From the sequence record PP328843.1: a stretch of DNA of 64,000 nucleotides; one strand, 5' to 3'. The position numbers and the translations under genes are program-made. Shown here piece after piece: positions 1 through 64,000 of this stretch. This stretch comes from Escherichia phage 215Ecol030PP. The notes below the pieces were generated by a model, which was given only the letters and a program-made list of their open reading frames with translations, was not told the DNA's origin and made no database searches. Numbering within the stretch: position 1 is the stretch's first letter; every line of letters starts with the position of its first letter.

Positions 1-41
1 TGACGCCTATATGGCTCTCGCAGAGGCCATGAAAAAAGCGT

Positions 42-49
42 TATAAATA
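42..49 (+). promoter_or_regulatory. T4-type late promoter (TATAAATA) upstream of gene 22
   Basis: Exact TATAAATA about 28 nt upstream of the gene 22 ATG. Confidence 0.55.
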
Positions 50-76
50 TTATTATCTAAACAACAGGACTACAAA

Positions 77-886
77 ATGCTTAAAGAACAACTGATTGCC
101 GAAGCGCAGAAAATTGATGCTTCCGTTGCTCTTGATAGTATTTTCGAATCAGTTAATATTTCTCCGGAAGCAAAAGAAACTTTCGGCACTGTATTCGAAG
201 CTACCGTCAAGCAGCACGCCGTTAAATTAGCTGAATCTCATATCGCTAAAATTGCTGAAAAAGCAGAAGAAGAAGTAGAAAAAAATAAAGAAGAAGCAGA
301 AGAAAAAGCTGAGAAGAAAATCGCTGAGCAAGCTTCTAAATTCCTTGACCATCTTGCAAAAGAATGGCTCACTGAAAATAAATTAGCAGTAGATAAAGGT
401 ATCAAAGCCGAACTGTTTGAATCCATGCTTGGTGGATTGAAAGAGCTCTTTGTTGAACACAACGTTGTTGTTCCAGAAGAATCAGTTGATGTTGTAGCTG
501 AAATGGAAGAAGAGCTGCAAGAACATAAAGAAGAATCAGCTCGTCTGTTCGAAGAACTCAATAAGCGTGACGCATATATCAATTATGTGCAGCGTGAAGT
601 GGCATTGAGCGAAAGTACTAAAGATCTGACTGAGTCTCAAAAAGAAAAAGTCTCTGCTCTGGTCGAAGGTATGGATTATTCAGATGCATTCTCAAGTAAA
701 TTGAGTGCAATCGTAGAAATGGTGAAGAAATCTAATAAAGATGAAAGCACTATTACTGAGAGTATAAATACTCCTGATACTGAAGCAGCCGGACTGAATT
801 TCGTCACTGAAGCTGTAGAAGATAAAGCTGCACCTGGTGCAGAAGATATTGTAAGTGTATATGCGAAAGTCGCATCTCGTTTCTAA
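77..886 (+). CDS. 22: Prohead core scaffold protein gp22
   Basis: 269 aa, acidic Glu/Lys-rich coiled-coil-like protein directly upstream of the major capsid gene; length and position match T4 gp22. Confidence 0.9.
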   Translation: MLKEQLIAEAQKIDASVALDSIFESVNISPEAKETFGTVFEATVKQHAVKLAESHIAKIAEKAEEEVEKNKEEAEEKAEKKIAEQASKFLDHLAKEWLTENKLAVDKGIKAELFESMLGGLKELFVEHNVVVPEESVDVVAEMEEELQEHKEESARLFEELNKRDAYINYVQREVALSESTKDLTESQKEKVSALVEGMDYSDAFSSKLSAIVEMVKKSNKDESTITESINTPDTEAAGLNFVTEAVEDKAAPGAEDIVSVYAKVASRF

Positions 887-904
887 TTTTAAAGGTTAAC
901 ACAA

Positions 905-2470
905 ATGACTATCAAAACTAAAGCTGAACTTTTGAACAAATGGAAGCCATTACTGGAAGGTGAAGGTTTACCGGAAATTGCTAATAGCAAACAAGCGATT
1001 ATCGCTAAAATCTTTGAAAACCAGGAAAAAGATTTCCAGACAGCTCCGGAATATAAAGACGAAAAAATTGCTCAGGCATTCGGTTCTTTCTTAACAGAAG
1101 CTGAAATCGGTGGTGACCACGGTTACAATGCTACCAACATCGCTGCAGGTCAGACTTCTGGCGCAGTAACTCAGATTGGCCCAGCTGTTATGGGTATGGT
1201 ACGTCGTGCTATTCCTAACCTGATTGCTTTCGATATTTGCGGTGTTCAGCCGATGAACAACCCGACTGGCCAGGTATTCGCAATGCGCGCAGTATATGGT
1301 AAAGACCCAATTGCTTCCGGTGCTAAAGAAGCATTCCACCCAATGTATGGTCCAGATGCAATGTTCTCTGGTCAGGGTGCTGCTAAGAAATTCCCAGCTC
1401 TGGCTGCTAGCACACAAACCACAGCAGGTGATATCTATACTCACTTCTTCCAGGACACTGGTACTGTGTATCTGCAAGCTTCTGCTCAAGTAACAATTAG
1501 TGCAAGCGCAACTGATGCAGATAAATTAGATGCTGAAATTAAGAAACAAATGGAAGCTGGTGCACTGGTAGAAATCGCTGAAGGTATGGCTACTTCTATC
1601 GCTGAACTTCAGGAAGGTTTTAACGGTTCTACCGATAACCCATGGAATGAAATGGGCTTCCGTATCGATAAACAAGTTATCGAAGCTAAATCTCGTCAGC
1701 TGAAAGCTGCTTACTCTATTGAATTAGCACAAGACCTTCGCGCTGTTCACGGTATGGATGCTGATGCTGAACTGTCTGGTATTCTGGCTACCGAAATCAT
1801 GCTGGAAATCAACCGCGAAGTTGTTGATTGGATTAACTACTCCGCACAGGTTGGTAAATCTGGTATGACCCTGACTCCGGGTTCTAAAGCTGGTGTATTT
1901 GACTTCCAGGACCCAATCGATATTCGTGGTGCTCGCTGGGCAGGTGAATCCTTTAAAGCTCTGTTGTTCCAGATTGACAAAGAAGCAGTTGAAATTGCTC
2001 GTCAGACCGGTCGTGGTGAAGGTAACTTCATTATCGCTTCCCGTAACGTAGTTAACGTTCTGGCTTCAGTTGATACTGGCATTTCTTATGCTGCACAGGG
2101 TCTGGCTACCGGCTTTAACACTGATACTACCAAGTCAGTATTTGCTGGTGTTCTGGGTGGTAAATACCGTGTATATATCGACCAGTATGCTAAACAGGAT
2201 TATTTCACTGTAGGTTATAAAGGTCCGAACGAAATGGATGCTGGTATTTACTATGCTCCATATGTAGCTCTGACTCCGCTGCGTGGTTCCGATCCGAAGA
2301 ACTTCCAACCGGTAATGGGATTCAAAACTCGTTACGGTATCGGTATCAACCCATTTGCAGAATCCGCTGCTCAGGCTCCGGCTTCTCGCATCCAGAGCGG
2401 TATGCCTTCTATTCTGAATAGCCTTGGTAAAAACGCTTACTTTAGACGTGTATATGTTAAAGGTATCTAA
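905..2470 (+). CDS. 23: Major capsid protein gp23
   Basis: 521 aa; sequence recognised as T4 gp23 (HK97-fold major head protein); SD GGTTAA upstream. Confidence 0.95.
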   Translation: MTIKTKAELLNKWKPLLEGEGLPEIANSKQAIIAKIFENQEKDFQTAPEYKDEKIAQAFGSFLTEAEIGGDHGYNATNIAAGQTSGAVTQIGPAVMGMVRRAIPNLIAFDICGVQPMNNPTGQVFAMRAVYGKDPIASGAKEAFHPMYGPDAMFSGQGAAKKFPALAASTQTTAGDIYTHFFQDTGTVYLQASAQVTISASATDADKLDAEIKKQMEAGALVEIAEGMATSIAELQEGFNGSTDNPWNEMGFRIDKQVIEAKSRQLKAAYSIELAQDLRAVHGMDADAELSGILATEIMLEINREVVDWINYSAQVGKSGMTLTPGSKAGVFDFQDPIDIRGARWAGESFKALLFQIDKEAVEIARQTGRGEGNFIIASRNVVNVLASVDTGISYAAQGLATGFNTDTTKSVFAGVLGGKYRVYIDQYAKQDYFTVGYKGPNEMDAGIYYAPYVALTPLRGSDPKNFQPVMGFKTRYGIGINPFAESAAQAPASRIQSGMPSILNSLGKNAYFRRVYVKGI

Positions 2471-2485
2471 TCTTTGACGATTTAA

Positions 2486-2501
2486 GGGACCTTCGGGTCC
2501 C
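2486..2501 (+). terminator. GC hairpin (GGGACC-TTCG-GGTCCC) followed by T-run after gene 23
   Basis: Perfect inverted repeat with UUCG loop followed by TTTAGTTGTTTTT. Confidence 0.55.
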
Positions 2502-2518
2502 TTTAGTTGTTTTTATGG

Positions 2519-2526
2519 TATAAATA
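2519..2526 (+). promoter_or_regulatory. T4-type late promoter (TATAAATA) upstream of gene 24
   Basis: Exact TATAAATA 28 nt upstream of the gene 24 ATG. Confidence 0.55.
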
Positions 2527-2553
2527 AATCATATAAACTGAAAGGAAAGCGCA

Positions 2554-3837
2554 ATGGCTAAAATCAACGAACTTCTGCGCGAATCAACCACAACGAATAG
2601 CAACTCAATCGGTCGCCCAAATCTCGTTGCTTTGACTCGCGCTACCACTAAATTAATATATTCTGACATTGTAGCAACGCAAAGAACTAATCAACCTGTT
2701 GCTGCTTTTTATGGTATCAAATACCTTAACCCAGACAATGAATTTACATTTAAAACTGGTGCTACTTACGCTGGCGAAGCCGGATATGTAGACCGAGAAC
2801 AAATCACAGAATTAACAGAAGAGTCTAAATTAACTCTCAATAAAGGCGATTTATTCAAATATAATAATATCGTTTATAAAGTATTAGAAGATACACCATT
2901 TGCTGATATTGAAGAAAGCGATTTAGAATTAGCTCTTCAGATTGCAATCGTTCTTTTAAAGGTTCGTCTATTTTCTGATGCTGCAGTAACAAGCAAATTT
3001 GAAAACTCTGATAGCGAAATTGCGGATGCTAGATTCCAGATTAATAAATGGCAAACCGCAGTTAAATCTCGTAAACTTAAAACTGGCATCACAGTTGAAT
3101 TAGCACAAGATTTAGAAGCAAACGGATTCGATGCTCCTAATTTCTTGGAAGATTTGCTTGCAACTGAAATGGCGGATGAAATCAATAAAGATATTCTGCA
3201 GTCTTTGATTACAGTATCAAAACGCTATAAAGTTACAGGAATTACTGATACTGGATTCATTGATTTGAGTTATGCATCTGCACCTGAAGCTGGTCGTTCA
3301 TTATACCGAATGGTATGTGAAATGGTTTCACATATCCAGAAAGAATCAACTTATACAGCAACGTTCTGTGTTGCTTCAGCTCGTGCCGCTGCGATTCTTG
3401 CTGCATCAGGTTGGTTAAAACATAAACCAGAAGATGACAAATATCTTTCACAAAATGCCTACGGGTTCTTAGCTAATGGTTTACCGCTTTATTGCGATAC
3501 CAACAGTCCATTAGATTATGTAATCGTTGGCGTAGTAGAAAATATTGGTGAAAAAGAAATTGTTGGATCAATTTTCTATGCTCCGTATACAGAAGGTCTT
3601 GACTTAGATGACCCTGAACATGTAGGTGCATTTAAAGTTGTAGTTGATCCAGAAAGTTTGCAGCCATCTATCGGTTTATTAGTTAGATATGCTTTATCTG
3701 CAAATCCTTACACTGTAGCAAAAGATGAAAAAGAAGCAAGAATAATTGATGGTGGAGACATGGATAAAATGGCGGGTCGTTCAGATTTGTCTGTTTTATT
3801 AGGTGTTAAGCTACCAAAAATTATTGTTGATGAATAA
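2554..3837 (+). CDS. 24: Capsid vertex protein gp24
   Basis: 427 aa, paralogous to gp23 in the ORF translation; T4 gp24 length and position. Confidence 0.92.
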   Translation: MAKINELLRESTTTNSNSIGRPNLVALTRATTKLIYSDIVATQRTNQPVAAFYGIKYLNPDNEFTFKTGATYAGEAGYVDREQITELTEESKLTLNKGDLFKYNNIVYKVLEDTPFADIEESDLELALQIAIVLLKVRLFSDAAVTSKFENSDSEIADARFQINKWQTAVKSRKLKTGITVELAQDLEANGFDAPNFLEDLLATEMADEINKDILQSLITVSKRYKVTGITDTGFIDLSYASAPEAGRSLYRMVCEMVSHIQKESTYTATFCVASARAAAILAASGWLKHKPEDDKYLSQNAYGFLANGLPLYCDTNSPLDYVIVGVVENIGEKEIVGSIFYAPYTEGLDLDDPEHVGAFKVVVDPESLQPSIGLLVRYALSANPYTVAKDEKEARIIDGGDMDKMAGRSDLSVLLGVKLPKIIVDE

Positions 3838-3843
3838 AACAAA

Positions 3844-3859
3844 GGGACCTTTCGGTCCC
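3844..3859. terminator. Hairpin between convergent genes 24 and rnlB (likely bidirectional terminator)
   Basis: GGGACC..GGTCCC inverted repeat flanked by A-run and T-run. Confidence 0.5.
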
Positions 3860-3866
3860 TTTTTAT

Positions 3867-4871
3867 TTAGCTCACCAATTCAATCCAAGCCGGACGAAGT
3901 ACATCTTGCACCATTTTAACTAATTCCTTTTTAATCAAAGAAGGATTATCTGCTTGAGTTAAAGTAATACCTTCACGAGAAGTTTCTTCCAAAATATCTT
4001 GAACAGTTAGTCCCATCACCTTTCCAAAATCTTTAGGACCAATTTCACCAATTTTAGAAATAACGTTATTTACTCGGTTCAGTGTAACGTAACAAGCTAA
4101 AATTCCAACCAATTTGTTATCAGCTTCTGACAGTTCAACTTTAGCTTTAATAGGCTTATCAGACTTTTTCTTTTCACTAAATTTAGAGTTCTTGCATTTG
4201 ATAGCTACGCGATTGCCATTAGGCATCCAAGAAGGATAACAAGGTTTCAATACATATCCTTCAGCGGTAAATACTTCGCCTTTTACTTCAGCATTCCAAA
4301 CGCATTTATTTGCATCAACTAATCCAGCATGGTCTACCGTAAAATTATAATCCTGGACGACAGAATCTAAATCATTTGGCAATTTAATAAGTTCTTCAAA
4401 TTTACCGCGACCTAAAAGTGGAGCCATTTTAAATTTAAATGTATTGCAGAATGATTCCATCATATAATCATCGACATAAGTCACATCACCACTTTCTGTA
4501 GTAACAATAATGTCAAATACATAAAAATCTTTATCGCCATAATCGACATTCTTCTGAATGCCAGGTCCAGCGAATTCGCCAAAAACTTGATAAGATACAA
4601 CCGCTGAAGTTTCCATAATATCTTGTACTGCTTTAATGGAATCAGCGTAATTCTTCAAAATAATTTCATACCCAAAGAAATCTTCAGCAGGAAGAATAGG
4701 ACCAGTACGTTTAGCACAAGTTGCTTTATCGCGTTCAATAATCAGTGAGAAATTTGTGCCATGAATCTTTTCACGAGCTACCCATTCGCCGCCAGTCAAT
4801 CCTAAACTATAAAGTTTTTCAATGAATTTAGAATTGTAATGATTTTCAAGACTGCTATACTTTTTAAACAT
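3867..4871 (-). CDS. rnlB: RNA ligase 2 (Rnl2)
   Basis: 334 aa; sequence recognised as T4 Rnl2 including the nucleotidyltransferase lysine motif (EKIHGTN). Confidence 0.92.
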
Positions 4872-4880
4872 AATTAATCC

Positions 4881-5159
4881 TCAAAATGTAATTTCTAACC
4901 AATCACCATCACGCTGGTCACTATTGACTTTAAAGCTAAATCCTTCTTTTCTCAGCCAATCACCAATTTCTTCAGTAATCAATTTATCGCGAGCAGTGCA
5001 ATAATAACTAAAATATGTTTTACCTTGTTCAGCTGCTTTATTAGCAAGTTCCGAAAAATCTTTAATAAAACACTCTAGCTTAAACTGTTTGCTTTTAAGT
5101 GCTTTTTCGCGTAATTGATTAGCAAAAGATTCATTTTCATAAAGATCATACTGTTCCAT
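4881..5159 (-). CDS. Hypothetical protein (position of T4 24.2)
   Basis: 92-aa ORF, tightly packed with neighbours. Confidence 0.55.
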   Translation of the reverse strand: MEQYDLYENESFANQLREKALKSKQFKLECFIKDFSELANKAAEQGKTYFSYYCTARDKLITEEIGDWLRKEGFSFKVNSDQRDGDWLEITF

Positions 5160-5361
5160 TTTTCACCTTCTTATTAATATGTCTTTTTCTATAGACAACT
5201 TTTTCTCGAGTCTCAAATTTATTCTTAGCAGTCATAGCTCGAGCCCATAATACAGCCACTTCTTTCGCCTGTAAGTTCAATTCACGAGCAATTTCAATGA
5301 ATGACTTTCCAGACTCATGAAGAGTAAACACCACAACCTCAGTTCTCATAATCAATCTCAT
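5146..5361 (-). CDS. Hypothetical protein (position of T4 24.3)
   Basis: 71-aa ORF overlapping the downstream ORF by 14 nt. Confidence 0.5.
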   Translation of the reverse strand: MRLIMRTEVVVFTLHESGKSFIEIARELNLQAKEVAVLWARAMTAKNKFETREKVVYRKRHINKKVKNGTV

Positions 5362-5449
5362 GTTATCGAGTTGGTGCCATTATATACATCGTTTTCTGAT
5401 TGTGGTTTGTGTGCTTTCAAAATGAAGAAAGGGGCCGAAGCCCCTGAGA

Positions 5450-6868
5450 TTATGGATAGGTATAGATGATACCAGTTTCTAAAGCAGTTTTATGAATGAT
5501 GTATCCATTACGCGATTCTTGGACATCAACTTCTGGATAATCTTTCATCATCTTCTGAAGAGTGTAACGATGCAGGTAGTATTTACTATCTGGATCTTCA
5601 GTTTTCCAATCTTTACCTTCTTCAGTCATTTTTTGGATTTCATCCATAACCCACCAACCGCACCAGATGTAAGCTGAGCTACGATGTGGAAGAGGATGAA
5701 CATAAGGTAATTCACCTTCTGGTTCCGGAGCAGCTTTATCAGTTACCTGAACTTGACCTTCTGCTGTAATAGTTTTGCTATCATAATCAGCAGCAGTAAC
5801 AGTTGCAGTAACTTCAATAGTTTGACTTCCAACAGATGATGTATCAACGGTGTATACATTAGTTGACCCTTCTACAGGAGAAGAATCTTTCTTCCATGAA
5901 TACGTAATTTGCGCTTCTTCCGGAGCATCCGTAACGTTAGCAGTAAATGTAGCCGAAGCATCTTGCTGAACATTAATAGAAGGAGGAGTCAATGTAACCT
6001 GTGGATTCATTGTCTTCTTATTAACTGTCAATGATACTTCATTAGAAGTAACTTCCTTTTCATTATAATTTTCTGCAGTTACTTGGGCTACGCATTTAAT
6101 TCTTTTTACTCCACTTGTAGTTGGAGTATAGTTAAATGTAGAGTTAGTTTCTCCACCAACTTGTGAATCATCTACATACCACTGATACGTAGCAGACGCT
6201 CCGTCAGGTTGAGAAGCTAATGCAGCAGTAAATTGAACCGGGGTTCCAATTACTCCAGCAGCAGGACTAGCAGGAGTTACTGCCAAGGTAGTTGTCTGTG
6301 TCTTTTTATTAACTGTCAATGATACTTCATTGGAAGTAACGCTCAGTGCATCATAATCTGTCGCAGTTACTTGAGCTACACACTTAATTTTTTTAACTCC
6401 GCTTGTAGTAGGAGTATAATTGAATGTAGCAGAAGTTGCTTCGCTCACAGGAGAACCGTCAACGTACCATTGATACGTAGCAGATGCGCCCGATGGCTGC
6501 GAAGCTAAAGCAGCAGTAAATTCAACAGCTGTTCCGATTACTCCTTCTGGAGGACTATTAGGAGTTACAGCTAAGGTAGTTGTCTGTGTCTTATTTTGAA
6601 CTGTGATAGTTGTACTAATTTCAGCTGTTTCAGCTTCAGCTTCTGGAACTGTATTTGTTGCAACCACTTTAATAGTCTTTTGACCAGCAGGTCCTTTTAA
6701 TACATAATTAAAGGTTGCTTCAGCTCCATCCTGTGGAACATTATCTACACTCCAAGCATAGGTAATAGTTCCACCTTCAGTTTGACCACTGGGTGCAGCA
6801 GTAAACTGCTTGGTTTCATCAATAACCCCCGTTGGTGTTTTAGGAGTTATATCAACTGTAAAAGTCAT
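5450..6868 (-). CDS. hoc: Highly immunogenic outer capsid protein Hoc, with an extra Ig-like domain
   Basis: 472 aa; tandem Ig-like repeats and conserved C-terminal capsid-binding region; T4 Hoc is 376 aa, so about 96 aa (one domain) longer. Confidence 0.85.
   Translation of the reverse strand: MTFTVDITPKTPTGVIDETKQFTAAPSGQTEGGTITYAWSVDNVPQDGAEATFNYVLKGPAGQKTIKVVATNTVPEAEAETAEISTTITVQNKTQTTTLAVTPNSPPEGVIGTAVEFTAALASQPSGASATYQWYVDGSPVSEATSATFNYTPTTSGVKKIKCVAQVTATDYDALSVTSNEVSLTVNKKTQTTTLAVTPASPAAGVIGTPVQFTAALASQPDGASATYQWYVDDSQVGGETNSTFNYTPTTSGVKRIKCVAQVTAENYNEKEVTSNEVSLTVNKKTMNPQVTLTPPSINVQQDASATFTANVTDAPEEAQITYSWKKDSSPVEGSTNVYTVDTSSVGSQTIEVTATVTAADYDSKTITAEGQVQVTDKAAPEPEGELPYVHPLPHRSSAYIWCGWWVMDEIQKMTEEGKDWKTEDPDSKYYLHRYTLQKMMKDYPEVDVQESRNGYIIHKTALETGIIYTYP
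6013..6588 (-). repeat. Imperfect tandem duplication (2 x about 288 bp) encoding two roughly 80 percent identical Ig-like domains of Hoc
   Basis: Protein segments QTTTLAVTP...SLTVNKKT occur twice consecutively; approximate boundaries. Confidence 0.7.
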
Positions 6869-6877
6869 AAGTTATCC

Positions 6878-7558
6878 TTATTTTAATGTTACGAAAGAAG
6901 AATTACGTGTTTCACGAATTAGAACTGATCCGTCACGATTAATGTAGTAAATTAAGCTAAATAAAGTTTGGTGTGCTGACGCGTGTTCAAAACTAGTTGG
7001 GTGAGATTTCCAATCCGGAGTTTCAGCAATCCACTGGTAAATCCACCAAGGAACGGTGCAGAATCCTGGATTTTTTCCAATCAGCTGAAGATTCGGACTA
7101 AAGTTTTCCGGAAGAGTAAATACAGACAGCTTTTCAGATTCAATAATCTCAGCTACAGCCTGCTCGAATTTTTCTTCAACAAAAGGAGTATCTTCAATCA
7201 AAACATCGGTATTTTCAGGAATTTTATCCGTTTCTACTACTTCAATTTTAATGTCAGATTTAACCGGAGAATCAATCAGAAGTGCTGCTTCTGGATTGAC
7301 TTCTTCATCGTCATATTTTAATCCGTCTGCGGCATCAGCAGCATCAATTAAGTCTTTAATAGATAACCCATCAGTCTCTGGCATAGGTTCACTAGCGAGC
7401 TTCTGGAGAGCTTCTTCAATATCATTAACGATATTATCAAAAGATTTATTCTTTTTGACCTTTATACCAAACTGTTCAGCATATTCAGCTAATTTAGCTT
7501 TAGCTTCTTTGTTATCATCAAGAGCCTTCAGCTCTGCAATATAATCTTTATCTATCAT
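6878..7558 (-). CDS. inh: Inh, inhibitor of the prohead protease
   Basis: 226 aa, adjacent to hoc as in T4. Confidence 0.7.
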   Translation of the reverse strand: MIDKDYIAELKALDDNKEAKAKLAEYAEQFGIKVKKNKSFDNIVNDIEEALQKLASEPMPETDGLSIKDLIDAADAADGLKYDDEEVNPEAALLIDSPVKSDIKIEVVETDKIPENTDVLIEDTPFVEEKFEQAVAEIIESEKLSVFTLPENFSPNLQLIGKNPGFCTVPWWIYQWIAETPDWKSHPTSFEHASAHQTLFSLIYYINRDGSVLIRETRNSSFVTLK

Positions 7559-7571
7559 AATATTTCCTCAG

Positions 7572-7579
7572 TATAAATA
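7572..7579 (+). promoter_or_regulatory. T4-type late promoter (TATAAATA) upstream of uvsW
   Basis: Exact TATAAATA 30 nt upstream of the uvsW ATG. Confidence 0.55.
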
Positions 7580-7608
7580 TAGATATATTTATTACATGGT
7601 ATTTAGAC

Positions 7609-9120
7609 ATGACTGACATTAAAGTACATTTTTATGATTTTAGTCACGTGAGAATTGATTGTGAAGAAAGTACATTTCATGAACTCCGTGATTTCTTTAG
7701 CTTTGAAGCTGATGGGTATCGTTTTAATCCGAAGTACAGATATGGCCACTGGGATGGACGAATCCGTCTGTTAGATTATAATCGTCTTCTTCCATTCGGC
7801 TTAGTCGGGCAAATTAAAAAGTTCTGTGATAACTTTGGCTATAAAGCCTGGATTGACCCACAAATTAACGAAAAAGAAGAATTATCAAGAAAAGATTTTG
7901 ATGAATGGCTTTCTAAATTAGAAATCTATTCAGGAAATAAAAGAATTGAACCACACTGGTATCAAAAAGATGCAGTGTTCGAAGGATTAGTTAATCGTCG
8001 TAGAATTCTTAATCTTCCAACATCCGCTGGTAAATCTTTAATTCAAGCTTTGCTTGCGCGATATTATTTGGAAAATTATGAAGGTAAAATTCTTATCATT
8101 GTTCCAACAACTGCTCTGACAACTCAGATGGCTGATGACTTCGTCGACTATCGTTTATTCAGTCATGCAATGATAAAGAAAATTGGTGGCGGAGCATCAA
8201 AAGATGATAAATATAAAAATGATGCACCGGTCGTTGTTGGTACATGGCAAACTGTAGTAAAACAACCGAAAGAATGGTTCTCACAGTTTGGAATGATGAT
8301 GAATGATGAATGTCATCTTGCTACAGGAAAAAGTATTTCATCTATCATATCAGGTTTAAATAACTGCATGTTCAAATTTGGTCTATCAGGTTCATTACGT
8401 GATGGCAAAGCCAATATCATGCAGTATGTTGGAATGTTTGGTGAAATATTTAAGCCAGTAACGACTTCTAAGTTAATGGAAGATGGACAAGTAACTGAGC
8501 TAAAAATTAATAGTATTTTTCTTCGCTATCCCGATGAGTTCACTACTAAATTAAAGGGAAAAACTTACCAAGAAGAAATAAAAATTATTACTGGGCTCAG
8601 TAAAAGAAATAAATGGATCGCTAAATTAGCTATTAAGCTTGCACAAAAAGATGAAAACGCTTTTGTCATGTTTAAACATGTATCGCATGGTAAAGCTATT
8701 TTCGATTTAATTAAAAATGAATACGATAAAGTTTATTACGTATCAGGGGAAGTTGATACCGAAACCCGCAACGTAATGAAAACCTTAGCTGAAAATGGTA
8801 AAGGAATAATTATAGTAGCTAGTTATGGTGTATTTTCTACTGGTATTTCAGTTAAAAATCTGCATCATGTTGTTTTAGCGCACGGCGTTAAATCAAAAAT
8901 CATTGTATTACAAACAATCGGTCGTGTATTACGTAAGCATGGTTCTAAAACAATCGCAACAGTCTGGGACCTCATAGATGACGCGGGCGTCAAGCCAAAA
9001 TCTGCTAATACGAAAAAGAAATATGTTCATTTGAACTATCTTTTAAAACACGGCATTGATCGTATTCAGCGCTACGCAGATGAAAAATTTAATTACGTAA
9101 TGAAAACAGTTAATTTATAA
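7609..9120 (+). CDS. uvsW: UvsW RNA-DNA and DNA helicase (SF2)
   Basis: 503 aa; Walker A (PTSAGKS) and DECH box present; matches T4 UvsW. Confidence 0.92.
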   Translation: MTDIKVHFYDFSHVRIDCEESTFHELRDFFSFEADGYRFNPKYRYGHWDGRIRLLDYNRLLPFGLVGQIKKFCDNFGYKAWIDPQINEKEELSRKDFDEWLSKLEIYSGNKRIEPHWYQKDAVFEGLVNRRRILNLPTSAGKSLIQALLARYYLENYEGKILIIVPTTALTTQMADDFVDYRLFSHAMIKKIGGGASKDDKYKNDAPVVVGTWQTVVKQPKEWFSQFGMMMNDECHLATGKSISSIISGLNNCMFKFGLSGSLRDGKANIMQYVGMFGEIFKPVTTSKLMEDGQVTELKINSIFLRYPDEFTTKLKGKTYQEEIKIITGLSKRNKWIAKLAIKLAQKDENAFVMFKHVSHGKAIFDLIKNEYDKVYYVSGEVDTETRNVMKTLAENGKGIIIVASYGVFSTGISVKNLHHVVLAHGVKSKIIVLQTIGRVLRKHGSKTIATVWDLIDDAGVKPKSANTKKKYVHLNYLLKHGIDRIQRYADEKFNYVMKTVNL

Positions 9121-9145
9121 GGGCTTCGGCCCTTTGGAGAAAAAG

Positions 9146-9376
9146 ATGTTACTAGGATTTAAACAATTTCTTTATGAAGCTTCTATTGATGAATTTATGG
9201 GTAAAATTGCCTCTTGCCAAACATTAGAAGGTCTAGAAGAACTTGAAGCTTATTACAAGAAAAGAGTCAAAGAAACTGAATTAAAAGATACTGATGACAT
9301 CTCAGTCAGAGATGCTTTGGCAGGAAAAAGAGCTGAATTAGAAGATTCAGATGATGAAGTAGAAGAAAGTTTTTAA
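9146..9376 (+). CDS. uvsW.1: UvsW.1 small acidic protein
   Basis: 76 aa from the ATG after a GGAG SD; the ORF track start at 9134 is a TTG. Confidence 0.75.
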   Translation: MLLGFKQFLYEASIDEFMGKIASCQTLEGLEELEAYYKKRVKETELKDTDDISVRDALAGKRAELEDSDDEVEESF

Positions 9377-9430
9377 ATAAAAAAGGCCCAACCAAAAAGG
9401 AAGGGCCAAAACTATAGACTAAAGGTCACA

Positions 9431-9598
9431 CTATAGCAAAAGTTGTGTTTCATTTAATTGTTCTTCCGAACTTTCTGAAACTGGTAGTTCTTTAATGTAA
9501 TTATAGCAAGGCCCAGGATGTACAGGACCTTTGTCTGTTTCAACAACCAATGCAGAATCGATTGGAGTTTTACAGACAACACAAATCTTATCTGACAT
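9431..9598 (-). CDS. Small Cys-containing hypothetical protein (position of T4 uvsY.-2)
   Basis: 55-aa ORF MSDKICVVCKTP... found by manual translation; below the ORF-track size cutoff. Confidence 0.4.
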   Translation of the reverse strand: MSDKICVVCKTPIDSALVVETDKGPVHPGPCYNYIKELPVSESSEEQLNETQLLL

Positions 9599-9626
9599 GA
9601 TTGTCTCCTCTGAATTATATATCTAT

Positions 9627-9851
9627 TTATACAACTCTCATATGCATATCAATGCCCATATCTTTAGAATAAAAATATTCATCAAGATATCCAGCAAATT
9701 TTCCTTTAATATAAAGGACATCTTCACCACACGGGTGGTCGGCCAGGATACGAATATCCTGACGCTTGAGATTATGCTTTTTCATTAAGAATTGAATTTC
9801 CGTTTCAAATTCTTCTTCATAATTAAAAGCATCATCAATGCTATATCTCAT
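9627..9851 (-). CDS. Hypothetical protein (position of T4 uvsY.-1)
   Basis: 74-aa ORF immediately downstream of uvsY with ATGA overlap. Confidence 0.55.
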   Translation of the reverse strand: MRYSIDDAFNYEEEFETEIQFLMKKHNLKRQDIRILADHPCGEDVLYIKGKFAGYLDEYFYSKDMGIDMHMRVV

Positions 9852-10264
9852 TATTTTCCAGCCTCAAATGCTCGCATGTCTTGAATATGCTTAATAGCAA
9901 ATCCACGTGATTTAATAGCATCAAGAGCTCCGCTACAGAAATCTAATAAAATCCCCCAATACTGTAACGAGGTATCAACCTTTAAAACATCCTTATCAGC
10001 TGATAGAACTGTCTTCATTTCTGATTTCTCGTAACGATCCATACTAAATTCATCACCATCTCCTCGTCCCGAGTAGTAGTCTAATCTAGCTTTAAGAGCA
10101 ACTTTTTTCTGTGCGTCAATTCTAAGCATTTCCTTTTTAATACTTGAATGCTTATTAAGCCATTTACTATATAACATCACATTATTAGCTGCTTCATACT
10201 GTAATTTAGTCGAATCTATAAACACATCTTTCTTCAATTCTTCTTGAAGATCTTCTAATCTCAT
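9851..10264 (-). CDS. uvsY: UvsY recombination mediator
   Basis: 137 aa; sequence recognised as T4 UvsY. Confidence 0.93.
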   Translation of the reverse strand: MRLEDLQEELKKDVFIDSTKLQYEAANNVMLYSKWLNKHSSIKKEMLRIDAQKKVALKARLDYYSGRGDGDEFSMDRYEKSEMKTVLSADKDVLKVDTSLQYWGILLDFCSGALDAIKSRGFAIKHIQDMRAFEAGK

Positions 10265-10330
10265 ATTGTTCTCTATTCAATTGTTATTGGATGGACTTAG
10301 ATTCATTATACCACGTTTATACGTGAAGCA

Positions 10331-10729
10331 TTATACTCTGTTACTGGAAGCCAGTTGTAGTTTTATCTGCTCAATATCATCAGGGTTATCGATGACCGAA
10401 AAGCGTATTTCTACTATCAGAGTATAATCATCATAAACTGGTATTACATTAACTGCTAATTTATCAATACGTGGCTCGTAGTTTCTTACTGCGCTTTCAA
10501 TATTGCGCTCAACTGTGTCAGCAGTAAGAGGAGTCATATTTTCAAAAAGCTGGTCTGATAAATCACATCCAAATTCAGGGTCAAACGGTCTTGAACCTTT
10601 TCTTGTTGTAATAATTCCCAAAAGACTGTTTTTAATTGACCTTAATCCAAGTGATCTGGAAACATCTTTGTTCCAATCCATTTTCATTTCCGGGTCAATA
10701 TCAGAATAAAGCTTATTAATATTTGCCAT
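10331..10729 (-). CDS. 25: Baseplate wedge protein gp25
   Basis: 132 aa; T4 gp25 length and position. Confidence 0.88.
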   Translation of the reverse strand: MANINKLYSDIDPEMKMDWNKDVSRSLGLRSIKNSLLGIITTRKGSRPFDPEFGCDLSDQLFENMTPLTADTVERNIESAVRNYEPRIDKLAVNVIPVYDDYTLIVEIRFSVIDNPDDIEQIKLQLASSNRV

Positions 10730-11355
10730 TATAGTAACTCAAAGAACTCTTTGAGGCCTCTTATTACGTGAGCATGGGTTTTTCCACACTCTGGACACTT
10801 AATTGGAACAGCCAAATAAACGGTAGGTTTTAAAAGCATATCTTTTATAGCTACAATATCTGACTCTGTGATGATAGAATATAAATCTTCTAGTTCCTTT
10901 TCATTTAAGTCTTCAACTGGAATGCTTTCCCCGTTAGCATGAATCGTTTCTATACATGATACTATCATGTGGGCTATATTTTTATCATCAAAAATTTTAG
11001 GGTATCGGAATTTAATTTTAATGTCACCCAGTGTATACCAGAGGTCTTCTGGTGCATCTATTTGTGTATGTAATAGATTTATATGGGTTGGTATTTCAGT
11101 TCCACAGGTGCACTTCCAGGAGTTTTCATGATTAACTTCTCCAAGAGAATGCGCCCATAAATGAATCAGCAGTAGTTCTGATTCTTGACGGTTTAAATCT
11201 TTTGCATTTGTGCATTCTTTGATTAGCTTTTTAACGATCTCTTCTACTGAACCGTTCTTTTTAGCAGTAATAAGCTCTAGATATTCTTTAAGAGTAAATG
11301 CGCGACAGTTGATTATTTTAGAACCAACTCTCACATCAAATTTGTATTCATACAT
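10729..11355 (-). CDS. 26: Baseplate hub protein gp26
   Basis: 208 aa from ATG 11355 (MYEYKF...) preceded by AAGGAG; the ORF track start at 11415 extends further upstream. Confidence 0.8.
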
Positions 11356-11375
11356 ATTTAGCTCCTTTATTATCA

Positions 11376-11387
11376 TATTTATAAATA
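11376..11387. promoter_or_regulatory. Palindromic late promoter element TATTTATAAATA reading TATAAATA on both strands (divergent 26/25 and 51/27 late transcription)
   Basis: TATAAATA on plus strand at 11380-11387 and on minus strand at 11376-11383. Confidence 0.55.
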
Positions 11388-11404
11388 GAATAAAAGGAGC
11401 ATCT

Positions 11405-12154
11405 ATGGCAAACATTATTCGTTGTAAATTACCAGATGGTGTTCATCGTTTTAAACCATTTACGGTAGAAGATTATCGAGATTTTTTGTTAGTTCGAAAC
11501 GATATAGAACATCGGTCACCACAAGAACAAAAAGAAATAATTGCTGATTTAATTGCCGATTATTTTGGAGACTATCCGAAGACTTGGCAACCATTTATAT
11601 TTTTGCAGGTATTTGTAGGGTCAATAGGTAAAACAAAAGTACCAGTCACATTCGTATGTCCAAAATGTAAAAAAGAAAAGACAGTTCCATTTGAAATATA
11701 TCAAAAAGAATTAAAGGAACCTGTTTTTGATGTAGCTAATGTTAAAATTAAATTAAAGTTTCCTTCTGAGTTTTATGAAAATAAAGCAAAGATGATTACT
11801 GAAAATATTCATTCTGTTCAAGTAGATGAAATTTGGTATGATTGGAAGGAAATTAGCGAATCAAGTCAAATAGAACTTGTTGATGCAATCGAGATAGAAA
11901 CATTAGAAAAAATTCTCGATGCAATGAATCCTATTAATTTAACTCTACATATGTCCTGCTGTGATAAGTATGTAAAAAAATACACTGATATAGTAGATGT
12001 GTTTAAGCTATTAGTTAACCCAGATGAAATATTTACTTTTTATCAAATTAATCACACACTCGTAAAAAGTAATTATAGCTTAAATTCAATAATGAAAATG
12101 ATTCCTGCCGAGCGCGGATTCGTATTAAAACTGATTGAGAAGGATAAACAATAA
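11405..12154 (+). CDS. 51: Baseplate hub assembly protein gp51
   Basis: 249 aa from ATG 11405 after AAAAGGAG; T4 gp51 length. Confidence 0.8.
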
Positions 12155-13329
12155 TGAGTATGTTGCAACGCCCTGGATATCCAAATCTCAGCGTTAAATT
12201 ATTTGATAGCTACGACGCTTGGAGTAATAATAGATTTGTTGAATTAGCTGCTACTATTACCACATTAACTATGCGGGATTCTCTTTATGGCCGAAATGAA
12301 GGAATGCTGCAGTTTTATGATTCTAAAAATATTCATACAAAAATGGATGGAAATGAAATAATTCAGATTTCTGTAGCTAATGCAAACGATATTAATAATG
12401 TTAAAACACGAATTTATGGATGTAAGCATTTTTCCGTGTCAGTAGATTCAAAGGGTGATAACATCATTGCTATTGAATTGGGAACTATTCATTCTATAGA
12501 AAATCTTAAATTTGGCAGACCGTTTTTCCCTGATGCAGGTGAATCTATAAAGGAAATGCTTGGTGTCATTTATCAAGACCGCACGCTATTAACTCCAGCG
12601 ATAAATGCTATAAATGCTTATGTTCCTGATATTCCATGGACTAGCACATTTGAAAACTATTTGTCGTATGTTAGAGAAGTTGCTCTAGCTGTAGGAAGTG
12701 ACAAATTTGTATTTGTATGGCAAGACATCATGGGAGTTAACATGATGGATTATGATATGATGATAAATCAAGAACCATATCCAATGATTGTCGGTGAGCC
12801 ATCTTTAATAGGTCAATTCATCCAAGAACTAAAATACCCATTAGCGTATGATTTCGTTTGGTTGACTAAATCGAATCCTCACAAACGTGACCCAATGAAA
12901 AACGCTACTATCTATGCTCATTCATTTTTAGATTCTTCATTGCCAATGATTACTACAGGAAAAGGCGAAAACTCTATTGTAGTGTCAAGGTCAGGTGCTT
13001 ATTCTGAAATGACTTATAGGAATGGATATGAAGAAGCTATTCGTCTTCAAACTATGGCGCAATATGATGGCTATGCTAAATGTTCTACTGTCGGTAATTT
13101 TAACTTGACCCCTGGCGTTAAAATTATTTTTAATGATAGTAAAAACCAATTTAAAACAGAATTTTACGTTGATGAAGTTATTCATGAATTATCAAATAAT
13201 AATTCAGTAACTCATCTATATATGTTCACTAATGCAACGAAACTGGAAACAATAGACCCAGTTAAGGTTAAAAATGAATTTAAATCTGATACTACCACTG
13301 AAGAAAGCAGTTCTTCCAATAAGCAATAA
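12154..13329 (+). CDS. 27: Baseplate hub protein gp27
   Basis: 391 aa; T4 gp27 length and position. Confidence 0.9.
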
Positions 13330-13807
13330 AGAAGTTTCTATTCCTAAAATGGGTCTTAAACATTATAACATTTTAAAGGATGTTAAAGGTCCTGATGAAA
13401 ATTTAAAACTTCTTATTGATTCTATTTGTCCGAATTTATCACCGGCAGAAGTTGATTTCGTTTCTATTCATTTATTGGAATTTAATGGAAAGATTAAATC
13501 TCGTAAAGAAATAGATGGCTATACTTATGACATTAATGATGTTTATGTATGCCAAAGATTGGAATTTCAATACCAAGGAAATACATTTTATTTTAGACCG
13601 CCTGGAAAATTTGAACAATTTTTAACGGTGAGCGATATGTTATCTAAATGCTTGCTTAAGGTCAATGATGAAGTTAAAGAAATTAATTTTCTTGAGATGC
13701 CAGCATTCGTTTTAAAATGGGCAAATGATATTTTTACAACTTTAGCAATTCCTGGCCCTAATGGTCCAATAACCGGAATTGGCAATATTATTGGATTATT
13801 TGAATGA
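13274..13807 (+). CDS. 28: Baseplate hub distal subunit gp28
   Basis: 177 aa; T4 gp28 length and position. Confidence 0.85.
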
Positions 13808-15576
13808 AAAAGCCACAAGAAATGCAAACGATGCGTAGAAAAGTTATTTCAGATAATAAACCAACACAGGAAGCGGCTAAATCCGCTTCTAACACTTTAT
13901 CTGGACTTAACGATATATCTACGAAATTGGATGATGCTCAAGCTGCTTCTGAATTAATTGCTCAAACGGTCGAAGAAAAATCAAATGAAATAATTGGAGC
14001 AATTGATAATGTAGAAAGCGCAGTGAGTGATACTACTGCCGGTTCTGAATTAATTGCTGAAACTGTCGAAATTGGCAACAATATTAATAAAGAAATCGGT
14101 GAATCACTCGGAAGTAAATTAGATAAATTAACGAGTTTACTCGAGCAAAAAATCCAGACAGCCGGAATTCAACAAACAGGAACTAGTTTAGCTACGGTTG
14201 AAAGCGCTATTCCTGTTAAAGTTGTTGAGGACGATACAGCTGAATCTGTTGGTCCTTTATTACCGGCTCCTGAAGCAGTTAATAATGATCCTGATGCTGA
14301 TTTTTTCCCTACCCCTCAGCCAGTTGAACCTAAACAAGAATCGCCAGAAGAAAAACAGAAAAAAGACGCATTTAACTTAAAATTATCTCAAGCTTTAGAT
14401 AAATTAACGAAGACTGTTGATTTTGGATTTAAGAAATCCATTTCAATTACTGATAAAATATCGAGCATGTTATTTAAGTATACTGTCAGTGCTGCTATTG
14501 AAGCCGCTAAAATGACTGCAATGATATTGGCTGTTGTTGTCGGAATAGATCTGTTGATGGTTCATTTCAAATATTGGTCAGATAAATTTTCGCAGGCTTG
14601 GGATTTGTTTAGTACAGACTTTACTAAATTCTCTAGCGAAACCGGAACATGGGGTCCTTTATTACAAAGCATCTTTGGTTCTATTGATAAAATTAAGAAG
14701 CTGTGGGAAGCTGGAGATTGGGGCGGATTGACAGCAGCTATTGTAGAAGGACTTGGAAAGGTTCTTTTTAATTTAGGAGAGCTTATTCAGCTTGGAATGG
14801 CTAAATTATCTGCTGCAATTCTTCGAGTCATTCCTGGCATGAAGGATACCGCTGATGAAGTAGAAGGAAGAGCACTAGAAAATTTCCAAAATACTACAAA
14901 TGCTTCTCTTAACAAAGAAGACCAAGAAAAAGTTGCAAACTATCAATATAAAAGAATGAATGGAGAACTTGGTCCGATAGCAAAAGGACTAGACAAAATT
15001 GCGAACTGGAAAACTCGTGCATCTAACTGGATTCGTGGTGTTGATAATAAAGAAGCACTAACGACTGATGAAGAGAGAGCAGATGAAGAAGAAAAATTAA
15101 AGCAACTTTCTCCGGAGGAAGCTAAAATTGCTTTAATGAAAGCTAATGAAGCTCGTGCTGCTATGAATCGTTTTGATGAATATGCTAATTCAGCTGATAT
15201 GAGTAAAGATTCAACAGTTAAATCAGTTGAAGCTGCCTATGAAGACCTTAAAAAACGGATGGATGACCCGGATTTAAATAATTCACCGGCAGTTAAAAAA
15301 GAACTTGCTGCTAGATTTTCTAAAATTGATGCTACTTATCAAGAGCTCAAGAAAAATCAGCCTAATGCCAAACCTGAAACTTCTGCTAAATCACCAGAAG
15401 CGAAACAAGTCCAGGTGATTGAAAAGAACAAAGCACAGCAAGCTCCTGTTCAACAAGCATCTCCTTCAATCAATAATACTAATAATGTTATTAAGAAAAA
15501 TACTGTCGTTCATAATATGACACCCGTAACGAGCACGACTGCTCCTGGTGTATTTGATGCGACTGGAGTTAATTAA
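13804..15576 (+). CDS. 29: Baseplate hub and tail length determinator gp29
   Basis: 590 aa; T4 gp29 length and position. Confidence 0.9.
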   Translation: MKKPQEMQTMRRKVISDNKPTQEAAKSASNTLSGLNDISTKLDDAQAASELIAQTVEEKSNEIIGAIDNVESAVSDTTAGSELIAETVEIGNNINKEIGESLGSKLDKLTSLLEQKIQTAGIQQTGTSLATVESAIPVKVVEDDTAESVGPLLPAPEAVNNDPDADFFPTPQPVEPKQESPEEKQKKDAFNLKLSQALDKLTKTVDFGFKKSISITDKISSMLFKYTVSAAIEAAKMTAMILAVVVGIDLLMVHFKYWSDKFSQAWDLFSTDFTKFSSETGTWGPLLQSIFGSIDKIKKLWEAGDWGGLTAAIVEGLGKVLFNLGELIQLGMAKLSAAILRVIPGMKDTADEVEGRALENFQNTTNASLNKEDQEKVANYQYKRMNGELGPIAKGLDKIANWKTRASNWIRGVDNKEALTTDEERADEEEKLKQLSPEEAKIALMKANEARAAMNRFDEYANSADMSKDSTVKSVEAAYEDLKKRMDDPDLNNSPAVKKELAARFSKIDATYQELKKNQPNAKPETSAKSPEAKQVQVIEKNKAQQAPVQQASPSINNTNNVIKKNTVVHNMTPVTSTTAPGVFDATGVN

Positions 15577-15584
15577 GGAATAAT

Positions 15585-16679
15585 ATGGCAATTGTTAAAG
15601 AAATAACTGCTGATTTAATTAAAAAGTCCGGTGAGAAAATTTCAGCCGGACAGAGTACTAAATCAGAAGTAGGAACTAAAACATACACAGCCCAGTTTCC
15701 AACTGGGCGTGCTAGTGGTAATGACACTACAGGGGACTTCCAGGTAACAGATCTATATAAGAATGGATTATTATTTACTGCATACAATATGTCATCTAGG
15801 GATTCTGGAAGTCTTAGATCGATGAGATCTAACTACTCTTCTTCATCTTCGAGTATTTTACGTACAGCTAGAAACACTATTAGTAGTACAGTATCAAAAC
15901 TATCAAATGGATTAATATCAAATAATAATTCAGGAACAATAAGTAAATCTCCTATCGCAAACATTCTTTTACCGAGATCTAAATCTGATGTTGATACATC
16001 ATCACATAGATTTAATGATGTTCAAGAAAGCCTTATCAGTAGAGGCGGAGGTACTGCTACTGGAGTGCTAAGTAATATTGCTTCAACCGCAGTATTTGGG
16101 GCACTGGAAAGTATAACACAAGGTATAATGGCTGATAATAATGAACAGATTTATACGACAGCCAGAAGTATGTATGGTGGTGCTGAAAATAGAACTAAAG
16201 TGTTTACATGGGATTTGACTCCACGTTCAACAGAAGATTTAATGGCTATTATTAATATCTATCAATATTTTAACTATTTTTCTTATGGTGAAACGGGTAA
16301 ATCTCAATATGCTGCTGAAATAAAGGGGTATTTAGATGATTGGTATCGTTCTACGTTAATTGAACCTTTATCTCCGGAAGACGCAGCTAAAAATAAAACA
16401 CTATTTGAGAAAATGACATCGAGTTTAACTAACGTTCTTGTAGTTTCAAACCCGACAATTTGGATGGTGAAAAACTTTGGTGCAACATCTAAGTTTGATG
16501 GAAAAACGGAAATATTCGGTCCATGTCAAATCCAGAGTATCAGATTTGATAAAACACCTAATGGTAACTTTAACGGATTAGCTATTGCTCCAAATCTCCC
16601 TAGTACATTTACTCTCGAGATTACTATGAGAGAAATTATCACGTTAAACCGTGCTTCTTTATATGCGGGGACTTTTTAA
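15585..16679 (+). CDS. 48: Baseplate tail tube cap gp48
   Basis: 364 aa; T4 gp48 length and position. Confidence 0.9.
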   Translation: MAIVKEITADLIKKSGEKISAGQSTKSEVGTKTYTAQFPTGRASGNDTTGDFQVTDLYKNGLLFTAYNMSSRDSGSLRSMRSNYSSSSSSILRTARNTISSTVSKLSNGLISNNNSGTISKSPIANILLPRSKSDVDTSSHRFNDVQESLISRGGGTATGVLSNIASTAVFGALESITQGIMADNNEQIYTTARSMYGGAENRTKVFTWDLTPRSTEDLMAIINIYQYFNYFSYGETGKSQYAAEIKGYLDDWYRSTLIEPLSPEDAAKNKTLFEKMTSSLTNVLVVSNPTIWMVKNFGATSKFDGKTEIFGPCQIQSIRFDKTPNGNFNGLAIAPNLPSTFTLEITMREIITLNRASLYAGTF

Positions 16680-17644
16680 TGTATTCTTTAGAGGAATTTA
16701 ATAATCAAGCAATAAACGCAGATTTCCAACGTAATAATATGTTTAGCTGCGTTTTTGCAACAACTCCATCAACTAAAAGCTCTTCGTTGATAAGTTCAAT
16801 TAGCAACTTTTCTTATAATAACTTGGGCCTAAATTCAGATTGGTTAGGATTAACTCAAGGCGATATTAATCAGGGAATTACCACGCTAATTACTGCTGGC
16901 ACACAAAAACTGATAAGAAAATCAGGGGTTAGTAAATATCTTATTGGTGCCATGAGTCAACGTACAGTTCAAAGTTTATTAGGCTCATTTACAGTTGGTA
17001 CATATTTAATTGACTTCTTTAACATGGCATATAACTCATCTGGATTGATGATATACTCCGTAAAAATGCCAGAGAATAGATTATCCTATGAAACTGACTG
17101 GAACTATAATTCTCCTAATATTCGTATAACCGGAAGAGAATTAGACCCTTTGGTTATTTCATTTAGAATGGATTCAGAGTCGTGTAATTATCGTGCAATG
17201 CAAGACTGGGTTAACGCTGTTCAAGACCCAGTAACTGGATTGCGTGCTTTGCCGCAAGATGTCGAGGCAGATATTCAGGTTAATCTTCATTCTCGCAATG
17301 GATTACCACATACTGCGGTGATGTTCACTGGATGCATTCCAGTGTCCGTAAGCGCTCCTGAGTTATCATATGATGGAGATAACCAAATAACTACATTTGA
17401 TGTTACTTTTGCGTATAGAGTGATGCAGGCTGGAGCAGTTGATAGACAAGCTGCCCTTGAATGGCTTGAATCTGCTACTATAAATGGTATTCAAAGCGTT
17501 CTCGGAAATAGTGGAGGTGTTACTGGACTATCTAATTCGCTTTCACGACTTAGTAGATTAGGGGGAACTGCAGGAAGCATTTCAAATATTAATACTATGA
17601 CAGGAATTGTCAATTCGCAAAGTAAAATATTAGGAGCAATATAA
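16679..17644 (+). CDS. 54: Baseplate tail tube initiator gp54
   Basis: 321 aa; T4 gp54 length and position. Confidence 0.88.
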   Translation: MYSLEEFNNQAINADFQRNNMFSCVFATTPSTKSSSLISSISNFSYNNLGLNSDWLGLTQGDINQGITTLITAGTQKLIRKSGVSKYLIGAMSQRTVQSLLGSFTVGTYLIDFFNMAYNSSGLMIYSVKMPENRLSYETDWNYNSPNIRITGRELDPLVISFRMDSESCNYRAMQDWVNAVQDPVTGLRALPQDVEADIQVNLHSRNGLPHTAVMFTGCIPVSVSAPELSYDGDNQITTFDVTFAYRVMQAGAVDRQAALEWLESATINGIQSVLGNSGGVTGLSNSLSRLSRLGGTAGSISNINTMTGIVNSQSKILGAI

Positions 17645-17648
17645 CAAT

Positions 17649-17666
17649 GGGGACCGAAAGGTCCCC
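17649..17666. terminator. Hairpin GGGGACC-GAAA-GGTCCCC between convergent genes
   Basis: Perfect 7-bp stem with GAAA loop followed by TATTTTTATTT. Confidence 0.55.
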
Positions 17667-17672
17667 ATATTT

Positions 17673-17963
17673 TTATTTACGGAATGAAATGAAAGCAGCA
17701 ACTGAAGCAACTAAACTGTCTTCAATATAAACTTCAATTTTTACCGGAGCTTCTGACTCAAATTTACCTGTTACTACACCCTGAAAAATACTTTCAGTCT
17801 GTTCTGGCTTTGAAAAATTTTCAGAAGGAAAAATTCCAAACTTTTTATCTGTTCCGAAAATTTTGATAAATTCATCATAAACCGCTTCGTTAAAAGCATT
17901 ATCAGCAGGAATAACGCCTTCAACTACAAGTTCTTGACCTAAAAAGCGTAAAGAAGATTTCAT
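17673..17963 (-). CDS. Hypothetical protein (alt-upstream region)
   Basis: 96-aa ORF with GAGGA SD, driven by the early promoter at 17995-18024. Confidence 0.6.
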   Translation of the reverse strand: MKSSLRFLGQELVVEGVIPADNAFNEAVYDEFIKIFGTDKKFGIFPSENFSKPEQTESIFQGVVTGKFESEAPVKIEVYIEDSLVASVAAFISFRK

Positions 17964-17994
17964 TTTGTGTTCCTCATGTTATGTCAGTAAGACT

Positions 17995-18024
17995 ACTATA
18001 ACACAACACGAGGGACTTGTAAAC
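17995..18024 (-). promoter_or_regulatory. T4-type early promoter (GTTTAC, 18-nt spacer, TATAGT)
   Basis: Minus-strand -35 GTTTAC and -10 TATAGT; part of a 53-bp repeat shared with the alc promoter. Confidence 0.55.
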
Positions 18025-18385
18025 TACATTTTGAACTTTTTAGTACGCGTAATAGGCATGCGTCGATTTTATACTGTTTCATTGTTTGAAGAGCAGTATC
18101 AAAAACAGCATTAATGACGCCAATTGGATTTCCACCCAAGTTTCTAAGCTTAACCAGTGATAATTTCTCGTTGACACCTATCATTACGATATGCATCATT
18201 TTATCGCCTGGCTTAACGTTTTTATTTGTATCACCGCCAGAGGTGTATGTACAAAATCTAAATCCAGGAAGCACGCTTTCTTCGTCGGCTTGAATAGCAA
18301 AAATTTGAGGTATTTTATGCTTAGGATTTAAGTTAACAACCGGCGCCGAAGCGCCGTCAAATAATTATGTAATAAGTTCCATGAT
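17996..18385 (-). pseudogene. Duplicated alt N-terminal segment interrupted by an in-frame TAA at codon 6
   Basis: Manual translation reads MELIT-stop-LFDGASAPVVNLNPKHKIPQIF...GFRFCTYTSGGDTNKNVKPGDKMMHIV..., colinear with Alt residues 2 to about 130; the ORF track reports only the GTG-initiated 92-aa distal part (17996-18274). Confidence 0.6.
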
Positions 18386-20443
18386 TTATCCTTGAACGAA
18401 CTTGTAAGGCATGTTTGCAATATCTATGCAAGACGCAATAATTCCAAGAGATGATTCTACTTTCTGTTTAACATTTGATGAAACAAATGATGCAAAGTCA
18501 ACTCTGTCTTCTATTTCAATATCACCTGTCATTGCAACTACTTCACCGGTTTCCATTAAACGGTCTCCGTCATAAATTACCGATTCGGTGAGTTCTTCTG
18601 TGGTCATAACTTCAGCTTGAATAAGCTTGTTGTTAGTTCTAACTGTTCCATCGTTGTAAGATGCATCGGTTATTTTATTAACTTTGACCATTAATCCACG
18701 TGGCAAAATGACTTCCATTTCATTTGAAGGCGCTAAACTTCCACCAGGTAAAACAACATTGACCTTATCAGCCCCAGTAATAACCCATCCAATTCCAACT
18801 AAATTATCGCTAGAATTTACTAGTCCTTCATCAGTTTTATCAATAGAAACACTTAGACGTTTTTCGTCTGGTAAAACACCTATAGATGAATCAGTCATCC
18901 AAGTACCAAAAATATTTGGATATAATGATGTTGACACAAAGTTTCTAAAATAAAAAACTCGATTTTTTACCATTGCTTCATATATTGAAGGTAACATTCG
19001 TTGTGAACGATACAAAGTAATACCTTTTGGTAATCGTTCACCATTTTTAAAGGCTGAATCTAAATTATCAATGGCTTGTTCTATTTCAGGTGCTGTTAAA
19101 ATACTTGTACGCTCATCTGGATTATATAATCCCAAAAGAGCATTATTTATGTCTACATATCCTGAACCTACATATTCACGAATTCCGCGTTTTTGCGCTG
19201 GCGTGTATTTAGATGAATCTTTATTTTCGACTATAGGATGTAATGACCATCCAGCGGTAAGAGCATATCCACGTAATTCTCTTCGAATAATCTTTGTTTT
19301 TATTGCATTCCAAGAATTTTGTACTAACTCATTTGCAGCATCTTGGTTTAAATGCGAATGTCTGTTAATATTTCTTTCAAACCAGGCACCTTTATATTTT
19401 TCTAAAGTATCATCGACGATAGAAGCAATAGTTTCTAAAGTTTTTATTGAAGTAATAGATTCTTTTCGTAATTTTTCTAAAGCTTTATTTTTTATTTCTG
19501 CATTAATAATGGATTCTTTATCTTCAGGAATTATAGAAGCTTCTCTGAATGCCATCCCAGCTGTAACACTGCTAAGAGCATTCTCTAGTGCAAATCCTGA
19601 AGTAGAAATTACCGTTAATTCATTAGAATCAGAAATTAAAGGCGCGTCCGCTGGTTTATTTAATTCTGCCGCTGAAGCCTCAAATTTTTGAAACATCGGT
19701 GTTTCAAATCTAGAAGATTCCAATGATTGACTTTGTGCAATTGCTCTACGGGAAATTTTAACTTTAACGATTACAGCTTGGTCAGAACGTTTATCATTTT
19801 CTTGTGCAATAGATGCTGCAATTGCCTCATTTTTAGTTACTTGAGCTCCAGTATCTTTATTGATATAAACATCACCGACCTTCGATTCAACCTTAGTAAA
19901 GAGCTCGGTACTAATTTCCGGAACTCCTGGAATGTCTTCTAGTGATACATTTTTGCGATGTATAAGAATATATGCATACTTTTTATCATAATCCCAGAGT
20001 TCCTTAAGAAGGACGTATCTGCCACCTGAACGACTACGGATAAGTCTATCAGCAATAACTTGAATTTGTCGAGCTTGACCAGCAGTTTTAGACTTAAGAA
20101 TACGAAGCATACAGGCATCAATTTTATACTGACGCATCGTCTGCATTGCAACAGTAAAAACTGAATTGATATAATTAATTGGGCTTGGACCAAGACCTTT
20201 CAATTTAGCAATTGAACCTTTAGCGGTTAATGTAAAAGGAACAATATGCATCATTTTATCGCCCATCTTTAAATCACGATTAGTGTCACCTCCAGATGTA
20301 TAGGTACATAAACGAAAGCCTGGTTGTTCAATTGCATCATCAACATGAACTGAAAAAATTTGCGGTATTTTCTTCTTTGGATTTAAGTTTGTAATCGGAA
20401 GAGTAGTATCTTCGTCAAATAATTCTGTAATTAGTTCCATCAT
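18386..20443 (-). CDS. alt: Alt, head-packaged ADP-ribosyltransferase
   Basis: 685 aa; T4 Alt length and position between 54 and 30. Confidence 0.88.
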   Translation of the reverse strand: MMELITELFDEDTTLPITNLNPKKKIPQIFSVHVDDAIEQPGFRLCTYTSGGDTNRDLKMGDKMMHIVPFTLTAKGSIAKLKGLGPSPINYINSVFTVAMQTMRQYKIDACMLRILKSKTAGQARQIQVIADRLIRSRSGGRYVLLKELWDYDKKYAYILIHRKNVSLEDIPGVPEISTELFTKVESKVGDVYINKDTGAQVTKNEAIAASIAQENDKRSDQAVIVKVKISRRAIAQSQSLESSRFETPMFQKFEASAAELNKPADAPLISDSNELTVISTSGFALENALSSVTAGMAFREASIIPEDKESIINAEIKNKALEKLRKESITSIKTLETIASIVDDTLEKYKGAWFERNINRHSHLNQDAANELVQNSWNAIKTKIIRRELRGYALTAGWSLHPIVENKDSSKYTPAQKRGIREYVGSGYVDINNALLGLYNPDERTSILTAPEIEQAIDNLDSAFKNGERLPKGITLYRSQRMLPSIYEAMVKNRVFYFRNFVSTSLYPNIFGTWMTDSSIGVLPDEKRLSVSIDKTDEGLVNSSDNLVGIGWVITGADKVNVVLPGGSLAPSNEMEVILPRGLMVKVNKITDASYNDGTVRTNNKLIQAEVMTTEELTESVIYDGDRLMETGEVVAMTGDIEIEDRVDFASFVSSNVKQKVESSLGIIASCIDIANMPYKFVQG

Positions 20444-20463
20444 ATCCTCTCTATTGTTTATTC

Positions 20464-20471
20464 TATTTATA
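20464..20471 (-). promoter_or_regulatory. T4-type late promoter (TATAAATA) upstream of alt
   Basis: Minus-strand TATAAATA about 20 nt upstream of the alt start. Confidence 0.5.
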
Positions 20472-20492
20472 AAATTAAAGGCCCGAAGGCCT

Positions 20493-20681
20493 TTAATAAT
20501 CTAGTGGTAAGAGAGTACGGTATATTTCAAACTTTGGACCTTTTTCATAGGCATCAAATGTTTCTGTGAATTTATTATAAGCATATGCATCTACAAATTC
20601 GAGAATGACTTGTGATACAGAAGTAGAAACATCTCCACCTTCTTTTTGAGCAATGACAATTGTTTCTAAGTAAGCTTTCAT
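20493..20681 (-). CDS. Hypothetical 62-aa protein between gene 30 and alt
   Basis: ORF overlapping the gene 30 stop (ATGA) and ending in a terminator-like hairpin. Confidence 0.5.
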   Translation of the reverse strand: MKAYLETIVIAQKEGGDVSTSVSQVILEFVDAYAYNKFTETFDAYEKGPKFEIYRTLLPLDY

Positions 20682-22141
20682 AGACCAGTTACCTCATGAA
20701 AATCACCAAATACATCTTCGAACGTATTAGCTTTAGTTTTATCTTCGCGTAAACGAATCGCAATCGGAAGAAATAATTTAACGTAATCAGTGCGGCCATC
20801 AGATTTTAACCAACCGTTGCATTCGCACTCTAGAATTTTTCCAATATAATAATTTTGGTTTTCCATAATGCGAGTACGGTCAAGTTCATGCGATTTTACA
20901 CCGGCTTTATCTTTTAAGCCTGAACCAGCATTTACTTTAATTTTTCCACACTCTGATTCAAGAATAAATCCACCTGCTTTAGTAGGGTCTTTACGGTGAG
21001 GATAAATTCCTACAATTTTTAAATCAACATCAATTACTTCTTTAAATTTATAGAGATTTTTTGAACGAGCATTTTCCCATAATCCATCGATATTTTTGAG
21101 AATAATACCTTCAAGACCTTGGTCAATATACTTTTTATAAATTACCTTAGCTTCATCTAGGTTATTTACTACTTGGTTTTCAATTAAAATTACTTTATCA
21201 TAGCCTGATGTCATTTGTTCTAGTTTAGAAAAACGTACATCATATTTCAAACGAAATGCAGGAAGACCGTATATTTCTACCAACGGAACATAGTCCCAGA
21301 CCTGAAACTTCATGCATTGAGCTTCTTTTTCAGAAATGGTTCCCTTTAAAGATTTATTAGCGATTCCATTAGAAGTAGTACGTGATTCAGCTACTTCGGC
21401 GAATTCTTTGGCTTTACTAATTTCAGGATAAGCATCAAAAAGAAAATCTAGGCCTTCTGGCTCCTTTTTAACTTGCTCATGGTATACCAATTCGCCATCA
21501 ATTAACACGCCTTCTGGATGAATCTGGCGGGCTTCAGCGGTCATTTTGATTAATTCTTCCTTAAGAAGATCTAATCCTAGATATTCATTACCGGCTCGTG
21601 ATAAAAGACGAACATCATCTAATTCATCACCTCTGACTTCGGCAAAGCACCGAGCTCCATCAGCTTTTAACTGGGCAAAGGCTGGAAATTTGATATTCTT
21701 ATTAATGCCTTTTTCATCATAAGAACTTGCAAGCATTTGAGGTTGTTCAGGAATTAAACCTGGCCAAACTTTGTTTGCAATAGATACCGAAGCACCGCAT
21801 TCAAGGTCTCGCATCATCACTCGACGCAAAACTTCAACATCATCTTTTTTACCATCGGTGATGTATCCAGTTAATTCCTCAATTGCCGCATTTCCAGTCA
21901 ATTTCCGAGTAGCTAACGTGAATTCAATGAAGTCAAGCATATCGGTAAGAGTCAACATTCCAAAACTCTGGGTAGCAATACCAGGTTTAGGCCATTTCTT
22001 GATATAATACTGCAACCCACGAGAATAAGTCAGACGATATACTCGTTTAAGCAATTCATTATCTTTATTCTTTTCAAGAATTGCTTGCTTCTGCTTAGTT
22101 GAACCAATAGATGCTATTTCGTTCAGAATTTTAAGAATCAT
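20678..22141 (-). CDS. 30: ATP-dependent DNA ligase
   Basis: 487 aa; sequence recognised as T4 DNA ligase (KADGAR adenylation motif present). Confidence 0.95.
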   Translation of the reverse strand: MILKILNEIASIGSTKQKQAILEKNKDNELLKRVYRLTYSRGLQYYIKKWPKPGIATQSFGMLTLTDMLDFIEFTLATRKLTGNAAIEELTGYITDGKKDDVEVLRRVMMRDLECGASVSIANKVWPGLIPEQPQMLASSYDEKGINKNIKFPAFAQLKADGARCFAEVRGDELDDVRLLSRAGNEYLGLDLLKEELIKMTAEARQIHPEGVLIDGELVYHEQVKKEPEGLDFLFDAYPEISKAKEFAEVAESRTTSNGIANKSLKGTISEKEAQCMKFQVWDYVPLVEIYGLPAFRLKYDVRFSKLEQMTSGYDKVILIENQVVNNLDEAKVIYKKYIDQGLEGIILKNIDGLWENARSKNLYKFKEVIDVDLKIVGIYPHRKDPTKAGGFILESECGKIKVNAGSGLKDKAGVKSHELDRTRIMENQNYYIGKILECECNGWLKSDGRTDYVKLFLPIAIRLREDKTKANTFEDVFGDFHEVTGL

Positions 22142-22407
22142 TGTTCATCCTTCAGAGTTTGGTTTACAGCTCTATTATAAATCAATTCATCATTAAGCTC
22201 AGTCAAAGACTTATGATATGTGGTTCTAACTTTATTTCCTTGCATCCAGTGCTTGACGTAAATGAAACCTTGCTCTACACATTTTTTAAAAATTCGTTCG
22301 TCTTTTTGAGCTCGGAATTCTGGATTGCATCTAAAAAATTGATTTACGTGACCGTAATCACGTGTAGTATTACCTTCATTTTCATAAATGGTATGAACAA
22401 CAAACAT
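22138..22407 (-). CDS. Hypothetical protein (30.1 position)
   Basis: 89-aa ORF overlapping the gene 30 start. Confidence 0.55.
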   Translation of the reverse strand: MFVVHTIYENEGNTTRDYGHVNQFFRCNPEFRAQKDERIFKKCVEQGFIYVKHWMQGNKVRTTYHKSLTELNDELIYNRAVNQTLKDEQ

Positions 22408-23246
22408 TAGAATGCTCCTTGGAAAATATTATCACCACTAGTAGGTCTATTATACAAATACTCTATGCCACCAGGTTTAATATAGTTCCATGTCTGAAAC
22501 GGATGTGTCTGATATGGATGATATAGATGATTATAAGGATTAAATCCAGGAGTTCTCCAGGTAGTGTTCCAAGGAAAAGAATCGTTTTTGATCATCTTCT
22601 CAATTACATCTTTTATAACTTTTTCACTATCAAAACTTTCTTTATTTTCCTTCGATGGAAAAAGCTTATTCTCTACATCATTCCATGTATAAACTCGCTG
22701 AGCAGTTTTTGGAATATTGTCACGTTCTCCTCGAGCCATCCAATAAACCGGAACATTTAATATTTCACTCGCGTGGTCGCAGTGGTGAGCGAGATCGTCA
22801 ATATAACAAATTACGTTATATTTCTCTTTTGCCTTTTTAAACAACTCTTCTTTTGAAGAATCATGACCACACATCATTACTTCTGAGAAGGCACCAGGAA
22901 AAAGAGCATTCAAATTAAATTGACGATTTAATAGAGCGTCAATAGAATCACCCAGCGCTGTAACAGCTACAAAATTATAATCTTCTTTTAATTTGTTAAT
23001 TACACACAGAGCATCTTTATATGGAGACAAGTAACGAATAAAATCTGAACGATTGTATTTTTCAATTAACTTGACGCCAAGTTCTTCGTCACAATTAAAA
23101 AGTTTACCAGGAGAAATAAATTTTTCATCTTGGATCATTTTTAAAATATGTTCCAATGGAAGATTATATTTCTGGGCAAAATAAGGAAGACCCGATTGCC
23201 AGCTTAAACATACTCCATCAATATCAGTTAAAATAGTAGGCTTCAT
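22407..23246 (-). CDS. HAD-superfamily-like hydrolase (30.2 position)
   Basis: 279 aa; N-terminal LTDIDGV resembles HAD motif I (DxDG). Confidence 0.55.
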   Translation of the reverse strand: MKPTILTDIDGVCLSWQSGLPYFAQKYNLPLEHILKMIQDEKFISPGKLFNCDEELGVKLIEKYNRSDFIRYLSPYKDALCVINKLKEDYNFVAVTALGDSIDALLNRQFNLNALFPGAFSEVMMCGHDSSKEELFKKAKEKYNVICYIDDLAHHCDHASEILNVPVYWMARGERDNIPKTAQRVYTWNDVENKLFPSKENKESFDSEKVIKDVIEKMIKNDSFPWNTTWRTPGFNPYNHLYHPYQTHPFQTWNYIKPGGIEYLYNRPTSGDNIFQGAF

Positions 23247-23707
23247 AGAGAGTCTCTTAATAGGTTTAACACATCAATAAATTCAGCTTCGGTTAGTATT
23301 GTATCATCTTTTGTTAGACCACTAGCCATGCTGTGCTTCAAAACTTTTCCTTTCGAGGCTTGTAATGCATCACGAAATCCCTTGTTTTGGATCGCTGCTT
23401 CAAAATATGCATTTGTGTATAATTCTTTCCACGCCGGGGAGTATCTTGAAAACGGAACTCCAAGCCAAAAGAGGGTCCCGCGGTCCTGAGCTCTTGCATA
23501 AGACCTTCCAGCTTGTTGGGCGGCAAGCCCGGATAACCCAAATATACGACGTTGTTGTTCAACGTTTTTCACCTTACACCCTTGGAGGAATCCTTCGAGA
23601 CCTCCAAATTGGATACCATCCATAACGAAAGGCCATTGGGCGAAATTGCTTAATGCACATGATGGCCATCTAAAATTGCTTCTTATCTCTAGCTCAGGCA
23701 TTTTCAA
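23243..23707 (-). CDS. NADAR/YbiA-family protein (30.3 position)
   Basis: 154 aa; SNFAQWPFVMDG...GLEGFLQGCK resembles the YbiA/NADAR signature. Confidence 0.6.
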   Translation of the reverse strand: MKMPELEIRSNFRWPSCALSNFAQWPFVMDGIQFGGLEGFLQGCKVKNVEQQRRIFGLSGLAAQQAGRSYARAQDRGTLFWLGVPFSRYSPAWKELYTNAYFEAAIQNKGFRDALQASKGKVLKHSMASGLTKDDTILTEAEFIDVLNLLRDSL

Positions 23708-23900
23708 TACTTATAATTTCAACATCAGCCCAATGACCATAGCAAGGAAGACGAAATTCAACTGGCCAGTTAGGGTCCTTTTCTAATATAATAGACTTAA
23801 CTTGTGGTTCTTCATGTTCATCGGTATACGGACCTTTATACGTTACTTTATATGTGACCTTAATGTACTGAATTCCAAAAATCTTATTAATTATATTCAT
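23694..23900 (-). CDS. Hypothetical protein
   Basis: 68-aa ORF in a tightly packed early gene array. Confidence 0.45.
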   Translation of the reverse strand: MNIINKIFGIQYIKVTYKVTYKGPYTDEHEEPQVKSIILEKDPNWPVEFRLPCYGHWADVEIISIENA

Positions 23901-24094
23901 ACTAATTCCTTTAATCCATAGATAGGAGATAATTCATCACCCATACGAAGGTCTTCATTTCCATCTACCCAGGAAACAATATAAGCCTCTTTTATTTGAA
24001 CGTCTCTCCATTTAAATGCAGGCAAAACCTTAGAAATTAATCCAGGTATACCGACTCCCTTTAATTCAACAGTTTGACCCAAAAAGAATTTCAT
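23897..24094 (-). CDS. Hypothetical protein
   Basis: 65-aa ORF overlapping neighbours. Confidence 0.45.
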   Translation of the reverse strand: MKFFLGQTVELKGVGIPGLISKVLPAFKWRDVQIKEAYIVSWVDGNEDLRMGDELSPIYGLKELV

Positions 24095-24381
24095 TAGAAC
24101 CTCATCTGAAATCCGTGCGATTTAACATTACCACCACCAATGTCAGAAATATTAATTTCACGCGCAATTGAAGGGTCAATGTCAATTTCACGATTGAGTT
24201 TAATGATTGCTAGAGTATCACGTCCATTTACAGTACGGAACTCTAAAGGACATACTACATTAACGTAGTTTTTAATCGATTCACTGGTAGGTTGCAAATG
24301 AGCAGGAAGGCCTTTAGGCGCCTTTGAGAAAACCACTTCACAGAAATTTTTACGGGTATCAAAATAAGTAGTCATAAACAT
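24094..24381 (-). CDS. Hypothetical protein
   Basis: 95-aa ORF with a GAGGA-type SD upstream. Confidence 0.5.
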   Translation of the reverse strand: MFMTTYFDTRKNFCEVVFSKAPKGLPAHLQPTSESIKNYVNVVCPLEFRTVNGRDTLAIIKLNREIDIDPSIAREINISDIGGGNVKSHGFQMRF

Positions 24382-24422
24382 AGTATTTTCCTCAGTAAGG
24401 GGCCGAAGCCCCTCATTTATTT

Positions 24423-24788
24423 TTAAATATCAAATTCGTTAAGAACTACATCAAAGATTGCTTCAAGATGCTCAGGTTTAGCTCTGTTACTCAGAATATG
24501 ACGAATCCAAGTTTTAACCAGAAGCTTGCGATTAACGCCATTCCAACAAGGATGAGTACCTAAATCACGTTGACGGAAATCATCATCTAATGCGATTTTA
24601 AAGGAAGAACCTTCTTTCGTGATTGAAACCGTGATGCCATTTTCAAATCGCATATAAACGTAGTTAGGAGTCATATACTGTTCAATTTCGCATACTGATC
24701 CATTTTGATGTTTCCAAAGGCAGATAGTATCAATAGAACCTGCAATACCATTAGAAACATATTTACGTTCAAAGTTGATGTAGTTCAT
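24423..24788 (-). CDS. Hypothetical protein
   Basis: 121-aa ORF with GGAGAATAAAA ATG context, driven by the early promoter at 24826-24854. Confidence 0.55.
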   Translation of the reverse strand: MNYINFERKYVSNGIAGSIDTICLWKHQNGSVCEIEQYMTPNYVYMRFENGITVSITKEGSSFKIALDDDFRQRDLGTHPCWNGVNRKLLVKTWIRHILSNRAKPEHLEAIFDVVLNEFDI

Positions 24789-24825
24789 TTTTATTCTCCG
24801 AGATGTTTAATTGCGGTACAGGTAT

Positions 24826-24854
24826 ATAATATCATATCCTGTACCAAAGTAAAC
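24826..24854 (-). promoter_or_regulatory. T4-type early promoter (GTTTAC, 17 nt, TATTAT)
   Basis: Minus-strand consensus hexamers with 17-nt spacer. Confidence 0.55.
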
Positions 24855-24856
24855 AA

Positions 24857-25189
24857 TTATTTTACTACTTTCCAATGCTGCATGTCAAGTTTACCAACTT
24901 TTTTCATCTTCTCAATCAAACGTTCGGCACGTTGACGGGCTGTAACATAATACCATTCACCTAATTCATTTTGTTCAATTTTTCCAACGATTACTGTATT
25001 CAATTCATAAATCCAACCAGTAAAGAAATTATGAACTTGAATTGTAAAGGTGAAATCTGTTCCCATACCTTCTGTTGTTTCTACTTCAATAATATCACCT
25101 TCAACTGCCATTAAGAACCACATAGTTTCATCATATTTACCATTGAAGCATTTAGTTTTAACTGCAGCGTTCAGATTAATCGTTTTCAT
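24857..25189 (-). CDS. Hypothetical protein
   Basis: 110-aa ORF with AAGGAGAATAAA ATG context. Confidence 0.55.
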   Translation of the reverse strand: MKTINLNAAVKTKCFNGKYDETMWFLMAVEGDIIEVETTEGMGTDFTFTIQVHNFFTGWIYELNTVIVGKIEQNELGEWYYVTARQRAERLIEKMKKVGKLDMQHWKVVK

Positions 25190-25216
25190 TTTATTCTCCT
25201 TTGTTTGTGTAAGATA

Positions 25217-25246
25217 ATACTATCACAAAGGAACCATACTGTAAAC
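25217..25246 (-). promoter_or_regulatory. T4-type early promoter (GTTTAC, 18 nt, TAGTAT)
   Basis: Minus-strand hexamers upstream of ORF 24857-25189. Confidence 0.5.
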
Positions 25247-25299
25247 AACTTTATGCAATCTTTGGAAAATAAAAAAGGACTCCCGAAGGAGTCCTCAAC

Positions 25300-25518
25300 T
25301 TATGCTTTCTGCTTACCAAAACGAGAAGCATCATCTCGAAGAACCGCACGTGCTCGGCGCATGATCTTCTCAACAGTTTGATTGATACGAGAGTTCGACC
25401 CACGCTTGTAGCCAGCGCGTTTAGAATCACCAACTTTCTTTTCAACTGCTTTCTTTGCTTTAGCTTGTTTTGCCATTATAAATTCTCTTTTAAATGAAAA
25501 TGCAGGACTTATTGGCAT
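25300..25518 (-). CDS. Small basic Lys/Arg-rich protein (30.9 position)
   Basis: 72-aa ORF (58 aa from the internal MAKQAKAKK start) followed by a hairpin terminator at about 25266-25290. Confidence 0.5.
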   Translation of the reverse strand: MPISPAFSFKREFIMAKQAKAKKAVEKKVGDSKRAGYKRGSNSRINQTVEKIMRRARAVLRDDASRFGKQKA

Positions 25519-25720
25519 TGCCTGCGCAAGCCCTCAAGGGGAACATAGGTTTTTGGATATTTAACGACCAGGATAACCATAAACCCGTCATCATTCACAT
25601 TCAAGAGGTACACCGTAAAACTGCCGGGGTCTTAAAACTATAATGATTCGCAAATCATTAATCAGACAGTTCGACGGCTCCTCGATTTAGCTCACACTAA
25701 GGCAGTGAATCTCCAATAAA

Positions 25721-25969
25721 TTACTTCAATGTTACCACAAAGTGACGAACTGCTTTTCGCGCAGCAGAAGCCAAAGGCTTAGCATATTTAAGTTCATCTT
25801 TTTCCTGAAGCTCAGCAGCTAATGCAGTTTGAGCAGGATTCAGATGTTTGAAATAACGCAGGATTTCAAGAGCTTCGGCTTCAACATCAATAGATGCGCC
25901 ATAGTTTTCGTGACCATTATTCCATGCGTTTCGTTGCAGTTCAAGAGCGTGTTGTAATTGTTTAATCAT
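25721..25969 (-). CDS. rIII: rIII lysis-inhibition accessory protein
   Basis: 82 aa, located just downstream of gene 31 as in T4. Confidence 0.7.
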   Translation of the reverse strand: MIKQLQHALELQRNAWNNGHENYGASIDVEAEALEILRYFKHLNPAQTALAAELQEKDELKYAKPLASAARKAVRHFVVTLK

Positions 25970-26116
25970 TTAAAAATTCTCGTTAGAGATTAAAACTCGG
26001 TAGTCACGTTCTTCTGAATTTCATCTTCTTTCGACAGATCTCTCAGTTGTAGACTACCACATAGAATTGTTCGGTTAACTTATTATTCCGACACCCAATT
26101 CATATTATTATTTATA

Positions 26117-26452
26117 TCACTTATAAAGACACGGAATAGCTTTATAGTGACAAGTAACGAATTTTTGTTTAATTTCTTTTGGCTGCTTAAGACCCAGAGC
26201 TACAAAAGGATGCGGAACATTTCGAATTTGACCAACTGGAAGAGAAGTCAAATCACCAACTTCGCAGAAACCTTCAGGAACATCAGGACCGACAGAGTGA
26301 ATTACACACAGTTCAGGAACTTCACCTTGAACACGTTTACCGATAATAAGTCCTGATTCTGTAACTTCTTCATCACCGGCTTGTGCAGGTTCAGAAACTA
26401 AAATAACATATTCACCGACAGCACGAATTGGTAGCTGTTGTACTTCAGACAT
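26117..26452 (-). CDS. 31: gp31 co-chaperonin (GroES analogue)
   Basis: 111 aa; sequence recognised as T4 gp31. Confidence 0.92.
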
Positions 26453-26508
26453 CGTTTTTCCTTTTTGTTAACAGATGAATTAATAATAACAAATAATTCT
26501 TAAAGCAT

Positions 26509-26817
26509 TTATTTACCAATAAATTGGAGCAAATGCTCAACTTTCATACCATTAACGGAAATCAATTTGTCAATAGAAAAACCTCGCCATGCACCAAGCT
26601 CAACATCAAATACTGGAACCATATCAGTAGATTCTTTCCTAGTAGATTCCGTCAATTTACCAGTTTGCATGGTTGGCATAAAGTCTGCATCACGAGTACC
26701 TTTCATAACACGAATAGTACCATCAGACTTTTCAAAAACTACGCTTGAAACACCCATGGACAATTTAGTTTTCAAAATTTCACGAATTGCTACTTTTTGT
26801 TCAGTCGTCAGTTTCAT
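26509..26817 (-). CDS. Hypothetical protein (31.1 position)
   Basis: 102-aa ORF. Confidence 0.5.
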   Translation of the reverse strand: MKLTTEQKVAIREILKTKLSMGVSSVVFEKSDGTIRVMKGTRDADFMPTMQTGKLTESTRKESTDMVPVFDVELGAWRGFSIDKLISVNGMKVEHLLQFIGK

Positions 26818-27054
26818 TTATTTACCTATTACAGTTTTAATATGAGTTGTTCCACGTTCTTTAAGAGTGGAAAGTAATTTTTGGCATTTTTCTAAATCAG
26901 ATTTCCAACTATATGGTCTATCAATACTAGTCCAATCAGTTTTATAATACTGTTTCCATTTAGAGAAAAAATATTTCTTATACTCTACAGCAAATGAGAT
27001 GTTCTCGTTAGAATAAGAACTAATTGCTGTGAGCTTTACCAAACGAAATTTCAT
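26818..27054 (-). CDS. Hypothetical protein (31.2 position)
   Basis: 78-aa ORF abutting cd. Confidence 0.5.
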   Translation of the reverse strand: MKFRLVKLTAISSYSNENISFAVEYKKYFFSKWKQYYKTDWTSIDRPYSWKSDLEKCQKLLSTLKERGTTHIKTVIGK

Positions 27055-27635
27055 TATTCACCGCAGAATTCGTTGATATTTTCCCAGTTTAACTTATTCA
27101 AGTTTTTCTTAGGAACATTAAACACTTCAATACCTGCATTTCGCAGAATATCATCCCAGCCAGGTTTATTTTTATCATATGTTTCGCAATAAACCAGCTT
27201 TTTAATACCAGATTGAGCTATCGCTTTTGCGCAATCCGGACATGGAGAAAGTGTTACATACATAGTAGCACCTTCAATAGAAGAACCATTTCGTGCAGCA
27301 AACAAAATTGCATTTAGTTCAGCATGAATTTCATTTTTAGATGACCATTCCGAGTGAGCACTACGGTGTTCTTTCGCCAAGACAAAACGATCAGTTGAAC
27401 CAAATGATACGCATTCAGGCTTATGACCTTGAATGATAGTATGTTTAGGCTTATTCAACAACCAACCTTGCTCAGCAGCATAATCACAACAGTTCACACC
27501 CCCTGCGGGTGAACCATTATACCCAGTAGAAATAATACGTCCATTCTTTTCAATTACTGCTCCTACCTTCCAGGAGCAACATTTTGATTCCTGCGATACT
27601 AAATATGCAATTTGAAGTACTGTACTCGCTTTCAT
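27054..27635 (-). CDS. cd: dCMP deaminase
   Basis: 193 aa; HAELNA and PCPDC zinc-binding deaminase motifs; recognised as T4 Cd. Confidence 0.93.
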   Translation of the reverse strand: MKASTVLQIAYLVSQESKCCSWKVGAVIEKNGRIISTGYNGSPAGGVNCCDYAAEQGWLLNKPKHTIIQGHKPECVSFGSTDRFVLAKEHRSAHSEWSSKNEIHAELNAILFAARNGSSIEGATMYVTLSPCPDCAKAIAQSGIKKLVYCETYDKNKPGWDDILRNAGIEVFNVPKKNLNKLNWENINEFCGE

Positions 27636-27970
27636 TTCATAATCACCAGATAAGCAGATTTAGCAGTTTCAACACGATAAATTTCGTGACGAAGTTTAGT
27701 TATACTTTTAATAACAGAACTAATTATATTCTGCCCATCTTTAAAGCGGTTTTTCTTATCAATAAAAACTGCGCCAGTCATCTTTTTGTGAAGCTCAACT
27801 GGATACTTCGTCACAATAATAGCATCATACACGGAAGGATGAATACTATTCACCAGAGTATCATTCATTAAAGTTATTCTAATGAACTTTGCTGTTTCAG
27901 AATCAAGCGCTCTATGATCGCCAGTATCATTTTCAAGACAATTATCAATTATATCAGTTAAATTCATCAT
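27632..27970 (-). CDS. Hypothetical protein (cd.1 position)
   Basis: 112-aa ORF overlapping the cd start. Confidence 0.5.
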   Translation of the reverse strand: MMNLTDIIDNCLENDTGDHRALDSETAKFIRITLMNDTLVNSIHPSVYDAIIVTKYPVELHKKMTGAVFIDKKNRFKDGQNIISSVIKSITKLRHEIYRVETAKSAYLVIMK

Positions 27971-28203
27971 AGTACGCCATACACCCTTTGTGCTTCAACT
28001 AATCCATCAAAATCCAGTTTAAGATGCGATATTTGATCGCCATCGCCTGGATTCACAATTACTAATACTGAGCGAGGAGTTTCGGTAATAACACGAACCG
28101 ATGTTTCAGGAAATCGTTCAGAAACCTTATTTACTAATTCCTGTGCAAATAGTTTAACTTTTTCTTGGAATTCTTTAACAGTAATTGGTTTTTCGCTTAG
28201 CAT
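27967..28203 (-). CDS. Hypothetical protein (cd.2 position)
   Basis: 78-aa ORF with GAGGAAATTGAA ATG context. Confidence 0.5.
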   Translation of the reverse strand: MLSEKPITVKEFQEKVKLFAQELVNKVSERFPETSVRVITETPRSVLVIVNPGDGDQISHLKLDFDGLVEAQRVYGVL

Positions 28204-28233
28204 TTCAATTTCCTCATTTGTTTTGGTAGAGCT

Positions 28234-28263
28234 ATAATATCACAACTCTACCGTAAAGTAAAC
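28234..28263 (-). promoter_or_regulatory. T4-type early promoter (GTTTAC, 18 nt, TATTAT)
   Basis: Minus-strand hexamers upstream of ORF 27967-28203. Confidence 0.5.
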
Positions 28264-28265
28264 CA

Positions 28266-28541
28266 TTAAATCGCTTTGAATTCTGCTGTCTGCGATTCAA
28301 AACGAATGTCGCCTTTGATGACTAGCTCAGCATCAAGACCGAATACGACAATGATATGCGCTGACCCAGGATACAGTTGAATAACAACAGAATCCACCTG
28401 GTCTGGAAGCAAAGTGTTTAATACATGAGTCACTTGAGCGTGGATTCGAAGTTCAGCTGCATTATCAAGCTTTTCAAACATGTTATTAGCGATAATTTGG
28501 CTAAACACTACTTCTACGATTTTAGAGTAAGTCGGAAACAT
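28266..28541 (-). CDS. Hypothetical protein (cd.3 position)
   Basis: 91-aa ORF. Confidence 0.5.
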   Translation of the reverse strand: MFPTYSKIVEVVFSQIIANNMFEKLDNAAELRIHAQVTHVLNTLLPDQVDSVVIQLYPGSAHIIVVFGLDAELVIKGDIRFESQTAEFKAI

Positions 28542-28543
28542 AT

Positions 28544-28744
28544 TTACCTCACATAATTTTCTTCAAGCCAATCAATAACATCCAAAGCGTTATCAAAAAT
28601 TGAACCATCTACTTTGTCTTCTGTTTCATAATCAAGAACATCTAAGCCTACTCTTCCGTCAACAATAGGCCATAGACAAAATAGATATTTCTTTTCTTTT
28701 TCGATTTTATCACAAAGACGATAAATCTTTTCTAGATTATTCAT
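28544..28744 (-). CDS. Hypothetical protein (cd.4 position)
   Basis: 66-aa ORF. Confidence 0.45.
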   Translation of the reverse strand: MNNLEKIYRLCDKIEKEKKYLFCLWPIVDGRVGLDVLDYETEDKVDGSIFDNALDVIDWLEENYVR

Positions 28745-28927
28745 AAGTTTTCCATGGTAAAGGCAGTTTAGTTTTCTTTACTGTTAGTTCAACATCAGGA
28801 TTCTTTTCTCTTAATTTAAGGCATTCCTCCCAAGCTCTGATTTCACTAGTGAATATACAAAATTGCCCATTACTAGTACCAACTAAACCACTATTTACAA
28901 TAGCCCAAGTTTCATGATGCCAAGCCA

Positions 28928-28928
<1 letters not shown>
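28737..28928 (-). CDS. Hypothetical protein (cd.5 position)
   Basis: 63-aa ORF. Confidence 0.45.
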
Positions 28929-30128
<1,200 letters not shown>

Positions 30129-30132
<4 letters not shown>

Positions 30133-30365
30133 TTATTTTTCTCAACCAATGATTGAATATAATCATGCAGGTCTTTAGATGCTTTACCCCACTTATTTTG
30201 GTATTCATTTTTAAGATTAGCCCGAGATTGAGCTAATAAAACATCATTAGTTGGAGGTAAAGATTCTAATCGTTGAATCTGGCGTCCATAAATCATTGCA
30301 GCCATCTCAGATTCATAAATCAATCCTTTGAGATGTTCAAATTGATGCCATGAAATCATTTGCAT
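30129..30365 (-). CDS. Hypothetical protein (pseT.2 position)
   Basis: 78-aa ORF. Confidence 0.5.
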
Positions 30366-30655
30366 TTATCCTCTTTTAACTCTTGGCGATAATAACATAT
30401 CATAGTTTTCTGATCATGTACATATCGTTTTACATCATTAAGCCAAATACGAAATTCCTGGGAATCTTCAAATGGCATACCGACCCAAGCTTTACCATCG
30501 ATAACTTTAACTTGCCAAGATAGTTTAGCTTCATCATATGACTTTATCTGCACAGGCCAATTAGGATGAACTGTTTCTTTCTTTACTTCTAGAGGCTTTG
30601 TCGAACAACCAACTAGAAGACCAATAGATAATATTACTGCTGATAGTTTAATCAT
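30356..30655 (-). CDS. Putative lipoprotein (pseT.3 position)
   Basis: 99 aa; N-terminal hydrophobic signal ending in lipobox-like LLVGC. Confidence 0.5.
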   Translation of the reverse strand: MIKLSAVILSIGLLVGCSTKPLEVKKETVHPNWPVQIKSYDEAKLSWQVKVIDGKAWVGMPFEDSQEFRIWLNDVKRYVHDQKTMICYYRQELKEDKCK

Positions 30656-31005
30656 TTAGAAAGGTCCTGGATGTCTTCTGCGAACTTATTAAAGGAGTTG
30701 TTGATTTGTTTTTCAACCAATCCTGGCTTATGAGCCACCACATCCGCCTTCTTTGCGTCTTTGCGCAGTTTTTCATTTTCACGCTCAATAGCAGCAATTG
30801 CCTCACGATTTTTATTATTCATCGCATCAATATAATTATATTGAATTTTTAAATCATTTAATGCTAAAGCGTTTTCATTGGCCGTTTTTGTAATTTCTAC
30901 AACAGACGTTTCTAATCTTTCAATTTTACTTTTTAAAATTAAAGAAGTTCCGCCCAATGCAATTACAATTAATAACAAACCTGCTGTCGTATTACTTAAT
31001 TGCAT
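30652..31005 (-). CDS. Hypothetical coiled-coil protein with N-terminal transmembrane segment
   Basis: 117-aa ORF; hydrophobic N-terminus then charged helical region. Confidence 0.5.
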   Translation of the reverse strand: MQLSNTTAGLLLIVIALGGTSLILKSKIERLETSVVEITKTANENALALNDLKIQYNYIDAMNNKNREAIAAIERENEKLRKDAKKADVVAHKPGLVEKQINNSFNKFAEDIQDLSK

Positions 31006-31502
31006 AAAGTTTTAATAACCTCTACAATATCGTCTTGAGAAAGACCGTTAATTAAAATATGATGTTCAGCCGGAGATTTAGAAATTTTAAAGCATGCCTC
31101 AACATCTTCTGCCATATCTGATGCGCTACGATTTGGATTACTAATTCCAAGACGATGTTTTCCCGTTAAAGGATTAACGATGATATAACATTTACAGTTG
31201 TTAATATGAACATTAGGTTGAGTCTGATTAATGAACACTTCACAGTCGTATTTCGCAAGCTGATTTTCTAAAAAGACTTTCATCTCTTCAACCGCATCAG
31301 GAAGCATATCACGGGCTTGCTCAAGACGACGATTTCGATATTCTTTAATGGTCGTTTTCCGCTTGACTTGCTTAGCTAAATCTTTCTTAAGATCGGTGAT
31401 ATATCCAACTCGCCGATTTCCTTTAAATACAGAAATCCCATCTGTAGTATCACCGTATGCTTCAACGACCATTTCAGTAGTAATAAGCTGCAAATCCATC
31501 AT
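30996..31502 (-). CDS. alc: Alc, host transcription (elongation) shutoff protein
   Basis: 167-168 aa (MMDLQLITTEM...; true start may be the second ATG at 31499); position upstream of pseT region and downstream of rnlA as in T4. Confidence 0.75.
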   Translation of the reverse strand: MMDLQLITTEMVVEAYGDTTDGISVFKGNRRVGYITDLKKDLAKQVKRKTTIKEYRNRRLEQARDMLPDAVEEMKVFLENQLAKYDCEVFINQTQPNVHINNCKCYIIVNPLTGKHRLGISNPNRSASDMAEDVEACFKISKSPAEHHILINGLSQDDIVEVIKTLCN

Positions 31503-31530
31503 AAAGTCCTCATGTTATGTCAGTAAGACT

Positions 31531-31560
31531 ACTATAACACAACACGAAGGACTTGTAAAC
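31531..31560 (-). promoter_or_regulatory. T4-type early promoter (GTTTAC, 18 nt, TATAGT) for alc
   Basis: Minus-strand hexamers; 53-bp near-identical copy of the promoter at 17972-18024. Confidence 0.55.
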
Positions 31561-31563
31561 AGC

Positions 31564-33151
<1,588 letters not shown>

Positions 33152-33178
33152 AATAAAATGGGCCTTGCGGCCCACTCC

Positions 33179-33681
33179 TTAAAAGTATTTTTTAAAACTC
33201 ATCATAACTTTATCATCAACATCATTATCAATCTGTGCAACAAGGTAAGATGACAATTCTACTTCTTGTGGCGCAGATTGAACATTATCAGAATTAAGAT
33301 ATTCACGAATCCAAGGATATGGATGTTTAACCGGAGCATCGGTAATTGGGCATGGAAGACCACACTGCTTCATACGAGATACAGTTAAGTAATCAATAAA
33401 GCTCCACATGCTATTTGTATTTAATCCAGGAACATCTCCATCTTTAAATAAATGAACTGCCCAATCTTTTTCTTGGCGGTTAACTTCCATGAAAATATCA
33501 ACTGCTTCTTGTTCACACTCTTGAGCAATTTTAACCCATTGATCGCCATCAGTACCAGATTGAAGTTGACGAATAATATATTGGGTGCCTTTAAGGTGAA
33601 GCTGTTCATCGCGTGCAATGAACTTCATAATCTTGGCATTACCTTCCATGATTTCCATATTCTTATGGAAGTTAAAGGTAC
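33179..33681 (-). CDS. nrdB: Ribonucleotide reductase small subunit NrdB, exon 2
   Basis: Encodes (C)TFNFHKNMEIMEGNAKIMKFIARDEQLHL... through the C-terminus; class Ia R2 homology; splice position inferred, uncertain by a few nt. Confidence 0.75.
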
Positions 33682-34272
33682 CGTATGTTCGATTGAGCTC
33701 GCTAATTCTCAACCCGTTCTCTTATGAACTGCTGCATGTTACCATGCAGTCCAGACTATATCACAATCCCGGAGGGATTCTCCCCATTTCGAGTCGCTTG
33801 ACCCTACGTCCGAAGACTAGTCGTTGAACCTTGTTTTGCAATTGTCGCCGTGCCATCGTTTATATGTTGATGGTGATAAATCTTTCTTATCACAATATGG
33901 ACAATTCAATTGAATTCTATTTGGATTTAATTTACATCTGTCATTATGTTTTAGATAAAATCCAGGACCTTTACCAATGTGACCGCAGAAATCACATGTG
34001 ATTTCTTTTTGTGCAGGATGGGTCCCGTTCTTAACCATTTCTAATGTTTTGCTGATGTTCTTTTCTTATGGTCTTCCATCAGAATCTTTAGGTATAGGTC
34101 CGTTAGCATCTATCCAAATTTTTCTATAGTTCAATTGTGCATCCTCTTAAAAGTATAATCATATTATACTAATTAAAGGTGCAAGCAAAACCTTGGCTGC
34201 TAGTTTTCCATAAAGGACTTTCCAGCAATTAAAGGAGTTTTCGATAAACGTTACCGTTTAAAGGCGCATTTT
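33682..34272 (-). mobile_element. Group I self-splicing intron in nrdB (about 591 nt) carrying a short remnant homing-endonuclease-like ORF
   Basis: The nrdB reading frame is interrupted by about 0.6 kb between codons ...FYVSFA and CTFNFH...; exon 1 ends in U and the intron ends in G at the inferred junctions; T4 nrdB is known to carry a group I intron at this location. Confidence 0.7.
33817..34038 (-). CDS. Intron-encoded Cys-rich zinc-finger-like ORF (likely truncated I-TevIII-type homing endonuclease remnant)
   Basis: 73 aa with CxxCxH...C and CxxC...H..C patterns; too short for an intact HNH endonuclease. Confidence 0.5.
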   Translation of the reverse strand: MVKNGTHPAQKEITCDFCGHIGKGPGFYLKHNDRCKLNPNRIQLNCPYCDKKDLSPSTYKRWHGDNCKTRFND

Positions 34273-34948
34273 ACGCAAAAGATACATAAAAACGAATAGC
34301 TTCTAAGGCATTAATAACGTGCAAACAGAGGTAAAGAGATTTCATTAAAGCACGTTTAGCTTCGGCTTCTTGTTTAATAGCTCGGTTTAAACGAAAGACG
34401 GCATCAGGAGATTCTTTAGCTAGTTCTACAAATTCTTTAGCATTTTCCCATTCACGGGTTTTAATCAGAACATCATCATAATAACGTCCAATTGATTCAG
34501 CACGTTTCATAATAGCTTCATCTAATACAATCTCATCAAATACCTTCGATGGATCAGTATAAAGATTTCGCATGATATGAGTATATGAACGACTGTGAAT
34601 AGTTTCACTAAAAGTCCATGTAGCAACCCATGTATCAAGACTTGGGTCTGAAATTAATGACATAAGTACAGCAGACGGTGCACGGCCCTGAATGCTATCC
34701 AAAAGTGATTGATACTTCAGATTATTAGTAAAAATATCTTGCTGATATTGAGGAAGCTTATTAAACTGTGCAGCATCCATCATTAAGTTAACTTCTTCGG
34801 GACGCCAGAAAAAACTGATCTGCCGCTCAATGAGTTCTTCAAATACTCGATGTCGTTGAATATCATATCGAGCTAAACCTAATCCAGAACCAAAGAACAT
34901 CGGTTCATTCAAAACATCAACAGGGGATGTATTAAAAACTGTACTCAT
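34273..34948 (-). CDS. nrdB: Ribonucleotide reductase small subunit NrdB, exon 1
   Basis: 225 codons MSTVFNTSPVDVL...ALEAIRFYVSFA; class Ia R2 homology. Confidence 0.8.
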
Positions 34949-34999
34949 AAATTTTCCTCTTAGTTAATAGTTAGTGACTCGTCCATGAGTCATATTATA

Positions 35000-37264
35000 T
35001 CATAATTTACAGGATGAACAATCTTCAGCTTTTGGAGTTTCTATTTCATAATCATCAGTACCAGAACCATCACGGGTATTATGATAATAGAAATTTTTAA
35101 TGCCATAATACCATCCGTATAGCATGTCATCAATCATTATTGACATTGGAACCTTGCCTTTAGGGAAGATTTGGGGGTCATAGTATGTATTCGCCGAAGC
35201 TGATTGACAAACCCATTTCAGCATAATAGCTACCTGCGTAAGATAAGGTTTATTACCTTTCTTAGCTAATTTCCATGTATAATCATAGAGGTCTATGTTA
35301 TGCTCAATATTGGGCACGACTTGATTAAAGGAGCCCTCTTTTGATTCTTTAACAGAGACTGGTCCACGTGGAGGCTCGATACCGTTTGTACTGTTAGAAA
35401 CTTGGGAAGATGACTCACATGGCATAAGTGCTGATAATGTGCTATTACGGATGCCAAAGAGCTTAAGGTCTTCCCGCAGCGCCGACCAGTCACAAACGTA
35501 TTTTGGAGCTGCGATTTGGTCAATCTTTTTATTGTACCAGTCGATAGGTAGTTCGCCTCGAGACCAACGAGTGTCTGAATAATATTCGCAAGGTCCTTTT
35601 TCTTTGGCGAGCTTAATGGATGCTTTAATGAGTCCATACTGTAATCTCTCAAATAGTTCATGTGTTAAATCGTTAGCATCTTCATAAGAAGCAAAGTTAC
35701 TTGCCAGCCAAGCTGCATAGTTAGTAACACCTACACCGAGGTTACGACGCTTTTTAGCTTTTTCTGCTTCAGGAACTGGATATCCTTGGTAATCCAACAG
35801 ATTATCAAGAGCACGAACTTGAACTTCTGCCAATTCATTAATTTTATCTTGGTCTTGCCAGTCAAAATTATCTAGTACGAATGCGCTAAGGGTACACAAT
35901 CCAATTTCAGCATCAGGGCTATTCACATCATTTGTTGGAATAGCAATTTCACAACACAAGTTACTCTGACGAATAGGTGCCTTTTCACGAATAAACGGAG
36001 TATAGTTATTCGTATTATCAATGAACTGTACATAAATCCTTGCTGTTCCTGAACGTTCAGTCATGAGCAATTCAAATAGTTCACGGGCTTTAATACGCTT
36101 TTTACGAATATTAGGGTCTTTTTCTGCTGCTTCGTATAATTCACGGAAACGGTCTTGGTCTTTAAAATAAGAATAATAAAGCTCTCCACCCATTTCATGT
36201 GGACTGAACAAAGTAATGTAATCGTTCTTTCCAAATCGTTCCATCATCAAATCATTCAACTGAACACCATAATCCATATGACGGATGCGGTTTTCTTCTA
36301 CGCCTTTGTTATTTTTCAAAACGAGAAGATTTTCAACTTCCAAATGCCAAATAGGATAATAAGCAGTAGCAGCGCCGCCACGAATTCCACCCTGTGAACA
36401 TGATTTAACTGCAGTCTGAAAATGTTTCCAAAAAGGAATAACACCAGTATGGCGTACTTCACCTGTGCCAATCTTAGAACCTTCAGCACGAATCATACCA
36501 ACGTTAATACCAATTCCAGCGCGTTTAGAGATATATTCAACAATTGAAGCAGAAGCCTTATTGATAGACTTCAGTGAATCGCCTGCCTCAATAACAACGC
36601 ATGAACTAAACTGCCGAGTTGGAGTACGGCAACCAGCCATAATAGGAGTTGGTAATGAAATCTGTCGAGTAGATACCGCTTCATAAAAACGGATAACATG
36701 TTTTAATCTATCAACAGGTTCATCTTGATGCAATGCCATTCCAATAGTCATAAATGCAAACTGTGGAGTTTCATAAATTTGACCAGTGGTTTTATCTTTA
36801 ACTAGATATTTTTCTTTTAATTGCATCGCCCCGGAATAAGTAAATTCCATATCCCGCTCGTGCTTAATTTTTGATTCTAAAAATGTAATTTCTTCTGCTG
36901 AATATTTTGACAATAATTCAGGGTCATATTTACCTTCATTTACACAGTAAGAAATATGGTCAATAAATGAACGTGGTTCATATTGTCCGTAAACATGCTT
37001 ACGAAGAGCAAACATTAAACAGCGTGCAGCTACATATTGATAATCAGGCTCTTCAACCGAAATAGAATTCGCAGCAGCCTTAATGACAATAGTCTGAATA
37101 TCATCAGTTGTCATTCCATCACGGAGATAAGATTTAATATTTTCATATAATTCATAAGGATCTACTGATGTTCCCTCAGCTGCCCAAGATAAAACTTTAA
37201 TAATTTTTTGTGGGTCAAAGCTCTGAGAAACACCACTACTTTTGATAACATTAATTAATTGCAT
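35000..37264 (-). CDS. nrdA: Ribonucleotide reductase large subunit NrdA
   Basis: 754 aa; class Ia R1 with ATP-cone N-terminus; T4 NrdA length. Confidence 0.95.
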   Translation of the reverse strand: MQLINVIKSSGVSQSFDPQKIIKVLSWAAEGTSVDPYELYENIKSYLRDGMTTDDIQTIVIKAAANSISVEEPDYQYVAARCLMFALRKHVYGQYEPRSFIDHISYCVNEGKYDPELLSKYSAEEITFLESKIKHERDMEFTYSGAMQLKEKYLVKDKTTGQIYETPQFAFMTIGMALHQDEPVDRLKHVIRFYEAVSTRQISLPTPIMAGCRTPTRQFSSCVVIEAGDSLKSINKASASIVEYISKRAGIGINVGMIRAEGSKIGTGEVRHTGVIPFWKHFQTAVKSCSQGGIRGGAATAYYPIWHLEVENLLVLKNNKGVEENRIRHMDYGVQLNDLMMERFGKNDYITLFSPHEMGGELYYSYFKDQDRFRELYEAAEKDPNIRKKRIKARELFELLMTERSGTARIYVQFIDNTNNYTPFIREKAPIRQSNLCCEIAIPTNDVNSPDAEIGLCTLSAFVLDNFDWQDQDKINELAEVQVRALDNLLDYQGYPVPEAEKAKKRRNLGVGVTNYAAWLASNFASYEDANDLTHELFERLQYGLIKASIKLAKEKGPCEYYSDTRWSRGELPIDWYNKKIDQIAAPKYVCDWSALREDLKLFGIRNSTLSALMPCESSSQVSNSTNGIEPPRGPVSVKESKEGSFNQVVPNIEHNIDLYDYTWKLAKKGNKPYLTQVAIMLKWVCQSASANTYYDPQIFPKGKVPMSIMIDDMLYGWYYGIKNFYYHNTRDGSGTDDYEIETPKAEDCSSCKL

Positions 37265-37581
37265 AAGTCCTCAATTTGAAAATCGTCTTTAAACAGTCGG
37301 TTAACTATATGAGCTATTATATCACCATGACACGGCTTTGGTTTACATGTGCATCCTAGCCTCATTCCACGTAAAGGCTCTAAATGTGCTTTAGTTATTT
37401 CTCCGGATTTAATTCGACGTATAAAATCTTTTTTGAATAATTCAATGGCAGCCTCCCGGCTGCCAGCATCTTTACCGACGTAATTCCCCCAAAATGTACC
37501 ACGGTGAATATTAACATCAAAGTCGGATTTGTATTTATTCACTACCCGGCATAGACGGCCCGCGCGGTGATAATTCGGCAT
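37255..37581 (-). CDS. Hypothetical protein with [13 protein letters not shown] motif (DUF4326-like)
   Basis: 108-aa ORF overlapping the nrdA start. Confidence 0.5.
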
Positions 37582-37798
37582 ATTGTTTTTCCGTTAAAAC
37601 AGTAATATCGTAGTAACAGTCAGAAGAAGTTTTAACTGTGGAAATTTTATTATCAAAATACTCACGAGTCATTTTATGAGTATAATATTTTTTGCCATAA
37701 ATGATAATAGGCTGATTTGGTCCTGGAACTTCTAACTCGCTTGGGTTAGGAAGTGTAAAAAGAACGGCACCAGAAGTATCTTTAAATCGTAAAATCAT
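37535..37798 (-). CDS. Hypothetical protein (nrdA-upstream)
   Basis: 87-aa ORF. Confidence 0.5.
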
Positions 37799-37822
37799 AT
37801 ATCCTCACAATTAATAAATTAA

Positions 37823-38134
37823 TTACACCGCCATTTTTCCTTTCAAGACACCATGGGACTGATAATCTTTGAGAACGAAATCTTTAGGCCTGAGTTTAAG
37901 AATGTATTCCAATTGTTCTTTAGTAGAAAGATAGCGGAATTTATAAGGCAATCCGCCTATTACCAGTTCACAAAGCTCTTTAGGTTCACGACGCAAAATT
38001 TCTTTACATTGTTCCACGTGATTCATATAGATATGAGTATTACCACCAGAAAATATCAAATCTCCTGGAATAAGATTACACATCTTAGCTACAATATGAA
38101 CTAACGCAGCATATGATGCAATGTTGAATGGAAG
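37823..38134 (-). CDS. td: Thymidylate synthase, exon 2
   Basis: Encodes LPFNIASYAALVHIVAKMCNLIPGDLIFSGGNTHIYMNH...KGKMAV, the TS C-terminal half. Confidence 0.88.
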   Translation of the reverse strand, partial: LPFNIASYAALVHIVAKMCNLIPGDLIFSGGNTHIYMNHVEQCKEILRREPKELCELVIGGLPYKFRYLSTKEQLEYILKLRPKDFVLKDYQSHGVLKGKMAV

Positions 38135-38396
38135 CATTATGTTCAGATAAGGTCGTTAATCTTATCCCGGAATTATATCCAGCTGCATGTCACCATGCAG
38201 AGCAGACTATATCTCCAACTTGTTAAAGCAAGTTGTCTATCGTTTCGAGTCACTTGACCCTACTCCCTAAAGGGATAGTCGTTAGGCATTTAGGTAGAAC
38301 CAAAGTCCTACAATTTAGCACGGGATTGTCTACTAGAGAGGTTCCCCGTTTAGATAGATTACAAGTATAAGTCACCTTATACTCAGGCCTCAATTA
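38135..38396 (-). mobile_element. Group I self-splicing intron in td, ORF-less (262 nt)
   Basis: The intron begins UAAUUGAGGCCUGAGUAUAAGGUGACUUAUAC... and ends ...CUGAACAUAAUG, which I recognise as the T4 td intron core; no I-TevI ORF is present. Confidence 0.8.
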
Positions 38397-39086
38397 ACCC
38401 AAGAAAACATCTACTGAGCGTTGATACCACTGCAAATCCAAATAGCCATTACGCACATTAAACTGATAGAACATATGACAAGGCGGTAATGCCATATATT
38501 TAAGTTCAGCTGGATTCCATGCAGAAACAATTTGACGCCTATCATTTGGCAATTTTTTAATACGATCAATAACTTCTACAATTTGGTCTACACCGCCAAA
38601 ATCACGCCATTGTTTTCCATAAATTGGACCAAGTTCACCGCTATGGTATCCTAAATCTTTTGCTTGATTTTCGTAATTTTCATCCCAGACTGTTTTGCCT
38701 TGAATTAATGAATCATGCTGAATTTGGTCTACACCGCCAAAATCACGCCATTGTTTTCCATAAATTGGACCAAGTTCACCGCTATGGTATCCTAAATCTT
38801 TTGCTTGATTTTCGTAATTTTCATCCCAGACTGTTTTGCCTTGAATTAATGAATCATGCTGAATTAATCGTAAATCATTTACGTTAGTACTTCCTGATAA
38901 GAACCAAAGTAGCTCAGCAATGCAAGCTTTCCAAGCGAGCTTCTTAGTTGTTACCGCAGGAAAACCTTTAGTTAAATCCCAGCGTAATTTAGTACCGAAC
39001 AAAGCAATTGTTCCTGTGCCTGTTCGGTCATCGGTTTCATAGCCATTTTCAAAAATGTCTTTAATTAAATCTTGGTATTGTTTCAT
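38397..39086 (-). CDS. td: Thymidylate synthase, exon 1 (contains an in-frame 47-codon tandem duplication)
   Basis: MKQYQDLIKDIFENGYETDDRTGTGT... with catalytic ALPPCHMF; the segment QHDSLIQ...GGVDQI occurs twice in a row. Confidence 0.88.
38580..38861. repeat. Perfect direct tandem duplication, 2 x 141 bp, inside td exon 1
   Basis: Positions 38580-38720 and 38721-38861 are identical by eye; junction microhomology ATT. Confidence 0.9.
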
Positions 39087-39130
39087 TTAGTACCTTATAT
39101 AAATTATAATACATTTTATGAAGCTAATAA

Positions 39131-39478
39131 TCAATACGGTTTAGCATCAAATTTTCTTTCGATTTCAGGAGTGAAATATAATTCTTTACCGCGTTTGGAA
39201 AAGCGACCAATAATATGATAATTATTCTCATCAAACGTAATATTACCAATATCCATAGCTTTCAACCAAATATCGATATTTCTATCCAGCTTTATGTCAA
39301 AATTCCAATACGGAGAACTATTACCGAAAATACTGCAAGCAGATTCAGTGAAACAACTGCTATAAATCTTGTCTTTAGGAACTACTAATTGATAGACACC
39401 TTTAATAAACTGAGGACCCTGCCACTTTGGCTGTTTCGCGTCTTCTTCTAATAGAATAGGGTAATAATTAAAGTTCAT
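39131..39478 (-). CDS. Hypothetical 115-aa protein inserted between frd and td
   Basis: ORF MNFNYYPILLEED... from ATG 39478 (the ORF track start at 39490 is a GTG); no recognisable motifs. Confidence 0.55.
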   Translation of the reverse strand: MNFNYYPILLEEDAKQPKWQGPQFIKGVYQLVVPKDKIYSSCFTESACSIFGNSSPYWNFDIKLDRNIDIWLKAMDIGNITFDENNYHIIGRFSKRGKELYFTPEIERKFDAKPY

Positions 39479-39498
39479 ATTTTCCGCCACGCGTTATT

Positions 39499-40328
<830 letters not shown>

Positions 40329-40338
40329 ATTATTTTCC

Positions 40339-40638
40339 TTAAACAGACTTTTTCACAATTTTCCAATCAGCTTTAAACTGATCGACGTCAGAATGGTAAA
40401 TCCAGAATCCTGCGCTTTCTCCGTCTTCATAAAGAGGACATCCATCACATTCATCTTCCCATCCCATGTCACGTAAAAGATGTTCAGCTTTTTCAACAAG
40501 TTCAGAATCTTTACCGATGATATTAAAATACCATTTACCTCTAACTTCTGAATCTTTGATGCTCTGGCGTTGTAATCTCATTTTATTCTCCTTAGTTGAT
40601 AAGGCTATAGTATCATTACCATAGCCCGTTGTAAACAA
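40339..40638 (-). CDS. Hypothetical protein (frd.2 position)
   Basis: 99-aa ORF with AAGGAGAATAAA ATG context. Confidence 0.55.
   Translation of the reverse strand: MFTTGYGNDTIALSTKENKMRLQRQSIKDSEVRGKWYFNIIGKDSELVEKAEHLLRDMGWEDECDGCPLYEDGESAGFWIYHSDVDQFKADWKIVKKSV
40607..40636 (-). promoter_or_regulatory. T4-type early promoter (GTTTAC, 18 nt, TACTAT)
   Basis: Minus-strand hexamers upstream of ORF 40339-40638. Confidence 0.5.
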
Positions 40639-40932
40639 TTATTTTTGAATTTTATCGAGCCACTTACCAAGCTTAATCATTTCTTTAGTAGCCTTTTCCA
40701 TACTTCTGAACTTAACCAATAGAGGATAGGTATCGACACCCATAACTAAACTGGTTACAAGACTGTGTTCACCCACAAGCCATAACGAATACGTTTGAAT
40801 ATCGAGCCCGTAATTTCTGTCTTTATGGACCCGTACACCCATCACTTCAAATTTCTCACTAGCTTTTTCTACCGCATCCAGGAAATCATCTTTAGTCATA
40901 TTAGGCCTTAAAAGTTTTTCGCAAAAGTTCAA
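40639..40932 (-). CDS. Hypothetical protein
   Basis: 97-aa ORF. Confidence 0.5.
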   Translation of the reverse strand: MNFCEKLLRPNMTKDDFLDAVEKASEKFEVMGVRVHKDRNYGLDIQTYSLWLVGEHSLVTSLVMGVDTYPLLVKFRSMEKATKEMIKLGKWLDKIQK

Positions 40933-41302
40933 TGATTTCGTCTACATTGTTTTCGTCAACAATGCAGTGAATTTTTGTTACGCCAGAAACCTTGTCTTTG
41001 ACTTCATCCTCTTCAGAAGTTGGTTCTTTATATTCGCGGAAACAATAAAACTCTTCTTCACTAAGTTCAAAATAATCATCACCCATACCATCATCATTAT
41101 AGATTTCACCGTTAGCACAAATGATTTCGGTTACATAATCAAAGCCATCTAAACTTGATATTGATTTAACTTCAAACCAACCACCATTTTCTTGAATGAT
41201 GCCGACCATATTAGCATTTGATGAACTAATATCAATGAAAGATTTAATACGGTGTGGATTTAACTCGTATTTTTTGCCGATTTCCATTTTGATTTTCCTC
41301 AT
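40901..41302 (-). CDS. Hypothetical protein
   Basis: 133-aa ORF. Confidence 0.5.
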   Translation of the reverse strand: MRKIKMEIGKKYELNPHRIKSFIDISSSNANMVGIIQENGGWFEVKSISSLDGFDYVTEIICANGEIYNDDGMGDDYFELSEEEFYCFREYKEPTSEEDEVKDKVSGVTKIHCIVDENNVDEIIELLRKTFKA

Positions 41303-41332
41303 TTTAATAGGGGCTTAATAGCCCCTTGATAA

Positions 41333-41623
41333 TTATTGTTCAATCAGTCCCATGTAAAATTCTGCGTCTTCAGAATCCATGCCATCACAATATTCATTAG
41401 CCATAAAGCGGGTGAGGTCTTCAAGAGGACCTTCAATAACGATTTGAATACTCCAAAACTTAGAATCTTGTACGCTTGTGATACTAAGTTCAGGATAACG
41501 ATTACGAATAATCTCTTCAATATATTCAAAATCAACGATGTCAATATCAACTTTAGCCATATTATTTTCCTCTTTAATCATCAGCAGTATTGCCGATAGT
41601 TGTATAGTACCATGGAAGGACAA
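41333..41623 (-). CDS. Hypothetical protein
   Basis: 96-aa acidic ORF with AGAGGAAAATAAT ATG context. Confidence 0.5.
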
Positions 41624-41633
41624 GGATGTAAAC
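41604..41633 (-). promoter_or_regulatory. T4-type early promoter (GTTTAC, 18 nt, TACTAT) with upstream A/T-rich element
   Basis: Minus-strand hexamers; member of a repeated promoter cassette family (see findings). Confidence 0.5.
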
Positions 41634-41664
41634 CGTTTTGTGAAAAAATTTTTGAAATAAAAAA

Positions 41665-41683
41665 GGGGACCTCTAGGGTCCCC
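41665..41683 (-). terminator. Intrinsic terminator downstream of gene 32
   Basis: GGGGACC-CTAGA-GGTCCCC hairpin followed on the minus strand by TTTTTTATTTC. Confidence 0.6.
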
Positions 41684-41705
41684 AATTAATTAGTAATATA
41701 ATCTA

Positions 41706-42611
41706 TTAAAGGTCATTCAAAAGGTCATCCAGGTCCGTGTCATCAGCACTAGATGAACTGCCAGAGCTTGAGCTCATAAAATCATCTTCAGTTTTTGTTT
41801 TGAAGTCATCAACATTGAATGCATCCAAATCATCAGCAACTTTATCAGCTTTCTTAGCGGCAGTTGCAGCGGCACCACCCATAGCAGCAGTTCCCATAAC
41901 TTGACTGAACTTAGTGCTCAGTTCTTCAAACGATTTGAATTTATCTTTAGAAGTCATTTCAGAAAGGTCAACCATTTGTTCGAACAGTTCTTTCTGGAAA
42001 GATTCATCGTCAATGTTTGGAATCGCAGATTGATTCAGGAATTTAGATTCGTCGTAGTTACTAAATCCAGAAACTTGTTTAACTTTCAGTACAAAGTTAG
42101 CACCTTCCCACGGACAAGTTACATCAACCGGAGTTTCACCCATTTCAACATCAACCGCAATCATTGCATTGATTTTATCCCAGATTTTCTTACCGAAGCG
42201 GTATTTAAATACTTTACCTTCGTTTTCTGGAGCAGCTGGATCTTTTACTACAAGAATGTTAGCCCAGTAAGAAGTTTTACGTTTAACAAGACTGTACTCT
42301 TTATTGTCAGTGTTGTACAGATCATTTTTACTGATGTACTGACATACTGGGCAAGAATCGTAATCACCGTGGGTAGATGAACATGTTTCAATATACCATT
42401 TACCATTTTTCTTGAAACCGTGATTTACAAGAATTGCGAATGGTGCTTGTTCATCATTTTTAGACGGAAGAAAACGAATTACTGCTTGACCGTTACCCGC
42501 ATTGTCGAGTTTCAGTTTCCACTCGCCTTTATCTTCAGAAGAAAAACCTTTATTGCCATTCAGTTTAGCCATTTGTGCAGCGAGTTCAGCAGTAGATTTA
42601 CGTTTAAACAT
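41706..42611 (-). CDS. 32: gp32 single-stranded DNA-binding protein
   Basis: 301 aa; sequence recognised as T4 gp32, including the acidic Ser-rich C-terminus. Confidence 0.95.
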
Positions 42612-42690
42612 TTTTATTTCCTTTTTAATTTAATTAACAGTTGGTGCTATGACGATGTATGACCTCATAGCTGGTCAGTGAGATAATTAT
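42612..42690 (-). promoter_or_regulatory. Gene 32 translational operator (pseudoknot plus unstructured A/U-rich leader)
   Basis: Leader mRNA ...GCUAUGAGGUCAUACAUCGUCAUAGCACCAACUGUUAAUUAAAUUAAAAAGGAAAUAAAAAUG matches the known gp32 autoregulatory site architecture. Confidence 0.6.
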
Positions 42691-42694
42691 AATC

Positions 42695-42702
42695 TATTTA
42701 TA
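42695..42702 (-). promoter_or_regulatory. T4-type late promoter (TATAAATA) upstream of gene 32
   Basis: Minus-strand TATAAATA upstream of the gene 32 leader. Confidence 0.5.
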
Positions 42703-42710
42703 ATAAGCAA

Positions 42711-43364
42711 TTAATACTTACAAGATTTCACAGTTTCAATGAAAACATTTTTAGCTTTCTGTGAATCAATATTTAAAATTTTTCTATAAGCCTTTAACTT
42801 TATAGAATAATTATTCCAGACTAAATTATCAGTCTGTTCATCATGTTTATCAATTATATTTAAAAATGAATCAAGCAAGATAAACGTCTCAAACGAAATT
42901 ATGTTCGATTGCAGAAGTTTAAAAATATAACTCGACTGAACTTTTGGATTATACTCAAAGATTTCTTTAAAAGCAGAAACTTCAACTTTTTTACTAAAAT
43001 AATAGATATTCCTAATATCTTCTTCAAACTTAAATTTAATTTGCTTTAAGCGTCCGATATATTCACGATAAAACACAAGTGCATCAGCGTCAGAGATGTC
43101 ACCAATCCAAGCATCTTGGTTAGCAACCAAATTACTTATAAAGATTAAAGCAAGTTCCTTTAATTTATATTTTTCTGATAACTTCTGGAAAAAATACTTA
43201 TCCCTTCGCTTTTGATAAGCGGCATCAGACACCCGCATGCACCAATTATACTTAATTACATCATACTTTCCATTCATATGTTGTTTTATCATTAAGTATA
43301 ATTTATAAACTGATTTACCATCAATGTATCTTTCACCACCAGCAGGCATGCGGAGTTTAATCAT
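42711..43364 (-). CDS. 59: gp59 helicase loader
   Basis: 217 aa; recognised as T4 gp59; no intervening seg gene between 59 and 32. Confidence 0.9.
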   Translation of the reverse strand: MIKLRMPAGGERYIDGKSVYKLYLMIKQHMNGKYDVIKYNWCMRVSDAAYQKRRDKYFFQKLSEKYKLKELALIFISNLVANQDAWIGDISDADALVFYREYIGRLKQIKFKFEEDIRNIYYFSKKVEVSAFKEIFEYNPKVQSSYIFKLLQSNIISFETFILLDSFLNIIDKHDEQTDNLVWNNYSIKLKAYRKILNIDSQKAKNVFIETVKSCKY

Positions 43365-43699
43365 AGTAGAAAATCTAATGTATTAGTTTTTTCACAACGA
43401 ACAACAGAAGGACGTAAAAGATTTTCGTCAATAGCTTCTGACTGGATTTTTTCAATTATCCCCGAAGGAATAAATTTAGCAAATTGAGTTTCAGGAATAG
43501 AGTTTTCTTCCAAGAATGCTGTTGTAGCTTCAAGATAACTCATTCCAAACTCTTCTACCATTTTTTCAATAATAAATCCGTTTTCTTGACGGTCAAGAAG
43601 CTTTGCTATTTCATCCTTTTCTTTCTTAATTGAAAGTTCTTTTTCTGAAAGACCGGTCTCATCGACCGGACGAATATCATTTAGAGAAAACTGTGTCAT
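43361..43699 (-). CDS. 33: gp33 late transcription co-activator
   Basis: 112 aa from MTQFSLNDIR...; the ORF track start is 3 codons further upstream. Confidence 0.85.
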   Translation of the reverse strand: MTQFSLNDIRPVDETGLSEKELSIKKEKDEIAKLLDRQENGFIIEKMVEEFGMSYLEATTAFLEENSIPETQFAKFIPSGIIEKIQSEAIDENLLRPSVVRCEKTNTLDFLL

Positions 43700-43946
43700 A
43701 AAGTTCAACTACCTCTTCAGTTTCAGCTTCAAACACATCACGGTTATCTTTATGATACAAAGCTAATAGACGATTAAACATCTTACCATCAACGCCAAGT
43801 TCATCTTTGGCACGAATTCGAATATCTTTAATCAGTTCATTATAACCGGAAATTTTCAGTTTATGATCAGATGCTTCTTTAATAAATTTAGCCAAGTCTT
43901 CGCCATGGATAGCTTCATCAAATTCAACCATTTCTTTTTTAGCCAT
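43677..43946 (-). CDS. dsbA: DsbA double-stranded DNA-binding protein
   Basis: 89 aa; T4 DsbA length and position. Confidence 0.8.
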   Translation of the reverse strand: MAKKEMVEFDEAIHGEDLAKFIKEASDHKLKISGYNELIKDIRIRAKDELGVDGKMFNRLLALYHKDNRDVFEAETEEVVELYDTVFSK

Positions 43947-43954
43947 TATTCACC

Positions 43955-44872
43955 TCAAAATTCATTAATGCTATTAGTTAATTTAGAAAGACCCGCTTTT
44001 ACAAAATATGAATAAATTTTGCCACGCGGTGGTAATTTATATGAATTATAGTAATTCACAATGTTTGAAGCAATATTATCAGGAATATAATCAAAATCAA
44101 TTAGAACTAAATTTTCTTTATAACGATTATATTCAGATTCTGTGAGAAGCACCTTAGCTTGCTCACGGTCATTAGCAATAGCTTCAACGATTGAAGTTTT
44201 CATTGAAGGAGTTCGTTCACCTTCAACTCTAGTAAACCAAAAGTCAGATCGTACTTTAACTGAAGCAACGTTATCCTTTTTGTCTCCCTTAAGGATTTTA
44301 GTCATACAGTCAATTTCAGCAGAACCGCTTTTAATTTTAACCCATTTCTTGTGCATCGGTGACCATTGCTTAACATTTGGATATTTGTGAAGCTGTGTAA
44401 AGTCACCATCCGATGAAATGATTAAAATCTTGTGTCCTTCTAAAGAGAACTTTTTAACAAGAACAGCAATATGGTCATCTGCTTCATACTTATCAATATC
44501 CATAACAATGTATGGCATATAAGCTTTCAATTCATCTATAACTTTATGGCTGGATTCAAAATAACCTTCCCAATCCCAAGTAGATTCTTCTCGTGCTTTT
44601 CCACGGTTTTTCTTATAATAATAAGCAAAATCACGACGCCAATATCCAGATTTCGCGTTATCAATACACAGCACAATTTTAGTGTATCCAAGCGTTTTTG
44701 CTTTTTTGACATTAAACTTAATTGAGTTCAATATCAAATGACGAACCATTGATAAATTAATTTTTTCTTTATCTGGAAAGTTTACCAAAGCAGTTGAAAG
44801 CGCAATTTGACTAAAGTCAATTAAGCAGATTCCTTCTTTGTAATCTTCATCCAACATCATTTCTAAATCCAT
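43955..44872 (-). CDS. rnh: RNase H (5-prime to 3-prime exonuclease, FEN family)
   Basis: 305 aa from MDLEMMLDEDYKEG...; recognised as T4 RNase H. Confidence 0.9.
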   Translation of the reverse strand: MDLEMMLDEDYKEGICLIDFSQIALSTALVNFPDKEKINLSMVRHLILNSIKFNVKKAKTLGYTKIVLCIDNAKSGYWRRDFAYYYKKNRGKAREESTWDWEGYFESSHKVIDELKAYMPYIVMDIDKYEADDHIAVLVKKFSLEGHKILIISSDGDFTQLHKYPNVKQWSPMHKKWVKIKSGSAEIDCMTKILKGDKKDNVASVKVRSDFWFTRVEGERTPSMKTSIVEAIANDREQAKVLLTESEYNRYKENLVLIDFDYIPDNIASNIVNYYNSYKLPPRGKIYSYFVKAGLSKLTNSINEF

Positions 44873-44934
44873 ATGAACCTCGTTCAATTAGTGAGATTTC
44901 TATTATATACTATCTAAATCTTAAAGTAAACAGG

Positions 44935-44942
44935 TATAAATA
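44935..44942 (+). promoter_or_regulatory. T4-type late promoter (TATAAATA) upstream of gene 34
   Basis: Exact TATAAATA about 35 nt upstream of the gene 34 ATG. Confidence 0.55.
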
Positions 44943-44976
44943 CTTATTATTGAAAACACAATAGGAGCCCGGGAGA

Positions 44977-47900
44977 ATGGCCGAGATTAAAAGAAAGTTC
45001 AGAGCAGAAGATGGTCTGGACGCAGGTGGCGATAAAATAATCAACGTAGCTTTAGCTGATCGTACCGTAGGAACTGACGGTGTTAACGTTGATTACTTAA
45101 TTCAAGAAAACACAGTTCAACAATATGATCCAACTCGTGGATATTTAAAAGATTTTGTAATCATTTATAATAATCGTTTTTGGGCAGCAACGGATGATAT
45201 TCCAAAACCTGCTGGAAATTTTAATAGAATTCGTTGGAAAGCATTACGTACTGATGCTGTATATACAACCGTATCATCTGGACCATATCAATTAAAATCC
45301 GGAGAAGCAATTTCAGTAGATACATCAGTTGGCAATGACATTGAGTTTACTTTACCACCTTCTCCGCTTGATGGAGAAACCGTAATAATTCAAGATATCG
45401 GTGGAAAACCTGGCATAAATCAGGTTAAAATAAATTCTTCAAATCAGAGTATTGTCAATTTTAGAGGTGAACAGGTACGTTCAGTTTTAATGACTCATCC
45501 AAAGTCACAGATGGTATTCATTTTTAATAATCGTTTGTGGCAAATGTATGTTGCTGATTATAGCAGAGAAGCTGCGATTGTTACTCCATCGACTGCATAT
45601 CAAGCACAATCTAATGATTTTATCGTGCGTAGATTTACTTCCGCTGCGCCGATTAATGTTAAGCTTCCAAGATTTGCTAATCATGGCGATATTATTAATT
45701 TCGTCGATTTAGATAAATTAAATCCACTTTATCATACAATTGTCACGACATATGATGAAACGACGTCAGTGCAAGAAGTTGGAACTCATTCCATTGAAGG
45801 CCGTACAACGATTGACGGTTTCTTGATGTTTGATGATAATGAGAAATTGTGGAGATTGTTTGACGGGGATAGTAAAGCGCGTTTACGCATTATAACGACT
45901 AATTCTAATATTCGTCCAAATGAAGAAGTTATGGTATTTGGTGCGAATAATGGAACAGCTCAGACAATTGAACTTCAGCTTCCGACTGATATTTCTGTTG
46001 GTGATACTGTTAAAATTTCCATGAATTACATGAGAAAAGGACAAACAGTTAAAATCAAAGCTGCCGGTGAAGATAAAATTGCTTCTTCAGTTCAATTGCT
46101 GCAATTCCCAAAACGTTCAGAATATCCGCCTGAAGCTGAATGGGTTACAGTTCAAGAATTAGTTTTTAACGGTGAAACTAATTATGTTCCAGTTTTGGAG
46201 CTTGCTTATATTGAAGATTCTGATGGAAAATATTGGGTTGTACAGCAAAACGTTCCAACTGTAGAAAGAGTAGACTCTTTAAATGCTTCTACTAGAGCAA
46301 GATTAGGCGTAATTGCTTTAGCTACGCAAGCTCAAGCAAATGCTGATTTAGAAAATTCTCCACAAAAAGAATTGGCAATTACTCCAGAAACGTTAGCTAA
46401 TCGTACTGCTACTGAAACTCGCAGAGGTATTGCAAGAATAGCAACTACTGCTCAAGTGAATCAGAACACCACATTCTCTTTTGCAGATGACCTTATCATC
46501 ACTCCTAAAAAGCTGAATGAAAGAACTGCTACAGAAACTCGTAGAGGTGTCGCTGAAATTGCTACGCAGCAGGAAACTAATACAGGTACTGATGATACTA
46601 CAATCATTACTCCTAAAAAGCTTCAAGCTCGTCAAGGTTCTGAGTCATTATCTGGTATTGTAACTTTTGTATCTACTGCAGGTGCTACTCCAGCTTCTAG
46701 CCGTGAATTAAATGGTACGAATGTTTATAATAAAAACACTAATAATTTAGTTGTTTCACCTAAAGCTTTGGATCAGTATAAAGCTACTCCAACACAACAA
46801 GGTGCGGTAATTTTAGCAGTTGAAAGTGAAGTAATTGCTGGACAAAGCCAAGAAGGATGGGCAAATGCGGTTGTAACGCCAGAAACGTTACATAAAAAGA
46901 CATCAACTGATGGAAGAATTGGTTTAATTGAAATTGCTACGCAAAGTGAAGTTAATACAGGAACTGATTATACTCGTGCAGTCACTCCTAAAACTTTAAA
47001 TGACCGTAAAGCAACTGAAAGTTTAAGTGGTATAGCTGAAATTGCTACGCAAGTTGAATTCGACGCAGGCGTCGACGATACTCGTATCTCTACACCATTA
47101 AAAATTAAAACTAGATTTAATAGTACTGATCGTACTTCTGTTGTTGCTCTATCTGGATTAGTTGAATCAGGAACTCTCTGGGACCATTATACCCTTAATA
47201 TTCTTGAAGCAAATGAGACACAGCGTGGTACACTTCGTGTAGCTACACAAGTTGAAGCTGCTGCAGGAAAATTAGATAATGTTTTAATAACTCCTAAAAA
47301 GCTTTTAGGTACTAAATCTACTGAAGCACAAGAAGGTGTTATTAAAGTTGCAACTCGGTCTGAAACTGTAGCTGGAACGTCAGCAAATACTGCTGTATCT
47401 CCAAAAAATTTAAAATGGATTGTGCAGAGTGAACCTACTTGGGCAGCTACTACTGCGATAAGAGGTTTTGTTAAAACTTCATCTGGTTCAATTACGTTCG
47501 TTGGTAATGATACGGTAGGTTCAACACAGCCATTAGAATCATATGAGAAAAATGGTTATGCAGTATCACCATATGAATTAAATCGCGTATTAGCAAATTA
47601 TTTGCCATTAAAAGCAAAAGCTGTAGATAGTAATTTATTAGATGGTCTAGATTCGCTCCAGTTCATTCGTAGGGACATTGCACAGACGGTTAATGGTTCA
47701 CTAACCTTAACCCAACAAACGAATCTGAGTGCCCCTCTTGTATCATCTAGTACTGCTACATTCGGTGGATCAGTTTCAGCAAATAGTACATTAACTATTT
47801 CTAATACTGGAACGGCAACTCGTCTGATTTTTGAGAAAGGACCTCAAACTGGAACAAACCCGACTCAAACGATGACTGTCAGAGTGTGGGGAAATCAATT

Positions 47901-48846
47901 TAGTGGGGAATCAGACACAACACGTTCTACCGTATTTGAAGTTAGTGATGAAACGTCTAGTCATTTTTATTCTCAGCGTAATAAAGCTGGTAATATAACA
48001 TTTAATATAAACGGTACAGTAACGCCGATAAATGTGAATGCTTCAGGAACATTGAATGCGAATGGCGTTGCAACATTCGGTAGTTCAGTTACTGCTAATG
48101 GCGAATTTATCAGTAAATCATCGAATGCTTTTAGAGCAATAAACGGTGATTATGGATTCTTTATTCGTAATGATGGTGCTAACACCTATTTTATGCTTAC
48201 TGCATCTGGCGATCAGACCGGTGGATTTAATGGATTACGTCCTTTAACTATTAATAATGCATCTGGTCAAGTAACGATTGGTGAAAGCTTAATCATTGCC
48301 AAAGGTGCTACTATAAGTTCAGGTGGTTTAACTGTTAACTCGAGAATTCGTTCTCAGGGTACTAAAACCTCTGATTTATATACCCGTGCGCCAACATCTG
48401 ATACTGTAGGATTCTGGTCAATCGATATTAATGATTCAGCCACTTATAACCAGTTCCCGGGTTATTTTAAGATGGTTGAAAAAACTAATGAAGTGACTGG
48501 GCTTCCATACTTAGAACGTGGCGAAGAAGTTAAATCTCCTGGTACATTGACTCAGTTTGGTAACACGCTTGATTCACTTTACCAAGATTGGATTACTTAT
48601 CCAACGACTCCAGAAGCACGTACCACTCGCTGGACACGTACATGGCAGAAAACCAAAAACTCTTGGTCAAGTTTTGTTCAGGTATTTGACGGAGGTAACC
48701 CTCCTCAACCTTCAGATATAGGAGCGATCCCATCTGATAATGGAATAATAGGTAATCTTACTATTCGCGATTTCTTGCGAATTGGTAATGTTCGCATTAT
48801 TCCTGACCCAGTGAATAAAACTGTTAAATTTGAGTGGATTGAATAA
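44977..48846 (+). CDS. 34: Long tail fibre proximal subunit gp34
   Basis: 1289 aa; T4 gp34 length; internal repeated ...TPKKL... motifs. Confidence 0.93.
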   Translation: MAEIKRKFRAEDGLDAGGDKIINVALADRTVGTDGVNVDYLIQENTVQQYDPTRGYLKDFVIIYNNRFWAATDDIPKPAGNFNRIRWKALRTDAVYTTVSSGPYQLKSGEAISVDTSVGNDIEFTLPPSPLDGETVIIQDIGGKPGINQVKINSSNQSIVNFRGEQVRSVLMTHPKSQMVFIFNNRLWQMYVADYSREAAIVTPSTAYQAQSNDFIVRRFTSAAPINVKLPRFANHGDIINFVDLDKLNPLYHTIVTTYDETTSVQEVGTHSIEGRTTIDGFLMFDDNEKLWRLFDGDSKARLRIITTNSNIRPNEEVMVFGANNGTAQTIELQLPTDISVGDTVKISMNYMRKGQTVKIKAAGEDKIASSVQLLQFPKRSEYPPEAEWVTVQELVFNGETNYVPVLELAYIEDSDGKYWVVQQNVPTVERVDSLNASTRARLGVIALATQAQANADLENSPQKELAITPETLANRTATETRRGIARIATTAQVNQNTTFSFADDLIITPKKLNERTATETRRGVAEIATQQETNTGTDDTTIITPKKLQARQGSESLSGIVTFVSTAGATPASSRELNGTNVYNKNTNNLVVSPKALDQYKATPTQQGAVILAVESEVIAGQSQEGWANAVVTPETLHKKTSTDGRIGLIEIATQSEVNTGTDYTRAVTPKTLNDRKATESLSGIAEIATQVEFDAGVDDTRISTPLKIKTRFNSTDRTSVVALSGLVESGTLWDHYTLNILEANETQRGTLRVATQVEAAAGKLDNVLITPKKLLGTKSTEAQEGVIKVATRSETVAGTSANTAVSPKNLKWIVQSEPTWAATTAIRGFVKTSSGSITFVGNDTVGSTQPLESYEKNGYAVSPYELNRVLANYLPLKAKAVDSNLLDGLDSLQFIRRDIAQTVNGSLTLTQQTNLSAPLVSSSTATFGGSVSANSTLTISNTGTATRLIFEKGPQTGTNPTQTMTVRVWGNQFSGESDTTRSTVFEVSDETSSHFYSQRNKAGNITFNINGTVTPINVNASGTLNANGVATFGSSVTANGEFISKSSNAFRAINGDYGFFIRNDGANTYFMLTASGDQTGGFNGLRPLTINNASGQVTIGESLIIAKGATISSGGLTVNSRIRSQGTKTSDLYTRAPTSDTVGFWSIDINDSATYNQFPGYFKMVEKTNEVTGLPYLERGEEVKSPGTLTQFGNTLDSLYQDWITYPTTPEARTTRWTRTWQKTKNSWSSFVQVFDGGNPPQPSDIGAIPSDNGIIGNLTIRDFLRIGNVRIIPDPVNKTVKFEWIE

Positions 48847-48854
48847 GAGGTATT

Positions 48855-49970
48855 ATGGAAAAATTTATGGCAGAGTTTGGACAAGGATATGTCCAAACGC
48901 CATTTTTATCGGAAAGTAATTCAGTAAGATACAAAATAAGTATAGCGGGTTCTTGCCCGCTTTCTACAGCAGGACCATATGTTAAATTTCAGGATAACCC
49001 TGTCGGAAATCAAACATTTAGCGCAGGTCTTCATTTAAGAGTTTTTGACCCTTCAACAGGAGCATTAGTTGATAGTAAGTCATATGCTTTTTCTACTTCA
49101 AATAATACTACATCAGCTGCTTTTGTTAGTTTCATGAATTCTTTGTCAAACAATAGACTTGTTGCTATACTAACTAGCGGAAAGGTTAATTTTCCTCCTG
49201 AAGTGGTATCTTGGTTAAGGGGAGCAGGAACTTCAGTTTTTCCATCAGATTCAGTATTGTCAAGATTTGACGTATCATATGCTGCTTTTTATACTTCTTC
49301 TAAAAGAGCTATTGCATTAGAGCATGTTAAACTAAGTAATAGAAAAAGCACAGATGATTATCAAACTATTTTAGATGTTGTATTTGATAGTTTAGAAGAC
49401 GTCGGAGCTACGGGATTTCCTAAAAGAACATATGAAAGTGTCGAGCAATTTATGTCAGCGGTTGGTGGAACTAATAACGAAATTGCGCGATTGCCAACTT
49501 CAGCTGCTATAAGTAAACTTTCTGACTATAATTTAATTCCTGGTGATGTTCTTTATCTTAAAGCACAGTTATATGCTGATGCTGATTTACTTGATCTTGG
49601 AACTACAAACATATCCATTCGTTTTTATGATGCATCAAATGGATATATTTCCTCGACCCAAGCTGAGTTTACTGGGCAAGCTGGGTCTTGGGAATTAAAA
49701 GAAGACTATGTAGTTGTTCCAGAAAACGCCGTAGGATTTACGATATATGCACAAAGAACTGCTCAAGCAGGTCAAGGCGGCATGAGAAATTTAAGTTTTT
49801 CTGAAGTATCAAGAAATGGCGGCATTTCAAAACCTGCCGAATTTGGCGTCAACGGTATTCGCGTTAATTATGTCTGTGAATCGGCTTCACCTCCAGATAT
49901 AATGGTACTTCCTACACAAGCCTCTTCTAAAACTGGCAAAGTGTTTGGACAGGAATTTAGAGAAGTTTAA
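48855..49970 (+). CDS. 35: Long tail fibre hinge protein gp35
   Basis: 371 aa; T4 gp35 length and position. Confidence 0.88.
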   Translation: MEKFMAEFGQGYVQTPFLSESNSVRYKISIAGSCPLSTAGPYVKFQDNPVGNQTFSAGLHLRVFDPSTGALVDSKSYAFSTSNNTTSAAFVSFMNSLSNNRLVAILTSGKVNFPPEVVSWLRGAGTSVFPSDSVLSRFDVSYAAFYTSSKRAIALEHVKLSNRKSTDDYQTILDVVFDSLEDVGATGFPKRTYESVEQFMSAVGGTNNEIARLPTSAAISKLSDYNLIPGDVLYLKAQLYADADLLDLGTTNISIRFYDASNGYISSTQAEFTGQAGSWELKEDYVVVPENAVGFTIYAQRTAQAGQGGMRNLSFSEVSRNGGISKPAEFGVNGIRVNYVCESASPPDIMVLPTQASSKTGKVFGQEFREV

Positions 49971-49975
49971 ACTGA

Positions 49976-49993
49976 GGGAGCCTTCGGGCTCCC
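49976..49993 (+). terminator. Hairpin GGGAGCC-TTCG-GGCTCCC followed by T-run after gene 35
   Basis: Perfect stem with UUCG loop, then TTTTTCTTT. Confidence 0.55.
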
Positions 49994-50001
49994 TTTTTCT
50001 T

Positions 50002-50009
50002 TATAAATA
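50002..50009 (+). promoter_or_regulatory. T4-type late promoter (TATAAATA) upstream of gene 36
   Basis: Exact TATAAATA 24 nt upstream of the gene 36 ATG. Confidence 0.55.
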
Positions 50010-50032
50010 ATATTAAAATAAAGGGGCATATA

Positions 50033-50683
50033 ATGGCTGATTTAAAAGTAGGTTCAACTGTGGGTGGATCTGTCATTTGGCATCAAGGAAATTTTCCATT
50101 GAATTCAGCCGGTGACGATGTACTCTACAAATCATTTAAAATATATTCAGAATATAATAAACCGCAGGCAGCTGATAACGATTTCGTTTCTAAAGCTAAT
50201 GGTGGTACTTACACCGGTCCAATTACTATTAATTACGGGGTAAATAGTTATCTTCAATTAAGTAATAATGAAACCCCCATCCGAATTCGTTCTGGTGGCG
50301 GCACTGGTAATACTCTTGTAGTTGGTGGCTCTTCTGGCGGTATTAGTTTTAGACCAGCAGGTAGTGAAATCACTACTGGACAAATTACGATTACGCCAGA
50401 AGGTTTGACAACATTTACCAAAGCTGTAACGGCTCCATCTGTAACTGTTACATCTACTCCTTCCGCAGCATCTGATGTTACTCGTAAAGATTATGTTGAT
50501 GGAGCAATAAATACTGTTACAGCAAATGCAAACTCTAGGGTATTACGCTCTGGAGACACTATGACAGGAAATTTAACTGCGCCAAACCTTTTTTCACAGA
50601 ATCCTGCATCTCAACCTTCACACGTTCCACGATTTGACCAAATCGTAATGAAGGATTCTGTTCAAGATTTCGGCTATTATTAA
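50033..50683 (+). CDS. 36: Long tail fibre distal connector gp36
   Basis: 216 aa; position between 35 and 37. Confidence 0.85.
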
Positions 50684-50691
50684 GAGGACTT

Positions 50692-53637
50692 ATGGCTACT
50701 TTAAAACAAATACAATTTAAAAGAAGCAAAACTGCAGGTCAACGTCCTGCTGCTTCAGTATTAGCCGAAGGTGAATTGGCTATAAACTTAAAAGATAAAA
50801 CAATTTTCACAAAAGATGACTCAGGTAGTGTTATAGAATTAGGTTTAAAATATGGAGGAACTATAAATGGGTCTTTAGAGGTTACAGAAAATATAACTGG
50901 AACTTTAATTGGAAATTCTAGCACAGCTACTAAATTGCAAACACCTAGGAAAATTAATGGTATATCTTTTGATGGGTCAAAGGACATTACCTTAACTCCA
51001 TCTGACATAAATGTCAATAGCACAACATTTATAAAAAATAATGGCGAATTACCTGTTGATGCTAATTTAGATACGTATGGGCCTGTTGAAGAATATCTTG
51101 GAGTTTGGTCGAAAGCAACTTCAACCAACGCTCAACCAGCAAATAAATTTCCAGAAGAAAATGCTGTAGGTGTGCTAGAAGTATTTGTGGCCGGTCAATT
51201 TGCTGGTACTCAGAGATATACAACTAGATACGGAAATGTTTATATTCGTTCCTTGACTGCTACATGGAACGGAGTAAATGGTCCGTGGAGTGTGTGGCGA
51301 AATATTCAATCCGGTACTCGTCCACTGTCAACAACAATTGATCTTAATGATCTAGGAGGCGCTGAACACCTTGGTTTGTGGCGAAATAGTTCAAATTCCA
51401 TTGCTACCTTTGACAGAAATTTCCCAGAAGAGGGGTCGTCAGCTCAAGGTCTTTTGGAAGTATATGAAGGTGGAAACTATTCTCGTACACAAAGATATAC
51501 AACCAGATTTGGTGTTGTATATACTCGTTGTCTTGCTGCCGCGTGGGATGCTTCCGCGCCTAAATGGGGACCGTGGCAACAAGTCGGTAATGTCACACCA
51601 GCGACTTTCTATGACGGAAACCTGAATGATTTTAAAACTCCTGGGTTATATAACATTTTAGGCACTGATGCCGTTATTAACTGTCCTACTGGTGAAGGTT
51701 TACCAGCCGTTATTGTTGGTTTGCTGGAAGTTAAACAGCGTGCTTCTGGTGGTGCTATTTTCCAAAAATTTACTACTGCCGGAACAGGTGCAACTACCCG
51801 CGATCGTATTTTTGAGCGCGCATATACCGGCGGTGTGTGGGGTGAATGGAACGAAGTATACACATCCTATTCTCTACCAATTACTTTGGGTATGGGCGGT
51901 ATTAAATCTAACTTAGCTGAGTTAGACTGGCAAACCTTTGATTTTGTCCCTGGTAGTATGTTTAGTGTTCCTTTGAACAAAATAAAGAACATGCCAGCTA
52001 ATATGAATTGGGGCACGATTGACGGAAACTTAATTATGTTTTCTGTTGGTCCTAGCGAACATACTAGCACAGGGCGTACTGTTCAGGTTTGGCGCGGTAC
52101 TGTATCCCAGACAAACTACCGTTATTTTGTCGTTCGTGTGTTCGGTAATTCTGGAAATAGAACTTGCACAGTCCGCCGTGTTGTTCTTGAAGACGGATCA
52201 CATACTTGGACTGCTCAACAAAACTTTAGGGGATTGCTGAATATCACTGCTGCTGTTAATCTTGGTGCTAATCAGAAAATTTCACTTGCTCCAGGAGCAT
52301 ATATTCAAGCCCCTGCTAGCGGTTCTGGTTCTAATACTTACGCAAATCAGAATACTACCATTGCACCATTATATCAGGCCATTGACGATTCAAATAAAAA
52401 CCAGTTTGCACCAATTGTTAAACAGAAAAACACTGTAAGTAATATCACCTTTGCCACTGGTATGGCTATAGGTACATCCGAATATAAGATCATTGCTCAG
52501 GGTGATTTATCCGCTAATGGAACAGCAGATGGGTTAAAACAATGGACTTTCATGCCGTCAGGTTATTTTAAATCTCCAGGGCGTGTATATGTCGGTGATG
52601 CGTTCCTTAATACAGATGGTAATATTGCCGGTTCAATCTGGAAGAAATATAACAATGCGACAAATTTAGATGCTGCCTTGAATACTCGCGTAGGTAAAGG
52701 CGGTGATACGATGACAGGTCGGTTAACAATCAATGCACCTAATGATTCTATTGTATTATCAACAACTGCTAGTAATTCTTTGCATATTCGCGGTGACATA
52801 GACGGGACTGGTAACTGGTATATTGGCAAGGGTGGTGCTGATAATTCGCTAGCATTTTATAGCTATGCTTCTCAGGCGGCAGTACATATCACAAACAATG
52901 GTGAGATTGCGTTAAACCCGCAAAATACCGCAATGGTTAACGTTAACCGCGACCGTGTACACATTAACGGTTCTGGATGGATTGCTAGACAACCGGGTGA
53001 TTGGGGCAACCAATGGCGAGTAGAAGCTCCATTATTCGTCGATCATGGTTATGTTTCACAGGATTGTTATTATCCTATTCTTAAAGCAAGAAGCGTTATA
53101 ACCAATCAAGGATATAGCACCTCTGTTGACTTTGGTATGCGTCGTACTCCATCACAGTGGGGGCAAGCAATCATTCGTGTCGGATCCACGGAGGCTTCTC
53201 CTGATGCTGGACACCCACAAGCTGTGTTTGCATTCCATCATGATGGATTCTTTTATACACCAGGAAATGGTAGCTTTAGCGATGTGTATATTCGTTCTGA
53301 TGGTCGTCTTAAGATTAATAAAAAAGAGCTAGAAAACGGAGCGGTCGAAAAAGTTTGCCGACTGAAAGTTTATATTTACGATAAAGTTAAGTCTATTAAA
53401 GACCGTAGTGTTATTAAACGTGAAGTTGGTATTATTGCTCAGGATCTTGAAAAGGAATTACCGGAAGCTGTATCTAAAGTTGAAGTTGATGGATCTGATG
53501 TTCTGACAATTTCTAACTCTGCTGTGAATGCTCTTTTAATTAAAGCTATTCAGGAAATGAGTGAGGAAATTAAAGAATTGAAAACGCCTCTCTTTACTAA
53601 AATTGCTCGCAAAATTAGTAAATATTTTAAATTCTAA
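50692..53637 (+). CDS. 37: Long tail fibre distal subunit gp37 with C-terminal intramolecular chaperone (self-cleaving) domain
   Basis: 981 aa; N-terminus conserved with gp37; C-terminal roughly 115 aa contain SDGRLK..N..E...[13 protein letters not shown], typical of peptidase S74 intramolecular chaperone domains. Confidence 0.88.
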
Positions 53638-53643
53638 CAACAA

Positions 53644-53658
53644 GGGGGAAATGCCCCC
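53644..53658 (+). terminator. Hairpin GGGGG-AAATG-CCCCC after gene 37
   Basis: Inverted repeat followed by TTTGG; weak T-run. Confidence 0.4.
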
Positions 53659-53673
53659 TTTGGAGTATAAATT

Positions 53674-54471
53674 ATGGCAGTAGTTGGAGTTCCTGGCTGG
53701 ATTGGAAGTTCAGCCGTAAATGAAACAGGACAGCGCTGGATGAGTCAAGCGGCTGGTCAATTAAGATTGGGTGTTCCTTGCTGGATGAGTCAATTTGCAG
53801 GTCGCTCACGAGAAATTATTCACACGCTTGGAGCAGACCATAACTTCAATGGTCAATGGTTCCGAGATAGATGTTTTGAGGCAGGTAATGCACCTATAGT
53901 GTTTAATATTACAGGTGATTTAGTATCATATTCTAAAGATGTTCCTTTATTCTTCATGTACGGAGATACACCAAATGAATATGTTCAGTTAAATATTATT
54001 GGCGCTCATATGTGGGGTAGAGGTGGACAAGGTGGATGGACTCATTCCGGTGGAGATGGTAATGGACAACAAGGCGGGCATTGTATTCAAAACGACATTG
54101 GTGGACGATTAAGAATTAACAACGGTGGAGTAATTTGCGGTGGAGGTGGCGGTGGTGGCGGTATCGCTTATCGTCCTCACTCTGGCGCAAACTGGCAGGA
54201 TATTGGTGGCGGTGGAGGAAGACCATTTGGCCCAGGAGGTGGCGGTGGTTATTCAGGAGGTGCTGCTTCTTATGACGGCCCAGGAGGTGGTTATAATTAT
54301 GGTAATGCTCATTCTGGTCAGGGCGGTGATGCCGGAGGAAATGGACAAAATGCCTGGTCTGATGGCGGTAAAGTACTAAAAGTCGGTGCAGGAGGAGCAG
54401 CAGGTTATGCTGTCATAGGATCTGCTCCAACTTGGCAAAATGTTGGAGTAATATATGGTCCAAGAGTATAA
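53674..54471 (+). CDS. 38: gp38 receptor-binding adhesin, T2-type (glycine-rich motifs)
   Basis: 265 aa; multiple poly-Gly runs (GGGGGGGG, GGGGG, GGGGG) separating short variable segments. Confidence 0.85.
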
Positions 54472-54502
54472 TTTTGAATAAATACCCCTAAAAGGAGGGT
54501 CT

Positions 54503-55159
54503 ATGGCAGCACCTAGAATATCATTTTCGCCCTCTGATATTCTATTTGGTGTTCTAGATCGCTTGTTCAAAGATAACGCTACCGGGAAAGTTCTTGCTTC
54601 CCGGGTAGCTGTCGTAATTCTTTTGTTTATGATGGCGATTGTTTGGTATAGGGGAGATAGTTTCTTTGAGTACTATAAGCAATCAAAGTATGAAACATAC
54701 AGTGAAATTATTGAAAAGGAAAGAAATGCACGCTTTGAATCTGTCGCCCTGGAACAACTCCAGATAGTTCACATATCATCTGAGGCAGACTTTAGTGCGG
54801 TGTATTCTTTCCGCCCTAAAAACTTAAACTATTTTGTTGATATTATAGCATATGAAGGAAAATTACCTTCAACAATAAGTGAAAAATCACTTGGAGGATA
54901 TCCTGTTGATAAAACTATGGATGAATATACAGTTCATTTAAATGGACGTCATTATTATTCCGACTCAAAATTTGCTTTTTTACCAACTAAAAAGCCTACT
55001 CCCGAAATAAACTACATGTACAGTTGTCCATATTTTAATTTGGATAATATCTATGCTGGAACGATAACCATGTACTGGTATAGAAATGATCATATAAGTA
55101 ATGACCGCCTTGAATCAATATGTGCTCAGGCGGCCAGAATATTAGGAAGGGCTAAATAA
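54503..55159 (+). CDS. t: Holin T
   Basis: 218 aa; single N-terminal TM segment and large periplasmic domain; recognised as the T4 t holin. Confidence 0.92.
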   Translation: MAAPRISFSPSDILFGVLDRLFKDNATGKVLASRVAVVILLFMMAIVWYRGDSFFEYYKQSKYETYSEIIEKERNARFESVALEQLQIVHISSEADFSAVYSFRPKNLNYFVDIIAYEGKLPSTISEKSLGGYPVDKTMDEYTVHLNGRHYYSDSKFAFLPTKKPTPEINYMYSCPYFNLDNIYAGTITMYWYRNDHISNDRLESICAQAARILGRAK

Positions 55160-55432
55160 TTATTTGTTCGTATACATTTCTAGATATCGATATACACCCT
55201 CAAAACCCTCGTTGAATTCATCGATGAGGGTTTTCTTATCTTCTTGAGTTAATTCAGAAACAATTTTACGAAATGAATTCTGATTTAACTTTCTACCTTC
55301 ATGCGTTACTCCAATCTCATTAAGAAATGCAATAAAATTAGCACGATTCTCAACAATATCTTCTCTGGAAAATTTAATCAAAATAGATGCAACAGTAATA
55401 ATTTCACGAACTGTATCAATGTTTTTATTCAT
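55160..55432 (-). CDS. asiA: AsiA anti-sigma70 factor
   Basis: 90 aa; recognised as T4 AsiA. Confidence 0.92.
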   Translation of the reverse strand: MNKNIDTVREIITVASILIKFSREDIVENRANFIAFLNEIGVTHEGRKLNQNSFRKIVSELTQEDKKTLIDEFNEGFEGVYRYLEMYTNK

Positions 55433-55463
55433 TAACTATACCACTCAATTAGTTGACTTTGTT

Positions 55464-55493
55464 ATAATATCATCAGACGCTTGATTTGTAAAC
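55464..55493 (-). promoter_or_regulatory. T4-type early promoter (GTTTAC, 18 nt, TATTAT) for asiA
   Basis: Minus-strand consensus hexamers about 30 nt upstream of asiA. Confidence 0.55.
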
Positions 55494-55593
55494 TGGTCTG
55501 TGTTATTTTCTTCAAAAATTTTTTCTACGAATTCCTTGAACGACTCGCGTTCCTGAGCTACATTATGCTCGATTACCTTTTCAAGATTATGAC

Positions 55594-55872
55594 TCATTCG
55601 AAATAATCTTCAATTTCGTAATCATGGACATAAATCATTATAGTTTCTAATACATCATCAATACTTTTTCCTGGAGCTGGAATTACGTAAAAATATCCTG
55701 CTTTTGAGAGGTCTTTATAAGTTCCAATCAAGAAATCATTATTCTCAAGATGTAACTCTTCAACTAATTCATTGACAATTGAATGGTATAGGTTTGGTAG
55801 AAACTTATATAGCTTTTCTAGAATATCAATTTTGATTGTGTATTGAACCACGGACTGAGAATCAATAATCAT
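55594..55872 (-). CDS. arn: Arn anti-restriction (McrBC inhibitor) protein
   Basis: 92-aa acidic protein adjacent to asiA as in T4. Confidence 0.7.
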   Translation of the reverse strand: MIIDSQSVVQYTIKIDILEKLYKFLPNLYHSIVNELVEELHLENNDFLIGTYKDLSKAGYFYVIPAPGKSIDDVLETIMIYVHDYEIEDYFE

Positions 55873-55949
55873 AGACCTTCCCCTTATGTTTCTGTTTGCG
55901 ATTAGATTCTTTAAACGCTTTCTTCTTATCCTTATGGACAGAAGCTTTA

Positions 55950-56174
55950 TTAAAATTGTGTTTTGCGACTAAATTGTTCATAGTGCTGAATTACCTCTCT
56001 CAAACACTTGCATGTGAATGAAAACTTTTTAGCTACACCACATTCAAATATATGTTCTCTTAAATCACGTGTGTCAGTATATCCCATCTCAACAATAAAA
56101 TGTCTTATTAGATTTTTATCTTTATCATTGAGAGAATTAAAATAATCGGATTTTGAATTAATTTCCCTGGCCAA
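55950..56174 (-). CDS. Hypothetical protein (arn.1 position)
   Basis: 74-aa ORF. Confidence 0.45.
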   Translation of the reverse strand: MAREINSKSDYFNSLNDKDKNLIRHFIVEMGYTDTRDLREHIFECGVAKKFSFTCKCLREVIQHYEQFSRKTQF

Positions 56175-56454
56175 ATTGAATCACCTTCAGTTGACGTTTT
56201 AGTTCTTTTATCATTTCTTCGTTCATCGCAATATAAAGATCACGTAAAGCAGGTTTTAGCATTCCATTTACCGGAGAACTAAATGGACATACATAATCTT
56301 TTCCTACGAGCTTTTTAGTGAATTCCATATTACAGAACTGAAATGCCGGTTCATTGGCATAAATTCCCCAATTAGTTGACATCATTTTATTGGCATATTC
56401 CAACGCCTGGATTTGATTCTTAATTCCATCAATTTGAAACTTTTTAATATTCAT
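56158..56454 (-). CDS. Hypothetical protein (arn.2 position)
   Basis: 98-aa ORF. Confidence 0.5.
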   Translation of the reverse strand: MNIKKFQIDGIKNQIQALEYANKMMSTNWGIYANEPAFQFCNMEFTKKLVGKDYVCPFSSPVNGMLKPALRDLYIAMNEEMIKELKRQLKVIQFGQGN

Positions 56455-56915
56455 TAGTAAAGGTCCTCAGAGTAAAGTTCTTTTTCACTACCACCGCGTT
56501 CAATACGTACTTGTCCGGCGTAAGTTGCAATAATCATTGCTTCTTCACGTGTCCAGTAATTGCTATACTGATCAATAAACCCTTGGTCATCATCACAAAC
56601 TTGCTGAGTAACTAATTGGGGTTTAACTACATCTAAAACTTCTGCCATATCTTTAGAATAATGACGAGCACCTGGAATAACAAGAGTTCGTCCATCTTTT
56701 AATTTAAAACGATTAGCTGCACAGACAATTCGTCGTTGATACTTTTGGTTTTCATCCCAATACGCAGTCTGCCAACAAATTTCAGGAACTTCTTTCAGAA
56801 TATCTTCTTCTGTGCATTTATAACCATGCGCTTTAAATTTTTCAACAAGACTTTCTGGAGTTTCACGAGATAAAGGAACATTCAGCATTTTTAAACGATT
56901 AATAAATGGGTTCAT
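56454..56915 (-). CDS. Hypothetical protein (arn.3 position)
   Basis: 153-aa ORF. Confidence 0.5.
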
Positions 56916-57241
56916 TTAAACCATCCTTTAATACGTTGCCACAAAGTTTTCTGCTGAGCTTTGTTAACACCAATTGAACGAATAACTGGTTGAGATTCCT
57001 GAAATTCTTTATAATCAGCAAGGTAAATTTCGTAAGCTGCATCCGTAAATGAACTTATCGCTGCCATAAAATTATTGCGAATACCTACTGGAGCATCTTT
57101 ACTTTCACGAATAATCATGTATTTACCAGTCTTAATCTTTACGATAGTTCCAAGATAAGCTCCATGGTACCAGATGTCCCAACCCTCTTGAGTAGGTTCT
57201 ACACAACGACGAAGTTCATTGACAATTTCTAACTTGTTCAT
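56912..57241 (-). CDS. Hypothetical protein (arn.4 position)
   Basis: 109-aa ORF. Confidence 0.5.
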
Positions 57242-57251
57242 TATTTATTCC

Positions 57252-57887
57252 TCACAGTTCAGATGCTACAGTGATTACAGCTTCAATGTTTTCTGCCGAG
57301 CGTTTAATGTCAAGATACACATTACCGTTTTTAGCGATTTTACATGACATTCCGATATCAGTAAATTTCTGAATATGATGTTCCATCATTTTGTATCCAA
57401 AAATTCGCATATTTCCATTATTGTTAATTTCAAAATTACGAATTCCGTGAGTGCGTTTTTCTAAAATGGCAAGATAATTACTACGATAAGTTTCAACCTT
57501 TTTAAGAACAAATCCATTTTCATCTAAAAGTTTTAACATGAGGTCTTTATCTTCTTCCATATCAGAAGTAATCTCACGAGCTTTACGAGTTGCTCGTTTT
57601 TTCAGTAGTTCCGGAGCATTTTCCTGCGCGTATAAAGTTGCTGCGTTTGAAATAATATCTTGAGCTTCACCTGTAATGATTAATCCATCACCAGATTTCT
57701 CCACCAGGCCTTTTTTAATCAATACCCCAATATTACTATTAACTACTGCGTTACCTAAATCTGGATGCACCTCACGAACTTCTGCAGCTGTAATGAAATC
57801 TTTCTTAGCAATGGTAATTAAAATCGCAGCAGTTTTTTCATTCAGAACATCGTTAGAAGCTTTGATGATGTAAGTTACTTTAGACAT
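57252..57887 (-). CDS. motA: MotA middle-transcription activator
   Basis: 211 aa; recognised as T4 MotA. Confidence 0.92.
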   Translation of the reverse strand: MSKVTYIIKASNDVLNEKTAAILITIAKKDFITAAEVREVHPDLGNAVVNSNIGVLIKKGLVEKSGDGLIITGEAQDIISNAATLYAQENAPELLKKRATRKAREITSDMEEDKDLMLKLLDENGFVLKKVETYRSNYLAILEKRTHGIRNFEINNNGNMRIFGYKMMEHHIQKFTDIGMSCKIAKNGNVYLDIKRSAENIEAVITVASEL

Positions 57888-57924
57888 TTTAATCTCCGTT
57901 TCAGTTCATTTATTTGATAGGTCT

Positions 57925-57953
57925 ATAGTATCATGTTTAAAGCAGAAGTAAAC
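57925..57953 (-). promoter_or_regulatory. T4-type early promoter (GTTTAC, 17 nt, TACTAT) for motA
   Basis: Minus-strand consensus hexamers about 35 nt upstream of motA. Confidence 0.55.
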
Positions 57954-57992
57954 ACTTTTTTGCACTCTTTTTCAAGAGCTCTAATAAAGTAC

Positions 57993-58220
57993 TTACTTAA
58001 TGTTCAGATTACGAACTTCGATTTCGTCTTCATGGGCAAAATCAAACTGTTTGAATTCTGTGTCACCTTTAAATTTAAAAATCATTGTGAAGAAAGTCAG
58101 AACACCAGGTTTTTCTTCACGAACTCCACAGATATCATATTCAATACCATCTACAACCAGTTTGTTAGCAGTCAGAGCATTTTTAGCTTTAACGATTTCG
58201 TTTTCGATTTTAAATTTCAT
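57993..58220 (-). CDS. Hypothetical protein (motA.1 position)
   Basis: 75-aa ORF. Confidence 0.5.
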   Translation of the reverse strand: MKFKIENEIVKAKNALTANKLVVDGIEYDICGVREEKPGVLTFFTMIFKFKGDTEFKQFDFAHEDEIEVRNLNIK

Positions 58221-58269
58221 TTTTTGTATCTCCGGGTTGTTTGTTTCAGTTCATTTATTTGATAGTTGT

Positions 58270-58299
58270 ATAGTACCACAGTATGCTTTGGTTGTAAAC
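58270..58299 (-). promoter_or_regulatory. T4-type early promoter (GTTTAC, 18 nt, TACTAT)
   Basis: Minus-strand hexamers; member of the repeated promoter cassette family. Confidence 0.5.
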
Positions 58300-58330
58300 C
58301 GTTTTGTGAAAAAATTTTTGAAATAAAAAA

Positions 58331-58350
58331 GGGAGAGCCGAGGCTCTCCC
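58331..58350 (-). terminator. Intrinsic terminator downstream of the gene 52 operon
   Basis: GGGAGAGCC-GA-GGCTCTCCC hairpin followed on the minus strand by TTTTTTATTTC. Confidence 0.55.
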
Positions 58351-58355
58351 TAAAA

Positions 58356-58505
58356 TTACTGCATGACTGTGATAACTGTCATGATAACACGTTGAATTCC
58401 GAACGCAAGAAGACCTCCTGCTACGGCAGGAACAACACCTAAACCCGCCAGTAAAATGCCACCAGATACTAATGCAGCGCTTGTGATACCAATGAATGGA
58501 CTCAT
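58356..58505 (-). CDS. Small hydrophobic protein (49 aa)
   Basis: Manually translated ORF MSPFIGITSAALVSGGILLAGLGVV... overlapping the gene 52 stop (ATGA); below the ORF-track cutoff. Confidence 0.35.
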   Translation of the reverse strand: MSPFIGITSAALVSGGILLAGLGVVPAVAGGLLAFGIQRVIMTVITVMQ

Positions 58506-59830
58506 TTGATTTCCTCTAAATCTTTGGTGTATTCTGTAACTACATCAGTAGTTTTCCAATATTCGTTTTCTTCTTTTTTGGCTTTAGCTTCTTCAGCAAG
58601 TTTCTTTGCTTCGTCGGAAGTCATATGAAAAATATTCATTCCAACTAGTTTATCAACATAAGAAGAATACATCTCAATTTTAGAAAGTTCTTCAGTCAGT
58701 TCTTTACGAGTTTTACCCTGTACAACAATTTCACCTGAAATTACTTTCTTAATGAAATGTGCCTTGGCAAAGGCTAAACGAAATGCTGATTCAGTTTCTT
58801 TAATTTTGTTATCAATTCGTTTTTGGACATAAGTTTTACGAACTTCAACAAAGTCTTTAATTAAATCAACTACGTTATCGTAAACTTGTAGCTTTCCTTT
58901 CTCATTAATGACGGTAATATTCTGAGAACGACGTTCAATCAATCCGAAGTCTTTCATAATTTTTGCATGACGTTCTTCTTCGTTATCGCTCAAAGAGTAT
59001 TCTTTGCGGAATTTAACTTTGAAGCCAAAGCCATGCTCACCACAAGCATCATCCCATGTAATGAAGCCTTTATCTTCAAGCGGGTCTAAGATTTTACTCA
59101 CATAAGTTTCACGATCATACTTATATGGAATCTCAGTGATATGCATTTGAGTTCGTGAAGTAAACTTATATGTTCCACGAATTTCATATTGTCCATCAAT
59201 TTCAACGACTTCACCACGAAATTCTGGGAATTCTACCTTCGGTTTAGTTACTTTCTTTCCTTGAAGAGCTTGCAGTACAGCTTTCTTAACAGAATAAACA
59301 CTATGAGGAAGAATGTAAGTTGCATAACCAGTTGCAATACCGGAAACGCCATTAAGAAGAACAGTAGGAATAATAGGCAAATAGAAAGCAGGCGGAATGT
59401 GTTCTTTATCTTGATGTACTGGAGCATATTCAGTATCTTTATATACGTTATAGAAATTTTTACTTACACGAGCAAAAATATAACGACTTGCTGCTGCCTT
59501 TTGGACAGTACGAGAACCAAAGTTTCCTTGACCGTCTAACAGAGGAAAGTTATTATTCCAAGTGTTAGCCATCAAAGCACCTGCGTCTTGCGCAGAGTTT
59601 TCACCATGATGATATCCAAGGTCCGCTACACCGCCTGCGATAGAAGCGAGTTTGTGAAACTTATCTTTATTTCCTCGTGCCAAATCAAGAGCTCGAGCAA
59701 TAACAAATCGTTGAACTGGCTTAAATCCATCAATCATATTTGGAATGGCACGATTTTCAACCGTGTACATAGCATAAGCCAATGCTTCATTATCAATGAT
59801 ACTTTTTAAATCACGATTATTCAGTTGCAT
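58502..59830 (-). CDS. 52: DNA topoisomerase II medium subunit gp52
   Basis: 442 aa; recognised as T4 gp52 (GyrA-like cleavage domain). Confidence 0.93.
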   Translation of the reverse strand: MQLNNRDLKSIIDNEALAYAMYTVENRAIPNMIDGFKPVQRFVIARALDLARGNKDKFHKLASIAGGVADLGYHHGENSAQDAGALMANTWNNNFPLLDGQGNFGSRTVQKAAASRYIFARVSKNFYNVYKDTEYAPVHQDKEHIPPAFYLPIIPTVLLNGVSGIATGYATYILPHSVYSVKKAVLQALQGKKVTKPKVEFPEFRGEVVEIDGQYEIRGTYKFTSRTQMHITEIPYKYDRETYVSKILDPLEDKGFITWDDACGEHGFGFKVKFRKEYSLSDNEEERHAKIMKDFGLIERRSQNITVINEKGKLQVYDNVVDLIKDFVEVRKTYVQKRIDNKIKETESAFRLAFAKAHFIKKVISGEIVVQGKTRKELTEELSKIEMYSSYVDKLVGMNIFHMTSDEAKKLAEEAKAKKEENEYWKTTDVVTEYTKDLEEIK

Positions 59831-59834
59831 AAAT

Positions 59835-59975
59835 TTACCATACTAGTGAATGTAGTGCCATAATAACATCAGAAATGAAAAGCACGACTTGAATTAATCC
59901 GAACATTATTCCGTAATATAATGCTATCAATAAAATAGCAAGGGCTAATGAATAGCCCAAGATTTTCTTAATCAT
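59835..59975 (-). CDS. Small hydrophobic protein (46 aa)
   Basis: Manually translated ORF MIKKILGYSLALAILLIALYYGIMFGL... directly upstream of gene 52. Confidence 0.35.
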   Translation of the reverse strand: MIKKILGYSLALAILLIALYYGIMFGLIQVVLFISDVIMALHSLVW

Positions 59976-60126
59976 TAGTAGATAACAACACAAATGTTAA
60001 ATATGCACACATACCCTGGGCTAAAGCTTGTGAAAACACACTGCTGGCATCAATACAGATAGTTAAAACACATGCTACTATCCAACAAATAAATGAAATA
60101 ACTCCTAATAATTTTGCGATATTCAT
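59968..60126 (-). CDS. ac: Small membrane protein (52 aa), probably Ac
   Basis: Manually translated ORF MNIAKLLGVISFICWIVACVLTICID... located between stp and 52, where T4 ac lies. Confidence 0.4.
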   Translation of the reverse strand: MNIAKLLGVISFICWIVACVLTICIDASSVFSQALAQGMCAYLTFVLLSTND

Positions 60127-60133
60127 ATTTTCC

Positions 60134-60214
60134 TCACTGGCGTCCGAAGACGCCTTTAGTTTTAAGATTATTACGATAGAACTGCATCACGTGTTCGTTG
60201 TGAAAATTACTCAT
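60134..60214 (-). CDS. stp: Stp peptide (26 aa)
   Basis: Manual translation gives [26 protein letters not shown], identical to the T4 Stp peptide as I recall it; start overlaps the ndd stop. Confidence 0.8.
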
Positions 60215-60672
60215 TAATATGCCTGCAAAACGAATTTAAAGTTATCAGCCAACATACGGTTCATTTCTTCAAGCGTTTGATACTCAGAATGATGGTTACG
60301 AGTAAACGCTAAAGCTAACTGACCCTTTCCAAATCCCGTCGTCAGAGGTTTCATCTTAGAAGAAGGTAGATAAAATACTGTGTATGGAACATTGTTATTT
60401 GCAATAGTACGCGCAAGTTGAGACCGGCGTTGACGAATATGACTTAAAACCGCACTGAATCCTTGCTTAGAACGCTGATTACCTACATAAAATCGTGCAG
60501 ACACACATGGATTACTAAATGGACGACCATCTAATTTACTCACTAAAAAGTAAAATCCAGGTTTAGATAAAATATCTTTATGCGGAGTTCCTAAAAACCA
60601 TTCACCACCCTTGATTGTACCAATAACAGTTGCGCCTGCATTGTTCAGATCAGTAACAGTCATATATTTCAT
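60214..60672 (-). CDS. ndd: Ndd nucleoid disruption protein
   Basis: 151 aa from [16 protein letters not shown]...; recognised as T4 Ndd; the ORF track start is 16 codons further upstream. Confidence 0.88.
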
Positions 60673-60732
60673 ATTAATTTCCTCTAAATTATTTTCTACT
60701 CCAAGGCCGCATGAATACACACGGCCATTAAA

Positions 60733-60948
60733 TTAATCGTCGCAGTCGACGCTCAATTCCCAAAACTCTTCTACGGTATAAGTTTCAGTATCATTTTCAA
60801 TGCAGAAACGTTCATTACTGTTATTTGCTAAAGTAGCGTTAACTGTCGGTTTCTCGCTAGTGCTCTTAAGAGGTGAAATACGCATTAACTGATCACCGTT
60901 ATCTAAACAGAAAATTTCACCAACTTTTACATCTTTAAAAATTTTCAT
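60733..60948 (-). CDS. Hypothetical protein (ndd.1 position)
   Basis: 71-aa ORF. Confidence 0.5.
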   Translation of the reverse strand: MKIFKDVKVGEIFCLDNGDQLMRISPLKSTSEKPTVNATLANNSNERFCIENDTETYTVEEFWELSVDCDD

Positions 60949-61063
60949 AATTCACCTCAAGGAGTATAAAATCCAAACGCAGTTGTTGACCATCCCATCC
61001 AATATGGGAAATTTGCGCCAATGTAAAACATAAGAATATAAAACCAACCGCTCAGCAAATTCA

Positions 61064-61282
61064 TCATTTTACACCATTCCAAATTGTTTCAACCACGGAT
61101 TTTAAACCATTTTGATGAATATCAATTCCGACTACTGTCATCAAATAGATTCCAACTACAACTGAACCTAAGGCAAAAATCAGCATGAAAATGAATAAAG
61201 CCGGAAAAATATTATCGAAAAACCATTCAATAAATGTAAAAGCACTGCGTTTACGCTTCATATTTTCCTCACATAAATCCAA
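61064..61282 (-). CDS. Hypothetical membrane protein
   Basis: 72-aa ORF with a long hydrophobic segment. Confidence 0.45.
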   Translation of the reverse strand: MDLCEENMKRKRSAFTFIEWFFDNIFPALFIFMLIFALGSVVVGIYLMTVVGIDIHQNGLKSVVETIWNGVK

Positions 61283-61517
61283 AGTAAACGTTTAATACAT
61301 CAATCATTAAAACGATTGGGAATATACTCAAAACTACTAGTATTATAACTACATTCCATATAGCTTTAACAATCTTTTTCATTTTCTGTTCCTCCGTAGT
61401 TGATAGGGTAATAATACCACAGAGGAACAGTCTTGTAAACAACTTTTTTAAAAATATTCGTAATAAATGTGAATACCAACTACTACCGCTGAAACCTGTG
61501 CAACCCACCACGCGCAA
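61269..61517 (-). CDS. Hypothetical membrane protein
   Basis: 82-aa ORF with a C-terminal hydrophobic segment. Confidence 0.4.
   Translation of the reverse strand: MRVVGCTGFSGSSWYSHLLRIFLKKLFTRLFLCGIITLSTTEEQKMKKIVKAIWNVVIILVVLSIFPIVLMIDVLNVYFGFM
61412..61441 (-). promoter_or_regulatory. T4-type early promoter (GTTTAC, 18 nt, TATTAT)
   Basis: Minus-strand hexamers; lies inside the 5-prime part of ORF 61269-61517, which makes that ORF's upstream portion doubtful. Confidence 0.45.
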
Positions 61518-61625
61518 GCAATAAGTACAGAATTCATAATTTTCATAATAACCTCATCACAAAAGTAAATGTTAAACAAATTACTGGAATACTAATTAAC
61601 CAAACAAAACACCACCATAATGAAC

Positions 61626-61889
61626 TCATAGTTCAATCTCAATGATTTCCAGGTGTTTTTGTTTTATTGCCTTTTTAACACAATCATGGACTAAATATGA
61701 CCATGAATCATTATATTCTCCATTAACTAATCGTTGGAGATCTTCACGTGATGATAAGTAAGGTTGATCTGATTCCCATTTTGATAAAAATACTGCAGTA
61801 AAAATATCTCCTTCACCTGTCGTTGAAGTCGTAAATGCAATAAATTCACCGGTAATTTTATGTTTAGCGTAATAAAATTTAAATTTCAT
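61626..61889 (-). CDS. Hypothetical protein
   Basis: 87-aa ORF with GGAGGAGTAAAA ATG context. Confidence 0.55.
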   Translation of the reverse strand: MKFKFYYAKHKITGEFIAFTTSTTGEGDIFTAVFLSKWESDQPYLSSREDLQRLVNGEYNDSWSYLVHDCVKKAIKQKHLEIIEIEL

Positions 61890-61916
61890 TTTTACTCCTC
61901 CGTAGCTGATAGTTGT

Positions 61917-61946
61917 ATAGTACCACAGTCCTTGTGGTATGTAAAC
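61917..61946 (-). promoter_or_regulatory. T4-type early promoter (GTTTAC, 18 nt, TACTAT)
   Basis: Minus-strand hexamers upstream of ORF 61626-61889. Confidence 0.5.
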
Positions 61947-61965
61947 TGTTTTGTGAAAAAATTTT

Positions 61966-62523
61966 TTAAATGGAAAGATACCATCCGTTGTAGTTGCTTT
62001 TTCTTACAACCTTACGAAGGTCTTCTCTGTCACCGATGAACTTCGGAGTGTACTGGATGACACCTGGATGAATTTCTTTAGTGTTGAATATAATTATACA
62101 GTCAGCGACTTGATGATTTAGAATGGGCCCTAGATTTATTCCAGAACCATATGGATACTCTCCGCTGCATCCGGTTGTTACCGAAATCCAACGTGAGTCA
62201 GTTTGATGTGTCTTAACTTCTACACGAAGCCCACAGTATTTTGGATGCGCCAAAACATCCCATGCATATGTGTACGGATCATCGACATCTTCTTGACCTT
62301 TGTTAACATACCCGCTCAGCCAATCTGCTACAAAAAATTCTGCGTACACAGCGATACGGCATCTTTCGATAACTTCTGCCTTATCTTGATTTGGGTTTTG
62401 TTTTAAAGAGTATCTTGCTGTATCAGCAATTTTGGCCTTCATTTCACTAGTCAAGTCACTGTTCGATAGGGTAAATGTCGGAATCTGAAATAGTCTCTGT
62501 AACCCAGGATTCGTTTTCTGCAT
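61966..62523 (-). CDS. denB: Putative endonuclease IV (DenB)
   Basis: 185 aa; length and position upstream of ndd and downstream of rIIB match T4 denB; assignment by synteny. Confidence 0.6.
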   Translation of the reverse strand: MQKTNPGLQRLFQIPTFTLSNSDLTSEMKAKIADTARYSLKQNPNQDKAEVIERCRIAVYAEFFVADWLSGYVNKGQEDVDDPYTYAWDVLAHPKYCGLRVEVKTHQTDSRWISVTTGCSGEYPYGSGINLGPILNHQVADCIIIFNTKEIHPGVIQYTPKFIGDREDLRKVVRKSNYNGWYLSI

Positions 62524-62785
62524 TTAGACTTTCCTTTTTACCACTGAGATAAGCGTTATATACTTTAAGAGTGCCGTAATAAATTCGGTCATTTTCATCT
62601 AAAGACTCGCGGTCAAGTTCATCGAGCTCCTTTTTATCCATGACTATAACATCATTACAGTAAAGAAACCCAAGTTTTTCGTGACCAAACTCAAATTTAT
62701 TACAGTACACAATATTAGCGTGATGATTTCCGTGCAGTTTAATCTCTTTTATGTCAGAATCACCGATATTCATACAATAAATCAT
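62456..62785 (-). CDS. Hypothetical protein (denB.1 position)
   Basis: 109-aa ORF. Confidence 0.5.
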   Translation of the reverse strand: MIYCMNIGDSDIKEIKLHGNHHANIVYCNKFEFGHEKLGFLYCNDVIVMDKKELDELDRESLDENDRIYYGTLKVYNAYLSGKKESLNAENESWVTETISDSDIYPIEQ

Positions 62786-62823
62786 AATTTTTCCTTAAAA
62801 CAAAAGGGCCGAAGCCCTTTATT

Positions 62824-63018
62824 TTACTTGAATTGTGCAATTCTTTTCTCTAGACATTCAGCATAAGATTTCATTGAGATAAACTGCGAAAGTAGCAGTT
62901 CTTGCTCAACTGCGCTAACTGTTAGAAACTTTGCGCTTTCTAAAAATTTGCTCAGTGCATTAATTTTGAGCATTAATTGATCGTATTCTTCTTTTACTCG
63001 TGCTTGATAACCTAACAT
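62824..63018 (-). CDS. Hypothetical protein
   Basis: 64-aa ORF flanked by GGGCCGAAGCCC hairpins. Confidence 0.45.
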   Translation of the reverse strand: MLGYQARVKEEYDQLMLKINALSKFLESAKFLTVSAVEQELLLSQFISMKSYAECLEKRIAQFK

Positions 63019-63050
63019 AATTTTCCTTAATGTGATAAGGGCCGAAGCCC

Positions 63051-63989
63051 TTATTTAAATTGTTCAGTAACGTCTTCAACTACTTCGTATTGGCAGGTAC
63101 GCATTTTAGCATCGTTGTAATCAATCGGAATTGATACTACATCACGCGGATGTACTTTAACTTTTACAACTCGACTGGTTGAACTGCCAAAGTGACGAAT
63201 ATAAGATTTAGAACACACATGCAGACCACGAGAACAAGTTTGTGTATCATCGTCATTCACACGAGTACGTGGCATTTTAACTACTTTACCAGGACTGTTA
63301 TCAAAGGTGTTTGAGTGACAGTCAAAGTAGTTGTCACGAACTACTTTCCAAGCATAGAAGTAACCATCTTCGGTGATTTCAATATCGTTTGCTACCAAGA
63401 AATCAAAGAGTCGAGATACCGCTTTTTGGCTTGGGTTTTCCAACAGATTTTCCAAGAACGGAAAATAAAATTCAAAGTTTTCACCTTTTTCCATCGAATC
63501 GAGAATACGATCAACTAAACCAGACCGCAATTCAATATTTTGATAGAACAAGCTTCCACCTTCAATTCGAACATCACCGGAAATATATTTTTCAACAGCG
63601 CGACGAACGTTAATTTTTTGCGCAGCTTCTTCCAGCTTATCCGCTACAAGCAGATTAAGAATTTCCTGGAAGTTTGAATGAGTATTAGGAGTTGCGTTAT
63701 AAGTTACACCGTCAACAGTAATTGAAATGAATTTTTTAGATGCATTCCAAATAATGTCAGATTTAGCAACTGGAGCAATAACTGCATCGCTATTAACTTT
63801 AACTGTAATATCACCGCTAATAGTAACTTTAGAGCGTTTAGCTTCTTCAGCATTTTTCAAAACACGACGAATTGTGTCAACCGATACACCTTGCCAATCA
63901 GCCAATTCCTGTTGGGTGTAATTACCACTTGAATACAATTTAACAATTTCAGCTTGTTCGTTTTTGGTCAGGCATTTAATATTGTACAT
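63051..63989 (-). CDS. rIIB: rIIB membrane-associated lysis-inhibition protein
   Basis: 312 aa; sequence recognised as T4 rIIB. Confidence 0.93.
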   Translation of the reverse strand: MYNIKCLTKNEQAEIVKLYSSGNYTQQELADWQGVSVDTIRRVLKNAEEAKRSKVTISGDITVKVNSDAVIAPVAKSDIIWNASKKFISITVDGVTYNATPNTHSNFQEILNLLVADKLEEAAQKINVRRAVEKYISGDVRIEGGSLFYQNIELRSGLVDRILDSMEKGENFEFYFPFLENLLENPSQKAVSRLFDFLVANDIEITEDGYFYAWKVVRDNYFDCHSNTFDNSPGKVVKMPRTRVNDDDTQTCSRGLHVCSKSYIRHFGSSTSRVVKVKVHPRDVVSIPIDYNDAKMRTCQYEVVEDVTEQFK

Positions 63990-64000
63990 AATTTTCCTTA

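Follow-up and report, generated by a model that had tools for sequence, protein, structure and literature searches.

A natural td group I intron without its I-TevI endonuclease gene in a T4-like Escherichia phage

Introduction

Is an insert of only 262 nt in a phage thymidylate synthase gene still the td intron, and if so, was its endonuclease gene lost or never acquired? This question is raised by the td locus of Escherichia phage 215Ecol030PP. The td intron of phage T4 is a textbook mobile group I intron. [quoted passage not shown] A sequence-only reading of the present locus, which gave T4 an intron of roughly 1 kb with this ORF, was right in this respect. In 2004, Sandegren and Sjoberg reportedly described several T-even introns in which the endonuclease gene had been deleted. 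By standard theory, homing endonuclease genes pass through cycles of gain, degeneration and loss (PMC5009752), and in a 2010 review each of the three T-even introns was still credited with an endonuclease gene of its own (PMC2993671).

Here, we analyzed the window, the whole 64-kb stretch of DNA taken from the ~168-kb genome. The window belongs to Tequatrovirus, and the nearest deposited genome differs from it by ~3.5% (best match ~96.5% identity over 20 kb).

Results

The td gene lies on the minus strand and is split by 262 nt at 38135-38396, as determined from the sequence and the ORF list. The interval given in the sequence-only reading was exact; the strand had been left unstated. Exon 1 (38397-39086, minus strand) was identified by the ORF list, a Pfam Thymidylat_synt match (3e-70), alignment with T4 thymidylate synthase (PDB 1TIS) and TRF. 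Its 3' end is ...GTTTTCTTGGGT, or in a longer read ...TTCTTGGGT, with the final U at 38397. The intron (minus strand) starts with TAATTGAGGCC at 38396 and ends in ...AACATAATG, the terminal G (omega-G) being at 38135; the U at the end of exon 1 and the G at the end of the intron had both been noticed earlier. Exon 2 (37823-38134, minus strand) starts with CTTCCATTC and comprises 103 codons and a stop, as supported by the ORF list and the 1TIS alignment. The intron opens with an in-frame UAA stop. The ORF at 38394-39086 (minus strand) encodes the N-terminal part of thymidylate synthase, ending ...VDVFLG, and the ORF at 37823-38137 (minus strand) encodes MLPFNIASY...KGKMAV. The AUG of the latter consists of the final three intron bases (38135-38137), and gene callers lengthen the exon 2 ORF by 3 nt, to 104 aa.

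The spliced exons, with one copy of a duplication in exon 1 removed, encode 286 aa that align to residues 1-286 of T4 thymidylate synthase (1TIS) without a gap. The exon junction in the spliced product, VFLG/LPFN, is likewise ungapped, and the intron boundaries are therefore exact. The same alignment places the insertion point after the GGU of Gly183, as in T4 td. Exon 1 contains the sequence CAACG at -27 to -23 from the splice site, which is the cleavage motif of I-TevI (PMC5009752). Exon 1 is 690 nt long, compared with 549 nt in T4, because it contains a 141-bp in-frame tandem duplication.

The sequence-only reading had proposed a covariance-model search and secondary-structure folding as checks on the group I assignment, and both supported it. 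Rfam RF00028 (Intron_gpI) matched 38183-38406 on the minus strand over the full model (1-253), scoring 65.5 bits (E = 2e-14) where gathering requires 50. When all Rfam families were scanned, this was the sole match above gathering in the 64-kb window. A td-type structure with P2, P3, P4, P5, P6, P6a, the P7 pseudoknot, P7.1, P7.2, P8, P9, P9.1 and P9.2 was written onto the 262 nt, and folding gave a complete td-type core, P1-P9.2, with P7.1 and P7.2. All pairs of the model (69/69) were canonical, including those of the P3/P7 pseudoknot and the core helices P3-P8. The unconstrained minimum free energy (MFE) fold, at -74.5 kcal/mol, recovered each of the 64 nested pairs of the model (64/64), and its z-score against dinucleotide shuffles was -3.4.

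Pairing was also maintained among natural variants. Across 10 natural td introns, 99.8% of alignment cells were paired, a figure inflated by the derivation of the structure from the sequence of the window itself. Independent of that derivation were the compensatory changes: both sides had changed in four pairs among the 10 variants. Two of these pairs belong to P9.2, with double changes in phage SEA1, and P6a and P8 contribute one each. In slid controls, with 3' partners moved by 1-3 columns, no both-sided changes were found and paired cells dropped to 28-42%.

The individual elements could be located on the minus strand. The internal guide sequence GCCUGA (intron nt 9-14) was read directly at 38383-38388. 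P1 is formed by the exon 1 bases UUGGGU and intron G9-A14, with a U.G wobble (U-1.G9) at the 5' splice site. In phages TuIa and VEc20, guide bases 13-14 are AG instead of GA and every P1 position is still paired; an A at exon position -4 of TuIa, in place of G, substitutes an A-U pair for G.U. The P6a hairpin GUAGGAC-UUUG-GUUCUAC (nt 86-103) is at 38294-38311, with 7/7 pairs canonical, and was defined by alignment with RB3, T4, TuIa and VEc20. The P7 pseudoknot strands (nt 117-121 and 188-192; 38205-38280) are canonically paired, and between them lie the helices P7.1 and P7.2 (nt 122-150), the 3' half of P3 (nt 156-161) and P8 (nt 162-181). Here, as throughout the core helices P3-P8, the pairs are invariant or compensated over the 10 natural variants. 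Both P7.1 (nt 122-133, 4 bp) and P7.2 (nt 137-150, 5 bp) appear in the unconstrained MFE fold, and their presence assigns the intron to subgroup IA, like that of T4 td. The peripheral 3' helices P9 (GUGA loop), P9.1 and P9.2 occupy 38146-38200 and rest on pair checks, P9.1 and P9.2 lying outside the Rfam model.

The earlier claim that the ends of the insert match the T4 td core proved well founded. At the 5' end, 93 nt agree with nt 1-93 of the T4 td intron without exception (93/93); at the 3' end, 166 of 169 nt agree with T4 nt 849-1017, giving 259/262 identical core positions. The three differences fall on unpaired positions or improve pairing, as in A232-U250, which replaces G.U. Missing from the window are T4 intron nt 94-848; the sequence-only reading had left these endpoints to an alignment with T4, and those on the 5' side were taken by eye and from the RB3 alignment, as MAFFT misplaced the 5' 93 nt. 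The missing cassette measures 755 nt in T4 and 754 nt in RB3. I-TevI is annotated at T4 intron nt 133-870, and the missing part comprises the 39 nt upstream of the ORF and 716 of its 738 nt. Those 39 nt hold the promoter/operator and the RBS hairpin (PMC2988022).

The junction in the window, between 38304 and 38303 (intron nt 93/94), reads ...GUAGGACU followed directly by UUGGUUCUAC.... The sole remainder of the ORF is its last 22 nt, T TGG TTC TAC (A>C)TA AAT GCC TAA, at 38282-38303 (minus strand) in the T4 alignment. They double as the 3' strands of P6a and P6 and as J6/7; the I-TevI ORF has been described as overlapping the intron core by 20 nt (PMC3073962). P6a here forms a hairpin of 7 bp capped by UUUG, so that L6a measures 4 nt, compared with about 760 nt in T4. 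The absence of the I-TevI ORF and the presence of a minimal ribozyme, as first read from the sequence, are thus borne out, with 22 ORF nt left and the core P1-P9.2 complete.

No ORF of consequence was found inside the intron in the ORF list, and tblastn found no I-TevI homologue in the 64-kb window (best E 0.32). The neighbors of td in the window are nrdA.2 (DUF5496), nrdA.1 (DUF4326) and the phrog_1928 ORF, and none is an endonuclease gene. The intron has neither an endonuclease in a peripheral loop, as a homing intron does, nor a nearby free-standing endonuclease in the 64-kb window, as a trans-mobilized intron does. The claim that it cannot home by an endonuclease of its own agrees with these results.

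A collection of 50,697 phage records contained at least 38 with a td intron whose ORF is absent or much reduced. The same flush junction, GGACU/UUGG, occurs in the 262-263-nt introns of vB_vPM_PD112, vB_EcoM_CE1 and BYEP01 (MH837626, ON229909, OR757453), which are 97-98.9% identical to that of the window, with 3-8 substitutions. An ORF-less td intron is therefore not unusual, the same junction being already present in three deposited phage genomes. The window intron has G6 and A174, like RB3, whereas PD112 and CE1 have T6 and G174; it also has C104, where PD112 and CE1 have A.

Other alleles retain different parts of the cassette. In the HP3 type (about 320 nt; seen in HP3 and MLP2), the beginning of the upstream region and the final ~50 ORF nt are still present. 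Introns of the G28 type (about 445 nt; seen in G28 and F1) have both ORF ends, and the 315-nt intron of Klebsiella phage EI has the upstream region together with the initial 14 ORF nt. Deletions in HP3, G28 and EI end in short direct repeats of 5-9 nt (TTTAA, CATTTTAAA and GGAATT, respectively), the signature of slippage or illegitimate recombination. At the flush 262-nt junction, by comparison, the microhomology is at most 1 nt, measured against T4 GGACUU. Two further forms have another short P6a: GUUC-UUUU-GAAC in the 254-nt N2 type (N2, CJY920, HMD-9) and GUUC-GAAA-GAAC in the 250-nt intron of SEA1.

Annotation of these loci is uneven. The deposited records of PD112, CE1, BYEP01, HP3, N2, SEA1 and others contain no intron feature, and td is listed as two genes. 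Gene callers name the 104-aa exon 2 ORF "thymidylate synthase" or "hypothetical protein". In Klebsiella phage EI, exon 1 is annotated "with intron of plasmid pMTL007C-E2" and exon 2 is unannotated.

In phage N2 (ON645936), the ORF-less 254-nt td intron is accompanied by a free-standing I-TevI paralogue of 243 aa with 46% identity. It is located just downstream of td, on the opposite strand, at the place held by nrdA.1 in other phages. On this comparison, the N2 arrangement resembles collaborative or trans homing.

The exact td-intron junction had no copies in IMG/VR or JGI metagenome contigs. A loose gapped pattern for short-P6a td introns gave more than 120 matches in IMG/VR, mostly by chance. 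After filtering with core motifs and Rfam, three unrelated IA introns remained in IMG/VR (L063, L077 and L127), none of them in a T4-like td. These ORF-less introns on viral contigs (L077 2246-2485, L063 4922-5147 and L127 5230-5837) scored 58-75 bits in Rfam and share with td the core motifs AAUCUAUCUAAACGGGGAA, GUGCUAAAU-hairpin-UAAAUGCCUAACGACUA and GAUAUAGUCUG. L127 carries two IA introns in tandem.

The duplication in exon 1 (38580-38865) was perfect, with 2.0 copies of 141 bp at 100% identity in TRF. It is in frame, has a 4-nt microhomology (AATT) at its borders and duplicates Td residues 76-122, among them the conserved GPIYGKQWR segment; the spliced Td product with the duplication would have 333 aa instead of 286 aa. 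Its junction was spanned in one piece by no record of the phage collection and had no match in IMG/VR. Recent slippage may have produced the duplication, or the assembly may be at fault. If real, it may impair or inactivate Td; with Td inactivated, splicing would currently serve the phage no purpose.

A second group I intron is located in nrdB, at about 33713-34270 (minus strand), between the nrdB parts 34271-34948 and 33179-33712. Its RF00028 score of 35.7 bits (E 3e-7) is below gathering because a 73-aa ORF sits in a loop. This ORF (33817-34038; MVKNGTHPAQKEITCDFCGH...) looks like a C-terminal stump of I-TevIII, as in the defunct nrdB intron of T4. The gap between nrdA and nrdB is only 51 nt (34949-34999). 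It contains no mobE, the free-standing HNH endonuclease gene located between nrdA and nrdB in T4, and mobE is absent from the 64-kb window as well. Because the td ORF is absent and the nrdB ORF truncated, both introns visible in the window are without a working endonuclease gene.

Between frd and td, at 39131-39490 (minus strand), there is a 119-aa ORF that belongs to phrog_1928 and has no Pfam match. In T4, by contrast, frd and td overlap directly; a comparable additional gene, RB3_232, is present in RB3. Homing could become less efficient where optional genes flank td, as Sandegren and Sjoberg are said to have proposed in 2004.

Discussion

Our analysis indicates, with a probability of about 0.9, that the 262-nt insert is the T4 td group I intron at its canonical site after Gly183, in a naturally occurring allele without the endonuclease gene. 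The most fitting reading places it at the stage of the homing cycle at which the endonuclease has been lost. The introns of T4, RB3 and TuIa share with it the gene, the site, the U.G pair of P1, the terminal G, P7.1/P7.2 and P9.1/P9.2. The T4 intron also carries the late promoter/operator of I-TevI, the RBS hairpin and the ORF; the window intron is without these and is not self-mobile.

The reaction expected from the family can be followed on the sequence. The pre-mRNA would fold into P1-P9.2, an external guanosine would attack at the U.G wobble of P1, and the freed 3'-OH of exon 1 would attack after the terminal G262. Ligation of ...GGU to CUU... would restore the td reading frame, while translation of unspliced RNA would be halted at the UAA with which the intron begins. 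Engineered td introns from which the ORF was deleted have been shown to splice well, both in vitro and in vivo (PMC1920258, PMC8565351). Together with the conservation of the core, this precedent makes it very likely that the natural minimal form splices.

No endonuclease would be made from this allele, and autonomous homing would cease. Three factors may account for its persistence. First, td would stay intact solely upon exact excision of the intron. Second, the I-TevI binding site extends across the insertion site, so that the intron divides it and should shield td from the I-TevI of co-infecting phages; by the published biology of I-TevI, precise loss of the intron would expose td to the enzyme. 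Third, the allele could spread passively by ordinary homologous recombination, a mode of movement suggested by the mosaic sequence of the intron.

The sequence-only reading offered a decayed or a primordial state as alternatives. The evidence leans to decay. We regard loss of the endonuclease gene as the probable origin of the 262-nt allele. The 5' 93 nt are identical to those of RB3, G28 and T4, and the 3' 169 nt equal those of TuIa and VEc20, which are ORF-bearing, except for C104. By this comparison, the intron is a mosaic of two present-day ORF-bearing lineages, which implies very recent common ancestry with ORF-bearing alleles. ORF loss is, to judge from the different I-TevI remnants kept by the HP3, G28 and EI types, demonstrably an ongoing process in this population. 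The SNPs A129, C195 and A232, which the window intron shares with TuIa-type ORF-bearing alleles, SEA1 and EI, may simply be ancestral, and they do not polarize loss versus the ancestral state.

The alternative holds that the 262-nt form never contained an endonuclease gene and that L6a (U93/U94) stood empty until the I-TevI cassette was inserted there. We consider this unlikely, although it accounts for several observations. The flush junction leaves nothing over from the ORF and shows a microhomology of at most 1 nt, in contrast to the 5-9-nt direct repeats of the three other classes, and the 7-bp stem of P6a, closed by a loop of 4 nt, is perfect. Other short P6a hairpins occur in the ORF-less td introns of N2 (GUUC-UUUU-GAAC) and SEA1 (GUUC-GAAA-GAAC), and the unrelated IMG/VR IA introns have the same GCUAAAU-hairpin-UAAAUGCC layout; a P6a without an ORF therefore looks ancestral for the subfamily. 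C104 was seen in ORF-less alleles only, and such an ancestor is predicted by the "core creep" idea (PMC3073962). However, the two halves of the intron are identical or nearly so to two different ORF-bearing lineages of today, so that any split would be very recent, and independent ORF deletions are demonstrably frequent. Furthermore, the I-TevI frame crosses the junction with no stop in the insert, which is unexpected for a single-step insertion. The tail of the N2 paralogue (...DCWESYLYC) resembles that of I-TevI (...DKWNWFYINA) in length and aromatic pattern, a weak hint that the C-terminal tail is a genuine part of the protein instead of a product of read-through. If the never-invaded form were nevertheless real, it would give a before-and-after view of an endonuclease gene colonizing a ribozyme and extending its frame into P6a/P6. 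The probability left over from gene loss and the ancestral form goes to complex histories, such as recombination between an ORF-bearing and a short-P6a allele.

It is also conceivable, but improbable, that the ribozyme no longer splices and that td is a pseudogene in this phage. The gene is dispensable on thyA+ hosts, and the duplication that re-inserts residues 76-122 with GPIYGKQWR may wreck the enzyme. However, all helices are intact and 259/262 core positions are as in T4, with differences that are unpaired or improve pairing. The duplication, being perfect, is very recent and has no bearing on the ribozyme itself.

An artefact, either by assembly collapse of the ORF or by a laboratory deletion construct such as td-delta-1-3, is least probable of all: td introns with the ORF deleted are in common laboratory use (PMC1920258, PMC8565351), one Klebsiella phage record names a plasmid intron, and the same td gene holds an odd perfect duplication, but the junction has no repeat able to collapse an assembly, it is identical in three phages isolated and sequenced independently, the window is ~3.5% apart from every deposited genome, and td-delta-1-3 retains a 5' part of at least 131 nt (PMC1920258), against 93 nt here.

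The endonuclease-less allele can be compared with two known systems. In the laboratory versions td-delta-1-3, td-delta-P6-2 and those with a theophylline aptamer in P6, the P6 loop and ORF were removed and the core and splicing were kept (PMC1920258, PMC8565351). These deletions are engineered and have other endpoints, whereas the window intron is a natural allele in a wild phage genome. The T4 nrdB intron with its truncated I-TevIII is a T-even group I intron stranded by endonuclease-gene deletion (PMC2790892). It differs in keeping an ORF stump, whereas the td intron of the window keeps only core bases of the ORF, and in being mobilized in trans by the neighboring mobE, whereas no endonuclease gene is adjacent here.

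The window intron reveals no new mechanism; it is a clean natural case of endonuclease loss in the best-studied mobile intron. The finding is chiefly relevant to annotation, as td is called as a pair of "thymidylate synthase" genes and the deposited relatives have the intron unannotated. The allelic series, with its partial deletions and alternative P6a hairpins, is usable for testing the gain and loss of endonuclease genes and the "core creep" idea.

Follow-up and report, generated by a model that had tools for sequence, protein, structure and literature searches.

A perfect 141-bp tandem repeat in the td gene of a T4-like phage record is probably an assembly artefact

The thymidylate synthase gene td of Escherichia phage 215Ecol030PP (PP328843.1) carries a perfect, directly abutting 141-bp repeat within the window, the stretch of 64,000 nucleotides analysed here. 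We conclude that this repeat is probably an artefact of assembly or circularisation that does not exist in the phage DNA. This reading is favoured by a period of exactly 141 with zero mismatches, by a record that had been rotated, and by a junction seen nowhere else. A biological duplication is not established and is probably the wrong explanation. The coordinates of the features are collected in Table 1.

Table 1. Features of the td region and of the window end
Feature	Position	Strand	Remarks
td exon 2	37823..38134	-	103 codons + stop; PF00303 profile positions 176-266
td group I intron	38135..38396	-	262 nt, ORF-less; Rfam RF00028
td exon 1	38397..39086	-	690 nt = 549 + 141; 549 nt in relatives; PF00303 match
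Repeat copy 1	38580..38720	-	promoter-distal; encodes second QHDS...VDQI peptide
Repeat copy 2	38721..38861	-	encodes first QHDS...VDQI peptide of the product
AATT junction microhomology	38862..38865		repeats the unit's first 4 nt (38580-38583, 38721-38724)
frd (dihydrofolate reductase)	39499..40083	-	upstream neighbour of td; T4 order frd-td-nrdA normal
rIIB and 11-nt rIIB-rIIA spacer	rIIB 63051-63989, spacer 63990-64000	-	last ORF, window end

String comparison revealed that the two copies are identical at 141 of 141 nucleotides and directly abut each other. Tandem Repeats Finder returned a period of 141, 2.0 copies, 100% matches and a score of 572, and an independent repeat search of the window recovered the same pair (family D1). 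The identity at period 141 in fact runs over 145 nt (38580-38724 against 38721-38865), which leaves a 4-nt AATT microhomology. The junction reads TGAATCATGCTG followed directly by AATTTGGTCTACACC, and the 27-mer across it is TGAATCATGCTGAATTTGGTCTACACC. These results bear out the perfect adjacent duplication claimed in a sequence-only reading of this DNA, including the full identity of the copies on which that reading had made its claim depend. Its in-frame 47-codon repeat in td exon 1, upstream of the PCH catalytic motif, likewise holds, with the correction that the gene lies on the minus strand. The junction microhomology, given there as ATT of 3-4 nt, is present and measures four nucleotides, AATT.

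The td repeat is the sole perfect long repeat within the window, so a chance origin is excluded, and no further repeat of at least 141 nt at high identity was found in these 64 kb. Apart from the td repeat, the window has a single tandem array, a 288-nt (96-aa) in-frame repeat of 79% identity at 6011-6604, which lies in a minus-strand gene (5450-6868) for a 472-aa Hoc-like outer capsid protein and apparently adds an extra Ig-like domain. This hoc repeat is a genuinely old duplication, in contrast to the zero-divergence repeat of td. In addition, the window contains dispersed intergenic repeats of 54-98 nt with 60-98% identity (41595-41692, 58261-58358, 61908-62005, 17971-18024 and 31507-31560); on the minus strand they resemble T4 early-promoter modules (GTTTAC ... 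TATAGTA/TACTAT) beside GC-rich terminator hairpins.

The DNA belongs to a T4-like phage (Tequatrovirus), and the closest relatives in a set of 50,697 phage records show ~95-97% identity to it. Downstream of td lie DUF5496, DUF4326 and nrdA, as in T4. The DUF4326 ORF, encoding 108 residues on the minus strand (37255-37581), sits between td and nrdA and overlaps the start of nrdA with its 3' end; the ~270-nt stretch matching it in phages JE01 and MLP2 carries no annotation.

The reading frame is preserved through the repeat, and the spliced Td product has 333 residues, compared to 286 for T4 Td (PDB 1TIS). The repeated peptide, QHDSLIQGKTVWDENYENQAKDLGYHSGELGPIYGKQWRDFGGVDQI, corresponds to residues 76-122 of 1TIS. 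Residues 1-122 and 123-333 of the product match residues 1-122 and 76-286 of 1TIS, respectively, so that residues 76-122 occur twice. Exon 1 matches PF00303 in two stretches (E-value 3.2e-70), and the product is clearly a member of this family, with scores of 236.7 and 84.3 bits where the cut-off is 24.3; it does not form a single uninterrupted copy of the thymidylate synthase fold, as the two stretches aligned with 1TIS overlap there. The catalytic cysteine is retained in the PCH motif (ALPPCHMF), which follows ~30 residues past the duplicated block. By homology to the E. coli and Lactobacillus casei enzymes, we take this block to comprise the WDE loop of the folate site, the helix with LGPIYGKQWR and the opening turn of the helix after it.

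The intron between the two exons sits at the insertion site of the T4 td intron, and its splice junctions align with those of JE01 and MLP2. It matches the full model of RF00028 (model positions 1-253), scoring 65.5 bits where the gathering threshold is 50. The ORF of the homing endonuclease I-TevI is absent; alignment with JE01 and MLP2 and the predicted fold indicate that a GUAGGAC-UUUG-GUUCUAC hairpin (P6a) takes the place of this ORF and its loop. The td intron of T4 has 1016 nt and bears the ORF, and that of JE01 carries I-TevI as well, unlike the form found here. The same ORF-less form is present in phages PD112, CE1 and BYEP01, with 97-98.5% identity over the deletion junction, and MLP2 and HP3 possess a different ORF-less intron of a 314-nt class, ~54 nt longer. 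These two forms suggest that the homing endonuclease gene was lost at least twice independently.

The comparison with relatives that the earlier reading had proposed gave a uniform result: in DNA alignments, PD112, JE01 and MLP2 each have a single copy of the segment. Megablast with a 44-nt query that has the junction at its centre, and so seeds a 28-nt word only where the junction exists, gave no match in the 50,697 phage records. The junction peptide, GVDQI/QHDS, searched as a degenerate pattern, had zero occurrences in IMG/VR, in GTDB (one genome per species) and in the JGI metagenomes, and megablast with the td region had no match at all in collections of E. coli genomes and plasmids; the junction was thus met independently in none of these sets. 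A 35-mer specific to the ORF-less intron of this DNA likewise had no occurrence in IMG/VR, the JGI metagenomes and the GTDB genomes, and look-ups of the exact exon-1 product, NrdA and Frd returned nothing. Among the Td homologues in a collection of 5.8 billion proteins, the best 120 of 7,996 scoring hits are all 286-287 residues long.

The end of the window offers evidence on how the record was handled. Its last letters, attgtacat followed by aattttcctta, correspond to the end of the T4 genome (168903) and then to T4 positions 1-11, and T4 rIIA occupies 12..2189. The window hence stops 1 nt short of the position at which the rIIA CDS starts in T4. As this end falls at the rIIB-rIIA spacer and not at a random point, the window must be the final 64 kb of a record rotated to begin at the rIIA CDS. 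A rotation or re-joining after assembly is what an artefact in the interior of the record needs, and a re-oriented record makes available a step that moves an untrimmed overlap inwards.

T4-like genomes are circularly permuted and terminally redundant, and the default k series of MEGAHIT ends at 141. We propose that, from such a circularly permuted genome, a de Bruijn graph assembler would close a loop and output it in linear form, with the first k bases of the contig appearing again at its end; at the final step of MEGAHIT, k = 141. If such a contig were opened at rIIA and its old ends fused with the overlap still in place, an arrangement S[0:k]S[0:k] would remain where those ends met. These ends would have fallen in td exon 1, abutting at 38720/38721 with an ambiguity of 4 nt. 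We infer an assembly made with MEGAHIT, or with a different assembler at k = 141, and an overlap that stayed untrimmed. The repeat length equals the final k of MEGAHIT, and the copies are perfectly identical and abutting, as an artefact of terminal overlap requires. Moreover, since the window holds no other long exact repeat, the genome would form one simple loop in a graph at k = 141.

Overlaps of this kind are documented. Circular contigs named 'k141_...' from MEGAHIT 1.2.9 have end overlaps of exactly 141 bp, with 499 bp becoming 358 bp when merged (bioRxiv 10.1101/2023.06.07.544120). A 141-bp adjacent duplicate without read support has been reported for a circular MEGAHIT assembly, and --k-max 141 is a documented usage of the program. 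Similarly, artificial overlaps of 127 bp in phage contigs from SPAdes are a recognised artefact and routinely removed (PMC5923482).

The principal evidence against an artefact is the AATT microhomology, which a pure k-overlap would not be expected to yield. With a match probability of 0.27, taken from the local base composition, a chance extension of a pure k-overlap by at least 4 nt is expected at ~0.02. The coincidence in length is somewhat weakened because a k of 55, 77, 99, 127 or 141 would each have been suspicious, which brings its weight down from several hundred-fold to perhaps a hundred-fold. In the weighing, the length contributes a ratio of ~100 for the artefact, the microhomology ~20 against it, and the rotation a small gain, with priors roughly even. 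From these terms together, the artefact emerges as the probable origin, and a real duplication as distinctly less probable. The sequence-only reading had named slippage or an assembly artefact as the options; the artefact has since gained support from the length of 141, the re-orientation and the lack of any other instance of the junction in the collections searched. That reading had also taken the microhomology as the signature of slippage, and the 4-nt AATT remains the best argument for slippage, but the artefact is weighed as the likelier of the two.

The foremost alternative, which we regard as unlikely, is a genuine tandem duplication that the phage acquired very recently. It would have arisen by mispairing during replication, with the nascent strand re-annealing from one AATT to another AATT 141 nt upstream, or by unequal recombination between sister genomes. 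A bottleneck at plaque purification would then have fixed the duplicated allele, and the dispensability of td would let a damaged or altered Td persist for a while; td is dispensable on thyA+ hosts, as established by T4 genetics. The AATT lies exactly at the junction, and real slippage duplications usually have such a short direct repeat at their endpoints. Both AATTs, 141 nt apart, occur in the single-copy relatives too. The duplication is in frame as well, although the kept frame is uninformative given that 141 equals 3 x 47. By contrast, a natural event has no reason for a length of 141, for which, as for any one length, only ~0.2% is expected, and no second occurrence of the junction came to light in any collection searched. 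Homologous recombination in T4 needs roughly 50 bp, so the repeat, being longer, would revert readily if it were real; a perfect direct repeat of 141 bp exceeds this minimum and should collapse quickly. The zero divergence between the copies gives no sign that the repeat was ever maintained, and a real allele would have to be very young.

The position of the repeat in the enzyme is also in favour of a genuine duplication. The duplicated segment covers the enzyme's variable 'small domain'. In BLASTP, the L. casei enzyme is matched by WDE of copy 1 and LGPIYGKQWR of copy 2, and the surplus 47 residues fall on the natural insert of ~50 residues in the L. casei protein. In agreement with BLASTP, phmmer aligned L. 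casei (1LCA-type) chains in a single stretch. Since the surplus aligns to this natural insert, an extra loop is not obviously lethal to the fold, and it is conceivable that Td could tolerate a looped-out extra copy. The fuller version of this alternative, a just-born microhomology-mediated duplication that enlarges the Td small domain to the L. casei length and leaves an enzyme that may be active or altered in its regulation, is in our view doubtful.

The remaining readings are very improbable: an older, selected domain duplication giving Td a new function has a precedent in the hoc duplication fixed in the same phage lineage, but is contradicted by 0 differences in 141 nt, against 79% identity in the hoc repeat and a 3-5% difference from relatives across the region, and by the absence of the repeat from all relatives compared; and a pipeline wrap-around of a circular record is contradicted because the record end, at the end of the window, adjoins rIIA and not td. 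Cleavage or homing by I-TevI was likewise rejected as a cause, because its site, which in T4 td is the exon junction, lies ~180 nt downstream of the block and the intron has no I-TevI ORF.

If the repeat is an artefact, as we consider probable, it is a matter of data hygiene only: td is 141 nt too long, its 230-aa exon-1 product is mis-predicted, the genome is inflated by 141 bp, and trimming is due. As a rule for scanning, where a circular or circularly permuted genome has been re-oriented, any perfect tandem repeat measuring 141, 127, 99, 77 or 55 nt is to be presumed an assembler overlap unless reads show the contrary. Should the td repeat be real, its interest would be modest: a fresh in-frame duplication in a well-studied enzyme, at a place where the family tolerates natural insertions, and a natural snapshot of how large insertions arise in thymidylate synthases. 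Even then, the allele would be unstable and probably deleterious, in a gene that the phage can do without.

Compared to known systems, the gene is closest to T4 td, with which it shares the layout of exon 1, intron and exon 2, the site of intron insertion and the frd-td-nrdA surroundings; once one copy is deleted, the protein has ~95% identity to T4 Td, and one difference is the doubling of residues 76-122 in exon 1, another the short ORF-less intron. The small-domain insert of L. casei thymidylate synthase occupies the same place as the surplus, between the WDE(W) and LGxxYGxQWR motifs. However, that insert has an unrelated sequence and a folded structure of its own, whereas the surplus of the present protein copies elements of the core and active site. 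Microhomology-mediated tandem duplications, such as those of T4 rII and the engineered ones of T4 lysozyme, are likewise head-to-tail, in frame and marked by a short repeat at the junction, but the td repeat differs from them in a length that coincides with an assembler constant. The terminal k-mer overlaps of MEGAHIT (141 bp) and SPAdes (127 bp) share with the td repeat a perfect repeat equal to k, a genome that assembles as a circle and a re-oriented record; the td repeat differs in being internal, which needs rotation without trimming, and in its four extra matching nucleotides. Both candidate classes, overlap artefacts of assemblers and microhomology-mediated duplications, are already well known.

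Follow-up and report, generated by a model that had tools for sequence, protein, structure and literature searches.

Predicted early-promoter cassettes, two with terminator hairpins, repeated at gene boundaries of a T4-like Escherichia phage

Three copies of one cassette on the minus strand

The window analyzed here, a stretch of 64,000 nucleotides (64 kb) from Escherichia phage 215Ecol030PP (record PP328843.1), is a segment of a Tequatrovirus (T4-like) genome with 98% identity to many T-even phages of Escherichia, Shigella, and Yersinia. Its gene order is that of T4, the collinear part of the T4 record being about its final 64 kb. Because the early genes of the window sit on the minus strand, the cassettes described below are read as reverse complements.

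Cassette 1 has gene 32 (41706–42611) as its upstream neighbor and, downstream, a homologue of frd.3 as named in the T4 annotation (41333–41560, minus strand; 75 aa, phrog_1764). Cassette 2 (58261–58324, minus strand) is found 3′ of motA.1 (58356–58505) and 5′ of an ORF of 75 aa to which no function is assigned (57993–58220, minus strand; phrog_10955). Cassette 3 (61908–61971, minus strand) overlaps the last codons of denB, whose stop codon occupies 61966–61968, and precedes an 87-aa ORF, likewise of unassigned function (61626–61889, minus strand; phrog_2390). Each of the three downstream ORFs is presumed to be driven by the cassette in front of it.

The order of elements is the same in all copies: an UP-like block, GTTTACA (−35), a 17-nt spacer, TGG-TACTAT (extended −10), and the start region ACAACTATC, followed by a 5′UTR with a GGAG-type Shine-Dalgarno and then ATG. 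The UP-like block reads ATTT(C/A)AAAAATTTTTTCACAAAAC(G/A) in all three. In cassette 1, this A/T block is ATTTCAAAAATTTTTTCACAAAACG (41634–41658, minus strand), identical to that of cassette 2 and matching that of cassette 3 at 23/25 positions. The core promoter (41595–41633, minus strand) consists of GTTTACA (41627–41633), a 14-nt variable spacer of the type that we call allele A (41613–41626), TGG plus TACTAT (41604–41612), and ACAACTATC (41595–41603), and we infer a +1 near 41597. The corresponding parts of cassette 2 are the UP block at 58300–58324, GTTTACA at 58293–58299, spacer allele B at 58279–58292, and TGG-TACTAT-ACAACTATC at 58261–58278; those of cassette 3 are at 61947–61971, 61940–61946, 61926–61939 (allele C), and 61908–61925, respectively.

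The initial annotation had grouped these three loci by common motifs, and this was borne out, both motifs being present exactly, three times each, in the window. The upstream motif, GTAAACYGTTTTGTGAAAAAATTTTTKAAAT, has exactly three matches (41628–41658, 58294–58324, and 61941–61971), and shuffled sequences gave an expectation of 0. The downstream motif, GATAGTTGTATAGTACCA, occurs exactly at 41595, 58261, and 61908 only, with 0.06 occurrences expected by chance; a single relative with three mismatches lies at 57916. These expectations rule out a chance repeat. A repeat search returned the three loci as one 98-nt family, in which the other two copies are 79 and 60% identical to copy 1. Copies 1 and 2 share an identical run of 41 nt (41627–41667 and 58293–58333), made up of the −35 hexamer and 35 nt upstream of it: one G, the 25-nt UP block, six T residues, and the first GGG of the hairpin. 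The earlier claim that these copies are identical over about 39 nt upstream of the −35 was essentially right but slightly too high, since the run reaches 35 nt upstream of that element.

Predicted promoter and terminator elements

A strict scan of the minus strand for GTTTAC-N16–18-TAnnnT over the whole window gave 13 sites, among which the three cassettes stand apart from the other 10. The UP blocks of the cassettes match one another at 23–25 of 25 positions, against 6–13 of 25 for the other sites compared with the family. Likewise, the block comprising TGn, −10, and start region is the same at 18 of 18 positions in the three cassettes, against 8–15 of 18 for the others. The three cassettes are therefore more than a generic early-promoter consensus. 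Their 14-nt spacers agree at only 3–5 of 14 positions, which is the level of chance, and the conservation appears to be confined to functional elements, namely those that RNA polymerase would contact.

Scored against an E. coli UP consensus, reportedly that of Estrem et al. 1998, the UP blocks match at 11–12 of the 14 specified positions (11/14 for cassette 1), a score that only 0.3% of the 22-mers of this AT-rich window attain. They resemble in this respect the E. coli UP elements of the rrnB P1 type, which are A/T-rich blocks at about −59 to −38; the promoters of the window differ in being those of a phage, with binding by the α C-terminal domain (α-CTD) as a prediction only. All three copies combine TGG and TACTAT with a spacer of 17 nt (within 17 ± 1) and have A at −11 and T at −7, and each stands upstream of, and is oriented like, an early gene that has a Shine-Dalgarno. 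In contrast, a generic scan for σ70 hexamers was uninformative as evidence: the cassettes score 9/12, and matches of this quality are no commoner than in shuffles (19 found and 19.1 expected). The promoter call rests for this reason on the extended conservation and on orthology. The elements agree with the published architecture of T4 early promoters, which are of the UP/−35/TGn/−10 type and carry extra consensus information (Hinton 2010, PMC2988021), with GTTTAC at −36 to −31, TTTAC[A/T] being the −35 hexamer, and an A-rich, UP-like region (Nolan 2006, PMC1524935). The T4 proteins Alt and ModA ADP-ribosylate Arg-265 of α, which changes the use of UP elements (PMC2988021).

Two of the cassettes directly follow predicted intrinsic terminators. 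The one ending gene 32 (41659–41683, minus strand) is formed by GGGGACC-CTAGA-GGTCCCC (41665–41683) and TTTTTT (41659–41664). Its hairpin has 7 bp, of which six are GC pairs, and a 5-nt loop followed by T6; the RNA folds with −14.3 kcal/mol, and this is the sole terminator-like site within 40000–43000. The one ending motA.1 (58325–58350, minus strand) is formed by GGGAGAGCC-TCGG-GGCTCTCCC (58331–58350) and TTTTTT (58325–58330), with 9 bp (six GC pairs), a 4-nt loop, and T6. At −19.5 kcal/mol (z = −4.7), this hairpin is the top terminator-like site of the scanned region. The depositors of related genomes annotated a terminator at both hairpins (among them D5505 and SP1 at the motA.1 site) and, at the gene 32/frd.3 site, both a “terminator” and a “predicted early promoter.” In five of the six T4-like genomes compared by Nolan 2006 (PMC1524935), a terminator was also predicted downstream of gene 32.

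The features of a Rho-independent terminator (GC-rich stem, short loop, and U-run) were found together at copies 1 and 2 only. At copy 3, folding found no terminator, just a weak structure of −8.4 kcal/mol inside denB with no U-run. The UP block of this copy extends over the denB stop codon, which is why the copy has no terminator, and “terminator plus promoter” is therefore unfit as a description of every member. Thus, of what had been proposed as a terminator-promoter family of three, the placement of the first two loci directly after GC hairpins was confirmed and the assignment as early promoters was supported, but the third copy has no terminator, and the family has more than three members, as described below.

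Several other elements of the window have related layouts. Around 25246 on the minus strand, an early-type promoter, GTTTACA-N17-TAGTAT, directly follows a GC hairpin and T-run, ctccttcgggagtccttttttatttt; the order of terminator and promoter is that of cassettes 1 and 2, but with another UP block. At 17971–18024 and 31507–31560, a second early-promoter unit is duplicated; it is 98% identical over 54 nt that span GTTTAC, spacer, −10, and the 5′UTR to the Shine-Dalgarno, and represents another cassette sub-family of like kind. Finally, a family of repeated GC hairpins (5425–5452, 20457–20493, 24393–24420, 62783–62826, and 63016–63052) reads GGGGCC-GAAG-GCCCC or GGGCC-GAAG-CCC on the plus strand and resembles a terminator with a UUCG loop on the minus strand; those near denB.1 are placed directly before the ribosome-binding site of the next gene. 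A search of Rfam at gathering thresholds found no structured RNA at the three cassette loci, the sole match in the window being the td group I intron.

T4 counterparts, spacer alleles, and gene-content junctions

Each cassette has an orthologous site in T4 with which it can be aligned base for base: cassette 1 the one upstream of frd.3 (GTTTAC at 146875), cassette 2 the one immediately upstream of motA (163673), and cassette 3 the one upstream of ndd.6 (167086). The positions relative to the genes are the same, and the UP block, GTTTACA, TGG-TACTAT, and ACAACTATC are identical or nearly so. The spacer at the frd.3 site is allele A in this phage and allele D in T4, and the UP block has one substitution, C in this phage and T in T4, in copies 1 and 2 both. 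In addition, the motA.1-proximal cassette of this phage precedes an extra ORF, that of 75 aa, and motA has its own second promoter. Full copies in T4 also precede e.8 (70696), nrdC.10 (55384), and imm.1 (27080), giving the family at least six copies in that genome, and relatives with the −10 and start block alone lie upstream of nrdC.8 and mobD.5. With a 77-nt cassette as the query, a blastn search of an annotated phage collection gave 2667 matching places, which are spread over 539 phage records at about five per genome and belong almost entirely to T-even-type phages of enterobacteria; a pattern scan of IMG/VR for more copies returned four loci.

To compare the sites among phages, we used a small sample of about 14 genomes. 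Four discrete alleles of the 14-nt spacer were distinguished: A (TCCTTGTCCTTCCA), B (ACCAAAGCATACTG), C (TACCACAAGGACTG), and D (AGCATAAAGCTTTA). All four were met at the frd.3 site: A in the window, FT, D5505, fPS-2, PYps11T, and others; D in T4, W143, slur08, and ECO07P1; C in Sso113 and HY01; and B in Pu-Krd-SF4. Each allele also occurs at other sites (motA, post-denB, e.8, and nrdC.10). Downstream of motA.1, most genomes have allele B and Sso113 has D; at the post-denB site, most have C and FT has B; in T4, the e.8 site carries A and the nrdC.10 site carries D. The genomes examined thus contradict a strict site specificity of the spacer alleles. The flanking hairpin and 5′UTR stay locus-specific while the spacer alleles vary. 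This combination, the same alleles at non-orthologous sites within locus-specific flanks, indicates that short patches bounded by the invariant blocks moved between sites. Judged from these alignments, the sharing of alleles shows that exchange happened, but it gives neither the pathway nor the frequency.

The genes next to the cassettes vary as well. Three different ORFs are joined to the post-denB cassette, namely ndd.6 in T4, the 87-aa ORF in the window, and an ORF like RB32ORF266c in Sso113 and SP1, and a generic leader, AACTGATACGGATTTGGAGAATAAAATG, often accompanies this cassette. Reassorting spacer alleles, together with the same cassette joined to different ORFs, point to ectopic recombination. 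FT, Sso113, and D5505 have the 75-aa ORF, and T4, PYps11T, HY01, SP1, and W143 lack it; the left junction of this indel is no more than 2 nt from ACAACTATC. W143 carries the motA cassette twice in tandem, with a period of 63 nt (L017, 17728–17791), the start-region motif CAACTA being joined at the junction to the T-run of the UP block. This tandem cassette is direct evidence of slippage or unequal exchange within the cassette. At the UP position that varies between C and T, copies 1 and 2 agree with each other in 8 of 10 genomes, which is only suggestive of concerted evolution because it is confounded by phylogeny.

The second early-type promoter, in front of motA (57898–57953, minus strand), is related to the cassettes and consists of GTTTACT (57947–57953), a 16-nt spacer, and TGATACTATAGACCTATC. 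Its −10 and 5′UTR (57898–57933) form a 36-nt direct repeat, 92% identical, of 58243–58278. Because motA has this second, related promoter, the 75-aa module is flanked by 36-nt direct repeats, which would permit a mini-circle. Simple excision of the ORF between these repeats to give the T4 arrangement was not supported: the 5′UTRs differ, so recombination between the repeats would not lead directly to what T4 has.

The leaders themselves have a further feature. The cassette 5′UTRs (58221–58260 and 61890–61907, and the T4 leaders) carry GGAG Shine-Dalgarno motifs, and the generic leader GGAGAATAAAA fits the consensus of the RegB endoribonuclease, GGAGRAYARAA (PMC3014915). Early mRNAs from the cassettes may therefore be RegB targets.

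Interpretation, known systems, and other repeats in the window

Each locus is very probably the boundary of a T4-type early transcription unit whose cassette doubles as a recombination homology of the kind described for promoter-early stem-loops (PeSLs). At copies 1 and 2, the Rho-independent terminator (GC hairpin and U6) would stop transcripts of gene 32 or motA.1, and its T-run passes straight into the A/T-rich, UP-like block that the α-CTDs of RNA polymerase are predicted to contact. GTTTACA would be bound by region 4 of σ70 and TGn and TACTAT by σ regions 3.0/2.4, with the spacer sequence presumably arbitrary. The unmodified host σ70 holoenzyme could then re-initiate immediately after infection and transcribe the next small early gene with its own Shine-Dalgarno. 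Because the copies have two long invariant blocks in common, they could also serve as dispersed homology patches on which the recombination system of the phage acts: exchange of short patches among copies would carry spacer alleles from site to site, and recombination at the cassettes would insert, delete, or replace the small ORFs downstream.

The identity of the blocks might instead reflect convergence or purifying selection on an optimal sequence for RNA polymerase binding, with no exchange and no role in gene shuffling. The confinement of conservation to polymerase-contact elements, the unrelated spacers within one genome, and the extra consensus information known in T4 early promoters (PMC2988021) all agree with this explanation. 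It does not account for identical 14-nt spacers, which have no known sequence requirement, at non-orthologous sites of different genomes, nor for 5′UTR segments such as AACTGATACGGATTTGGAGAATAAAATG that are common to unrelated ORFs; moreover, the other 10 GTTTAC promoters of the window do not approach these blocks. We therefore regard convergence as very improbable. The invariant blocks TTTTTTCACAAAAC and TGGTACTATACAACTATC, start region included, might also be bound by some protein besides RNA polymerase, from the phage or the host. Candidates are a factor for Alt-dependent stimulation, for the shut-off of early promoters, or for targeted recombination. Conservation of the blocks exceeds what recognition of −35 and −10 requires, extending to 9 nt around +1, and sets these promoters apart as a sub-family of early promoters. 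According to the review by Hinton, the mechanism by which Alt stimulates particular early promoters is unknown, and early shut-off persists without AsiA and is unaffected by deletion of modA (PMC2988021); Arbiol et al. speculate on a specific DNA-binding protein acting on PeSLs (PMC2839356). However, no added factor is needed for the invariance, which is explained by recombinational homogenization together with selection for strong promoters, and we saw no dyad symmetry or other operator-like feature in the blocks, which makes such a protein unlikely. The more specific proposal that ACAACTATC and the TTTTTTCACAAAAC part of UP are kept identical at six or more sites for reasons other than promoter strength, as the recognition site of such a factor, the spacer alleles being reassorted by a dedicated short-patch exchange, is in our opinion equally doubtful.

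The dispersal of the copies, one of which borders an indel flanked by direct repeats, and the wealth of seg and mob homing endonucleases in T4-type genomes would fit yet another origin, as ends or remnants of an autonomous mobile element (MITE-like or a homing-endonuclease cassette) rather than regulatory DNA. But the cassettes lack terminal inverted repeats and are not linked to a gene for a transposase or endonuclease, the downstream ORFs encode small proteins of no assigned function, and all copies are in the orientation of early transcription at a fixed distance upstream of a Shine-Dalgarno and ATG. A mobile-element origin is thus extremely improbable, and we retain the reading of the loci as transcription unit boundaries that double as recombination homology.

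A regulatory unit in which a terminator precedes a very strong early promoter, and at which recombination can exchange small genes, is already known, in the form of T4 early promoters and PeSL cassettes. The initial annotation had seen in these loci a modular unit that insulates and restarts transcription between early genes; this is supported in substance and corresponds to the published PeSL concept (PMC2839356, PMC4122927), but the recombinational side of the cassettes had been missed. The PeSL is defined with reporter assays and mini-circles (Arbiol 2010, PMC2839356), promoter and terminator activities and mini-circle formation being demonstrated experimentally for RB49/phi1, and a consensus of TTTACW-N17-TAYWAT is given for the PST/T4 pair together with a PeSL-linked exchange of ndd.4/.5 in the ndd region (Comeau 2014, PMC4122927). 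PeSLs, which also have an adjacent stem-loop with a terminator-like counterpart at copies 1 and 2, share with the cassettes the repeated composite of AT-rich region, early promoter, Shine-Dalgarno, and ATG, and the position next to small variable ORFs and indels between close relatives. The promoter of the window fits the PST/T4 consensus, and the ndd-denB region is among the published examples of exchange (PMC4122927); nt-1/KVP40 is the other pair treated by Comeau et al. 2014 (PMC4122927). There are also differences. RB49/phi1 PeSLs have a near-perfect TTGACA/TATAAT promoter, with the stem-loop often inside it (PMC2839356), and the window has GTTTACA/TACTAT with the stem-loop upstream. Copy 3 has no stem-loop, unlike the PeSL as defined in that account, and mini-circles are reported there for RB49/phi1 only (PMC2839356). 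Lambdoid morons are similar in being small accessory genes with their own promoter and terminator. As discussed by Arbiol et al. (PMC2839356), their arrival is ascribed to illegitimate recombination, and the regulatory sequences of morons do not act as conserved linkers, whereas the regulatory cassette of the window is itself the repeated homology.

The sections of PMC2839356 and PMC4122927 available to us make no mention of the reassortment of spacer alleles between sites, which is a modest addition that extends the PeSL model and does not change it. The pattern of alleles by site provides a clean, small-scale illustration of short-patch exchange among dispersed T-even promoter cassettes. There is no new biology in the cassettes otherwise. 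What is gained is annotation of the window, with three predicted early starts, two predicted terminators, and the boundaries of small accessory-gene modules (the 75-aa ORF between motA.1 and motA and the replaceable ORF after denB). In marking junctions at which accessory ORFs are swapped, the cassettes are relevant to phage adaptation and to the choice of insertion sites in engineering.

Exon 1 of td (thymidylate synthase; 38580–38861) contains a perfect, in-frame tandem duplication of 141 bp (47 codons). A 481-nt query across it maps to just 340 nt in each of the eight best-matching records listed, so these eight have a single copy, and the duplication is either real and recent or an assembly artifact. 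The td group I intron (38183–38406, minus strand; Rfam RF00028, 65.5 bits) is short, and the ORF list of the window holds no intron-encoded endonuclease in it, an ORF of a kind that is present in the td intron of T4; in the T4 record, td appears only as a joined CDS in two pieces. Finally, a 288-nt tandem repeat at 6011–6604 (2.1 copies, 79% identity) has a period of 96 codons, which suggests a repeated protein domain.

Follow-up and report, generated by a model that had tools for sequence, protein, structure and literature searches.

What forms the distal end of the long tail fibre of Escherichia phage 215Ecol030PP, how would that end mature, and which receptor on the host surface is it likely to recognize? 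The stretch of DNA analysed here, 64,000 nucleotides of the record PP328843.1 and hereafter called the window, is a Tequatrovirus stretch that carries an ordinary T-even long tail fibre tip composed of gp37 and gp38, and the answer is sought in these two proteins and their relatives.

Organization of the tail fibre tip module

A sequence-only reading of the window had placed gp37 and gp38 side by side, and both are present there as intact open reading frames, bounded downstream by the holin gene:

50692..53637, + strand: gene 37, long tail fibre distal subunit (open reading frame, 981 aa, 106.7 kDa precursor)
53674..54471, + strand: gene 38, tail-fibre tip adhesin (open reading frame, 265 aa, 26.9 kDa)
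54503..55159, + strand: gene t (holin), downstream boundary of the module (Pfam Phage_holin_T, E 1.9e-117)

By exact-sequence look-up, gp37 is identical to WWT42814.1 and gp38 to WWT42815.1 ('receptor-recognizing protein'), both from Escherichia phage 215Ecol030PP, and a literature search by the name of this phage found nothing. The gene order gp34-gp35-gp36-gp37-gp38-t is shared with RB32, T6, T2 and S16, in each of which the gp38 gene likewise lies directly 3' of gene 37 and 5' of the holin gene t. Taken as a whole, the locus is very probably an adhesin-capped T-even distal tip module of the kind found in T2, T6, K3, RB32 and S16. The gp37/gp38 tip has been well described before and nothing in the present instance is new; folding by an intramolecular chaperone (IMC), self-cleavage and polyglycine-sandwich capping are textbook knowledge or recently published for close relatives, and the importance of the locus beyond annotation is slight. 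The label 'T2-type' given in the sequence-only reading suits the architecture but not the sequence, which is T6/RB32-like: the gp37 C-terminus is 95% identical to that of T6 and gp38 is 97% identical to that of RB32, whereas the corresponding values for T2 are only 40% and 47%.

The gp37 subunit and its C-terminal chaperone domain

Gp37 matches PHROG 1699 ('long tail fiber protein distal subunit', E 1.5e-200) and is a mosaic, with residues 1-524 being 97% identical to fPS-90 and residues 676-981 being 86% identical to T6. The gp37 of RB32 shares the SD-R-LK motif of the IMC but departs from this pattern, with 86% identity over residues 1-524 and only 40% over residues 674-981. Self-BLAST of gp37 detected no internal repeats at E < 0.01. 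Three features are found in the protein's C-terminal part:

52765..52917, + strand: gp37 trimerisation region, aa 692-742 (Pfam PF20744 gp37_trimer, marginal match)
53281..53295, + strand: 'DVYIR' strand, aa 864-868, predicted C-terminus of mature gp37 and gp38 docking face (motif identity to fPS phages)
53296..53634, + strand: intramolecular chaperone / Peptidase_S74 domain, aa 869-981, 113 aa, 12.8 kDa (PF13884)

The first of these, upstream of the IMC domain, is marginal in that its score of 22.3 bits (E 1.4e-4) barely exceeds the cutoff of 21.7. The IMC domain itself sits at the extreme C-terminus, where it makes up the last 113 residues of the distal half-fibre subunit. A chaperone of roughly 115 residues had been proposed near residues 865-981 from the sequence, and this proposal is upheld by a profile match to PF13884 (Peptidase_S74) at residues 869-927 (E 4.4e-10, 40.1 bits vs a gathering cutoff of 22), by homology to the S16 construct 6F45_A and by the AF2 fold, the distance from Ser869 to the end of gp37 being 113 residues. 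The motif SDGRLK begins at residue 869 (nt 53296) and the motif [13 protein letters not shown] at residue 915 (nt 53434). The start given in the earlier reading, nt 53290, is gp37 codon 867.

Ser869 (nt 53296-53298) and Lys874 (nt 53311-53313) are the predicted catalytic residues, forming a dyad that is intact within SDGRLK and whose spacing (S+5) equals that of S911/K916 in endoNF and S587/K592 in MyRF, where the Ser-Lys dyad is indispensable for cleavage (PMC8326128). Together with Asp870 and Arg872, these two residues are invariant in alignments of seven T-even gp37 tails and 20 database homologues. The predicted scissile bond, Arg868^Ser869, falls between nt 53295 and 53296 in the sequence DVYIR^SDGRLKI, which is letter-for-letter identical to the site whose cleavage has already been predicted for the IMC of the fPS Yersinia phages by alignment to DLNVS^SDRRIKK of S16 (PMC7917993).

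Structural comparison points in the same direction. A search with the last 181 residues of gp37 returned 21 database matches, mostly fragments and all bearing PF13884, so the alignment behind the structure prediction is shallow. The AF2 model displays an alpha-beta-beta-alpha-beta-beta arrangement followed by a 37-residue C-terminal helix; its confidence is moderate (mean pLDDT 63, with 73-83 in the IMC core) and it describes a monomer, though the domain acts as a trimer, while the beta-helical tip part (fragment residues 1-26 and 59-72; pLDDT < 50) was disregarded. The best PDB neighbours of the model found by Foldseek are all IMC/ICA domains, namely 7DC3 (E 9e-5, probability 1.00), 3GUD (0.99), 3GW6 (0.93) and 4UW8. 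The endoNF chaperone (3GW6) and the MyRF ICA (7DC3) belong to Peptidase_S74 and have the same Ser-x4-Lys dyad, alpha/beta core and long C-terminal helix, but each is attached to an unrelated passenger protein, a tailspike sialidase in the one case and a eukaryotic transcription factor in the other, and sequence identity in the structural alignments is only 8-20%. Because 6F45_A was not among the Foldseek results for the model, the link to the S16 tip/IMC construct is one of sequence, in which the two C-termini are homologous with the S-D-x-R-x-K motif in register.

Of the 113 residues of the tail, the PF13884 profile reaches no further than the first 59, as might be the case if the domain were a degenerate and uncleaved remnant, with gp37 remaining at full length and gp38 binding in some other way or transiently. 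Such a reading is very improbable given that neither the catalytic Ser and Lys nor the D/R residues around them vary and that the predicted fold retains the full IMC topology, the C-terminal helix included. Moreover, the last 181 residues of gp37 are 95% identical to those of T6, with the same degree of conservation across the 113-residue tail itself, and the gp37 proteins of T6 and T2 reportedly undergo C-terminal proteolytic processing before gp38 caps them (PMC3157838). In S16, where the last 113 residues of gp37 are autocleaved, the docking surface for gp38 is exposed only once the IMC has been removed (PMC7917993).

These homologues instead suggest autocatalytic cleavage at the site given above. 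Gp37 would first be synthesised as a precursor of 981 residues in which Ser869-Phe981, as a member of the Peptidase_S74 family, would act as an intramolecular chaperone, trimerising via its long C-terminal helix and nucleating the folding of the upstream beta-helical shaft. After trimerisation, the Ser869/Lys874 dyad would cut between Arg868 and Ser869, freeing a fragment of 12.8 kDa and leaving a flat trimeric gp37 tip that ends in ...DVYIR. A single gp38 would dock on this tip via its N-terminal domain (aa 1-46, W9/W22/W37), and at the distal end of gp38 a polyglycine-II sandwich would bear hypervariable loops that bind an outer-membrane protein.

Gp38 as the tip adhesin

The description of gp38 as a glycine-run adhesin of 265 residues has proved apt, in that the protein is a member of PF05268/PF21721 and has solved homologues in the adhesins of PP01 and S16. 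Gp38_N (PF21721) matches residues 1-42 over the whole profile (positions 1-40/40, E 2.9e-20) and GP38 (PF05268) matches residues 47-265, again over the whole profile (positions 1-218/218, E 4.4e-66). Further matches are to PHROG 2056 ('tail fiber protein; host specificity', E 7e-112) and, in the PDB, to 9V85 (PP01 gp38 receptor-binding domain, E 3.5e-73) and 6F45_D (S16 gp38, E 1.9e-50). Two regions of the protein are of particular concern:

53674..53811, + strand: gp38 N-terminal attachment domain, aa 1-46, W9/W22/W37 (Gp38_N match)
54010..54387, + strand: gp38 glycine-rich motifs and hypervariable loops, aa 113-238, predicted polyglycine-II (PGII) sandwich (alignment to 9V85 and 6F45_D)

All three attachment-domain tryptophans are retained without exception in the window, RB32, PYPS2T, FL08, T6, FL20, T2, S16, fPS-2 and fPS-90; in S16 gp38 they are the prongs that fit into pockets on the gp37 tip (PMC6851490). 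Glycine accounts for 26% of gp38 overall and is concentrated in residues 109-265 (37%, vs 11% in residues 1-108); the protein has the runs G156-163, G178-182 and G188-192 along with twelve shorter GG/GGG motifs. The alignments show no change in the glycine columns, whereas the segments between them drop to 39-49% identity across receptor classes, and residues 113-238 align to the PGII sandwich of both 9V85 and 6F45_D.

The closest solved structure by sequence is that of PP01 gp38 (9V85; PMC12892980), which is near-identical in its beta-helix region and glycine motifs but differs in loops A-E and targets OmpC of E. coli O157. The S16 tip (6F45; Dunne et al. 2018) offers the likeness for the assembly as a whole, comprising a trimeric gp37 beta-helix, a 113-residue IMC that is autocleaved in S16, and one gp38 made up of an attachment domain bearing three tryptophans, a beta-helix and a polyglycine sandwich. 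By analogy with this structure, one gp38 would be expected per gp37 trimer (3:1) in the present phage as well. S16 is nonetheless a distant relative, a member of the genus Gelderlandvirus with a Salmonella host, whose gp38 is 45% and gp37 tail 26% identical, whose cleavage site reads DLNVS^S rather than DVYIR^S, and whose loops differ.

A T4-like role, in which gp38 would serve only as an assembly chaperone absent from the virion and receptor recognition would reside in gp37, could be read from the position of gene 38, which is that of T4 gene 38, and from the label 'distal long tail fiber assembly catalyst' carried by some homologue records, such as that of T6. This role is extremely improbable for the present protein, which is over its full length a PF05268/PF21721 adhesin homologous to crystallised virion-tip adhesins, whereas T4 gp38 has, by published account, a very different sequence (PMC6851490). 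The present gp37 also ends in a removable IMC and not in a receptor-binding needle of the T4 type, and a swap of the RB32 hypervariable segment carries receptor specificity along with it (PMC3157838). Gp38 is accordingly treated below as the adhesin.

Receptor specificity

The loops of gp38 determine the primary receptor in this family (PMC3157838, PMC12032242), and closely related gp38 proteins share a receptor (Lutz et al.). The variable segments, which the sequence-only reading had singled out for comparison with adhesins of known receptor, were aligned and found to be 96-98% identical to those of the OmpA users RB32 and FL08. Over residues 113-238, identity is 98% to RB32 (123/126), 97% to PYPS2T and 96% to FL08 (121/126), compared with 49% to T6, 46% to FL20, 44% to S16 and 39% to T2, so that adhesins using Tsx, FadL/OmpF or OmpC, and those of the second OmpA type, all fall at 39-49%. 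Judged by sequence, the loop set is that of the RB32/FL08 'OmpA type 1' (Lutz et al. 2025), equivalently the RB32 group (Trojet et al. 2011).

RB32/RB33 (Tequatrovirus; Trojet et al. 2011, PMC3157838) are thus the nearest relatives of the adhesin with a known receptor, the 97% overall identity of gp38 to RB32 leaving nine substitutions or indels, of which three lie in the loop region. RB32 needs OmpA and is sensitive to LPS composition, and chimeras mapped this OmpA and LPS specificity to a hypervariable (HVS) segment of 400 bp (PMC3157838); FL08 is OmpA-dependent as judged from deletion mutants of MG1655 (PMC12032242). The near-identity of the loop region to these two OmpA-using phages, as opposed to 39-49% for the others, makes OmpA the probable receptor. 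From these homologues we infer that gp38 would bind OmpA, which is most likely its primary receptor, with some dependence on the LPS core. T6 provides an instructive counterpart: its gp38 attachment domain is 98% identical and it has the intercistronic hairpin in common, in addition to the gp37 C-terminus and gene order already noted, but its loops are only 49% identical and its receptor is Tsx.

The same architecture could in principle serve another receptor, be it OmpF, Tsx, OmpC, FadL, LPS alone or a Yersinia protein, were the loop substitutions sufficient to redirect it. The loops differ from RB32 by N173K, G222A and S229H and from FL08 by P168V, Q175K, D201V, G202A and N208Q, and slight alterations of the hypervariable segments have been documented to change which receptor members of this family use (PMC3157838). 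Single loop substitutions can shift specificity, and one phage that is a single residue away from T2 in each of two hypervariable segments uses other receptors (PMC3157838). In addition, the PYPS2T phage, the adhesin of which is 98% identical to gp38, was isolated on Yersinia pseudotuberculosis. Even so, a receptor other than OmpA is unlikely. At positions 168, 175, 201, 202 and 208 gp38 carries the residue of RB32, and at 173, 222 and 229 that of FL08, such that each differing residue occurs in one or the other of two OmpA-tested adhesins and the loops hold none that is foreign to an OmpA context. Adhesins with other receptors are far more distant in the loop region, and the finding of Lutz et al. 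on close gp38 relatives weighs in the same direction. OmpF was also considered as a candidate because of the identity of the gp37 cleavage motif to that of the fPS phages, and was rejected since the gp38 loops of fPS-2 and fPS-90, which use OmpF and LPS, differ (71-73% identity overall).

With OmpA retained as the most likely receptor, the statement in the sequence-only reading that the gp38 loops set the host range stands for the primary receptor but goes too far for host range as a whole, as phages of the PYps2T group, to which the 98%-identical PYPS2T adhesin belongs, displayed no clear link of gp38 subgroup to host range (PMC8762354). The isolation of PYPS2T on Yersinia suggests that the phage in the window may have a host spectrum extending beyond E. 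coli. A related and rather doubtful possibility, though somewhat less so than a change of receptor, is that the combination of RB32-type residues (P168, Q175, D201, G202 and N208) with those of FL08/PYPS2T type (N173, G222, S229 and an IIGA-H segment at 109-112) may confer a host spectrum that is distinct at the level of OmpA alleles or spans genera (E. coli/Shigella/Yersinia), unlike that of either parent type. If true, this would represent natural fine-tuning through the shuffling of loop residues inside one receptor class.

Should OmpA be the receptor, resistance would be expected to arise via mutations in ompA or in the LPS core, a matter of relevance to phage therapy and host-range engineering. 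The specificity of phage 215Ecol030PP may likewise be reprogrammable by swapping the 400-bp hypervariable segment of gene 38, for which RB5 x RB32 is a precedent.

The region between genes 37 and 38

The short interval that separates the two genes contains one feature of its own:

53644..53658, + strand: stem-loop GGGGG-AAATG-CCCCC between genes 37 and 38 (sequence inspection, terminator-like scan)

A sigma-70 scan for a separate gene 38 promoter gave no more sites than shuffled sequence, and a TATAAAT just 5' of the gp38 ATG lies too near the start codon to serve gp38. On its 3' side, the stem-loop is followed by TTT and then by the Shine-Dalgarno sequence of gp38, GGAG (53662-53665). The G/C stem is kept at the same position in RB32, PYPS2T, T6, FL08, T2 and fPS-2, with loops that differ among them.

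Organization of the tail-fibre operon

The tail-fibre region on the + strand of the window is a canonical T-even long-tail-fibre operon, with a gp34-gp35-gp36-gp37-gp38-t order that is also annotated in phages RB32, T6, T2 and S16:

44977-48846, + strand, gp34 (1289 aa)
48855-49970, + strand, gp35 (371 aa)
50033-50683, + strand, gp36 (216 aa)
50692-53637, + strand, gp37 (981 aa)
53674-54471, + strand, gp38 (265 aa)
54503-55159, + strand, holin t (218 aa)

Exact-sequence look-ups returned WWT42814.1 ('long tail fiber protein') for gp37 and WWT42815.1 ('receptor-recognizing protein') for gp38, each from Escherichia phage 215Ecol030PP, so the locus has already been deposited, with correct names. 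The tip module formed by these two proteins is real and was rightly interpreted in the sequence-only reading, and it is known in every respect: it belongs to a textbook family with two crystal structures, its exact cleavage motif has appeared in print, a receptor has been assigned to its loop set by experiment, and both proteins are themselves in GenBank. The description of the module as T2-type holds for its architecture but not for its sequence, as T2 is only 47% identical in gp38 and 40% in the gp37 tail; by sequence, the gp37 tip, the intramolecular chaperone (IMC) and the gp38 attachment domain resemble those of T6, whereas the gp38 loops resemble those of RB32.

Small ORFs on the minus strand occupy the stretch downstream of holin t (55160-57241) and are apparently syntenic with asiA (55160-55432), asiA.1, arn, arn.2, arn.3 and arn.4 of RB32 and T6.

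The C-terminal chaperone of gp37

The span given for the tip feature starts at 53290, codon 867 of gp37, and the two motifs on which a self-cleaving chaperone had been proposed are both in place, SDGRLK from residue 869 (nt 53296) and a second motif of 13 residues from residue 915. The Pfam Peptidase_S74 profile ('Chaperone of endosialidase', PF13884) matches residues 869-927 with 40.1 bits (E 4.4e-10) against a gathering score of 22. S869, D870, R872 and K874 are invariant in seven aligned T-even gp37 tails, among which the T6 tail is 95% identical to that of the window, and in 20 database homologues, all bearing PF13884. The spacing of the predicted catalytic Ser and Lys is the same as in the S911/K916 dyad of endoNF and the S587/K592 dyad of MyRF, without which self-cleavage is impossible (PMC8326128). 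Among solved structures, sequence search returned only the S16 gp37 tip construct (6F45_A) as a significant match, with SDGRLK opposite S16 SDRRIK and the remaining tail aligned up to the C-terminal helix. AlphaFold2 modelled residues 801-981 poorly in the beta-helical tip and reasonably in the chaperone core (pLDDT 73-83), where the order helix-strand-strand-helix-strand-strand precedes a C-terminal helix of 37 residues. When this chaperone model was compared with the PDB by Foldseek, the top matches were all IMC domains, namely MyRF ICA (7DC3; E 9e-5, probability 1.00), GA-1 gp12 (3GUD), endoNF (3GW6) and the T5 L-shaped fibre (4UW8), with unrelated noise below them. Given these profile, homologue and fold matches, the C-terminal domain of gp37 is an S74 IMC, as had been proposed.

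S16 gp37 loses its last 113 residues by autocleavage at DLNVS^SDRRIKK (Salem et al., PMC7917993), and the stretch from Ser869 to the C-terminus of the window gp37 is likewise 113 residues. The site predicted by the same authors for the Yersinia fPS phages, DVYIR^SDGRLKI (PMC7917993), is present letter for letter, and we infer that gp37 is cut between Arg868 and Ser869. For T2 and T6, C-terminal proteolysis of gp37, after which gp38 caps the fibre, has been reported (Trojet et al. 2011; PMC3157838). Based on computed masses, this cut would reduce gp37 from 106.7 to 93.9 kDa and set free a 12.8-kDa fragment.

Over its full length, gp37 is a mosaic and forms a single-member cluster at 90% identity. 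Over residues 1-524 it shares 97% identity with fPS-90 of Yersinia and 86-87% with T6/RB32. For residues ~525-675, BLAST found nothing in T6, RB32 or fPS-90, and the only alignments, of lower identity, are with PYPS2T, fPS-2 and FL08. The remainder (676-981) shares 86% identity with T6 and 81% with fPS-90.

Architecture of the gp38 adhesin

The assignment of gp38 as a receptor-binding adhesin is borne out by end-to-end matches to Pfam GP38 (E 4.4e-66; aa 47-265 on profile positions 1-218 of 218) and Gp38_N (E 2.9e-20; aa 1-42), by a PHROG match (2056, 'tail fiber protein; host specificity'), and by homology to two proteins with crystal structures, the receptor-binding domain of PP01 gp38 (9V85, E 3.5e-73) and S16 gp38 (6F45_D, E 1.9e-50). 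S16 gp38 docks onto the gp37 trimer through three tryptophans (PMC6851490), which correspond to W9, W22 and W37 here and are invariant in 10/10 aligned adhesins. Glycine makes up 37% of residues 109-265 compared to 11% of residues 1-108, with runs at 156-163, 178-182 and 188-192 and many GG motifs; among aligned relatives the glycine columns are invariant and the intervening segments variable. This is exactly the published architecture of glycine-rich motifs and hypervariable segments.

Between 53750 and 54500, GC content rises from a background of ~0.35 to 0.46-0.50 and GC skew reaches +0.30 to +0.37, and this stretch maps to the half of gene 38 that codes for glycine-rich sequence (GGN codons). 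Both shifts arise from the glycine composition of gp38 and are a compositional effect of the protein and no sign of foreign DNA.

Receptor specificity

Comparison of the variable segments with adhesins of known receptor places the window gp38 closest to those of the OmpA users RB32 and FL08, while the loops of the OmpF users fPS-2 and fPS-90 clearly differ.

Identity to the window gp38 in the attachment domain (aa 1-46) and loop region (aa 113-238)
Phage (receptor): attachment; loops
RB32 (OmpA + LPS): 100%; 98%
PYPS2T: 98%; 97%
FL08 (OmpA type 1): 59%; 96%
T6 (Tsx): 98%; 49%
FL20 (OmpA type 2): 98%; 46%
T2 (FadL/OmpF): 65%; 39%
S16 (OmpC): 55%; 44%

RB32 requires OmpA and its infection is affected by LPS composition, and RB5 x RB32 chimeras traced specificity to a 400-bp segment with four hypervariable segments (Trojet et al. 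2011; PMC3157838). Deletion of ompA in MG1655 abolishes infectivity of FL08 and AV119, and closely related gp38 proteins were concluded to use the same receptor (PMC12032242). Within the loop region, RB32 differs by N173K, G222A and S229H (window residue first) and FL08 by P168V, Q175K, D201V, G202A and N208Q; wherever it departs from one of these two OmpA-tested adhesins, the window agrees with the other. Taken with the receptor data for RB32 and FL08, this loop identity makes OmpA, with some LPS dependence, the best prediction and quite probably the receptor, and the particular mix of loop residues may shift the OmpA-allele or cross-genus spectrum. The proposal that the gp38 loops determine host range holds for the primary receptor, which these loops set, but host range does not depend on them alone: gp38 subgroup and host range showed no clear link in the PYps2T phage group (PMC8762354).

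Related loci and the intercistronic hairpin

The FL08 locus (L002 140-4292, compared with 53092-54471 of the window) carries an adhesin body and loops 96-100% identical from aa 47 on, an S16-like attachment domain (MAVTG--PWVGSS..., 59% identical), and an S16-like gp37 tip and IMC (25-36% identical). Attachment domain and gp37 tip therefore vary together, with a recombination boundary near gp38 residue 46.

A 303-aa chimeric protein, P0034, is encoded in an E. coli assembly (GCA_031535085.1, contig ABMKHH010000064.1; L010 6001-6912). Its N-terminal ~156 aa, which comprise the attachment domain, the beta-helix and the first glycine motifs, come from a gp38 adhesin and run straight into a tip strand of gp37 type and an S74 chaperone (...NDVYIR^SDRRLKIN...). 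The fibre DNA is ~86% identical to Krischvirus/Tequatrovirus g37-g38. The chimeric gene follows, in the downstream direction, a 1140-aa fibre gene with an S74 domain of its own. The surroundings are not T4-like: upstream is an S78 protease-capsid fusion, and downstream is a protein weakly matching a T5 pb9 (distal tail protein) domain. Both records are probably of one sequencing run, so the fusion may be an assembly chimera.

Between the gp37 stop and the gp38 Shine-Dalgarno, a G/C-rich stem-loop (53644-53658, GGGGG-AAATG-CCCCC) is followed by TTT. A hairpin is kept at the same position in RB32, PYPS2T, T6, fPS-2, FL08 and T2 with differing loops, that of FL08 and T2 being C(TTCG)G, a classic stable tetraloop. 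It may act in mRNA stability, or in partial termination or attenuation between the two genes.
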